DNA from: Eledone cirrhosa
Taxonomy: Eukaryota
Assembly (NCBI GenBank): GCA_964016885.1
Contig: OZ024741.1
Location: forward strand, 84,568,001-84,632,000
DNA: 64,000 bases
Reading direction: 5' to 3'
Below the pieces are notes generated by a model. That model did no database searches. It was not told the DNA's origin and saw only the letters and a program-made list of their open reading frames with translations. Numbering within the stretch: position 1 is the first letter of the stretch; every line of letters begins with the position of its first letter. This document shows positions 1-64,000 of this stretch, piece by piece. Made by a program: the position numbers and the translations under genes.

Positions 1-428
1 CACTTCCATCAACGATAAACAGATCAAACACAAACATACACAGACAGAGGAAATAAGGTACAAGAACGACACAGACAAATAACTTGGATAGTCAATAGCC
101 GAACAAATACGTTATTAGAAACGGAATAAGTGAACAACAGAGTCGCTTGTGAGAAGTGAACTCACATTTGACGTCGGCTATTTAATCATGAAACCAAAGT
201 GCAACTCACAACTTGCCATTTTAAGTCTAATCTATTAGCCAGGTCATGTAAACAAAGACACAATTCTTTAACGAAGCTTTGAGTAGATTTGAATTGTGAA
301 AGTATGCTAGCTTATTGTTTGCAACTACAACGCAGGAAGCCTTTTGAAACCGCTGCTCATTCTATGATAGAAAATTGTTTATTTTTAAATGTATATAATT
401 ATATAAAATCATCCATCTTAATTTCATG

Positions 429-790
429 TAAGAACCTTTGTTAAAATATGTTCTAAACACCAGCTTAATATTAAGAAAGTTATTTTACCTAATATCTATA
501 AATGTTTGATTATTTTCAAAATTATTTGAAAATCATATGAAGTCTTTTTCAATAGAAGTATGGTAACACACAGGTTAAACTGTTTATATTTATATAAAAG
601 CATTTCATAATAAGTTTACTTAAGAACCTTTGTTAAGGTATGCTCAAAACATCAGGTTGTTAATGACAAGGTTTGTTATATTACTAAATCTCTTCAAATT
701 CTTGATTATTTTTCAAAATTATTTGAAAAATCATAAGCTGAGTCTAACAATAGAAATATCGTAACAAAAGGGTTATGATACTTAGGAAAT
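429..790. repeat. Degenerate tandem duplication, about 190-bp unit
   Basis: taagaacctttgttaa...ttgattattttcaaaattatttgaaaa(a)tcata recurs at about 429 and 621; related pieces lie near 39560-39720 and 40020-40110. Confidence 0.6.
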
Positions 791-1619
791 CGGAGCACGC
801 ACATTAACATGGAAGTTTTGTAAGCTAATTGTTCCTTGTACAAATTGAAATCATTTCAATTTATTTGGTAGTGAATATCTTCTATTTACTAAACCCAATA
901 ACTCGATTACTTCAGTCGGTTTATATCATCAACATTTTCAAAACATGAATATATTTTCAAGTTATATCATTATTTCTCGTGAAAACATGCATGAAGTTAC
1001 ATGAGAGTTTTAAAAGCCTAATTATCAGTAACGTTTCATTTTTTTTTTTTTTACATTAGCATTTGTCTTTTAAATATTTTCTGTTCTTTCTTTAATGTAA
1101 TAATTTAGTTTAGAAATAATTCAGTGCTAAACGAAGATAATTGTTTACTAAAATCTATTTTGAATGATTCAAAATCAGTTCTAAACAGAAATTCTCGTGT
1201 ATACATCAAACTCAATATGTTTCAATTCTAAACATTAATTAAATATCAAAACCTTGAAGTGTTTATCTGTTGCATAGTTTAACTAAGAGCTTTAATAGAG
1301 GTAAAAATCAATCGCTGTATGTAAAACTTATGAAGAACTAAATAAAACGAACACCTTATATTTGATAGCGTTAATAATATCTTACTGGTTTTAGTCATGA
1401 GACTGTGGCCATGCTGGTGCACCCACATTAGAGGATTTTAGTAGATTCTCTTGAAAGCAGGATCAATTATTTTAACGTGGGTACTTATTTCATCGGCCCT
1501 TTGTCTCGAGCTAATATTCCTGATAATTTCATACGAATGATACAGTTCTATTCCTGTAGATGTAATTTCTCTATATAATAAATATGCTTATTTTCTACTA
1601 ATGTAATTTAATTATACAA

Positions 1620-2176
<557 letters not shown>

Positions 2177-2408
2177 AATATATACAGTATTTTCCGTTGT
2201 GTTGTAATATAAATATTACACACAGTAGATTGACAGCTCACGTAGAGTTTGCTCGACGGTTCCAGTTGTAGTTCCAAAAGTAATCCGGAGAAAAATAGAA
2301 AGATTTGAATGGATACAGTTTAGTTGAAAGGAATTTATTGACACGTGTTTCTATAACAGTTACATAACCTGAAAACAGCTGCTATCTACAAAGTATTAGT
2401 TATGCAGA

Positions 2409-2455
2409 CATTCAATATTTCAATGTTATTATTTACTGTCATTTCATCAGAATAA
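2409..2455 (-). ncRNA. Candidate minimal hammerhead ribozyme in PLE-1 pLTR
   Basis: CTGATGA-aatg..catt-GAAA-TA-TT; 4-bp stem II, weak stem I. Confidence 0.45.
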
Positions 2456-3049
2456 TATTACTGAGGACCTGTTTGGTTTTTATAGAGAATATTAGGAGGG
2501 AGGGGTGAAGTTGTCAGAAGAATAGTTGAGGGAGTGGTTTTTTGATAGCAGTGAGAATTTTTGGTGGCAGTGAGTAATTAGATTCCCATCTGTTGTTTTG
2601 ACATTTTTATAGAATATATTATTGGTTATTTTTCTAAATCTATAGAAGGATTAGAGATAGCAAAGATATGCGTGGTTGGTTTTGTGTTTGCACTTAATTA
2701 ACATTCAGACTTAAATTTTTCTTTCAAGTGTACGTATCCTTTCACCCACGCATTCACACACAAACATATTTGCACACCTCTACAAAATACATATACTCAC
2801 ATTCACATAGTAACATGTTCATACTTACATACATATACACTTGCATACATATATATATACACACATGTATTCATGTACATACACACGCGTTCATGTGTAT
2901 ACATTTTTATACTCAACTTATCTTTATATACACACGTATAGACACACACATATATATATACATACTCTAGTCTATGTGTATATATATACATATACATATA
3001 TATACATATATATACATATATATACATATATATACATATACATATATAC

Positions 3050-3102
<53 letters not shown>

Positions 3103-3384
3103 CACTTTAATACATGAATACACTTACATCTAACTATACACATCAAACATATATATATATATATATTTACTTATTTATATACATTTTCACATATATTTAC
3201 ATACTTATGGTCGCTTTTAGACACATTCATTATCGCATTTTTGCACCTATTCTCATCAGCATATCTTTCCATTATTAGTGTGGTAATTTGAGGTTATTAA
3301 TATACATATATATGTTGAGAAGAGATTGTTTTTATATTTTTCTAACTAGATTGAGGTTTATATAGTTGGGGGTATGTCCCTCTT

Positions 3385-5041
3385 TTATGTAATATTCGGC
3401 TTGTAGTGGGAAAAAAGGGTTTTAGTTCGGTGACGGCAGAATAATGTTCGTTCAATTCTGTTATTCAACAATTTCTTCTTGTGTGTGATTATGTAATAAA
3501 TCTCAAGATTACACAATTTGCAGAAATTTTGGCTCCTGGAAAAGCTTTGGGTTTTAGCTAATTTCTCCCATTTTAGGGTAAACTTTTGATCGCTATCCCT
3601 GAGCGTCCAAGCTTTTTCTGCTAAAGTTGTTACATTTCTTTGGCTCTGGTGTTTTATTGAGTAAGAATGCCTATATAATCGAGATTTAAACGATGTTGCC
3701 GTTGATCCCACGTAATACCACTCGTTGCCTCCGGATTTAATGGTACACTTATAAATAATATTTTTTTCCAGGCAGTTATTGCCGAGGGGGCAGTTGTCAG
3801 GATAGGTGCAGTTACAGTTGTGTACGTTGGGTTTTCTCTGGGGTAGTATTGCGGACGAACTTAGGTATGGTTTATTTATGTTCTGTAGTGTATTGTCTAC
3901 TGTTTTTTTTGTGTTCTTTGTACTTATGTTTTTAGTGTTTTCGTTTAACCTTCTAGTATTGATCTTTTTTATGTGTTGTTCAAGGTTTAACGCTGTAGAG
4001 TATGACAGTCTTATAGTGGTAGGGTTTAGAATTTTGTGGTATTTGTGTGATGTAGGAAAATGTCTCTTAATTATTTTAAAGAAGAGTACTGGTAAATTTG
4101 TACTAATGGAACTATTGTATTCGGGGTTATACCATAAGTACTCTTTGCATCGCTTTCTATTAGTTTTGTTTGTTGGTTTACTGGTGTGCATACTATGGTA
4201 GTAAGTGTGGTTTGGTGTTGTGTTATTATATCTACCTATGTGGGATTTATTTTGGGTGTTTTGATTGTTACCATCTATATACTCTATTTTGTTGAGGTAG
4301 CCTGCTTTACTAAGGGCGTTATCGTAGTACTCGGCGTGTTCCTTAAATACTTGTATGTTAGAAGATAGACCCCGAAATTCTAAGGGAAATATTTTTAGGG
4401 ATAGATTTAATTATAGAGATGGGGTGGTTAGACCCAACATTTACGTATTTGAGATTTTCATTCAATTTATGAAACGGTTTAATCAGACCAGAGTTTAAAT
4501 TGAGTGTGACATCCAGGAAGTTAACTACTTTAAGGTTGTATTCATATGTTATAGTTAGTCCTATTTCGAGTAGTAGTTTTCTTATATCTTTGCGTAGTTT
4601 TTCTAGTTTTTGGTTATTTAGGTTTTTAACTAGGAGGAGAACATTTTTCCTGGAGTCTAAAGGCGATAAATAACCCCACAATATCAGTTATTTCCGCCGA
4701 ATCGTTAGAGCCCATTGTTATGTCAAAGTTAGAGGGTTTATCTTTACGTACCCAATAACTGTTCTCGAATTTGACTATAGTTTTCCTAGCTTCTAATATA
4801 ATCTTAATTTCGTCGTTTGTAAGGTCAGAGTTATCCTTAGCAAACTTAATGGCTCTATTCAAAGTTTCAGGTAATATCGATGAGTAATATTCATCGATAT
4901 CAAACTGGATAAACTTAGATTTATTCTTATTGCTAATGCTATTAAACCATCTTATTGCTTCTCGGGTCTTCCCCCAGAGTTTAATGTTAACCTTAGCCTT
5001 AATTTGGGGGATGATACTATCTAAGATATATTTGCTTATTT
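3385..5041 (-). pseudogene. PLE RT plus GIY-YIG endonuclease, frameshifted and internally deleted
   Basis: FIQFDI..YYSSI, FDITMGSNDS, VNFLDVTL, CNC-x5-CPL linker, NIIYKC..YYVGST, CKLC..E..CRH; the YRDD segment is lost. Confidence 0.92.
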
Positions 5042-5329
5042 TATTACATAAAAGAGGGACATCCCCCCAACTATATAAACCTCAATCTAGTTAGAAAAAT
5101 ATAAAAACAATCTCTTCTCAACATATATATGTATATTAATAACCTCAAATTACTACACTAATAATGGAAAGATATGCTGATGAGAATAGGTGCAAAAATG
5201 CGATAATGAATGTGTCTAAAAGCGACCATATGTATGTAAATATATGTGAAAATGTATATAAATAAGTAAATATATATATATATGTTTGATGTGTATAGTT
5301 AGATGTAAGTGTATTCATGTATTAAAGTG

Positions 5330-5435
<106 letters not shown>

Positions 5436-6010
5436 TATATATATATAGATATATATATATAGATATATATGTATATGTATATATATACACATAGACTAGA
5501 GTATGTATGTATATATGTGTGTGTCTATACGTGTGTATATAAAGATAAGTTGAGTATAAAAATGTATACACATGAACGCGTGTGTATGTACATGAATACA
5601 TGTGTGTATATATATATGTATGCAAGTGTATATGTATGTAAGTATGAACATGTTACTATGTGAATGTGAGTATATGTATTTTGTAGAGGTGTGCAAATAT
5701 GTTTGTGTGTGAATGCGTGGGTGAAAGGATACGTACACTTGAAAGAAAAATTTAAGTCTGAATGTTAATTAAGTGCAAACACAAAACCAACCACACATAT
5801 CTTTACTATCTCTAATCCTTCTATAGATTTAGAAAAATAACCAATAATATATTCTATAAAAATGTCAAAACAACAGATGGGAATCTAATTACTCACTGCC
5901 ACCAAAAATTCTCACTGCTATCAAAAAACCACTCCCTCAACTATTCTTCTAACAACTTCACCCCTCCCTCCTAATATTCTCTATAAAAACCAAACAGGTC
6001 CTCAGTAATA

Positions 6011-6057
6011 TTATTCTGATGAAATGACAGTAAATAATAACATTGAAATATTGAATG
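6011..6057 (+). ncRNA. Candidate minimal hammerhead ribozyme in inverted arm of PLE-1
   Basis: CTGATGA 6016-6022, stem II aatg/catt, GAAA 6045-6048. Confidence 0.45.
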
Positions 6058-6168
6058 TCTGCATAACTAACACTTTGTAGGTAGCAGCTGTTTTCAGGTT
6101 ATGTAACTGTTATAGAAACACGTGTCAATAAATTCCTTTTAACTAAACTGTATCCATTCAAATCTTTC

Positions 6169-6200
<32 letters not shown>

Positions 6201-6380
6201 ATTGTTTCTACTTTTGGCACAAGGCCAGCAATTACCCAGTACATTACTGGTACTTTATTTTATCGACCCCGTAAGGATGAAAGGCAAAGTTAATCTCGAC
6301 GGGATTTGAACTCAAACCGTAAAGCGACGTAACTATGTTAGAAAGCATGGCGTCCGACCCTCTACCGATACTGCCAATTC
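6201..6380 (-). mobile_element. tRNA-derived SINE (octopus-type family)
   Basis: Minus strand has A box TGGCAGTATCGG, B box GAGTTCAAATCC, body gcctttcatcc..ggtcgataaaataaagtaccag; at least 6 copies in the window. Confidence 0.88.
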
Positions 6381-6588
6381 ACATATATACTAAGAGGATA
6401 TATGTATCGTAAGAGAGGATGAGAGATATATATAGAGAGAGAAAGAGAGAGGTGCATTACAGATTACTAAATACTGATAGCCGAAGCTATTAATTATTAA
6501 TTATTAATTAACGTGGGTAAAACATTATGTAAGAATAATATATATTTTGTTATAACGACTTGCGACAACCTATATCTATTCATTTGCT

Positions 6589-7357
<769 letters not shown>

Positions 7358-7364
7358 TATATAT

Positions 7365-8885
7365 ACTAGTTGACGTACCCAGCAACTCTAGGGGCTCCCA
7401 CCTAGAATAGTGACCCCTAGGAGATGGCTCATCTTCTGCTTGACTGTAAAACGTGTATCATTGCATAGACGTGGTTGTTCCATGTTTCTCAAAATGATGA
7501 TGGAAGTTCCAATCTTTTATATTATATGTAGTTATAGATATAGATGATTAATATAAAAGATGATGCTCAGCTAGTTCGTCTTCAACCATCGCAGCACGCC
7601 GTCGCTGCTTGGCTCCAGTGTTTCGTTGGCGTTGTTCAGCCAGCTCCTCTTCATTCATGTCAGCACGTCTTCGCCTCTGAAGTTCGGCGTTCCGATGGCG
7701 CTGTTCGGCCCGTTTTTCTTCATTCCTGGCTGCACGCCGTTGCCGTTGTAGTTCAGTGTTTCATAAAGTCAAATTGCTTTTACTTTCTGTGGAACGCTGC
7801 ACGCACGCACACACACATAAACATACGCGCACGTACATACACACGTACACATGGTAATAGTTACAGCGTTCACTTTGCCTCTCTGTTTCTTACTCTCCCC
7901 TCTCACTCCCTCATTGGCATTATGCTTATTAATTTAAGTTTGGCGTCGTTGAGGTGGGCGGAGTCGTTTTAAAACTATGAACCAATGACAATCGAGAATT
8001 ATGACACACGGAATACTGACATTGTTGAAATTAATATATACTAGCTGGCGTACCCAGCTTCGCCCGAGTAAATATGAAAAGAGAAGGCAGGTAAATGTCT
8101 GTATTGGATGTTTGTCTGGTTACAGTATGAGGCGAGTCCGTGGTATCTGTGTGATACAGAAAACATTAAAAAAAAATCTTCCAGATATACCAGATTATTC
8201 GTTGTACCGTTTTTTCATAGCGTATGAAAAATTCTAGGTGCTCCCACCTAGAATAGTGACCTCTAGGAGATGGTTCATCTTCTGCCTGACTGTAAAACGT
8301 GTATCATTACATAGACGTGGTTGTTCCACGTTTCTGAAAAGGATGATGGAAGTTCCAATCTTTTATATTATATGTAGATATAGATATAGATAATTAATAT
8401 AAAAGATGTCCGTCAATATAAAAAAAGTCCCTATTTACTCCCTTTACAACTCTGTGTATGTTAGACTGACAGACAGGCACACATACAGATAAACAGCGTC
8501 GCGATTGTGGAACGCCACACACATACACACATGGAATCGCGCACACGCACGTAAACTTACACACACACACACACTCACACATGTTGATGGTTTTTACTTT
8601 CTGTGGAACATTGCACGCACGCACACACATATAAACATACGCGTACGTACATACACACGCACGTATGTTAATAGTTATCGCTTTCCTTCACCTCTTATTT
8701 ACACACACATGTCTCTACACTGACACATATATCGTTCACACTCTCCCCTCTCACTCCCTCATTGGCATTATGCATATTAATTTCAGTTTGGCGTCGTTGA
8801 AGTGGGCGGAGTCGTTTGAAAACTATGAACCAATGATAATCGAGAATTATGACACACCGAATACTGACGTTGTTCAAATTAATAT
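7365..8885 (+). mobile_element. Duplicated non-autonomous Helitron/Helentron-like fragments
   Basis: Starts tactagttgacgtacccagc (7365) and tactagctggcgtacccagcttcgcccgag (about 8039), ends ttttatattatatgtagatatagat; 7395-7545 resembles 8240-8392 and 7780-8040 resembles 8590-8885. Confidence 0.5.
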
Positions 8886-9277
8886 ATATATATATATATA
8901 TACATATATATTATAGCCATCCACTCTCTCTCTACTTTTGCAGCTGTCACTTTTGTGAATTCCGCCTGCTATCACTTTCATTTTGTCCTTCCTAGTTCTG
9001 ATTTTGCGTCTAGCAAACGCGTTCCGTACCTCGCCCGCTCTGATCTATCCGTCTACCCATCTAATTGTTCATTTTCATTTCCGTCATTCCATCTTCTCCC
9101 TATGATCCACTCTACCACTTCTCTGCACCAACACACTCCCAGCCGCTTGGTAAGTCTTTACCCAACGACGTCATTGACGATATTTTCTGTTTCGGCAGTT
9201 TTCCTTTACGTTGAGTTTCAAATTATTCTATAATTTTTTAATGCACTCGCACTTCAACTCGATTTTTGAGACAACAC

Positions 9278-9396
<119 letters not shown>

Positions 9397-9409
9397 ACAC
9401 AAACACACA

Positions 9410-9463
<54 letters not shown>

Positions 9464-9512
9464 CACACACACACGTACACACATGTATATATACTCACAT
9501 ACACACACACAC

Positions 9513-9559
<47 letters not shown>

Positions 9560-9722
9560 TTGTTATACTTTGGGAGGGTCATGTTGCCAATAAGAAACAC
9601 ACGCACCAGTTGCTTTCACTTCAATTTATTATATATTTATAAATTTATAAATTTACAAATCTACAAACTTATAAATTTCTGGTTGGTTGGTTGGTTCCAC
9701 AACCAGATAGTTGTTTATATAT

Positions 9723-9767
9723 AGTCATAGTCCTTTCGTCACACACTCTGTGACCTCTTCAGTGACT
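9723..9767 (-). ncRNA. Hammerhead ribozyme motif, left arm
   Basis: agtca-CTGAAGA-g-gtcaca..tgtgac-GAAA-ggac-TA-tgact. Confidence 0.7.
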
Positions 9768-10048
9768 GGGGATTCCTTTCTTTGTTTCTGTGCCTTTCCT
9801 TTCTTCTATCCTACGCCATTTTGTTTCTGTGTGTGTGTTGTGTGCTCAGTTTGCGCATGCGCCACATCCGGGTGTCTGTGTGTGTTTGTGTTCATTTATC
9901 TATTTGTTACAAATAGATAAATGAACACAAACACACACAGACACCCGGATGTGGCGCATGCGCAAACTGAGCACACAACACACACACAGAAACAAAATGG
10001 CGTAGGATAGAAGAAAGGAAAGGCACAGAAACAAAGAAAGGAATCCCC

Positions 10049-10093
10049 AGTCACTGAAGAGGTCACAGAGTGTGTGACGAAAAGACTATGACT
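10049..10093 (+). ncRNA. Hammerhead ribozyme motif, right arm
   Basis: agtca-CTGAAGA-g-gtcaca..tgtgac-GAAA-agac-TA-tgact; 5-bp stem I, 6-bp stem II. Confidence 0.7.
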
Positions 10094-10779
10094 ATATATA
10101 AACAACTATCTGGTTGTGGAACCAACCAACCAACCAGAAATTTATAAGTTTGTAGATTTGTAAATTTATAAATTTATAAATATATAATAAATTGAAGTGA
10201 AAGCAACTGGTGCGTGTGTTTCTTATTGGCAACATGACCCTCCCAAAGTATAACAATATCGGTTTCAACACACGATTTCAGATAAAGAATCTTGCTAAAC
10301 AAATTCAGAAACGAAATATATATATATATATATATATTTGCATGTATGTATATGTAAGTATGTTTGTATAGAAATAATCAGACAGATACACAGAGTGTGA
10401 TATTTATTTACTTATTAAATCAATTTAAACGTCCGTATATAACTAATAAACCATGACAGTCTATGGGAAGTGTCGACTACTCCTTACAGTTGGTAATCAA
10501 AAGACCTAGTGGAACAAGTAATAAAAAAATATTAAAAAGGGGATAAAAACAGAAAAAGAAATAAAAATAAAAGTTTCAAATATTAAAGCGCAATGGGAGG
10601 CTGATAATGCATAAGAAAACGAAAAAGAAAAGAAAAATAGGAAACAGAGTGCTGTAAAAGAGCTAGAAGTTTCTGTTGTTGAATGTTTTCGAAGCTTCCA
10701 TTTACTGAAATATTTTAATTATATATGGTAGACCTTCAACCATACATTGAACTTCCATTCTTGGTAGTTCTTTTAAAGA

Positions 10780-11800
10780 TTGAATTCAATATGACCTCTC
10801 TCTCAGGCGGATAGTTTCTACATTGGAAAAAATAGTGCCAAATAATTTCTGGAAAGTCACCACAACGTAGAGGTGAATCTCAACGACCTCTTCTTCATAG
10901 AATGTAGTTCAAAACTATATGACCAGTTCGAAGCCAGCATAGGATAGTTTTATTTGCATTACTCAATGCTCGATAAGTTTTGAATTTTGTCCAATCTGGT
11001 TGAGAAAGTGGTGGATTGAAATTTGTGAGTTTATCTCTGAATTTTTCACAAAATATTTCCCACCCTTGACTAATTATATGTTTGCTAAATGATTTTCCCT
11101 ACGAAAGATTTGGGATGTACTCTATATCTATTATTTCCCTTTGTGCTCTCTCTTTTACTAACTCGTCTGCTTTCCTATCTCCATTAGTATCTGTATGGCC
11201 CGGTATTCAAATCAATGTTATTTCTTTATTATTTTCTCGGTGGATTGGCAGTATCGGTAGAGGGTCGGACGCTATGCTTTGACGCATAGAGTTACGGCCC
11301 TTGCCATTCTGAGTTCGAATCCCGACGAGGTTAACTTTGCCTTTCATCCTTACGAGATCGATAAAATAAAGTACCAGTAATGTACTGGCTAATTGCTGGC
11401 TTTGTGCCAAAAGTAGAAACAATTATTTTCTGAGTGGAAGTTATCTATTTGTAGCAGATCATTCTCAATATTTCTAACCCGACACCTTTTTCTTGACTGA
11501 AGCAGTTCTAGCTTAGATAGACTATCAGTAAATAGAAAACCATTTTTCCAGGGCAATCCCTTAACTGAATCTATGGATAATGTCATTCCCCACTATTCTG
11601 CGTAAAATCTAGTGTAATCCCGATGTAATCTGAAGTTCATATCTCTATAATTATTTTTGAAATACCAAGTAACTCCACAATGCACCGCCTTATCTGAATG
11701 TGTCCCGTCTGTATAACAGACCCAGATGCTGAAAGAGATTGACTATGTGATAGTGTTATGGAGTTCTTTTGTTTTCTCGTTTGTGTTTAGATAGATAAAT
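10780..11800 (-). pseudogene. Decayed 3' part of an RNase H-containing non-LTR retrotransposon (I/Nimb/Loa-type)
   Basis: Minus-strand translation gives FLFTDSLS, EITLI*IPGHTDTNGDRKADELVK (RNase H WxPGH..GNE.AD.LAK) and RCGDFPEIIWHYFFQC (Cys/His knuckle); split by a SINE. Confidence 0.7.
11238..11421 (+). mobile_element. tRNA-derived SINE with 10-bp TSD
   Basis: A and B boxes; TSD attattttct at 11228-11237 and 11422-11431. Confidence 0.92.
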
Positions 11801-13100
11801 CTTAGTGTAAACGCATGCATGCATTATCTAACTTATTACAGAGAAGATGTTGCTGTGAACGGAAGTAAGTTTCTTTTATCTTTCCAGGTTTCTTCTGAAT
11901 TATGCAGAACATAGATATATTCATTGATTTGAAAATGGTAACTAAATTAGAAAGACAAAATCTATAACAAATTCCACAAGGCAAAAACTACAAGAAAAAA
12001 ACAAGACGACCAGAAACTCAACCACTACAACAATATCATCATTTTCTCCACTGTTACCATGGGCACAACTACAACAAGCTCAACATAATGTAAACACTCC
12101 TACACGATCTATGTCATTACTAGCATTACAAGCAGCCTACTAACCCATTGCAAACCATTTTCACCATAACCAGTGTCATCTTCCCCCTTTTAAGCACTAC
12201 AACCATAAAAAATAACAATACTGACACTGTCACCCCTACGCCAACATGCTGGAAGACTATTACTAATTCCCCCATTAGCAACATAAAAACAGCACAAAAC
12301 GGTAGCTCCAGCTTGACAATTACAGCCACAAACAACAACACAACACAAAGCAACCACTCTGCTACGGCTCTCATTATACCGCTGAACAGCGCCCCGACTA
12401 CTTACATCAAAACCCATCAAAGCAACAGTTCCAACTTGAAAGTGACTGCCACTTCCAAAACCACAACCACAGCAACCCGAAACACAATTCCACAATAAGA
12501 TCCACCAGCAAGATGAGAACCTTCCACAACTTACCTTATCTAATTACTAAATCAAACCTATTACTACCAACCTTCCACAAACACACTACAACAACCAAGC
12601 TAGAACAATCTTACTATTACGATCTTACTGTAACCTACCACACCATCTAACCATACCGCAACTAACAAAAATATCCCATCTTTCCACAACCAAATTACCA
12701 TCCAATCGTACCAAAACTAACCTGCCACAAAGAACCAGCCCCCACCAACCAAAACCAACCTACCACCAGAAGACTACCACACCACACCTTACCGCATGAC
12801 GATACTCCAATATAAATAAAATAACTTCGTAATTTTCTTTTGCGATCCAGTGCAAATAAGAGCAGCATTGGTAATAATTCTAAATGAAATAACTTTATCG
12901 AGTCACAAAAGATTCAATTATCTTTAAGAAAACATCATGAGGAATATGATCTTTTGTGAGGTTCTGCTATTACTCAGCAGTAATTTGATTTCAGATAAAC
13001 AAACCGTAAGACACACTACAACACTACATAACTACACACACACGCATACTGAAAGGATAGAGGCATATCCTTACATATACACATACCATGTATATAGGCA

Positions 13101-14630
<1,530 letters not shown>

Positions 14631-15103
14631 AGTGTGTGTGTTGCATATGTAGGAGATGCAGGTAAAGAGGAAGATAGAGAGAGGGTAAAGAGTAAGAAAG
14701 TGATGACTGAGACGTGAAGAGAAAGGGGGACAGAGAGAGAATTGAAATACAATTTCCAATATTCAATATATACATAAATAAAAAGGAAGATACACTTAAA
14801 AGAAATACTAAAAAAATCTTTAAAAACTTATTTAGGAAACAATCAAAACAGTAAGAAATTACCATGGTGTATAATCTTGTTTGAATTCTTATTGGTAATA
14901 TTTCCTTCCTTCCGTTCTTACTTCTTTATTTATCTAGCAATCTTCTGCAGGGGTTTCTATGACTGTAATTTCCATACAATAGAACGATACACATCTGAAC
15001 AATGCATTGTGTTAATGCACCTACAATGGCCTTAAGTCCACAAGTGAAATCGCTACACAGTGAATCGCTTATAAAACATAAGTGTGAAGGTAACCTAAAT
15101 CAC

Positions 15104-15160
<57 letters not shown>

Positions 15161-15239
15161 TAGAGATTGTTGCATAGTGTAATTGTAATTGTGTGTATAC
15201 TATGGCAAAGAAAAGGATGAGAGGCTCATGGCTGGAAAG

Positions 15240-15600
15240 TCTCTGATAATAGATTGACAGGATATGATGATATGTATAATTGATGGAACGCTAGATATGT
15301 AATCTCGGTCGGTTGATGAACATGAAATGTGGACATGTATTATTGGTCGATAATTGGACATGATATGTGAATATGTTTTATCGGTAGATAGCTGAAAATA
15401 TGTGGACATATATTCTTAATCGAAATGTGGACATGTCATGTGGACGTATATTATAGATGTATTGGTAGACTTCATATGAGGATATCTATTCTTGGTCGAT
15501 AGTTGGACATGACATATACACATCAATTATTGGGGGATAGGCGAACATATCTGGCCATATATCCTCGCTATAAATATCAATATGAGAGGTGGACATGTAA
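15240..15600. repeat. Degenerate minisatellite
   Basis: Recurring tggacat and ggtcgata words at roughly 30-60 bp spacing. Confidence 0.5.
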
Positions 15601-15932
15601 TCTTCTTTTAAGAAAGAATACTCTTCATCATCGGATATCATATTCTTCTCTCTAAAAGGACTTACTCCATTAATCTAGGAGCAGCTTTTTCTCATCGAAA
15701 GTATATTCGCCTCTATAGGAGTGTTTTACTACGACACTGAACAATATACTCTTTTCTATAGAATGGATTTAAGCATTATGCTACGCCTCGTTACTTCTCA
15801 TGAAAGACTAACACTAATATATTTTGTAAAATGTTTTATTCTATTTCAGTGCACACCCTGTATTTTATACTAATGCAACGTATTGAAGAATGCCTCATGA
15901 TTGGAATTTGCTAGATGGTGATTGCAGAAGCC

Positions 15933-15972
<40 letters not shown>

Positions 15973-16262
15973 CAAATGTCTGCTGGACACCGTTGATTGC
16001 AATTGTATATTTTGAAACATGCTTTATACCAGCAAAAAGTTATATTATGGGATACTTGGGACTGTTTTTCATTGCCTGATTTAGCGTAATCCCAGGTAGA
16101 TGATAATAAAACTGTATGGCTTATAAAGGAGCATGATTAGAAACTTAATTCAGTGACCAAATAGGTCGCGCAGTCAATTATCATACATATATTCTATTGC
16201 AAATAGAGAGCGCTCATTTGTTTCCTCATTGCTATACATATACATGAAATGAAGCACATACG

Positions 16263-16311
<49 letters not shown>

Positions 16312-16438
16312 AAAGTTATATTTAAATTGTTGTGTTACAACTAGTAAATATTTATAACTGATATAAAAGCACTCGACAAATATTTGGAGTATATTTACAA
16401 TATTAAATAAATGGAAACTATATTTATAAAACCATATT

Positions 16439-16504
16439 TATTTCATTATATATATTTCAGGGATAACATATTAACAATATGCTATGCCTTCCTCAGACAA
16501 AATA
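16439..16504 (-). ncRNA. Hammerhead ribozyme, 3' pLTR of PLE-2
   Basis: tattttgt-CTGAGGA-agg.atagcatatt/aatatgttat.cct-GAAA-tatata-TA-atgaaata; 8-bp stem I, long stem II, palindromic minimal stem III. Confidence 0.8.
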
Positions 16505-17835
16505 CAATATAAACAGTTTTATAGATAAATAGATTCGACATACCGTAACAACATCTACTTGGGAAGGTTGATTTGGTTGTGACAAAATTGTACACAGAGA
16601 GAAAGAAAGAGAGAGAGAGAAAGAGAGAAAAAGATAGAAAAAAGGAAAGAAAGACAGAAAACGAAGAAAAAGAAAAAGAAGAAATGCATGGAACAAAATA
16701 GAGAGATGGAAAGATAGATAAAGAGAAGAAACTTCATGTAAAGAAACAGAGAGAGATATATATATATATATATAGAGGAAATAGAGATAGATACATATAT
16801 AAAAACTGTTGAATAACGTATCAATGATACATTTATTTATTTATCTATTTATTTAGCTCTAGTATTAATGTAAGGGAGATATATGGAGGGAAAACCAGCT
16901 GTTATATAGGGAGAGAAAAAATATAGAGAGAGAAAAAAAGAGAGAGAGAAAATTCAAAAATATCCAGACACAGGCGAGGCGTACAAACCTCTGTTTTAAT
17001 GTAGAGGTACTAGTATTTACAAAACCAGCCTCTGCATTGCAAATATCAGTATTCCTGAATGAGATATGTATCCACAATGTGTGAAAATTAATGATCTTAT
17101 GTTTAGTTTTTTAAAAAATTCATATGTTTATGTGATAATTACAAACATCTATGTGAATGTACATGATCAATTCTGCAAACCCTAAGTTCACGGAAAGTAT
17201 TCTCAATGCGGTATAAAAATTTAAGTATACATATATGTGTATATAGAGTCAAAATTACTATTTCCGTCTCTACTCTACAAGATTATCTATCAAGCAAAGA
17301 TAGAGCAGATTTCAACATACTAATAAAAATAAAAATATATCGGAAAACAAAACTAAACTAAAAATAACAATAATAATAATAAGTAATAATAAAATAGAAA
17401 ACTAAGAAATATTACGAAAGAATATTACATATTAAAAATATTACATATTAAAAATTTACATATTAAAAATATTAAAAAATAAAAATTAGGAAATACTACA
17501 GTAATAAAAATAAAATAAACCACAAAGATCAACCCTTCAAAATTAATTGACAATATATTGCCAAGTTCATTATAAACATCAGAGTCGAAAAACAGATAAA
17601 GCCAAAAATTATCTATCAAATCGCAGCCCAATTTGGTCTACATGTGTTCTTATATTTAATATAGAAGTTTATCTAGTGTAACATTTATTCGAAATATTTG
17701 GAGCATCAACTTTTAAGATAGCTTAATTTTCCATGAAGAATGTTTAAATAAATAAAATTAAAATAAAAAGAGTAAAAAGAGAATCAAAGATTTATCGGCT
17801 AGTTTCCCATATAATTATAAATCAAACTAAATATA

Positions 17836-20049
17836 CTACATTTTAAATTTAAATTTATACTTAAACGTTGAGTTTAATCTATGTTTGCAACAACTGAATA
17901 AATTTGTCCGTAGATTAAGGGAATTTTTAGATTTTAGTATAAAGAATATCTCCTCTGCGCAGAGGTCACATGTCTCAGAGGATGAATTAAAAGGAATCCC
18001 TCTTGAGACTATATTCCAAGCCGTCGAATATCTAACGTTATCTAGCTTAAGTTGCCATAGTACGCCTGATAGTGCCGTTGAAGATTTTTTACTTGGATCT
18101 GTGAAAGAATTCTTGTGGTTATTATAGCGAAGTTTAAATTCCGTCGATGTGGAACCGACGTAGTTAAAAGAATTAGAGTCAGTATTAACATTACAATTGT
18201 ATACTATATTTTTAACTAAGCAGTTGTTATTTAACGGACATTTAGATCTATCTCTACAGTTACATTTGTTAACTTTTATATTATTTATGCTGTTATCACT
18301 AGGTTTTAAGTTCCTATTATTTATTCTATTGATATTTTGTGCTAAATTTTTGGTGGATGAGTAGGTTAATTTAATTGTATGTCTATTGAAAATTGAGTGA
18401 TATCTATGTGTTCTAGGGAAGCGATTATCAAGAGCTTTAAAAAATAGTTTAGCGATGTGGATTTTAATGTTTAGTGAGAAAGGGGGGGCAAACCAAATTA
18501 TGTTCCTAGTTCTATTTCTTTTTTGGCCTTTGGAATTGTTGTAATGCTTTCTATTATAGTTGTTAAGGATGTTGCCGTAATTAAAAAAGTTGTTACTTTG
18601 TTTAGTTTGTCTATCATTATCTATGTACACAATCTTATCAGCATATCCTGCTCTAGCTAATGCTTCATTGTAGTATTGGGCTTTTTCGTCGAAAATCTTT
18701 CTATTCGACGAGATCCTAGAGATACGTTTTTGGACAGAGTTTACTATAGTGTTTTTGACAGATCTGGGGTGGTTAGAGTTAAAGTTTACATAGTTTAAGT
18801 TTTCATTCAACTTGTGAAAAGGATAGTGAAGACATGTGTTGAGATTTAATGTTATATCTAGGAAATTGACGATTCTATGGTTGTTTTCAATTTCTATTTT
18901 AAGATTAAAGTAATTAAAAAATTGTGTAATTTGTTTACATTTTCTATTTAGTTCAGAGTTATTATTATCAATAAGTAAAAGCATGTCGTCTCTATATAAA
19001 CCTCCGGTAGTACCGGGTATTTTCCTATGTAGCGAATTGATTAAAAATAAACCCACAAGGTCAGTTACCTGGGCTGAGTCGGATGGTCCCATAGTAATGT
19101 CAAAATTGCTATCTCTATCTGCTCTGGTCCATAGTTGGTCATTAAATTCAATCAAAGTTTTCCTAGCCGATAATATAATATGCATTTCATTGCTAGTTAG
19201 GTCAGTATGTTTGAATGCGTAATTTAGTGCCTTATTTAGTAGATTAGGGGTAATAGAAGAATAATAGTTAGCTATATCAAGTTGAATAAACTTATTATTA
19301 TTATTATATTTAATTTGCTTAAACCACTCAACGACTTCTCCAGTTCCCTTCCACAAGCTCAGGTTAGATAAACAATCCAAGTTCTTAATTTGCCGTATCA
19401 CCCTGTCAAGAATGTTTTTGCTTAATTTGCCCAGGTCCGATTTTGATGGTGCGATCAATCTAACTGGCAGGTCATTTTCAAAATTCCGCTTGTGATCTTT
19501 CATATTGATCTTCGGTTTCCTGGGCACGAAAGGTTGTGTTCTGTTCTCAATTTCCAACTCGTGCATTATACAAGATGCTTCAACATTCATTTTCTCAAGC
19601 TCGGCCTTATCTGCTACCTTGTACTTTTTCCTCAGCTCTTTCAGTATGAGGCCATTATACATGTCTTTCTGCACTCCATAGAGGTTGTTGGTCTTGTCAG
19701 ATTTCACCAAGATCTTCTCAGTTTTCTCTAAGCTCTCAATGTTATCCTTAATGCCTTTCAGATATTCCTGGCCTTTGAAGTTTCTCTTGAATTTGACCCC
19801 TTGTATGATAGAAATTATATCGTTTTCAAAGTCATATAAAAGTTTGTTAGGGGGTGGATTTCTTTTAGATTTGAAAACTTTGTTTAAGTCCGAGACATTT
19901 TCGTTTGTATTAGATTTATCAAAGTGGAATGCTCGCCACCTGATTCTCCTTATAAAAGAGTCAGATTTATCTATTAATTGTTTTATAAAGTCTTTGTTTC
20001 TAGGTAGAGGTATGTCTTTTAAAGAGGAAGTAATCTTAAAGAATTCCAT
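17836..20049 (-). CDS. Penelope-like RT plus GIY-YIG endonuclease, intact, 737 aa from ATG 20049
   Basis: QLDIANYYSSI, FDITMG, GGLYRDD, VNFLDITL, SNHP thumb, CNCRDRSKCPL linker, NIVY..YVGST..R.NNH, CDLC.EE, CKH; no stops. Confidence 0.95.
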   Translation of the reverse strand: MEFFKITSSLKDIPLPRNKDFIKQLIDKSDSFIRRIRWRAFHFDKSNTNENVSDLNKVFKSKRNPPPNKLLYDFENDIISIIQGVKFKRNFKGQEYLKGIKDNIESLEKTEKILVKSDKTNNLYGVQKDMYNGLILKELRKKYKVADKAELEKMNVEASCIMHELEIENRTQPFVPRKPKINMKDHKRNFENDLPVRLIAPSKSDLGKLSKNILDRVIRQIKNLDCLSNLSLWKGTGEVVEWFKQIKYNNNNKFIQLDIANYYSSITPNLLNKALNYAFKHTDLTSNEMHIILSARKTLIEFNDQLWTRADRDSNFDITMGPSDSAQVTDLVGLFLINSLHRKIPGTTGGLYRDDMLLLIDNNNSELNRKCKQITQFFNYFNLKIEIENNHRIVNFLDITLNLNTCLHYPFHKLNENLNYVNFNSNHPRSVKNTIVNSVQKRISRISSNRKIFDEKAQYYNEALARAGYADKIVYIDNDRQTKQSNNFFNYGNILNNYNRKHYNNSKGQKRNRTRNIIWFAPPFSLNIKIHIAKLFFKALDNRFPRTHRYHSIFNRHTIKLTYSSTKNLAQNINRINNRNLKPSDNSINNIKVNKCNCRDRSKCPLNNNCLVKNIVYNCNVNTDSNSFNYVGSTSTEFKLRYNNHKNSFTDPSKKSSTALSGVLWQLKLDNVRYSTAWNIVSRGIPFNSSSETCDLCAEEIFFILKSKNSLNLRTNLFSCCKHRLNSTFKYKFKFKM

Positions 20050-20226
20050 TTTCCAGTTATAATATAAAGCGCTCAACAATATTGGAGCAAGATATATGGA
20101 AAGTTATATTTAAATTGTTGTGTTACAACTAGTAAATATTTATAACTGATATAAAAGCACTCGACAAATATTTGGAGTATATTTACAATATTAAATAAAT
20201 GGAAACTATATTTATAAAACCATATT

Positions 20227-20292
20227 TATTTCATTATATATATTTCAGGGATAACATATTAACAATATGCTATGCCTTCCTCAGACAAAATA
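20227..20292 (-). ncRNA. Hammerhead ribozyme, upstream tandem pLTR of PLE-2
   Basis: Same sequence as 16439-16504. Confidence 0.8.
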
Positions 20293-21533
20293 CAATATAA
20301 ACAGTTTTATAGATAAATAGATTCGACATACCGTAACAACATCTACTTGGAAGGTTGATTTAGATAAACTTCTATATTAAATATAAGAACACATGTAGAC
20401 CAAATTGGGCTGCGATTTGATAGATAATTTTTGGCTTTATCTGTTTTTCGACTCTGATGTTTATAATGAACTTGGCAATATATTGTCAATTAATTTTGAA
20501 GGGTTGATCTTTGTGGTTTATTTTATTTTTATTACTGTAGTATTTCCTAATTTTTATTTTTTAATATTTTTAATATGTAAATTTTTAATATGTAATATTT
20601 TTAATATGTAATATTCTTTCGTAATATTTCTTAGTTTTCTATTTTATTATTACTTATTATTATTATTGTTATTTTTAGTTTAGTTTTGTTTTCCGATATA
20701 TTTTTATATTTATTAGTATGTTGAAATCTGCTCTATCTTTGCTTGATAGATAATCTTGTAGAGTAGAGACGGAAATAATAATTTTGACTCTATATACACA
20801 TATATGTATACTTAAATTTTTATACCGCATTGAGAATACTTTCCGTGAACTTAGGGTTTGCAGAATTGATCATGTACATTCACATAGATGTTTGTAATTA
20901 TCACATAAACATATGAATTTTTTAAAAAACTAAACATAAGATCATTAATTTTCACACATTGTGGATACATATCTCATTCAGGAATACTGATATTTGCAAT
21001 GCAGAGGCTGGTTTTGTAAATACTAGTACCTCTACATTAAAACAGAGGTTTGTACGCCTCGCCTGTGTCTGGATATTTTTGAATTTTCTCTCTCTCTTTT
21101 TTTCTCTCTCTCTATTTTTTCTCTCCCTATATAACAGCTGGTTTTCCCTCCATATATCTCCCTTACATTAATACTAGAGCTAAATAAATAGATAAATAAA
21201 TAAATGTATCATTGATACGTTATTCAACAGTTTTTATATATGTATCTATCTCTATTTCCTCTCTCTCTCTCTCTATATATATATATCTCTGTTTCTTTAC
21301 ATGAAGTTTCTTCTCTTTATCTATCTTTCCATCTCTCTATTTTGTTCCATGCATTTCTTCTTTTTCTTTTTCTTCGTTTTCTGTCTTTCTTTCCTTTTTT
21401 CTATCTTTTTCTCTCTTTCTCTCTCTCTCTTTCTTTCTCTCTGTGTACAATTTTGTCACAACCAAATCAACCTTCCCAAGTAGATGTTGTTACGGTATGT
21501 CGAATCTATTTATCTATAAAACTGTTTATATTG

Positions 21534-21599
21534 TATTTTGTCTCAGGAAGGCATAGCATATTGTTAATATGTTATCCCTGAAATATATATAATGAAATA
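21534..21599 (+). ncRNA. Hammerhead copy in inverted pLTR with core mutation CTGAGGA to CTCAGGA
   Basis: Same fold, G5 changed to C at 21544. Confidence 0.7.
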
Positions 21600-21763
21600 A
21601 ATATGGTTTTATAAATATAGTTTCCATTTATTTAATATTGTATATATATATATATACATATATATTCAATTGAAGAACGTTGGTTGATTAAAAATCTGCC
21701 GACGTTTTCTTGATGGATGTACAGATCTCCACGATTTTTGTTCATCCGGAGTTTTATTATAAT

Positions 21764-22048
21764 AATTGTTTCTACTCTTGGCACAAGGCCAGCAAATACC
21801 CAGTGCATTACTGGTACTTTATTTTATCGACCTTGTAAGGATGAAAAGCAAAGTTAACCTCGACGTGATTTGAACTCAAACCATAAAGGTAGGTAACTCT
21901 ATGCTTCAAATCATGGCGTCCGACCCTCTACCGATACTGCCAATAATAATTGTTTCTACTTTTGGCAGAAGGCCAGCAATTACCCAGTACATTACTGGTA
22001 CTTTATTTTATCGACCCCGTAAGGATGAAAGGCAAAGTTAACCTCGGC
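21764..22048 (-). mobile_element. Two adjacent tRNA-derived SINE copies (21764-21942 near full; 21948-22048 5'-truncated)
   Basis: Match to the family at 6201 and 11238. Confidence 0.88.
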
Positions 22049-22235
22049 AATAATAAACAAGAAAAACGGTTTCATTTGTACATCCATATTAATTTTGTTA
22101 TACGTATTGCAAAGAAGTATGGCAGCTTTATAACAGCTGCCCTGCGTGTCCTCTTCAGACAAAAATCCATTCGAGATGTAAATATCCATTGATATGTTGC
22201 ATGTCATACGTATTATTCCCTTTGCCAACCAGTAA

Positions 22236-22286
<51 letters not shown>

Positions 22287-22288
22287 TA

Positions 22289-22562
22289 TAAAGATGTCCC
22301 CACGGGTTCCATTATTGATTTTTATTGAAATCCAATGAGGCAGTCCTGTTACTGAATATTAGCTTAACATGTGTGTAAAGTTTTATCAGGATAGGATCAC
22401 TGGTGTAGGTGCCAACTGGTTATACACTGTATACAGATACACAGAGAGACAGAAATTGATCCTGATAAAACTTTACACACATGTTAAGCTAATATTCAGT
22501 AACAGGACTGCCTCATTGGATTTCAATAAAAATCAATAATGGAACCCCTGGGGACATCTTTA
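22289..22562. repeat. Inverted repeat with about 104-bp arms (22289-22392 and 22459-22562) next to (TA)n
   Basis: taaagatgtcccc...ttttatcaggat versus atcctgataaaa...ggggacatcttta. Confidence 0.88.
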
Positions 22563-22779
22563 CAATTGAAGAGGAAAGAGAAGACGTTTCAGTGAGAGAG
22601 GGGGGAAGAGCAGATACTACTACTGTATGTTAAACCCTCCCTCCCACTACTCCCCTTCTTTCTCACACAACTCAGTCCTCCAAAACGAGGCAACAACTGT
22701 AGAGAAACAGGTGAGGGTATGAGAAAAATGTGAGAGAGGGGCAAAAAGTACCGACCCATTGCAGGTCAGAACCTGATGT

Positions 22780-24848
22780 ATAAGATGTATACAGCCTTCC
22801 TGAACCTATTTCTCCAAGACCACTGATGAACAAGCAGCTGGAAAGAAAGTTATCTGGCGGTGTGCTGAACAAAACTGCGATGTTGGTGGTGCGACTACTT
22901 AGGAGGAATATGGCTACAGTCTGGTTGGACTACAGGAAAGCTTTCGATTCTGTTCCCCACTCTTGGATGATAGAGGCCCTCCGACTTGCTAAAGTCCTAG
23001 ACATTGTTATCAGAGCCATAGAGAAGTTGTCTTCTTCTTGTGCTACTATCCTAAAGTTAAAAACAGAGAAGGAGGACTCTATTTTCAGTAATAAAATAGA
23101 ATATGACAGGGCTATATTTGAAGGAGACAGTCTCTTTGTGATACAATTTATCCTCTCATTAAACCCCTTGTCCTTTCTGCTCAAGAAATGTGAAGGATGC
23201 ATCATTGGCTCACAGGAGGACAGAAATACAAACCTACCCCATAATTTCTTTGTGGATGATCTGAAACTCTATGTCAAGAACATAGATGGGATGAAGAAAA
23301 ATCTTGGTCTGGTTTCAACAGTCTCAAAGGATATAGGAATGGACTTTGACCAAGATACGTGTTCATATATGACAGTAAAGTGGGGGAAAAACTACAACCC
23401 AATCTAGGACTGCTACAAATACCTGGGGATAGATGAGAACATATCCTATAATGGTATTTCTAATAAGGAACGCGTAACCAGGGAATATTACACTCGATTA
23501 AGAAAAATATGGTCATCGGAAGTCTCTGCCAACAATAAAACAGTGGCTCACAATAGGTTTGCTGTGCTTCTCCTAACACCAACGTTTGTAATACTCGACT
23601 GGATGATAGACGAAATCCGAGCAATTGATGTTAGGATTCGAAAAATACTAAACAACACCGGAAACTTACACATCAATAGTGACATAGACCACCTTTACTT
23701 GAAACGTAAGCAGGGAGGCAGAGGCCTAACATCAGTCCAGACAGCATTTGAATGTCGCATCACATCCCTCCGACAACATCTATCCAGCAAGTCTATCTGC
23801 AAGAGACAGATAAGATCATGACAGTTGGTAAGGAACTCTTTGAAAGATATTCCCTGCATGACAATCGAAAACTCACACCCAGGGAAGTTGCCCAGCAGTA
23901 CTGCAGTGAATCTATGGATGGAAAACTGCATGCTTATCAACAAAAAATCATGCATGGATATGTCGCCAAGAAGCTCTAGAGTGAGAGTAATATAGATAAA
24001 GAACATAGTCTATCTTTGACCAACAACCGCCATATTGGCTCCCACTTTGAAGGATACGCTTTTGCAATCCAAGAACAGGAAATCAACACAAAATACCTGA
24101 TTCACAACAGAGATAGGGATGCAGGCAAAACACCTAGATGTGACAAATGCAGACTCTGCAGAATTAAAATCGAAGATGTCACCCATGTCATCAGCAGCTG
24201 TCCAAAGATGACATCACGGTACTATCTACCTATTATGAGGCATGATGTAGTGGACAAAACACTGTACAATGCAATCCGCAGAAAACATAGCCCCGACAAT
24301 AAACGCATTAAAAGCTACAGCAATGTGGAAGACAAACTTATACATAATATGAAAGAGTACTGCTGGAATGTTCCAGTAAAATCCCCCAATAAAATGCAGG
24401 CATAACAGACCAGATATTATGATATTATGATATAATTCCCGTGTGATTATTGGGGCACTGGGATATATTAGTAACTGCCTCAATAAAATCTTGGGAAGCT
24501 GGGCTTCACAGAAAGAAAAAGAACACAACTAGTTAGGAAATTACAAGTACAATCCATTAATGGAACAGTAAAATATGTAAAATATTCAAAAAATTCTGCA
24601 TCTAATAACTGCATATACACTTGTACAGATTCAAAGCATATGCACATGCACACATACAACTCAAAACATCCACATCCACACAGTAACATCCATACCTGCA
24701 CACTCATGCATGCATGCATGCATGCAGACAAGCAGACATATCTACATAGTTGATGCTGTGTAAATCCCGATGGGAAGGTCTTGTATCTGTTAGAAACCGA
24801 CTCCCTCTCTATTGGCAAACATTTTTGAAATTATAAAAGCAGAAGAAC
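22780..24848 (+). mobile_element. Decayed R4/Dong-like non-LTR retrotransposon (RT plus restriction-like endonuclease), family B
   Basis: VWLDYRKAFDSVPHSW, IFEGDSL, FFVDDLKLY, R.QGGRGL, CRLC..HVISSC, RHD, HNRPDI; ends in (CATA)n. Confidence 0.88.
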
Positions 24849-24892
24849 ATACATACATACACACACACATACAAACATACATACATACACAC

Positions 24893-24927
<35 letters not shown>

Positions 24928-25240
24928 GCGGAAGTAGTTTATAAATATGGAAAATATAACAAAATATAAAAGTTGAATAAATTGATTAAAGATAGAACTT
25001 AAATGTCGTCAATTCAACTATTTTTGCAACGCAGTTGGTCCACAGACCGAGGCGTTAGACGTTTAATACAATCTTCTGCAGTATTCTTTCTAAGTTTCTG
25101 TGCTCTGGTTTCATATCCCACTGATGTAAACTTTGCATATAGTAATTTCGAGATTGAGAAATGTAGCATCACTTCACTGCTGGGTTTGATACTTCCCATG
25201 CATTTCTTTTTTACTTCTCTGCTGTATATTTCTCTCCCCC

Positions 25241-25322
<82 letters not shown>

Positions 25323-25900
25323 GACGTGTGTCTCAATCTACTGCTCTTTCTATGAATTATGTATACACACTTAAGCACACAACTATACGTACAATCACAT
25401 ATGCCCTTCATCAATACTTCAAACTTAATTTACGAGAAAGTGTAGCGTTATCTTATCTGTTGTTTCTAACATAAGCACAAAACCAGCGATTGCGCGGATC
25501 ACAAATTCGATTAAATCCGCTCCAATTATTTACTGTTACTTTATGTTATCGACCACGGAATGAAATGAAGGAGATTTGAACTCAGTACCTAACAACAGCA
25601 ACAAATTGTATAATGATATTTCTAGATATTGCTACGCTCTATTTATAGAAAGAGGAGGTAGCCTCTGAAGAATGCAGCACAAATTCATTTAAAGAATTCA
25701 CGAATTAGTAAATGTATTCGTATGTTTATCTTTATTTGACAACCGTTATCGCATAAATGTCTGGAGGATTAAAACATTCGAGATAACATTCGACGGTATT
25801 TGATAATTATTGGAAATACTGGCGTCCACCTTACCGTTAAAAAGCAAATATCTAAATGCGACGTTCGCAAGTTCGTAATGGCAAGGATTATAATCCGTGT

Positions 25901-27839
25901 AACCGTGTAACAAAAAAAATGTTTTTCTCTGTTGCTGGATTGTAATCACTTTTTATGTGTTGCTTAGGTCCCAAATAAATAAAAAAAAAGTGCTATTAAA
26001 CAGTTAAAAGTTTGGGTTTGTAAAATTTCTAAGCTATTCACTAGAATTATTTGTATGCTGGATTTTACGTTTTATGTAAGTTTAATTTGTTTATGTTAAA
26101 TGATTTTTTATATATGTTTCAGGTTAAATTAAAATTATAAAATAAAGAGTAATACCTAAAGAAAATTATAAAAGTGCAATAAAGTATAAAATTGTTAAAA
26201 AGTGGATTAAAGAGATTTATTGATACGGGATTTTCGCACCCTGAATAAAGGGTAAGTTGTGTTTTAAGCACGAATTTTCATTAGTATGATTAGTGTTCTT
26301 TTATATTATTTAAATATGTTTTTCCCTTTCCAATATTTATTTTGTATTGCATACCAAATTTATTTTCCAAGACAAGATGGAGAGGAGGAGATGGATGCTG
26401 AGGACTTGGATTAACTGCCTGGGGTACCAGAAACAGTTCCTCACTTCCCAAACCAAAAAGAAGTCAATGACTTGGTCAGGGATATGGGTCTGACCAAGTC
26501 CAATGCAGAGCTATTCGCCTCCAGGATGATGCAGTGGAACTTGGTCAAGGAGGAAGTGCAGGTGAGAAGTCAGAGAAGTCGACACGAACCTTTCTCAGGC
26601 TTATACACTCTTAGGGATGGTCTCTGCTTCTGCCATGACGTGCCTGGACTGTTTAACGTTATTGGGGTGCTGTTTGTACCGTTTGTCCTCATCCACAATG
26701 AAAACAAGTTCCCGACACTGCCCCTAGCTCATTCAGTCTGCCTGAAGGAAGACTACTACAGTGTGAAAGTCCTCTTGGAATCTCTGCAATACAAATAGTA
26801 CAATTGGGAAATCATTGGAGACTTCAAGATGGTGGCTTTCCTGCTTGGACTCCAAGGAGGCTTTATCAAATTCCAATGCTTCCTCTGCCTTTGGGACAGC
26901 AGAGCCACCGCTGACCACTACAAAAAAAAGAACTGGGAGCAGCGAACAGAATTTTTAGTTGGGACCCGGAACATCATGTGGGAGCCGCTGGTTGATCCCA
27001 GAATTGGGCTCATGCGGCTACTGCACATTAAGTTGGGGTTGACGAAGCAGTGTGTGAAGGCTCTCAACCAAGAATCAACCGCTTTTAAGTACCTTCTTGA
27101 GTTCTTCCCCAAGTTATCTGAGGCCAAAATCAAAGGTGGAATTTTTGTTGGACCTCAGATAAAGAAGGTGTTTGAGTCTACCGAGTTCTCCAAGCTCAAT
27201 AGGATTGAGAGAACAGCATGGAACTGTTTCAAGGCAGTTGTTAAGGGCTTCCTGGGCAACTACAGAGCTGAAAACGACCAGCAACTGGTGCAGGATCGGA
27301 TAAAAGCTTTTGGCGCCATGGGATGCAGGATGTCACTTAAACTCCATATGCTCGACGCTCATCTGGAAACATTCAAGGAAAATATGGGCGCCTACTCAGA
27401 CGGACAAGGCGAACAATTCCACCAAGATGTGAAAGAGATAGAGCGAAGGTACCAGGACCACTACAATGAAAAAATGATGGGGGAATATGTCTGTGGGCTA
27501 GTGCGGGAATGCGACCTGGACTACAACCGCAAATCCAGGAAATCCAGTCATTTCTGACGTGTATAAGTTGCTTTATAAGTGTAATTTGTTTTTACTTGTT
27601 TGCTATTGATAAGCTTGTGTAATAAAATAAATATATACTCTGTTGATTTAATTATATGAACTGATAAATTTTTTTTAAATGTGTTATTTCTTGAAAAATA
27701 TGAAAATTTCGAAATATAAAACTCCTGACCACAAACCCAAACTTCTGATTAAATAATAGTGTTTTTTTTATAACACTGGGATATAAAAAACCATGAAATG
27801 ACACTTAGAATCGTGGAACAAAAAATATGTTACACGGTG
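25901..27839 (+). mobile_element. DNA transposon, Chapaev3-like (CMC), internally deleted
   Basis: Terminal inverted repeat accgtgtaaca / tgttacacggt(g); transposase remnant inside. Confidence 0.72.
26472..27557 (+). pseudogene. Chapaev3-like transposase with in-frame stop at about 26796
   Basis: GDFKMVAFLLGLQGG..CFLCLWDSRA, HIKLGL, GIFVGPQI, FLGN, MSLKLH.L..H, GAYSD..GEQFHQD..E.RYQ. Confidence 0.78.
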
Positions 27840-28241
27840 TTATGAGAAACAAAAACAAGTGTTACAGAAATCATGACGGCGTGATTATTCGCTTAATATG
27901 TGAGTGGACTCAAACAATTTTGTTCTGTGAAGAAACACACCTACTACCACAGCTGCTGCTACTTTATGACTTCATCTCTCTCTATATACACAAGAGTTCA
28001 TTCTCCAGTTTCCTGCCCAAAAAGGAGCCTAAAACATATTTTCCGTGCTATTTCCAACTTCACATTTTCTCTATAACCACTGTTTTGTATAGAACCTTAC
28101 TCCCCTTTTCTAATATATATATATTCATTTAAATAGGGTGGTTCACCACTGCATAGAACCAGTCTAGCCTCCTGTCATTTTAATCAATAATGTATATATA
28201 TATATATATATAGTTATGTAATAAACAACATAAGGTAATTA

Positions 28242-28302
28242 TTTCATTTACCAGTGGTTTCTTGAAAGGAAACAAATTTTGCTTTCAATCATCAGAATGA
28301 AA
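28242..28302 (-). ncRNA. Type I hammerhead ribozyme, left arm
   Basis: Reverse complement of 28388-28448. Confidence 0.85.
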
Positions 28303-28387
28303 AAATCCTGGTGTATTTATTGACATTGGATTTTAAATACAAAACATCTGTTTTTAAAATTCAATGTCAATAAATATACCAGGATTT

Positions 28388-28448
28388 TTTCATTCTGATG
28401 ATTGAAAGCAAAATTTGTTTCCTTTCAAGAAACCACTGGTAAATGAAA
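28388..28448 (+). ncRNA. Type I hammerhead ribozyme, right arm
   Basis: tttcatt-CTGATGA-ttgaaag..ctttcaa-GAAA-ccactgg-TA-aatgaaa; 7-bp stems I and II, GUA cleavage triplet. Confidence 0.85.
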
Positions 28449-29068
28449 TAATTACCTTATGTTGTTTATTACATAACTATTAAGCTCTGTAACCTACATA
28501 GAGCACTCTTTTATCCTGGACCTTTCCGACGGAATTACTTCACACACATATATATATTATATATATTGGTAAACGGAATAGAAAATGCTGACAAATTGTT
28601 CACAGTGAAAAATAGTTTAATTAGCAATAAGTGAGAATTAGTAATATTATTGGTTAGTATTCAGTTTTGGTTTTAAGTTTTACCGGTTGCGCATTTCTAA
28701 TGCTTTTCAAAAATAATTTTGAGATAGAGCGTCCGTGATGTTTGCTCTGATCTGATTAGTTTGGGGAATTCTACCTGTTTTTATGTTAAAAAAGTGGCTC
28801 CAGATGTATTAAAATAAGTTTTGCGCCAATTCGTGTTGCAAAAATTCTTGTGGTCAAAACAATTTTGATTGGTCGGTAGAGGTCATGTGAATTTAAAAAA
28901 TTGAATTTGCGCCAAATGTAGGTTTGTGTCGGCTGACTGAGAAATAAGTCTTTCACAACAAATATGTGTGTGTGTGTGTAGTAGTAGTAAAGAGGTTCGT
29001 TGTGATAATGGTCAGCAGGGATGTGTGTGCGAACCGCAGCCTGTTGACAGTTCAAATGCCTATTACGA

Positions 29069-29152
<84 letters not shown>

Positions 29153-29901
29153 TGTGTGTGTGTGTGTGTGTAGCAGAGTAATTCGTGGTAGAGGGATGGT
29201 CAGTAGGAATGTGTCTGTAAGTGTGTGGGGGATATTTTAACATGTTAAAAGAATTTTTTCAGCCCTTGTCTTATACGGAGAAGTGTGTGTGTGTGTGTGT
29301 GTGTGTCTCTTTGTATGTTAATGTACGCGTGTGTATGTGTGTGTATATATATGTGTGTGTGTGAGAGAGAGAATGTGTGTGTCTGTGTGTGTGGGTGGAC
29401 CAGTATTTTTTTCTGGTAAAATGGTGGACATTATTCGATATTTTCAGTAAAATCGATTCTCTCAATAGAACATCAAAAACCTTAATAATAAAAGGTGTGA
29501 AATGATATATAGTATTGGCATAATACCAAGGTGTGTGTGAGTGTGTCCAGATTGTACGTACTGCAAGGGGGATCCATTAGGCCTTGCCGTATTGGAATAC
29601 CTGTGCACAAATATGTATCTGGAGTGTGTCCAGATTGTACTGCAAGGGGAATTCATTAGGCCTTGCCGTATTGGAATACTTGTGTACAAATATGTATGTG
29701 CCCATCAGTGTGCAATGCATGTGTGCGTTTATGTATGTGTGTGTGTCGGCACGTTTATATCTATAGACATCAAAAGGTATGCAAATTTGTGTATATTTGT
29801 GTTGCACCATAGAACATGTGTGTTTACGTATGTCATTGTGTTTATATGTGGGTAGAGATGTATGCTGATGTAGGTTGACGTGTGTATGTTGTGGGTTCGT
29901 C

Positions 29902-32200
29902 TTAGGGAGAAGTGTTTAGACGGGGTCCGTATTTGTTAATAAAGTAAGATTCCTTGCTGATGCGCTGGGTGTGGTAGGCATTATCTTTAAATTTGTAGAG
30001 GGGAAAGATTCTGAAGTTGGGATGATTTTGGGCGGCACAGGTATAAATGTGTTCACTCAGTGGTATTTTTCCTGTATTCCCGTATTTTAATTTGGGATCT
30101 ATGGACAGTCATGCGTTGGCGGAGGCTGTTTTTGGTCTGGCCTATGTATTGTTCTTGACAACCTGAGCAAGTTAATACATATATTAGATTTTATGATGCG
30201 CATGTGAAATTGTGTTTTACTATAAAACGTTGTCCTTCTTTGAAATAGAATTCCGAACCCTCTATTAGATTGATGCAAATGCCACAGTTTGGTCTATCGC
30301 ATTTTTCTACTGTGGGTTTCGTTGTTGTGGTTGGCAGTACTTTGGCATGTGTTAAGATGTTTTTCATTGACTTGGATTGTCTTTTGCTTTTTATGATATC
30401 GTGTGTTCGTAGAATTTGGTTCATTCTATGGTCCTTTTTCAATACAGGGATGTTCTGGAGGATGGTGTCAAAGGCCTCGTTGTTGAGGGGTTGTGTGTGG
30501 AGATGTATGGAAGAGCTTTTAGTTTCGGTTGATTTACTTTAGGGTGTCTAAGGTCCTGGGTACTGAGTTTTAGGGCACGTCGGATTCCATTGTCAATTAG
30601 TGATGCAGGGTAGTCCCTGCCTAAGAGTGTGTCCTTTAGTTCTTGTAGCCGTAAGTATCAGGTGTTTTTATTGGAGACTATAGTACAGATTCTCTTGGCT
30701 AAGTTGTAGGGAATATTAATTTTAACGTATCTAGGGTGGCAAGAGTTGAAAGGAAGATATTGCTTGGAGTCTGTGGGCTTGTAGTATATGTCTGTTTCTA
30801 TTTTTTTGTTATGGATCTTAATGAGGATGTCGAGGAAGGGGAGTTGTTGATGGCTGTATTCAATCGTGAAGTTAATATTCGTGTTGAGCCCATTTATAAG
30901 GGTGTGAAATTCTTTAAGTTTCTCGATGTTTTCGTGCCAAAGGATGAAGCGGTCATCTAGATATCGCTTCCCGTTTCTTTCTATGTGTAAGTGGAGAGTG
31001 TTTCCAAATTTGTTTAGGACTTTAGTGTAGAGGGTGATTTCCAGGTAGCCCATGACTAGGTTGGCATAAGTGGGGGCTGTTCTCGTTCCCATAGCGGTCC
31101 CAGATTTCTGCCTGTAGGGTTTGTTATTGAAAACGAAGTAATTGCTCTCCAAGATAAATTTGAGTCCCTCTATCACGAATTTGTTTTGATGCGTTGTGGG
31201 AGTTCATTGTGGTAATTATCCAGCCAGAATTGGATAGCTTCTATTCCTAGGTTGTGGGGGATGTTGGAGTATAGGTTGACTACATCGAACGTCACTAGTA
31301 GGGTTTGTTCAGAAAGTGGCATATTAGGGAGGTGATTGAGCATATCTAGGTCGTCCCTTATATAGCTTTTGATGTGTTTGAGAAAAGGCTTGAGAAGGGT
31401 ATCAATGAAGTTGCTAAGGCGGTCGGTTTCGCAAGCGGGGCCTGCCATTATAGGTCTTAATTTGAGATCATTGGATGAGGGGACATTGATGACTATGTTT
31501 GTGGCTTCCTTGCATGCCTTACTTATTAATTCGCTTTTATGTACTTTAGAGATACCGTAGAAAAGGCTGGATTTACTTGTGAAGTCTGTGATGAAGCTGA
31601 ATTCCTTGTTAGTGAGTCCTTCTTTGTATTGGTTGATCAAAGTTTTTAGGTTTCTCATAATTTTCTGTTGATTGTAGTGTTCAGCCTTTTCGTAGTATGT
31701 TTCGTTTTCCAAAGTGGAGAGCGCTAAGTTGATATAGAATTCTGTCTCCATTAGGACTACTGTACTCCCTTTATCAGCCTCTTTAATTGTAATGGTTCTG
31801 TCGGTTTTTAATCTATTTAATTCTTCCCATTCTTCTGTCGGTTTTTAATCTATTTAATTCTTCCCATTCTTTCTTGTTGAGGTTTGGCTTGTGTTTTTGT
31901 CTGTGCAAGTGTTGGTAAGGGAAGTTTGTGATGTGTTCACAGAATTCGTCCAGGATTTTATTTCTACCTTTTGATGGGGTGTAATTGCTTCTATTTCTGG
32001 CTAATGATTCATCCTCATTGTACTGGTCGAATAGTTCTTCACTGAGTCGTAACTTTCTACAGACGTCTGTGATGTCTTCCTTCATTTCATAGTAGTTAGG
32101 AGGTAGTGGGGTCGGTGTGAATTTAAGACCTTTGGAGAGTAAGTTGATAAGGTTGGGTGTTGGTTCTGCACTAGTAAGAATGATAATTTTTATTACTATC
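29902..32200 (-). pseudogene. PLE-3: Neptune-clade Penelope-like RT plus GIY-YIG, several stops and frameshifts; element spans about 28800-32910
   Basis: FDVVNLYSNIP, GTAMGTRTAPTYANL, RYLDD, LPFLDI, SCHP, CDRPNCGIC, FTCAS*NLIYVLTCSGCQEQYIGQT..L.QR..H; 33-bp duplication near 31795-31870; 81-bp tandem repeat at 29541-29700. Confidence 0.9.
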
Positions 32201-32971
32201 GGTTTCTCCTCCCTGTCTTGTGTTATTTTCTTTGCCTGTATCTGTTTACTGTGTCTAAAAAATGGTTGGGGTAGAGGGGTTGTCTGCTGATGTTAAGTGG
32301 TCTCCTGTGTTTGTTATATTCCTTGTTGTTGTAAAATGTGGTTCGGGTTGGTGGTTGTAGATTGAATGTGGTGTTCCTGTACTGCGAGTATGGGTGTCTG
32401 TTTCTATGTGTCATGCTGTATTGTGGTGTTATAGGTGGCCTACGTTGTTGGTTGAATCGCGTGGTGTGGGTTTGTTGTGTATTGTGGAAGCGAGAGTTGA
32501 GAAAATGGAAATTACCTTGCTGTCCCCTGAAGCGGGGAAGTTGTTACATCTATCATGGTGGTGGTATCTTTTCCCTATGTTTGACGATGAGGCATCCGCG
32601 TAGTAGTTGAGTGATTTGGTATGGTGTCTCCTTGAAGGGGGAAAGTTGTAAATGTCATTCTGGGGGAGATGATTTCTAGGGTTTTTGTTCCTTCTTATGG
32701 TAGCGAGGTTGGGAAGTTCATCTTCGGTGTGGTGCTTCCTTCTTCGTTTGTTAGTGGCTTGTGGGTTTGCGAAGTTGTTGTGCGGTTCAGTTATGTATTT
32801 TTATGAACGGGTTATTGGGGGTGTAATCCGTTTGAAAAGTTGATTCATAGTGTAGGAACCAAGCGGCACTTTTTTGCCAGCGTTGAAGGGATTTCAGTTC
32901 TTCTCTGTTGCATATATATAAAATAAACTAAAATAAATAAGTCAAATATTTAAATTTTGGCTTCGTTTATT

Positions 32972-33026
32972 ACTGCTATATATATTTCGGTGACAGCCAT
33001 CTTTGGCTGTGACCACTTCAAGCAGT
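32972..33026 (-). ncRNA. Hammerhead-like motif with variant core TTGAAGT
   Basis: actgc-TTGAAGT-ggtcacagcc..ggctgtcacc-GAAA-tatata-TA-gcagt; same GAAA-TATATA-TA as PLE-2. Confidence 0.5.
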
Positions 33027-34026
33027 CCTAATTAGTGTGGTAGAGACGAGTACACGTGTTGTTGAGGTGTTTCACTTTGTCAATACTCTGATATGCCCGA
33101 TATGCCCAGTTCCTGGTTGGGTTGTTATTTCACCGAGGAACTGGAATCATATGAATTTAAACAAACGAATTTCAGCGTCAAAGGACATCGTCGCCTCCCA
33201 TTGGTCAGTTGTGAGAACATTCCTCAGTCAAAAGTCTATAGAAATTCGTTCTGAGGCGAGGCAATCTGTAGTGGTTGTTCTTGTCATTGTTAAGTACATC
33301 TGACCTCTACTCTTATGTTGGTAGTGGTGTTGGTGTTGGAGTCAGCTTAAAAAAATGATAAAATGGTAGAAGGAATAAGATGGTAAAAGAATAAAATAAA
33401 ATAAGATAATCAAATGAAATGTGTGTGGGTTATAACCAATCTCAAAGTTAGAAAGATTTGTAAGGTCATTCCTCCCATTGGTCAGTTGTGAGAGCATTCC
33501 TCAGTCAAAAGTCTATAGAAATCCTTTCTGGGGTGAGGCTAGCTGTAGTGTTTGTTTTTGCTATTGTTAAGTACATCTGACCTCTACCCTTATTTTGGTA
33601 GTGCTGTTTGTGCTGCGGTCAGAGTAGGTCTTGCTGTTGCTGAGTTTTAGAAGTGTTTGCGTGTATTTTTTCATCCATGCATATGAAGAAATAGAAGGCA
33701 ATAAAATGAAGAAAATAGAAAATAAAGGAGAAATAAAAAAATGAAGATTCAAATAAAATAAAATGTATGTGTGTTATAACGAATCTCAAAGTTAGAAAGA
33801 TTTTGGCTAAATTAGAAAGGCTGTGTCAGAATCAATCTCTAGGCTATCATAGTGTCTGCTCAGCCTGGGTGAGTCCCTATGGTTTGAGGGCAGTTCTCAA
33901 CCTATAGTGTTGTTACTGCCCATATAGCTTCAGGGAGGTTCGGCCAAGAGGTCTCTACATGTTCTGGAGAAGTCCCTGTAGCTTGAGGGGAGTTCACATC
34001 TCAGTGTGTTGTTACTGTCCATATAG

Positions 34027-36354
34027 CTAGAGGAAGGTCCAGGCTCTGAGGTGTCTGCATGTCTCGAAGTCAGTTCTGAAGTTTATCAGGCGGCTTCCAG
34101 CTCTTAGTATCTCGAGGGTCTCGCTCAGACATAGTTTGCATATGCCAGATCCCCCTTTATCGGGTGGTACTTTCCTGATTATGGACCAGGCCAGAGAGTA
34201 CGGGGTCCTGTCCAGCTTAAGCTTCCTGATCAGGTCGGAAAGAGCCGTACTTTTCCTTTTGACATCCTTATTGAAGGAATGGCGATGGTTATACCAACGG
34301 TCTTTAAAGCTCGTTGATGTGGCTCCTATGTAGAGGTGTTCAGAGTTGGGGGTTTTAACCCTACATCCGTATATTAGGTTCTTCCTAGGGCATTCATTAC
34401 TAAGGGGCATGATTCGGGGTTTCTGCAGTTGCAGATGGTGGTCGACCTCTCCGTGCCTAGTGTGGGGTTCCCGTTATGTGTTATTTGGTGGTCTTCTCCC
34501 GGGCCCGGTGGGGGTCCCCGGGTCTGCTTGAGCTTCTTGGGTGGGCTCTGGGCCCTCCCTTCTCTCCTTCCACATGGTTCTGCTGGGTGCTTATATTGCC
34601 ATCTTCTGGTTGTGTGTGGTTTTTAAGCCTACTCCTGTTGATGCCAGCTATGTGTTGGGCCAGATTTCTCATGGTGGAATACGAGAGCTTCACAGTGTGT
34701 CTGTTGAAGATATTGTGGTATCTATGGTCCCTCGGGAAGCATTTATCAATTGCTCCAAAGAATGATCAGGCCAAGCCGTTCTTTAGGGCCGATGAGTAGG
34801 GTGGGTTGTACCACGTGATTTTTCTACGTCTACTCCTATATGGGTGGGTTGAGGGCGTCCTAAGTTGTTGGAGAGTTGTTGGGTTGCTGGTGGTTCCCGC
34901 ATTGTTGCTTCCCCTTTGGGCGCTATGGGTTTTGCTATCTTTACGGCCCGAATCTGTGGGGTGGTTGTTGCCCGCGCTGGGAGATCCACTGTGGGGTGGT
35001 CCCTTATTTGCGGACAGGCTGGAGATCCTGTCCGAGACACTTTTCACCACGGCCTTGGTTATGGATATAGGGTGGTTTGATTTGGCGTTAACATAGCCAA
35101 GTTTCTCGTTGGGCTTGTCGTAGGGGTAGTATTGCTCGGTGTTCACGTTTAGGGTGGTGTCTAGGAAGTTAACTACGTTTCTATTTGGGTCTAGTTCGAT
35201 ACTGAACCCCTGGTTCTTAAAGAAATGGCGAATACGCCTCTTCATTCTCTCCACCATAGTGGTGCTGTGGTCATATACTGTGAAGAGAGCATCGTCACGA
35301 TATAATCCGCCGCCCAGGCAGGGGATTTCATCTTTTATCTGCTTCAGCAGGAAGAGCCCAACCAGGTCCGTTACCTGTGCTGAGTCACTGGAGCCCATCG
35401 TGATGTCAAAGTTATTTGGCCAATCACTCCTGGTCCAAAGGTCTCCATCTAAACGGATTAAGGTATTTCTTGCGGCGTGGATGATGCTCATCTCCTCTGG
35501 GGTTAGGTCCGTATTGGACATCGCTAAAAATAGGACTTTATTGAGTACTATGGGTGAGATTGAGGAGTAGTAGCTTGCGATATCCAGTTGGATAAAGCTG
35601 GTCTTACTTTTCTTATGTAATATCTTAAACCATTCTATTACCTCTCCCGTGCATGACCATTGCTGTAATCTAGTTTTTTTCCGAAGCTTGGGCAAAATCC
35701 TATCTAGTATACTTTTACTGACGATCCCGAGGTCAGATCTGGAGGGGGATATTAGTCTGACAGGGAGGTCGGACTCAAAGTTTGGCTTGTGATCTTTAAG
35801 GGTAATCTGCGCCGTTCCCTTGGTTGGTATGGGGCCGTCCTGTCCTCTATGCCGAGTCCAGATATAATCCTGTAAGCTGTGGCGTTGATCTTATCCAGGG
35901 TAAATCCAGGTGTTTTTTTGTAGCACTTCCTCAGTTCCCTAAGAATTAGCTTATTATACAGTTCAGTGTCCATGATGTAGAGGTTGTTGGTTTTGTAAGC
36001 ATGGACAAGTGTTCCCGTTATTTCTTTAAGTATTGTAATCCGGTTTCCCAGGTGTCTGAGGTACTCCTGACATCTGGGTGGGTTTCCTGAGAATTTGAAA
36101 TTGGAGATAATGTTAATCATCTCGTTTTCAAACTTCTCCATTTGTCTGTTGTTGGGGGGATTCCTCCTTGGACGAAAAAGGTACACCATGTTTTGTGTGT
36201 TGGTCATTTTATGCGTTCCTCTTTCAAAGTGGAACGCCTTCCATCTCAACCTACGGACGAGGGAGTCCGTACTCCTGATAAGATCACTTGTGCATTCTCG
36301 TTTGCCAGGTAGGGGGATGTCCTTCAGTGACGATAAGGTTGCCAGTTTTTCCAT
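34027..36354 (-). pseudogene. PLE RT plus GIY-YIG with frameshifts and stops
   Basis: MEKLATLSSLKDIPLP, FIQLDIASYYSSI, GGGLYRDD, NLIYGC..LYIGAT, CKLC.SE, CRH; homologous to the PLE-2 protein. Confidence 0.92.
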
Positions 36355-38793
36355 AGTGACTTAAGTCCGCTACTGTTTAAAGCGCTCAACCCGGGGGGAA
36401 GACCACTATGAAACACAACACGGGAACCCCACACTAGGCACGGAGAGGTCGACCACCATCTGCAACTACAGAAACCCCGAATCATGCCCCTTAGTAATGA
36501 ATACCCTAGGAAGAACCTAATATACGGATGTAGGGTTAAAACCCCCAACTCCGAACACCTCTACATAGGAGCCACATCAACGAGCTTTAAAGACCGTTGG
36601 TATAACCATGACCATTCCTTCAATAAGGAGGTTAAAAGGTAAACTACGGCTCTTTCCGACCTGATCAGGAAGCTTAAGCTGGACAGGACCCCGTACTCTC
36701 TGGCCTGGTCCAAAATCAGGAAAGTACCACCCGATAAAGGGGGATCTGGCATATGCAAACTATGTCTGAGCGAGACCCTCGAGATACTAAGAGGTGGAAG
36801 CCGCCTGATAAACTTCAGAACCGACGTCTTCGGGACATGCAGACACCTCAGGGCCGGGATCTTCCTCAAGCTATATGGACAGTAACAACACACTGAGATG
36901 TGAACTCCTCTCAAGCTATAGGGACTTCTCCAGAACATGTAGAGACCTCTTGGCCGAACCTCCCTGAAGCTATATGGGCAGTAACAACACCATAGTTTGT
37001 GAACTTCCCTCAAGCCATAGTGACCCACCCAGGCTGAGCAGACACCATGATAGCCTAGAGATTGATTCTGACACAGCCTTTCTAATTTAGCCAAAATCTT
37101 TCTAACTTTGAGATTGGTTATAACACACACACATTTTATTTTATTTGAATCTTCATTTTTTTATTTCTCATTTATTTTCTATTTCTTCACTTTATTGCCT
37201 TCTATTTCTTCATATGCATGGCACAACTCCCCCCCCCCCCACAACCACGAGAAATGGTGGCTGGATGGATGAAAAATCACACACAGATACTTCTTAATGT
37301 CATCAGCAGCAAGATCTAGGTTGACCGCAGCACCAATACCACTACCAAAATAAGGGTAGAGGTCAGATGTACTTAACAATACCAAAAACAAACACTACAG
37401 CTAGCCTCAACCCAGAAAGAATTTCTATAGACTTTTGACTGAGGAATGCTCTCACAACTGACCAATGGGAGGAGTGACCTTACAAATCTTTCTAACTTTG
37501 AGATTGGTTATAACACACACACATTTTATTTGATTACCTTATTTTATTTTATTCTTTTACCATCTTATTCCTTCTACCACTTTATCCAACATCTTTCTAA
37601 CTTTGAGATTGATTATAACACACACACATTTAATTTTATTTGAATCCTCATTTTTATTTTTCATTTATTTTCTATTTTCTTCATTTTATTGCCTCTATTT
37701 CATCATATGCATGGCAACCCCTATCCCACCACCACCACCAGTACCAAGAGAAATGGTGACAGGATGGATGAAAAATACACGCAAACACTTCTAAAAGTCA
37801 GCAGCAGCAAGACCTACTCTGACCGCAGCATCAACAGCACTACCAAATAAGGGTAGAGGTCAGATGTACTTAACAATAGCAAAAACAAACACTACAGCTA
37901 GCCTCAACCCAGAAAGAATTTCTATAGAATTTTGACTGAGGAATGCTCTCACAACTGACCAATGGGAGGAGTGACCTTACAAATCTTTCTAACTTTGAGA
38001 TTGGTTATAACACACACACATATTTTATTTGATTATTTTATTTTATTTTATTCTTTTACTATCTTATTCCTTCTACCACTTTATCATTTTTTCTTAGCTG
38101 ACTCCAACACCAAAACCACTACCAACATAAGAGTAGAGGTCAGATGTACTTAACAATAACAAGAACAACCACTACAGATTGCCTCGCCCCAGAACAAATT
38201 TCTATAGACTTTTGACTGAGGAATGTTCTCACAACTGACCAATGGGAGGAGACGATGTCCTTTGATGCTGAAATTCGTTTGTTTAAATTCATATGATTCC
38301 AGTTCCTCAGTGAAATAACAAGCCAACCAGGAACTGCGCATATCAGAGTATTGACAAAGTTAAACACCTCAACAACATGTGAACTCGTCTCTACCACACT
38401 AATTACTGCTATATATATTTCGGTGACAGCCAAAGATGGCTGTCACCGAAATATATATAGCAGTAATAAACGAAGCCAAATTTTAAATATTTGACTTATT
38501 TATTTTAGTTTATTTCACATTACTCCGGAGTAACCAAACCAACCTGCGCACTTCGTCGAGTGATCCAATCTGCATTCTAAGGTGTTGGTATACAACCAAC
38601 ATATACTCAATATATATATATATAAACATATATATATATATTTAAACATATATATATATGTGTGTATATATATATATAAACATATACATATTTATATATA
38701 CATACATGCATACGTATATATATATCAGTGGATCTGCTAATATACGAATCGAACATAACATCTGTATGTATATATATATACCCGCACTTTCTC

Positions 38794-38848
<55 letters not shown>

Positions 38849-40204
38849 ATATATATATATGATATAATAATTTTTTTTACTGTTGGAACAAGGCCATATG
38901 ATATAATAATAAAAGGTCAATTTGTTAAGCCTTCATTACGTTTATTGATCGGTGCCGTGCTCTTCACTATTAACTAGCTCAAGGTTCAATCTGTATTCAC
39001 CTGGCCCGACTCTGGAATTTATATATATGTGTGTGTATGTCTGTGTGTGTGTGTGTGTATGTGCGTGTGTGCGCGCATGTGTATGTATGTATGTGTTTAT
39101 TAGAACATTGTGAAGGTGACACACTGTGCATTGTAGCGGCTTCCTACACATATCTATTTTTCTTGTGGAGATAGAGAGGGGAAGGCGAGAGAGTGAGTGA
39201 GATACCGAGAGAAATTGTTTCTTATTTTAAAAATCTTTAATATATATTTGAAATGTTTTTTTTCATAATTCCGAAGCAATTTACGTCGCCATGATTCACC
39301 TATAATATGACTAACATTAATTATTGAACATCATTTTAATAGCTAATTAATATTTACTTAATTTAAACATAATGTTTTTTTATAGAATAAAGGGTAAATA
39401 TTTTTTCCTTTTGATGTTTATTCTCGAAACTCATTTAATTCTTTTGATACCAACTCAACTTATACTACTGGTTCTACGATACAGAGTTCCTTGTTTCAAA
39501 GTATTTTGATATATCTAAATGCATACCATCATAGTTTCGTGTAAAAAACAAACTTTATGTTCTAAACACCAGCTTAGTAAGAACGTTGTTTATCCCTCTA
39601 AATCCGTGGTTATTTTCAAATTTATTTGATCATCATAGGTAGTGTATTTAATTAGTAATATGGTAACGAAGTGATTATAATTTAATACGAGGACATTTGT
39701 TAGGTTCTAAGAACCAGTTTAAGTTTGTTATGGGGCATGTGGCTTAGTAGTTAGGGTTTCGGCAGACCATCATAAGATGATATGTTCGATTTACGTGAAA
39801 TGTTGTGTTCTTAGTTATGATAAGTTATAGAATGGTACTCTTGCCCATTCCATAGTCAAAAATGTGTTCTAACTGTGCTTCAAAGAGTCAGCCGCGTTAA
39901 AATATATGTCAAATTAAAACTACGTTTGTTGTATTGATACCATACACAGACATTTCTGTATTTCGAACAACTACAGCACTCATCGTAAGCCCCATACAGA
40001 AGTCCAACTAGTTATATTATCAAATTCCTCCAAATTTCCGATTATTTTCAGAATTATTTGTAAACCATACGCATGGTCTTTCATGAGAAATATTGTAATG
40101 AAAAGGCTAAAATGCCCCTCCATACACACATACACATACACACACCCACACACATAGACCCACTAGTATTAAATACAAATACCTATCTATATTTAAATTT
40201 TAGA

Positions 40205-41000
40205 GGGTGGTGAATTGGCTGAATTTGTTGAACTCAAGATAAAATCCAATTGCGGTATATGTTCTGGCTCTAAAAATTCTACGTTCAAATCCTGTCGAGA
40301 TCAACTGAACGATTTCATTCTTGCGGGGGTCAAAAGTTAAAGAACAAATCAAATACTAGGGTCGATTTAATCAACTTCACCTTTCTCCCAGATTTACTGA
40401 ATTCAAGAGTAAGAGAGGCGGAACGACTTCAGCAAATTATTCTATTCGATGCTCTAATGTCTCCGCCAATTCACCATCTTCGTATGTATTGGATATTGTT
40501 CACAGAAATGTGTCTTGTGCAGAATCATTAGAACGTTGGAAAAAATGCTTTTCCTTATTTATTCCAACGTTTTAAATTCTGAGATCAAATCTGACCTGGG
40601 TTTCTTTCACTTTAATCATCCGTGGTCGATATCGTCAACCTTCTCCTTCACCTTAATTGCTAATGTTGTGTCTAAATTAGAATCCATTTTTTTCCTTCTT
40701 TTTCTTATTATTATTGGTAGTGGCTATGATGGTAGCTTTTCTTATTTCTGTTATGGTTTTTTCTAATATTGTTTTCGTTAATACCGTGATAGAATGGCAG
40801 AATTGACAGAATTGGTAGAGCGTCGGATAAAGTGTTTTGCAGTATACTCCAGCTGTTTGCGTTCTGAATTCATTCCACTGAGATTCACTTTGCCCTTCAT
40901 TTTCCGGGGTGGATAAATCAAGTATTTATTGGAGTAGATTTAATCAGCTTTGGCTTTCGCTCCAACGGTGCTTGCTTTGTGGCCAATAAATGAAATCATT
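40205..41000 (+). mobile_element. Two old, diverged SINE copies (about 40205-40400 and 40795-41000)
   Basis: Residual A box, gttcaaatcc or gttctgaattc, tttcattc..gggg.c, gatttaatc. Confidence 0.6.
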
Positions 41001-43064
41001 ATTATCACTGATGGCATTTGTGGGTGAGGGGTTGCTCGTATCTGTTGTTGTTAATATTGTTGCTGTTATTAACTCGATAGTAAATATCTTGAGATAAGAA
41101 ATAAATGATTGGAAAAAAGAGACAGCTCCTTAACTATTAATAATAAAAAAAGGATGAATCAAATGTTCTTATTTTAATATTTCTCTTTTCCATCTTTTTT
41201 CTTTACATCCGTTCTCAGTAGATCTCATTAGTATGAAATACGACAATAAAGATATCAGTTATTTTTTATTGTTAATCTTTATTTAAATTCCATTATTTTT
41301 TGTTTTTCCTAATTTCCTCTTCAGAAATCTGAAATATTTATTTCTATATTCATTCTTGTAGGTTTAATCTTATAATTGTATATGTTTCTTATGTTGTGTA
41401 CGCAGGTGAGTATTTAGGTTAATAGACAAGCACGTGGTTTAATGATTAGATTATTCGGCTCCCACTGGTAAGGTTGTGAGCTGGATTGTTTTGGTGTCCT
41501 TGGGCGAAGAAATACCTATTCTCACGCTCCTCCAATTTACTTCGCTGGAAAAAAAAATAGTTTAGCTCTAATTCGAACTGTGTCACCTTGAATCTCCCTG
41601 GGAAACGTGTTCATGATGCACGTTTCTGTGGAATGTTCAGTCACTCTCACCTTAACTTCCCAAGCTGGATGTCCCATTTTTCAAATAAGTCATCAAAACG
41701 GACGGGAATCCAAAACGCACAAACACACACACATACACACACACATACACACACATACGCACATACACACAAATACATACACACTCATATGTGCATACAC
41801 GTTAAAGTTAATGTGCTTTCAAAAATATTCATTTGTTGATGTCGGTCGAGAGGGATCCTCAAACATTCACTTAATATAAACACCATGAAAACTGGATTCG
41901 TTTCGTTAAAGTATGAGTGAATAGAAGGAAACTTTCAATATTCCAATATATTTTCGACAGTTGGAAATTAATCTTAATAAATAAATAAATAAAAACAGAA
42001 AGATAAAAAGAAAAAAGAAAAGAAAGAAAGAAAGAAAGAAAGAAAGAAGGAAAGAAGGAAAGAAAGAAAGAAGTAAAGAAGGAAAGAAAGAAGGAAAAAT
42101 TGGTCTTTCTAGCACCCAGCACATTTAACATTCATATATTCAATACAATAAAAGCATTTATTAACATATAAATATGCACATACATCACACCCACCACAGA
42201 CAATAACAATGCATACAATCACAGACTTACAAATATGTAAAACCTGAATTCAGACAAATGATATTCACAAAACTAAATTACTTATTTACAGGGAGAAAAG
42301 CATATACACATGAATAACATACGTAAATATATAAATCCATACGCTTAATCTCGTAGGATACACAGTTCGTACAACGTATAAGCATATATTTTCAATGAAT
42401 AAACATAATCATCGAGATATTTCACCGAAACCATGATCTGCAAATAGGAGCTGTTCCTCTCATGTAAACTAGGGCATATATATTTAGATATGCAACATAT
42501 TCAGACCCATAATACTCAACATAGGGTATATATTGATTTCTAATTTAGGTACAAGGCCAGCGAATTTATGGAAATGCAAAGCTGATTGAATCAAACCCAG
42601 TACTTAATTTGATGACAGGCAAATATCACCACTGGCAGGATTTTAACTCAGAATGTAAAGAATCAAAACAAATACCGGCTGGCATTATATAAGATGCTGT
42701 ACCAATTCTACCAGTCCGTCACCCTATACGCACTGTATATATTCACAATATAAACACGATACAACGCACATCACAAGCATGTACAACAGAAATAAATACA
42801 GATATAATCAACATTCATACAACGCTTACCTGATGCACATCTGTTTATATTATACATTCGAATTTTGTTATTAAAACACTGCAAAGTTGATTGAAATGTT
42901 TTCATTTTGTTGTACTTAATTCAATATGCATGCAGTCGAGTGACTTAACGTAGTAAAATAATGAAAAACAAGTGTAACATTCATTGTAATTAGATCTTTC
43001 AGTCGTGCCATTCCTTTAACTATACCAAGAAATTAGTAAATTTGGATTTCTTGTTTCTTAAAAT

Positions 43065-43238
43065 ATGCTCAGTAGAAACCTTAACGAGAGGTACCAACAG
43101 CACATGACAAACAAATATCTGTATGAAAACCTTCCAAATGTAGGTGCGACGAGACGATCAGAGAAAGTTAATTTAACCTATGATGACATTGATCATTACA
43201 TCCTAGAAAGAACTTCGACAAAGACTGGGAAAGTGTGA
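43065..43238 (+). other. Possible terminal coding exon of a host gene (57-aa open frame)
   Basis: Non-repetitive; MLSRNLNERYQQHMTNKYLYENLPNVGATRRSEKVNLTYDDIDHYILERTSTKTGKV*; AATAAA near 43642-43662; no recognisable homology. Confidence 0.2.
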
Positions 43239-43717
43239 ATGACGTCATACATTAATATCCTGAAACAGGACACTCATCTGAAAACTAAGCAGGCGGTGAT
43301 TCAATCAAGAAACTGAAGACTGGCAATGTTACACAGAACAATATTGCAATGGGATTTAGCAGCGTTGGACTGGGGGTGAGGATCATACATAGCTACCTTA
43401 TATTGTGCTGTTTTGTTTCTAGAAGTCTCAGCTCTATCGCGATAATCATGTTTAATGCGTGATGATGGCGTATATTTGTAACTTATTTACTGTCAACAAC
43501 AAAGGTTAGTTCGCTACATCCACTGTATTTCGGTTATATATTTCAAAAACATTGTGTAAAATTGTATTTTGTCAGATTTTCTCTCTGGATTTCATTTGTT
43601 TCGTATTAAATTTCATTGTAACTTTCGTTAGAAAATGTCGAAAATAAAATAAAGAGAATAAAGTATAATAACTATGTTTATGTCTTAGTATCATATTACA
43701 TTATTTTATTAAATATT

Positions 43718-43898
43718 GGGGGATTGGCAGTATCGGTAGAGAGTCGGACGCCATGCTTTCCAGCATAATTACGTCCCTTTACGGTCTGAGTTCAAATCCC
43801 GTCGAGGTTAACTTTTCCTTTCATCCTTACGGGGTCGATAAAATAAAGTACCAGTAATGTACTGGATAATTGCTGGCCTTGTGCCAAATGTAGAAACA
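43718..43898 (+). mobile_element. tRNA-derived SINE with 18-bp TSD
   Basis: TSD attattttattaaatatt at 43700-43717 and 43899-43916. Confidence 0.92.
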
Positions 43899-44614
43899 AT
43901 TATTTTATTAAATATTTGCCTGAAAGCATTTTCCCCATTAGATATCAACACATTACCCACTATTTTGTGAAAAAAAATACCCATGAACAATAAGAATTTA
44001 AATAAGGAAATCGTACTGCTTAGATTAATGTTATACTAAATGTTTCCTCATTTGTAATTTAAGTAATTAAGTGGACAAGGTAAAATTCTCATAGTGATAG
44101 TATATACATTTTTGTTGCTTTTTTAGAGGACAATGTATGCTTTTTTGTTTGATGTATATGCGAAAGAGAGATAAAGATTTGACGGCCGGTCATGACGGTG
44201 GAGAGTCACATAGAAACGTAGTTGATAGTAAGTTTACGTATTCACAAAGCTAAATATACTGCAACAATATCTCATTGTGATAAATGGAAAGTTGAAATGG
44301 CGAATGTATCATTAAAATATTTACGAGCGACACTTCGTCCCAAGAGTAGATTACTTCAAATAACCATATTTTTAAAACTACATGAAATATCTCTGTACAG
44401 TATCGTACCGTACTGCTCTGACATAAACTTTTCTTGGCAAGGGAGAGGATTAATAGTATTTTGGGGAAGAATAGTCAAAAAAGCCTTCTCAGTTTTATGA
44501 CAAATACCTAACATCAATATATTATATTTTCTGCATATATCTCCATCCCTCCCTCTGTCTCTTCCTAGCGTTCTTTGTATATATATATATATATATATCT
44601 ATATCTATCTATCC

Positions 44615-44659
<45 letters not shown>

Positions 44660-44674
44660 TATATATATATAAAT

Positions 44675-44731
<57 letters not shown>

Positions 44732-44732
<1 letters not shown>

Positions 44733-44835
44733 TTGTTGAGTGAAACTTAGCCAAGCGTTGATATCATCCACTACCCGGAGTACCATGACTGGACTACACC
44801 TAAGTGGACTACCTACAACAATCATTTGTTACCCC

Positions 44836-44873
<38 letters not shown>

Positions 44874-44977
44874 GGGGTAACAAATGATTGTTGTAGGTAG
44901 TCCACTTAGGTGTAGTCCAGTCATGGTACTCCGGGTAGTGGATGATATCAACGCTTGGCTAAGTTTCACTCAACAAG
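44732..44977. repeat. Perfect palindrome: 105-bp arms around (TA)18
   Basis: 44732-44836 is the reverse complement of 44873-44977. Confidence 0.93.
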
Positions 44978-47418
<2,441 letters not shown>

Positions 47419-47527
47419 CATAGAGAGGGAAGGGGAGGGTGTTATACCATTATTTTATTGTAGCTTCCGTGTATATTGATTTACATGTTTACTTTGCTTA
47501 TATATATATATATAATGAATATATATA

Positions 47528-48341
47528 TATACAGACGTACAGTAGTATGTATATATATACATACATGCACACATATATATATGTACGTATGGATTTACCG
47601 AACATTTATTATAATGCTCGGTTTGTTTGTAAACAAACATTTCGAATTAAGCCGTACAGTGTCTAGCAAACATAGTTGCCCTTTTGTTCAACACTGACAA
47701 AGAAACGATGTACTAGTTTCAAGCTTATTACTTATCGTCATCAACGTATACCTTCCTGCCAGATGATTGAACGTCTAAAAGTATATACTTTCCTTATGCA
47801 TATTAATAGCTGAGCAGCCTAATTTGCATATCGAGTGAGTTAATCGGCCTGGCGCACCGAAAACGATAAATGGAAAAAATGAAACGAAATTTCATTTCTC
47901 ACTCTTAGTACGGCTGTTATTTAAATATAATTATGTATACGTACATACATATATGTATACATATATATATATGCTCAGCCGTTAATATGCATAAGGAAAG
48001 TATATACTTTCAGACGTTCAATCATCTGGCAGGAAGGTATACGGTGGTGACGATAGCTAATAAGCTTGGAACTAGTACATCGTTCCTTTGTCAGTGTTGA
48101 ACAAAAGGGCAACTATAGTTGCTAAACACTGTACGGCTTAATTCGGGATGTTTGTTTATAAACACACCGAGCATTATAATAAATGTTCGGTAAATCCATA
48201 CGTACATATATATATGTGTGCATGTATGTATATATATACATACTACTGTACGTCTGTATACATGTATGTATGTATACATACTTATATTTAAGTAACACCA
48301 GCCGTACTAAGAGTTAGAAATGAAATTTCGTTTCAATTTTT

Positions 48342-48344
<3 letters not shown>
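47528..48344. mobile_element. Permuted inverted-repeat mini-element
   Basis: A (47528-47816), x, B (47871-47950), (TA)n, A-rc (47972-48260), B-rc (48261-48344), (TA)n. Confidence 0.7.
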
Positions 48345-48396
<52 letters not shown>

Positions 48397-49516
48397 CGAT
48401 GGCTCTTTAGTCATTTATCTCTAGGACAACAACAATATTTAATTACATACACAATATTTTATCTTGTCGTTCTTTCATCTCACACCTTTTATGCTTTTTA
48501 TGGCGTCTGATTGCTAATAACATTCTGACTAATGTTGTGTTTGTTGTTTTTAAACTTTTTTTTACCAATTTACTAGTGTTACCAAAGGCGTGCTTTTAAC
48601 TTCATCATCAAATGTGAGTATTGTGTGCGTGTAATTTTGTGTTTGATTTGCTATGTAGGTTTGTTAGCACATGTCCTCAGAATTTAGTGATCTTTTCAAG
48701 TTATGTGCATTCATATAATTAGTTTACAACAATGTGGTTTAAACGTTGTGGATGTTTTGGGATGTTCGTTGTTCTCGACGACACGCACTCTGTTTGAGTA
48801 ATGAACGGAATTGCCTGATCGTGAAATAAACTTGCGAGTGACTGAGCATTCCACAGACACATGCATATTTTAACATAGTTCTCAGTAAGATTCACTCTGA
48901 CACAATGCCTGACAAGGCTAACTCATACGTTGGTGACGTCAAGTTCTTCAAACACGCACACATCACACACTCATATACATACACATATACATACACACAC
49001 ACATATACGTATACACGCACATACATATATATGTAAATGTTTATATATATATGTGTACGTCTGTGTGCGTGTGTGTGTGTGTATAAGTATCTGAGAGGAT
49101 GTGTCTCTATCTGTAGCTAACGCACTCTCCCGCTGTTACCAATGTATGAGACTTCAGTTGTTCGATCCTATAGGCTGTGTATTTCACACGTATCTTTGAC
49201 GTAATTCTAAAGTGAAGTTAGTGTGGCACAGTATACCATAGCTGCACCTACAGTACATCTAACAGATTTTCACACAGCTTCTGCCTACTAAATTTAACAC
49301 ACATGATGTGGCTATGGTAAAGGACATTTTATATATATCTTGTTATTTTGGAACTATATATATATATATAGGGGGGGGGGGGGCTGTGTGTATGGTTACG
49401 TGTATACTTGTGCGTATGTCTGTGTGTGTGTGTGTCTGCGTGTCTGTGTATTTGTGAGTGTATGGTGTGTATATATTTTTTGTACGTGTGTGTTTGTGTG
49501 GGTGTATACGTGTATA

Positions 49517-49550
<34 letters not shown>

Positions 49551-49551
<1 letters not shown>

Positions 49552-49875
49552 GTTTGCGAGGTTTTTTATATGAAATCGTGTGTCGAAACAAATATTGTTA
49601 TACTTGGGGAGGGTCATATTTGTGTAATATTGCCAGAATTAATAACAGAACACACTCACTGTTTGGTTGCTTTTCGCTTCTGTGTATTTTATATCGGTAA
49701 TCTAATTTACTCGGTCCTCAATGTTGCCATTGACTGACCAACGGTCAAAAATAATACAGATACAATATAGACACAAACACATATATATAGTTTATCATAA
49801 ATCAAACAGTGAGTGTGTTCTGTTATTAATTCTGGCAATATTACACAAATATGACCCTCCCCAAGTATAACAATA
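49551..49875 (-). mobile_element. Fold-back mini-element related to the 9557-10316 family
   Basis: Shared end atgaccctccc(a/c)aagtataacaatat plus tail tttc(a/g)acacacgatttca; arms about 49593-49665 and 49803-49875; (TA)n flanks. Confidence 0.8.
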
Positions 49876-50660
49876 TATATATATATAGATATATATATAT
49901 AGATATGTATATAGAAAGAGAGATAGTTAGATAGATAGATAGAAAAAGATAATAGATAGATAGATAGATAGATTATTAAACAGATTTCCATAATACGGAA
50001 GGATGCCCACACCTTTCTGCATTTCCGTAAACATATATGAACAGACTACTGACTGCTGGCAATATTATTCCACGAATACGTTTGAGTAGATATGCTACTA
50101 TTGTCCATTACTCAGGTATAATCTTGATGAGCTCCTTTGTTTTCTGTCCATGGCATTGCTGGATAATTCACATCATCGACATATGATATGTTATTAGCAT
50201 TATACTGTGTAATTACAACCTAATGTAGTTACTAATTGAAGTGTTTTTAGAGCAGTAACCTAATGTTATCTACTTATTTTCTAATGTGAAACGAAAAAAT
50301 AATCATAATAATATAAATCATGTATGATCTTATATCAGCATGTATCAAGCATTCGCTAATGCGTTTCAGTTGACCATGTAGGTAGGATCGAACACATAAC
50401 TCCCCTGATACCTCCAGCCCTTAACTAAAAGAAACATCTATCATGTTGCAGCTGAAGTAGATGGGGGCTGAAGCAGTAATGGGTTGGTACATCTTCGTAG
50501 TACATACAAACGAAAGAAATGCAACGTTGACCTCGGCGGAATTTGAGCTTAGAGCGCAAAGAGCCAGAGCAAAGACCGCCATGCATTATGACTGATGCTG
50601 CAATGACACTGGAAAACAGAGCTTGTTAGCTACTTTAGTTTTCATTATTATCAAAGGATG

Positions 50661-50845
50661 GGGGTGGATTGGCAGTATGGGTAGAGGATCGGACGCCATG
50701 CTTTGAAGCATAGAGTTACCTCCCAGTATGATCTGAGTTCAAATCCCGCCGAGGTTAACTTTGCCTTTCATCCTTCCGGGGTCGATAAAATAAAGTACCA
50801 GTAATGCACTGGATAATTGCTGGCCTTGTGCCAAAAGTAGATACA
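50661..50845 (+). mobile_element. tRNA-derived SINE with 17-bp TSD
   Basis: TSD attattatcaaaggatg at 50644-50660 and 50846-50862. Confidence 0.92.
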
Positions 50846-51465
50846 ATTATTATCAAAGGATGTTTAGCCTTAACTACTTATCTAGATTAAGTTTAGGGAT
50901 CTTTGTTTATTTATCCATATTGTGGATAAATACCCTAATCCGTTACACCATGGTGAAGAAATATGGAGTGGTCGAAGTTCCTTGTAAACACAGTTAAATC
51001 TTTCATGGTGGCGGGTAGGGGTTTGGGTGGCTGAACTTTCCTGTATAACAAAGAGGGAGTGGGTGAAGCCGGTCAAGCTTTAAAAGTAAATTCTAAGGAG
51101 TGTAGATAAAGTAGGCTAGCTAAAAAGCAAGCGAAAATAGAATTATACAGGAATCTGAAAATGGGAAATTATAAAATTAAAAAAACTAGTCTAAAACAAG
51201 AAAACCGGTATAATAAAATACTTCTAATTCAGTACCCCAGGGCTTCATCTCATAACGGTAAAATATCAATAACGATGCACCCCCTGAAAAAGAAAACAGT
51301 TGCTATACTTTTAGCTGGTGTTGTGTTTTCAGCCAATGTTATATAGCTTTCACGGGGGTGGGGGTACTAAGGCTATAAAACTCTCAGTTTCAACCACCCG
51401 AAATGTTACCCGACCTTATACACCAGACGAATTAGATCCGCCAAAATAAAGCATAAGCTCAATAA

Positions 51466-51516
<51 letters not shown>

Positions 51517-51550
51517 GCATATGTGGTTGTATATATATATATATATATAT

Positions 51551-52071
51551 ATGATGATGGCTGCCCCCTCGTTATCGAGTATGGCCATTGTAAGACATAC
51601 CATTATTAATAATTATTAATTAATTCTATAGTGCAATGCCTGTGCGTGAGGATATTTTTTTAAGTGAGGAAAGACTGTGCACTGAGCCAATCCCACTCTG
51701 AGCGACAGTAGCTATAACCCGAAAAGAAAAAAAGATCATATCATCGGTAACTACTGAGCTGCAGGTTTTATATCGGATTTATCCCAGTTTCCTGAGTTGC
51801 TTTCTCCTAGAAGAATGCACTGATAAAGGCTAGGGGTCCTTCACTCCCAGTGGTTTAACCGCGCGGTACATGTGTATATACATATTTACACAATTTCGGA
51901 TGGCCGTTGACTATTATGAGTTCTTCCGCCTTTGTCAGGTTTTGTTTTTGGCCCTACAGGGTGTCCAAAATCACCTTCCTCACCAAGTAAACTTGGTGGG
52001 GTTGCCGGTTTAGTCGCCGACGCCCCGACTATGCGACAGGTTGTACTGGATTACATGTTACCAGTAGCACA
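51551..52071 (-). mobile_element. RTE-derived non-autonomous element, relative of 63414-64000
   Basis: cttggtggggttgccggtttagtcgcc..caggttgtactgg and atggctgcc..ctcgtt.tcgagtatggcca shared with later copies. Confidence 0.7.
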
Positions 52072-52353
52072 CTCAATAGTGACCCGACATATATATATAT
52101 ATATATATACATACATACATATATATATATATATACAAATAAAATACAGAGTTATTAACTCATATTGATATCTTGCAATTAAACAAGCTCAAAGTATAAA
52201 TACTGAGCATTATATAGTAATATATTTATAAATAAACACAGTAAATTTCGTGTCTAAAATTACGAGGGTAGAGAATGCCACAAATATTTTAAATATTTAA
52301 TCTTAAACATACAGTAGGATATCATTTTATACTGACCGTATCAAAAATATTTC

Positions 52354-52442
52354 ATCTCTCGGACAGATTAGAGATTTAATCTGTTTCGTCCTGAAAATTG
52401 TGTTTGTAACAAATAATCTGTAGGCTATCATCAGCGAGAGAT
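52354..52442 (-). ncRNA. Type I hammerhead ribozyme with full stem III
   Basis: atctctcg-CTGATGA-..-GAAA-cagatta/taatctg-TC-cgagagat; 8-bp stem I, GUC triplet, imperfect stem II. Confidence 0.8.
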
Positions 52443-52671
52443 TAGATCAAATGAAACAAAACACATCTAACAGCAACTGGAGGAGTAAAAATATGCTCCT
52501 CGTGGGCTGCACGCTATACGTGGTATGAGTGGTTATGCTAGAAATAATAGCCTTATTACACTCAATTACACACGAAATACAAATAAGATATAGAGTTATT
52601 AACTCATATTGATACCCTCATATTTTTACTCCTCCGGTTGCTGTTAGATGTGTTTTGTTTCATTTGATCTA

Positions 52672-52752
52672 ATCTCTCGCTGATGATAGCCTACAGATAC
52701 AAACACAGTTTTCATGGCGGAACAGATTAAATCTCTAATCTGTCCGAGAGAT
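52672..52752 (+). ncRNA. Hammerhead copy in inverted arm, GAAA changed to GGAA
   Basis: Same stems I and III; core damaged. Confidence 0.6.
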
Positions 52753-52886
52753 GAAATGTTTTTGATATGGTGAGTATAAAATTATATAATACTGTATGTT
52801 TAAGATTAAATACTTAAAACATTTGTGGCATTCTCTACCCTCGTAATATTTTAGACACGAAATTTACTATTTATATATACATATAT

Positions 52887-52917
<31 letters not shown>

Positions 52918-52922
<5 letters not shown>

Positions 52923-54900
52923 GGAAGCAGAAAATTGCTTATTGTGATCCAGTTCGTGGTTAAGAAAGCCAGTTTCATGGACGGTTTCAACGTACGGTTA
53001 GGGGTAACTCCACAAGTTTGTAAGAATTCCGTTCAATCTTGGAGTATAAAGTATGAAAGAGAAAACACAGGTAAGCATTAAGAGAAGGATTTTATCCAGG
53101 TATTTACGACCGTTTTATTGGTAAGTGCAACCTTATATTGCTATACTGCAAATAGCAGCCACTCAATTATAATTGTTGTTCACGTCCAAATTTTCAAAAT
53201 AGTGAGTAAGTTACTCTTGAAATAGTTCGTAATATATAGAGTAAAACATATTTTTGGAATTGTATTTACTAGACATATATTAGACATAGTGATAGCACAA
53301 ATGAAGAATAAACTTGTGATTAAACTATGGGGTAACGCTACCGAAACAATTAAGTGGTTTAACAATATAGCTAACAAAAAAGTATCTAAATCTATACAAT
53401 TTGACATTAACGACTATTACTCCTCTATATCCCGCAACACCTTGGATAAAGTCTTAGCATTCGCCAAAGCCAATTCTGACCTAACAGACGACGAGATAAA
53501 AATCATATTAGCTGCTAGGAAAACAATAATTAAATTTGAAAACGCCTATTGGGAACGTAAGGATAGATTATATAACTTTGACATCACGATGGGAGCTAAC
53601 GACTCGGCTCAAGTCACAGATTTAGTAGGTATTTACATAGCCCATAGTTTACAGAGTGAGTTTAGCGACCTTCACGGTGGAATCTACAGAGACGACGCCC
53701 TTCTCCTAGTTAAGAACCTAAATAACCAGAGCATAGAAAGACTCCGTAAGAATATTAGAAAGACTCCCGGGAAACTAGGCCTTAGCGTATGAGTATAGCA
53801 CTAAAATAGTTAACGTATGAGTATAGCACTAAAATAGTTAACTTTCTAGACGCGACGCTTAACCTAAATACGGGACTTATAAGACCTTTTCACAAGATTA
53901 ATGAAAACTTAGCATACATCGACTGTAACTCAAACCACCCACTATCCATAATTAAATCCATTCCACGCGGCATATCCCTTAGGATCTCCCGCCTCTCGTC
54001 TAACCGACAAATCTTCGAGGAACATGCAGAATACTACAATACCGCATTAGACAAGGCAGGCCACTTATATAGAGTAGAATATATATATGAAAGCCTCTGC
54101 AAAGCGCACACGAACACGCATAACACAAACTCCAGAAACACACGCACACGCGCACTTACGCATAGAACTACAAAGTATACGGTAAATAGAAATACAACAT
54201 CGAAACCAAACAAGTCACGCAGTAGAAAATATATTTGGTATAACCCCATATTTAACACCTCTATTAGTACTAACCTACCCTCTACCTTCTTTAGAATAAT
54301 AAATAAGCACTTTCTAGATTCACATAGATACAGCAAAATCCTTAACACTAAATCTATTAGACTATCTTGCTCCACGGCACCAAATATAGAGGCACACATT
54401 AAGATGCTTAACGCTAAAAAGATAAATAACAACACCAGAACACAAATTTACAACAATAACAATACAATCACCATTGAACACAACAGAATATCTAATACAC
54501 AACCACCCACTAATAGGCAAACAAAACGTAACACACTTGTACAGGCATCGCAGGCCACCAATAATGCAAAAGTTGCCCATGACAAGAATTGTAACTGCCA
54601 CCTACCTGAAACCTGTCCATTACATAATGAATGTATGCAGTCTAACCTGGTTTACCAATGCACAGTGGAATCAGACAACCAGAAATGGTATTACATCGGA
54701 GCCCGTTGGTATACACACCGTTACGCAATGAAACATTCCCAGCATCGTTATGTAAATACCCTTGCAAACAAGACCTGGCACCTGAGGGAAAGTAACCATC
54801 AATACACCCTGAAGTGGAAAAAATTATCGAACGCGCCCCCATATCGGAGTGGTATGAGAAGCTGTCGATTATGTGACCTTGAGCTGTTCCACATTTTGAG
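52918..54900 (+). mobile_element. PLE-6: truncated Hydra-clade-like element (about 53262-54900) preceded by a probable inverted pLTR/tail (52918-53260)
   Basis: IQFDINDYYSSI, GGIYRDD, CNCHLPETCPL, NLVY..YYIG, CRLCDLE; 28-bp duplication at 53786-53841; close to the PLE-1 and PLE-5 proteins. Confidence 0.88.
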
Positions 54901-56843
54901 TTCCACACATCTCGTGTAGATAGAAAATGCTTTTTCCTTTCTTCGTAACGAAGTCATTCTGTTCTATGTTGCCGAAAGACCTCCTTCATCCCCTTCTTTT
55001 ATTATTTCTTCTGTTAAATTTTGGAACATTTTTTTTCTCATCCAGTCCAAGTTTATCGTCAATTGAAGTCAACGCTACTATCTTTTGGCTAGGGTCAGGC
55101 AACTGAAATTGTCTCCCCGAGTTCGATGTAATGGGAGAGAAAACACAAGAGCACTTGTGGTGATGGTGGTGTACCTGTAGTGGATGGTGGTAGGGGTGAA
55201 ATTTATGGTTGTGATTGTAGTGATGTAAGTGATGGCGGTGGTGTATGTGATTGTGGTTGTGTAAGTGGTGGTGAGGGAGTAATAATAAAGCTTCTGAGAA
55301 AATGTTTTGTAGCATTTCATTACGTTGCCTAGTGATAAGGGTGGTGGACTTACGATCAGAATGTGTGTGTTCAATTCCTGGACTGGGTTGTGTGTACTGT
55401 TCTTGTGGAAAATACTTCATTCCACGCTGCCACGTACACTCAGCTAGAAATGAGCACCAGCAATAGCTGGGAGATTAGCCCTGCGAGGGACTGGCATATT
55501 GTCGAGGGGTGAGTCTTGTAAACTCAGTCATTTCATGCAACGGAAACCGGGGTAAGCACAGGCTTGATGAGCCTTCGTGTTTGAGACAGACTTTAGACAT
55601 AAACTTTACGTTCTGAATTCAAATCATCTCGAGAGCAACTTGATTTTTAATACTTCCGAGATCGATGAAATTTAGTACTAATCTGTGTCGATGTAATCAA
55701 ATATCCCCTACTTTGATATTGTTGACTTTCTGCCAAAATAAGAAATCATTAAGTCATATATTAGTTCAATACCAGCCGAGGTCAACTCTCGGAGTCGATA
55801 TAATAGAATACCTGTGGAGTATTGGGATTGACTAATTGGATGTGTCTGTCTGCCACCCCCACACAAAATCCTGGTATTCTGCCTAAATTAAGAAAATATA
55901 AGTACGAAATTATATATTTAACTAAAGATCATTATTCTTGATTACATTGATAATTAAATCTCAATATAATGTATTTTGTTAAAAATATGATCATAAAAGA
56001 GTTAAGTCATGCGATTTCATTTGTTGTTCTTTTCGATTAAGTTACACCTGACTTTGATATATGTAGCAGAAGAGGATATAGGCTAAATCAATTTGATTTC
56101 ACCAGCGAGCTTAACGCATTAGCCTAGATTAATGTATTATTTATTAGAAAGGCATAAGTCTTCAGAATTTATCAGATATGAGAAATAACGATTTATAACG
56201 CTCGGTCGTTTTTCTAGAGTTTTGTAATATAAATGTGATAAAATGTTTCCTTATGAGAAGGAAGATACACTGTCGCAATTTCGGCTGCTCTGAAATTTCA
56301 CATAATGGCTCGTTTCAATTAAATGTTGCATCTATCAATTTCTAATTTAAGCTTCAGGCGAGCCAGTTTACACTTGAATGGTACTTTAATCTATCACCCC
56401 GGGAACGATGAAAGGCAAAGTTGACCTCAAAATTATTTGAACTGAGTGTGTAAAGAGCGAGAACAAATAATGGAATGGCATTTTAAAATGTTGCATATAT
56501 TTATGACAAATATGTAAAACAAACATATATTGAATGAATGAGGAGACCACTATGCGCTAAAATATCAACCAAATCATCTCATATTTTACCGTTATTATTT
56601 TAAAGGTTACATTAATTACTATTATGCACGTAGCTATTCTGTCGAAACCATGGGTGGTATGCCGTTGATCATATGAGTTCTAGATCAGAGCTAGTCTAGG
56701 GCTGAATAATTGGTAAAACTCTCCCATTTGACATCCCATCGTTTACTCAACTTGCGTTCCTCCATCTCTCTCTGTCTTACTATTTCTTTATTTCTCCGTC
56801 TTCCATTCTTTTTTACTATTTATACGTCACTAATACATATATG

Positions 56844-56895
<52 letters not shown>

Positions 56896-56965
56896 TGTGT
56901 GTGTGAGTTTGTGTGTGTGTGAGTGTGTGTTTATACATATATGTATACATACATGCATACATACA

Positions 56966-57402
56966 CTCGTTTTCGAGTACGGCCACTACTTTATATCCAT
57001 GTAGGATAACCCCTACCGATGCGCTGAACGAGTGTGACTTTTTAGTCCAGCCAGCGACTTGAAAACTCTGGTACAAACACTACACTTGTGACAATTATTG
57101 ACACATAGTGCTGGGCCCATGGTACCATGTGACGACAAGTACAGAGAGATCTCCAGATATAAAGCAATGCCTGTGCCCTGAAGCTTTTATAGTGAGCAAA
57201 GGCACTGCACAAAGCCAGTCCCACTCTCTTAACCAAGATGATATTTACCAAAAAGAAGAACAAGTCAACATCATTGGATACCATCAGGGTTGCAGGTGTT
57301 ATATCAGAGTTTTCCTTCTCCTAGAATTTTGCCTTGACAAAGGCTAAGAGGTCATCTCTCCCGGTGATTTTGGATGGCCATTGACTCTTAAGAGCTCCTT
57401 TG
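56966..57402 (-). mobile_element. RTE-derived SINE-like element, copy 1
   Basis: Similar to 58698-59134 and 63414-63850; (CATA)n flanks. Confidence 0.75.
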
Positions 57403-57452
57403 CATACATACATACATACATACATACATACATACATACATACATACATACA

Positions 57453-57480
<28 letters not shown>

Positions 57481-57485
<5 letters not shown>

Positions 57486-57974
57486 TGAGACAGATGGCAC
57501 TAAGGAATACTGGTGGGACCTGAAAATAAAAACTGCCACCAAATTAAAGCACAACCGGCCTGATATTGTTGTTTGGGACCACACATTGAAAACGTGTTCT
57601 GTTGTGGAGATCAGCTGCCCACTTGATGTAAACGTTGTCAGAAAAATACAGGAGAAGGAGGACATCTACGGACCATTGATAAGGAATTTACAAATCAAGT
57701 ATCCAAGATATACATTTAGCTTCATACCCTTCATTATTGGAGCTACAGGTTATATACCAACCCGCTAGGACCAATGTATAACGGAACTTGGATTTGCGGA
57801 CAAAGAGCGCAGCTCCCTAATTCATAGTCTACAAATGGTTGCGATAGCTGGCACCTTCAGAATTTGCAAAACATTCTTGCGATTCAAGGGATGACAATTT
57901 CTTTTCTTTTACAACCTTGCCACCAGGAAGGTGGCCGGGCAAAAATATACTCGAAATTAAGAGAAAAAGATGAT
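57481..57974 (+). mobile_element. 3' fragment of R4/Dong-like family A
   Basis: [27 protein letters not shown]; matches 62880-63370. Confidence 0.88.
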
Positions 57975-57989
57975 ACATACATACATATA

Positions 57990-58608
57990 TATGTACATAA
58001 TATGAAAGAGTACTGGTGGAATGTTCCAGTAAAAACCCCAATAAAATGCAGGCATAACAGACCAGATATTATGATATGGGACAGGCAGAAGAAAGCATGC
58101 ACAGTAGTGGAATTTAGCTGCCCAGCAGATGCCAATATAATATCAAAGATTAGTGAAAAGGAAATATTTATGCAGAACTGATGATAAATCTGCAGATACT
58201 CCACCCTGATTACACCTTCAGATTTATGCCTGTGATTATTGGGGTACAGGGTATGTTAGTAACTGCCTCAATACAAATCTTGAGAAGCTAGGCTTCACAG
58301 GAACAGAAAGAACATAACTAGTTAGGAAATTACAAGTACAATCCATTAATAGAACAGTAAAAATATGTAAAACATTCCAAAATTGTGCATCTAATAACTG
58401 CATATACACATGTACAGATGCAAACCATATACACATGCACACATACACATCCACACATACAATAACATCCATATCTACACATGCATGCATACATACATAT
58501 CTACCTAGTTGATGTTGTGTAAATTCCAATGAGAGAGTCTTGTGTCTATGTTAGAAATCGACTCTCTCTCTCTTGGTAAAACTTTGTGAAATTATAAAAC
58601 CAGAAGAA
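57990..58608 (+). mobile_element. 3' fragment of R4/Dong-like family B
   Basis: YWWNVPVKTP..HNRPDIMIWD..VVEFSCP; matches 24340-24848; ends in (CATA)n. Confidence 0.88.
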
Positions 58609-58697
58609 CATACATACATACATACATACATACATACATACATACATACATACATACATACATACATACATACATACATACATACATACATACATAC

Positions 58698-59134
58698 ATG
58701 GTGGCTGCCAACTCGTTTTCGAGTACGGCCACTACTTTATATCCATGTAGGAGAACCCCTACCGATGCGCTCAACAAGCGTGACTTTTTAGTCCAACCTG
58801 CGACTTGAAAACTCTGGTACAAACACTACACTTGTGACAATTATTGACACAGTGCTGGACCCATGGTACCATGTGATGACAAGTACAGAGAGATCTCCAG
58901 ATATAAAGCAATGTCTGTGCCGTGAAGCTTTTATAGTGAGAAAAGGCACTGCACAAAGCCAGTCCCACTCTCTTAACCAAGATGATATTTACCAAAAAGA
59001 AGAACAAGTCAACATCATTGGGTACCATCAGAGTTGCAGGTGTTATATCAGAGTTTTCCTTCTCCTAGAATTCTGCCTTGACAAAGGCTAAGGGGTCATC
59101 TCTCCCGGTAACAAAGGCTAAGGGGTCATCTCTC
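58698..59134 (-). mobile_element. RTE-derived SINE-like element, copy 2
   Basis: Encodes an RTE-type terminal Zn-finger remnant CSVCTRVFKSQVGLKSH; (ATGT)n tail. Confidence 0.75.
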
Positions 59135-59166
59135 ATACATACATACTTACATACATACATACATAC

Positions 59167-62100
59167 AATGGCGACCGTTGTGGTCAGTGTCCGATAATCG
59201 GACGTGTGTAATTCCGGCTTACATGAAGGCAACATACCATATATTGGAAAAAGTTGAGCTACATTACGCGGTAAGATTACATACAATAATTCTACATAAG
59301 TATTTGAACTGTTAGTGTGTTGTAAAATACCTATTTATATGAACGATACATACACTTATGATATATGAACGATACATATACTTTAACATATAAATGCAAC
59401 GTTGTTATATTACATTTATAAAGAAATATACAAGTAACGTTTTTGATTCAGAAACAAAAACATAAGTGTTTGAACTGTGAATATGTTGTGAATAAGTTGT
59501 AGAACACCTGTTTATATGAATGATACATAAACTTTAGCATATAAATACAGCGTTGTTATATTATATTACATTCATAAAGGAATATACTAAGTAACGGTTC
59601 TTTTTGTTCTCGATTCAAACGATTCAAGAACAACGTTTAAAACACAGTTGTAGAATTAAAAACTAACTGAAAAGAAATATTACCCAAGCTGTGAATAACT
59701 TTAAATTTGATTCTGACAGAACTTTGTCGAAACTTTTAAAGAAGATCATTGACTATTTTGAAAAATAAATACGAAATATTAGTGAATAGACGAACTCATC
59801 ATGGCAAAAAGTACAAGTTTCCTTCGACCAAATCGCAACTACAACTGTTGTATACAATGGAGCTACGATCTTAACAAAGTATTATATGAAGCATACACAC
59901 AATCTGAACCCCAAAAGTTCGGTTTTATGCAAAGGCTAAAAACTTGATGGAACTCCAAACACCCAGAATTAGACTTTTCTCCAAAGCATTTAAATGAACA
60001 GGCAAAGCGTATCATTAGATGTAAATTGATACATCTAACGGAATTGAGGGATACTACAAATACAGCCCTTGTAGACAACCACCCCACCTCCACTGACAGA
60101 CAAAGAGAATGGCCAGCTAAATCTAACAGTGAACAGCTCACCAACAATTTTGCTGAAATCCATCCCACTTCTACTGAACAACAGCGAGAAAGGTCAGCTA
60201 ACTCTAGTAGTAATTGTCACCACATCAACAACGAGGCTGAAATTCATGACTCTACCGAACAAACAGAGCACCAAAAACTTGTGGACACCCTACAAGTGAT
60301 ATGGAACGATATGTTTCAAGAGATACACAGCCTTAATGTGAGTGACAGACCATACAACACCAGAATCAGTAAAGAACCCACTAAATTGGAATTGGAAGCG
60401 GTGAACGAAATAGCTGGCAATTATCTGAAGGCTATACGATCTAAAGGTGTAGAAACGACATTTGAAACGCTTAATGTTTTGTTATATGTTTCAGCTGTCA
60501 CATTGCTATCATATAACACACATCTAAAACCACGCAATCAAGATACAAACAGAAAGCCTGAACCAGCGTGGATGCGAAATTTAAAAACCAAAATTTTGTC
60601 CCTGAGACGAAGTATCTCACACATCGCAGTCGTTATGAAATGCAACATAGAGAGCAACTTCACACGACACCAGGAAGACCTAAAAAAAAGTTAGAGAGAC
60701 GATTTGGAGATACAAAATTTAAAACTTTGAACTCCAAATTACACCAGTTGAAACAACAACTCACAGCTACAACAGAAAGACTAAAGTATAAGTCAACAGC
60801 ACATAAACGACAAGTGCTAAATAGATTGTTTGCCAGAGATCCTAAATCAGTTTATTGCAGCTTCGGTGGCACAAGCTCAATCCCTGTAAACGACACCCCT
60901 TCAAAAGAACAGGTTGAGAGCTAATGGAGATCTGTATGGGAAACGGATGACGGATTCAACAGACAAGCTAATTGGCTAAAAGAACTGGAACAGGACTACT
61001 GCCAACATGTCCAGATAAAACAATATGACATAGATGGGTCAATACTGGAAACAGCTCTACAGAACATGTCGAATAGGAAATCGCCAGGCCCTGACCTCAT
61101 TACAGGATACTGGTTGAAGAATTTCAGTTTCTATCAGCAAGATCTCATACGGCTGTTTACAGAAACCATTAAAGGCACACAAGAACTGCCCAGATGGATA
61201 TCAACTGCCACTACTCTCCCCATTCCCCAAAATAGCCAAACCACCCTTGCTAAAAATGACCACCCAATAGCCTGCCAAAACATCATGTATAAATTATATA
61301 CTGGGTGCCTTAACCTGTTCTTACAGGATCACTGTGCTACCAACAACATCATAACACCTGAGCAAGCTGGTGGAAAGAGGGAGGTGTGGGGTTGCATAGA
61401 TCACCTACTAACTAACAAAATGATTCAGGAAAAAACAACAAAGAATCGCAGAAACATGACTGTGGTGTGGCTGGACTATCAAAAAGCATTTGATAGTGTA
61501 CCTCATGGGTGGATTATTAATGCTTTACAGTTAGCTAAAGTCCCACAACCATTGGTAGTTGCTGTTGAACGCCTAACCAAGAACTGGTACACCAATTTGA
61601 TCCTTAGAGGTAAGAAGGAGCAAGTTAAGACTGATAAGATACATTACCAGAAGGGCATCTTTCAGGGTGATAGCTTGTCAGCGCTACTCTTCGTTCTCTC
61701 ACTGAATCCACTATCTTACCTACTCAGGAAACAAGGTGGACAAAGAAGTGGGCCCAGAAGTATCTCCCATCTTTTCTTTGTTGATGACCTGAAGCTGTAT
61801 GGGCCAAATATCAATGACATTTAAGAAACAATTGGACCTCATTACACAATTTTCAACCGACATCAAAATGAAATTTGGTGAGTCCAAGTGTGCATATTTG
61901 GCAGTAAAACATGGAAGAGCTGTGCCCTCCTCTAGAAATCTAGAGATGAACGGCCTGATAATACAACCTCTGCAGTCAGGTGACAACTACAGATATCTTG
62001 GACAGGATGAGAATGTCAGATATGATGGACCCATAAATAAGGAGAGAACCAGAACTGAATACCTCAGAAGAGTAAAGAAAATATGGTCATCAGAACTGTC

Positions 62101-63370
62101 AGCATACAACAAATACATTGCCCACAATACTTATGCTGTGCCAATTCTAACGCCAACATTTGGCCTGCTGAACTGGTCATTGCAAGAACTAAGTGAGATG
62201 GATGTTAGAACTCGAAAACTTCTCAGTGTTACTGGGAAATTTAACATCAATGATGATGTGGATAGGCTATACTTCTCACGCAAGGAAGGTGGCCGGGGTC
62301 TAAAATCAATATTAACAACATATGAGACCCGGATAGTAACACTGAAGCAACACATTCAACAGAGGAAAAAGGTTGGCAACCATCTTGCCCAGGTTTATGA
62401 GCATGAACAAAAAAATATCATTAGAATAGCGACTGATCTGGAGGAGAGATATGGAATAAAGCCTGATATAAATCTCTCACCCAGAGAAATCGGAAGATCC
62501 TATTCAATGTTCAAACAAGATAAAAAAAAATGGCCAATTTACAGAAAAAGTTGTGCATGGATACTTGAGGCGTAAAACACAGACCATAGAGGGGATAAAC
62601 CACTCAAAAAGCCTGGCATGGAGTTCCGACAAGTTTATGACATAACACCTTGAGGGATATCTCTATGCAATACAGAAACAAGAACTCGCTACCAAATATC
62701 TGCTGCACAAAAGAGGAGGGCCAGCAGCTGACAATAAATGAAGGCTATGTAAAACAATCATTGTTGCCAGCTGCGAAAGAATGTCATCTCGCTACTACCT
62801 CCCCATGAGACACGATGGGATAGCTAGAACCATCTGGAACGCACTTCGGAAAACAAAATTAACAACAAACGAGGAGGAATATATTGAGACGGATGGCACT
62901 AAGGAATACTGCTGGAACCTGAAAATAAAAACTGCCAGCAAATTAAAGCACAACCGGCCTGATGTTGTTGTTTGGGACCACACATTGAAAACCTGTTCTG
63001 TTGTGGAGATCAGCTGCCCACTTGATGTAAACGTTGTCAGAAAAATACAGGAGAAGGAGGACATCTACGGACCATTGATAAGGATTTTACAAATCCAGTA
63101 TCCAAGATACACCTTTAGCTTCATACCCATCATTATTGGAGCTACAGGTTATATACCAACCCGCTTCGACCAAAGTATGACTGAACTTGGATTTGCAGAC
63201 AAAAACGCAGCTCCCTAATTCATAGTCTACAAATGGCTGCGACAGCTGCCACCTTCAAAATTTGCAAAACATTCTTGCGATTCAAGGGATGACACTTTCT
63301 TTTCTTTTACAACCTTGCCACCAGGAAGGTGGCCGGTCAAAAAAATATACTCGAAATTAAGAGAAAGAGA
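59167..63370 (+). mobile_element. Near full-length R4/Dong-like non-LTR retrotransposon, family A; single ORF about 59801-63290 with many lesions
   Basis: KSPGPD, EQAGGK, WLDYQKAFDSVPH, GIFQGDSLS, FFVDDLKLY, R.EGGRGL, RHD, HNRPD..VVEISCP; (CATA)n on both sides. Confidence 0.92.
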
Positions 63371-63413
63371 TACATACATACATACATACATACATACATA
63401 CATACATACATAC

Positions 63414-64000
63414 ATGGTGGCTGCCAACTCGTTTTCGAGTATGGCCACTACTTTATATCCATGTAGGAGAACTCCTACCGATGCGCTGAACGAGTGTGAC
63501 TTTTTACTCCAGCCAGCGACTTGAAAACTCAGGTACAACACTACACCTGTGACAATTATTGACACATAGTGCTGGGCCCATGGTACCATGTGACGACAAG
63601 TGCAGAGAGATCTCCAGATATAAAGCAATGTCTGTGCCGTGAAGCTTTTATAGTGAGCAAAGGCACTGCACAAAGCCAGTCCCACTCTCTTAACCAAAAA
63701 GAAGAACAAGTCAACATCATTGGATACCATCAGGGTTGCAGGTGTTATATCAGAGTTTTCCTTCTCCTAGAATTCTGCCTTGACAAAGGCTAAGGGGTCA
63801 TCTCTCCCGGTGATTTTGGATGGCCATTGACTCTTAAGAGCGCCTTTGCCCTTTGACAGGTTTTGTTTTTAGTCCTGCAGGATGTCCAAAGTCACCCTCC
63901 TCACCAAGAAACCTTGGTGGGGTTGCCAGTTTAGTCGCCAACGTCCCGACCATGAGACAGGTTGTACTGGGATACATGTTACCAGTAGCACCAACTGGTG
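63414..64000 (-). mobile_element. RTE-derived SINE-like element, copy 3, runs off the window
   Basis: RTE 3' end fused to RTE 5'-UTR-like sequence with no RT between; (ATGT)n tail. Confidence 0.75.

What the first reader, a model, noticed from the sequence alone, without database searches (positions are those of the whole stretch)
52133..52895. 444-bp ORF-less unit that reproduces the tandem-plus-inverted PLE layout, with a full-stem-III hammerhead
Seen: the tail end (52133-52170) recurs 444 bp away (52577-52614), directly followed by the inverted arm. This is the PLE-2 layout with the ORF missing, so simple 5' truncation does not explain it. The HHR has an 8-bp stem I, 7-bp stem III and GUC triplet, so it could be active as a monomer. 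Inference: a non-autonomous retrozyme copied from a circular or concatemeric RNA of about 444 nt.
Basis: partly seen in the sequence, partly recalled or inferred. Interest (0 to 1): 0.72.

Follow-up and report, generated by a model that had tools for sequence, protein, structure and literature searches.

The report
Penelope-copied ribozyme repeat with altered core
This is one damaged copy of a protein-free 463-base repeat present at hundreds of places in this animal genome; it carries an unusually built, predicted self-cutting RNA motif and was likely pasted in by the enzyme of a Penelope-type jumping gene, a known kind of parasite in a new variant.

Summary
It is one insertion of a dispersed, ORF-less family: 92 distinct elements examined, 420 exact hits of one end motif. 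The family unit is 463 nt; this copy lost 19 nt, hence 444. Insertions sit mostly in (TA)n as two head-to-head arms ending at two fixed sites about 78 nt apart (38 of 42 use one of each). That is the Penelope two-start 'tail', so the tail is 78 nt, not 38. No ORF-bearing parent was found.

The hammerhead is not canonical. All 76 readable cores carry 2-3 extra bases after A9, and both window copies are mutated, so activity as a monomer is untested. Arms run through the cut site (2 stops in 97 passes) but never reach two laps (0 of 54), and no arrays were found. A circular template is plausible, not shown.

An abundant SINE has inserted independently at one nucleotide beside the second start site in about 35-60% of intact copies.

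Verdict: new variant of animal non-LTR retrozymes / non-autonomous Penelope-like elements, likely moved by Hydra-clade enzymes. This scan noted the same kind of element on other DNA of this genome.

The parts
52088..52132 (.). left (TA)n/(CATA) target tract
   Evidence: sequence; 56 of 66 outer A ends are followed by a TA run
52133..52618 (-). long arm: family positions c1-c463 plus c1-c42 again, 3' end at fixed site A (52133); 19-nt deletion near 52572
52133..52210 (-). 78-nt tail between start site B (52211) and start site A (52133); two predicted hairpins (52208-52187, 52165-52144)
   Evidence: 0.04-0.05 differences per site between subfamilies
52208..52211 (-). site B end; the SINE hot spot lies between 52209 and 52208 and is empty in this copy
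52354..52442 (-). type I hammerhead-like motif: stem I 8 bp, two extra bases after A9, stem II with about 30-nt loop (one mismatch here), stem III 7+1 bp; predicted cut between 52362 and 52361
52443..52464 (-). strand just 5' of stem I that can pair with loop 2 (16-18 bp; pseudoknot or inhibitory fold, inferred)
52619..52895 (+). inverted arm, about c143/148-c427, 3' end at fixed site B (52895); damaged hammerhead 52672-52752
52896..52918 (.). right (TA)n target tract
   Evidence: sequence

Best explanation
This is a non-coding 463-nt repeat unit with a hammerhead-like fold, inserted as two head-to-head arms that end at two fixed sites 78 nt apart, and it was likely copied into TA repeats by the reverse transcriptase-endonuclease of Hydra-clade Penelope-like elements from an RNA that likely behaved as a closed one-unit circle. 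Steps: (1) a copy holding more than one unit is transcribed (inferred); (2) two hammerheads cut out a monomer that is ligated (inferred by analogy with retrozymes, untested); (3) the enzyme nicks both strands of a (TA)n target, each 3' end primes cDNA, one at site A and one at site B, each about 11-12 nt 3' of a predicted hairpin (ends shown, enzyme inferred); (4) both cDNAs run through the cut site and the unit junction, often stop at c450-c10 and stall soon after one lap (shown); (5) they are joined head to head (shown as structure). I put the class (non-autonomous, PLE-mobilised) at about 0.9 and the circle step at about 0.55-0.6 given the class.
For: Ends: of 157 outer 3' ends 66 are A, 55 B, 6 a CA-primed variant, 30 other; A+B 38, A+A 1, B+B 3 (p 6e-8). 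This matches the two internal RT start sites that define the PLE tail (PMC11167929) and the window's Hydra-type PLE, whose tail is 86 nt. Hydra families insert in (TA)n. No ORF: 97 of 100 listed copies that pass end A continue as the unit, by eye, 39 of 100 continue, 60 end and 1 is an internal join; blastx of the unit against five window PLE proteins gave nothing. Selection on the RNA: between five subfamilies the hammerhead and tail differ at 0.04-0.06 per site and the spacers at 0.17-0.27; position 7 varies U/G/C while the core holds; one stem I pair changes U-A to C-G in subfamily f. Closed-unit template: 54 of 168 arms exceed one lap; only 2 stops in 97 passes of the cut site; both laps are nearest the same subfamily in 11 of 13 loci; circular folds score z -2.9 to -3.9 against 40 shuffles.
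Against: No arm reaches two laps: 0 of 54 where about 31% would under a constant stop rate (rate from a by-eye count), and only 5 exceed 1.5 laps. 5' ends pile up four-fold at c450-c10 (p 3e-7), which could be an RNA start. The 2-3 extra core bases may slow or abolish cleavage (a 2-nt insertion elsewhere in the core impaired one natural hammerhead, PMC3088659 passages). In vitro a Penelope enzyme used uncleaved RNA. Covariation is weak: no two-sided change in A1; 2 pairs in A2, 298 of 500 shuffles as high. No PLE with a homologous terminal repeat was found, so the helper is inferred from layout and target only.
Confidence: 0.55

Rival explanations
1. Same class of element, but the template is an uncleaved linear RNA starting near c450-c10 (a TATA-like TATATAAT lies about 30 nt upstream, at site B) and ending beyond c42. 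It is terminally redundant like an LTR transcript, and longer arms arise when the cDNA jumps at the redundancy. The hammerhead would be slow or serve as a protein dock.
For: Four-fold stop cluster at c450-c10 and no arm of two laps; the window's long arm is exactly c1 to c42 of the next lap; uncleaved RNA is the main substrate in vitro; Penelope has a promoter inside its pLTR (PMC2377424 passages); chimeric junctions with another retrozyme family in 3 loci suggest the enzyme switches templates.
Against: Short A arms of 43-50 nt stop at the same place (8 of 65), where a hairpin and short palindromes could stall or join cDNAs without any RNA start. About 19 of 65 A arms and 15 of 58 B arms run past the cluster. 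The hammerhead is conserved across subfamilies up to 19% apart.
Confidence: 0.33
2. The copies are only 5'-truncated ends (pLTR stubs) of an autonomous PLE that was not sampled.
For: Such stubs are common for PLEs (PMC4209133); DNA searches score only 40 candidates and pattern lists show only the first 100 hits.
Against: Copies pass end A straight into the next lap of the unit, not into an ORF: 97 of 100 and 39 of 40 non-terminal hits; all 19 subfamily-f loci fetched lack an ORF joined to the unit.
Confidence: 0.07
3. The family once formed long rolling-circle arrays, which have since collapsed by recombination to fewer than two laps.
For: Copies are 2-9% from their subfamily majority, so there has been time; earlier AI notes describe many-lap arrays for younger families here (unchecked).
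Against: Collapse should keep the fractional lap, yet only 5 of 54 long arms exceed 1.5 laps; a 1.87-lap arm has persisted (L034).
Confidence: 0.05

Closest known systems
Animal non-LTR retrozymes (Cervera and de la Pena 2020, PMC7229834, parts 2-4 of 6 read; Li, Clavereau, Pollet 2026, 10.64898/2026.07.22.740005, parts 1-3 of 5 read)
   Same: Non-coding unit of a few hundred bases, type I hammerhead, GC 33-35%, genome rich in PLEs, many dispersed monomers, PLE origin proposed.
   Different: No arrays (under two laps); head-to-head arms with PLE start sites; 2-3 extra core bases, long stem III, large loop 2; circular RNA and cleavage not shown here.
Penelope-like elements: PAc/Poseidon two-start tail (Frangieh et al. 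2024, PMC11167929, parts 1-2 of 4 read); Hydra clade (Craig et al. 2021, PMC8557442, passages, section 11, File S1 rows)
   Same: Partial tandem plus inverted 5'-truncated arm, two fixed 3' ends, (TA)n target, hammerhead upstream of the ends.
   Different: No ORF; tail 78 nt rather than 30-40 (the window's Hydra copy has 86); no sequence match to any PLE terminal repeat that I saw.
PLE hammerhead variants (Cervera and de la Pena 2014, PMC4209133, parts 1-2 of 4 read) and pseudoknotted hammerheads (Perreault et al. 2011, PMC3088659, passages)
   Same: An unpaired base between positions 9 and 10.1 is typical of PLE hammerheads; G10.1-C11.1 is kept; loop 2 can pair with the stem I extension.
   Different: Two or three extra bases instead of one; a stable 7-8-bp stem III rather than a minimal palindrome; 16-18 possible pairs with loop 2.
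Non-autonomous Chlamys elements such as MRC1 (PMC8557442 passage)
   Same: Non-autonomous PLE derivatives that form pLTRs and head-to-tail insertions.
   Different: Those resemble autonomous partners at their 3' ends; that clade lacks canonical hammerheads.

Membership tests
Animal non-LTR retrozyme | Non-coding unit of about 150-450 (up to 972) bp, GC under 50%, no LTR | tested here: met
   463-478 nt, GC 0.33-0.35, longest ATG frame 44 aa
Animal non-LTR retrozyme | Type I hammerhead in each unit | tested here: inconclusive
   Three stems and core present, 62 of 92 copies intact, but 76 of 76 readable cores have 2-3 extra bases; no Rfam match
Animal non-LTR retrozyme | Tandem repeats with at least two consecutive hammerhead units | tested here: inconclusive
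   6 of 136 arms hold two cut sites; three same-strand pairs and no run of three among 97 hits; no arm of two full laps
Animal non-LTR retrozyme | Self-cleavage and expression as circular RNA | not testable with these tools
   Needs RNA work
Penelope-like element (autonomous) | ORF with RT and GIY-YIG endonuclease | tested here: not met
PLE-mobilised element | Two fixed 3' ends separated by a tail; inverted 5'-truncated arm | tested here: met
   A 66, B 55 of 157 outer ends; A+B in 38 of 42
PLE-mobilised element (Hydra type) | (TA)n target | tested here: met
   TA run after 56 of 66 A ends and 33 of 55 B ends
PLE-mobilised element | Sequence shared with the terminal repeat of an autonomous partner | tested here: inconclusive
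   None found in the window's PLE or, which list only the first 100 hits each
Plant LTR retrozyme | LTRs with type III hammerhead, 4-bp target duplication | tested here: not met
   Type I topology, no LTR pair

The most novel reading that the evidence does not exclude
The family is a retrozyme lineage that kept a deliberately slow, protein-switched hammerhead (2-3 extra core bases, loop 2 clamped by a long helix), so that Hydra enzymes copy just over one lap of its RNA from two start sites; and the same start site B is an exposed or element-nicked DNA site that SINEs exploit in about half of all copies. It would be a natural read-out of where a Penelope enzyme or promoter acts on its own DNA.
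Probability: 0.15. Interest if true: 0.72.

Novelty: new variant of a known kind. Interest (0 to 1): 0.44.

Why it matters
That animal retrozymes are moved by Penelope-like elements has been proposed from co-occurrence and terminal-repeat homology. Here the insertions themselves carry the two-start footprint, one start per strand, in an ORF-less family. The family also tests how PLE tandems are regenerated: it wraps its unit but stops short of two laps, which separates a circle from strand transfer once RNA is examined. The core variant is a ready biochemical substrate that Rfam misses. The SINE hot spot is a rare case of dozens of independent insertions at one nucleotide. The kind of element is already described, so the gain is mechanistic detail.

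Tried and rejected
No RNA holder listed for the unit; three runs of unknown kind, one sample, were laid as contigs and show only that the family and its junction exist there. Rfam: no hammerhead hit. Pfam: no PLE domain hit for the window's PLE proteins; clade assigned by motifs RWR, DKT, CxCX5C. Parent search: the window's PLE terminal repeat has no similarity; relaxed hammerhead pattern gave 118 hits, the 100 listed all family; a pattern for a putative ancestral stem II gave one unrelated hit; subfamily f is also ORF-less. A SINE-carrying master copy was rejected: 5' ends, duplications and SINE subfamilies differ, and 13 of 14 near-full SINEs at site B are closest to unrelated genomic SINEs. 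Exclusive targeting of the SINE to this family was rejected (117,532 SINE ends genome-wide). RNA-editing scars: no strand bias, A>G 45 vs T>C 54. An intron (AG/GTGAGC donor) was considered; the candidate acceptor and donor are not kept in all subfamilies and no RNA is available. A parent locus for the L092 chimera was not found among 40 scored of 907 candidates. The bacterial promoter scan is irrelevant and at chance level. Lap-versus-lap and arm-versus-arm divergence overlap (0.01-0.08) and do not separate circle from concatemer. Literature: searches found no description of this family, of a 2-3-base insertion after A9, or of such a SINE hot spot. File S2 of PMC8557442 (Hydra hammerheads) was not among the held text and the preprint's supplements are closed; both could bear on novelty.

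Full report
Observation. The element lies between two (TA)n tracts. A 38-nt repeat recurs 444 nt apart, and an inverted arm follows at 52619 (90% over 287 nt). The left copy has a stem II mismatch and the right copy has GGAA for GAAA. Rfam sees neither.

Family. A search of the own genome with the unit gave 120 matches from 40 scored of 1934 candidates. Exact motifs gave 97 and 118 hammerhead cores, 163 passes beyond end A and 420 copies of the last hairpin. By eye about 60 of the 100 listed are ends, so about 250 insertions match exactly; I estimate several hundred in all. The majority unit is 463 nt; the window copy lacks 19 nt. At least six subfamilies exist, 7-19% apart, with copies 2-9% from their own majority. 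The sample is biased to long and well-preserved copies.

Anatomy. I classified 92 distinct elements with 168 arms (overlapping loci and elements cut by a locus end were dropped). Of 157 outer 3' ends, 66 fall at site A (c42), 55 at site B (c427), 6 at a CA-primed variant and 30 elsewhere. Where both ends are A or B, 38 of 42 have one of each (p 6e-8). TA runs follow 56 of 66 A ends and 33 of 55 B ends. Each site lies about 11-12 nt 3' of a predicted hairpin. In a Penelope element tested in vitro, reverse transcription starts at two internal sites and the sequence between them is the genomic tail (PMC11167929). The window's autonomous element at 16304-21648 has the same layout with an 86-nt tail; its protein has the RWR, DKT and CxCX5C motifs of the Hydra clade, which targets (TA)n. 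It shares no sequence with the unit.

No parent ORF. Of 100 listed copies that pass end A, 97 continue as the unit; two of the other three join a second retrozyme-like family. Nineteen loci of a 12-16% diverged subfamily have no ORF joined to the unit.

Ribozyme. Of 92 hammerhead copies, 62 keep CUGANGA, GAAA and UC. All 76 readable cores have extra bases between A9 and G10.1: AA 36, UA 22, AAU 16, two others. One extra base there is typical of PLE hammerheads (PMC4209133); I found no report of two or three. Between subfamilies the hammerhead differs at 0.056 per site and the tail at 0.04-0.05, the spacers at 0.17-0.27, so successive source copies kept both. The strand 5' of stem I can form 16-18 pairs with loop 2; changes there mostly keep pairing (U-A, U-G, C-G at one pair), but none is two-sided against the commonest pair and the overall covariation is not clearly above shuffles. 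It may be a pseudoknot of the kind known from other hammerheads or an inhibitory fold. Activity is untested.

Template. Arms cross the cut site 97 times with 2 stops, no more than elsewhere (p 0.42), so a cleaved linear monomer was not the usual template. Fifty-four arms exceed one lap, and both laps belong to the same subfamily in 11 of 13 loci, which calls for copying from one monomer or a sibling. But none reaches two laps (longest 867 nt), against about 31% expected at the first-lap stop rate. 5' ends cluster four-fold at c450-c10; the window's long arm ends there. A ligated circle on which the enzyme stalls when it meets its own cDNA fits these results. So does a linear, terminally redundant RNA that starts near c1 and allows strand transfer. 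I favour the circle modestly, because the ribozyme is conserved and short arms also stop at that site.

SINE hot spot. Many copies carry a 185-nt tRNA-like SINE in antisense at one position, 2 nt from site B. Its likeness to octopus SINEs is recalled, not tested. Matched exact patterns give 72 occupied and 49 empty sites, shorter ones 142 and 194, fetched loci 33 and 62. Pattern counts of occupied sites include some arms that end at B. The SINE has 117,532 exact ends genome-wide and prefers C^ATTAT. In flanks 14 SINE ends stand against 120 CATTAT sites, so the excess is at least three-fold (p 6e-5). Insertions are independent and some are much younger than the host (a few site-B copies were mislabelled genomic by the script, but the nearest neighbours cited come). 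Local sequence may explain much of this: non-family sites with the same 16 letters were too few to judge (about 3-5 occupied and 7 empty per 100 listed, by eye).

Links to the enzyme. Three loci (L013, L137, L140) join this unit directly to another hammerhead family without a TA tract, as a template switch would. In L092 a young Hydra-type insertion with arms 99.7% identical ends inside a copy of the unit, once at B; priming in a transcribed UA tract explains this equally well. These are hints only.

Comparison. The element works like an animal non-LTR retrozyme and bears PLE insertion marks. It meets the size and non-coding criteria, only partly the tandem criterion, and the circular-RNA criterion is untested. 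A 2026 preprint already argues that such retrozymes are non-autonomous PLEs. Earlier notes of this scan describe several two-armed families in this genome; none matched this sequence. I score it as a new variant of a known kind, interest 0.44.

Noticed in passing
family position c429/430 (window 52209/52208, empty here); L004, L006, L008, L009, L012, L013, L023, L026, L028, L031, L045, L060, L098, L110, L125, L127, L128: Independent antisense insertions of an abundant tRNA-like SINE at one nucleotide beside start site B, sometimes twice in a row or in both laps; 35-60% of intact sites.
   Followed up: partly
L013:1100-1560, L137:2847-3894, L140:2431-2930; window 47494-48393: A second hammerhead repeat of about 420 nt, also present in the window as two arms, is joined directly to this unit in three loci, as after template switching.
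   Followed up: partly
L092:2314-6967 (to 7024): Young 5'-truncated Hydra-type PLE with one frameshift whose 1077-nt inverted arms (99.7% identical) include a copy of this unit.
   Followed up: partly
window 16304-21648: Hydra-type PLE with an open 755-codon frame (17836-20103, minus), partial tandem plus inverted arm 99% identical, minimal hammerhead and 86-nt tail; Pfam gives no hit.
   Followed up: partly
window 53226-54919, 44881-46074, 2295-6171: Further broken PLE copies of other families; the first lies 330 nt right of the element and is not joined to it.
   Followed up: no
window 9557-10259, 28210-28480: Other palindromic two-armed insertions with different hammerhead motifs.
   Followed up: no
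G000:C4:203808619-204486270: Six copies with the same SINE junction spaced about 130-155 kb apart, probably a large tandem duplication.
   Followed up: no
L121-L139: Subfamily f, 478 nt, with three extra core bases and tighter pairing between loop 2 and the strand 5' of stem I.
   Followed up: yes
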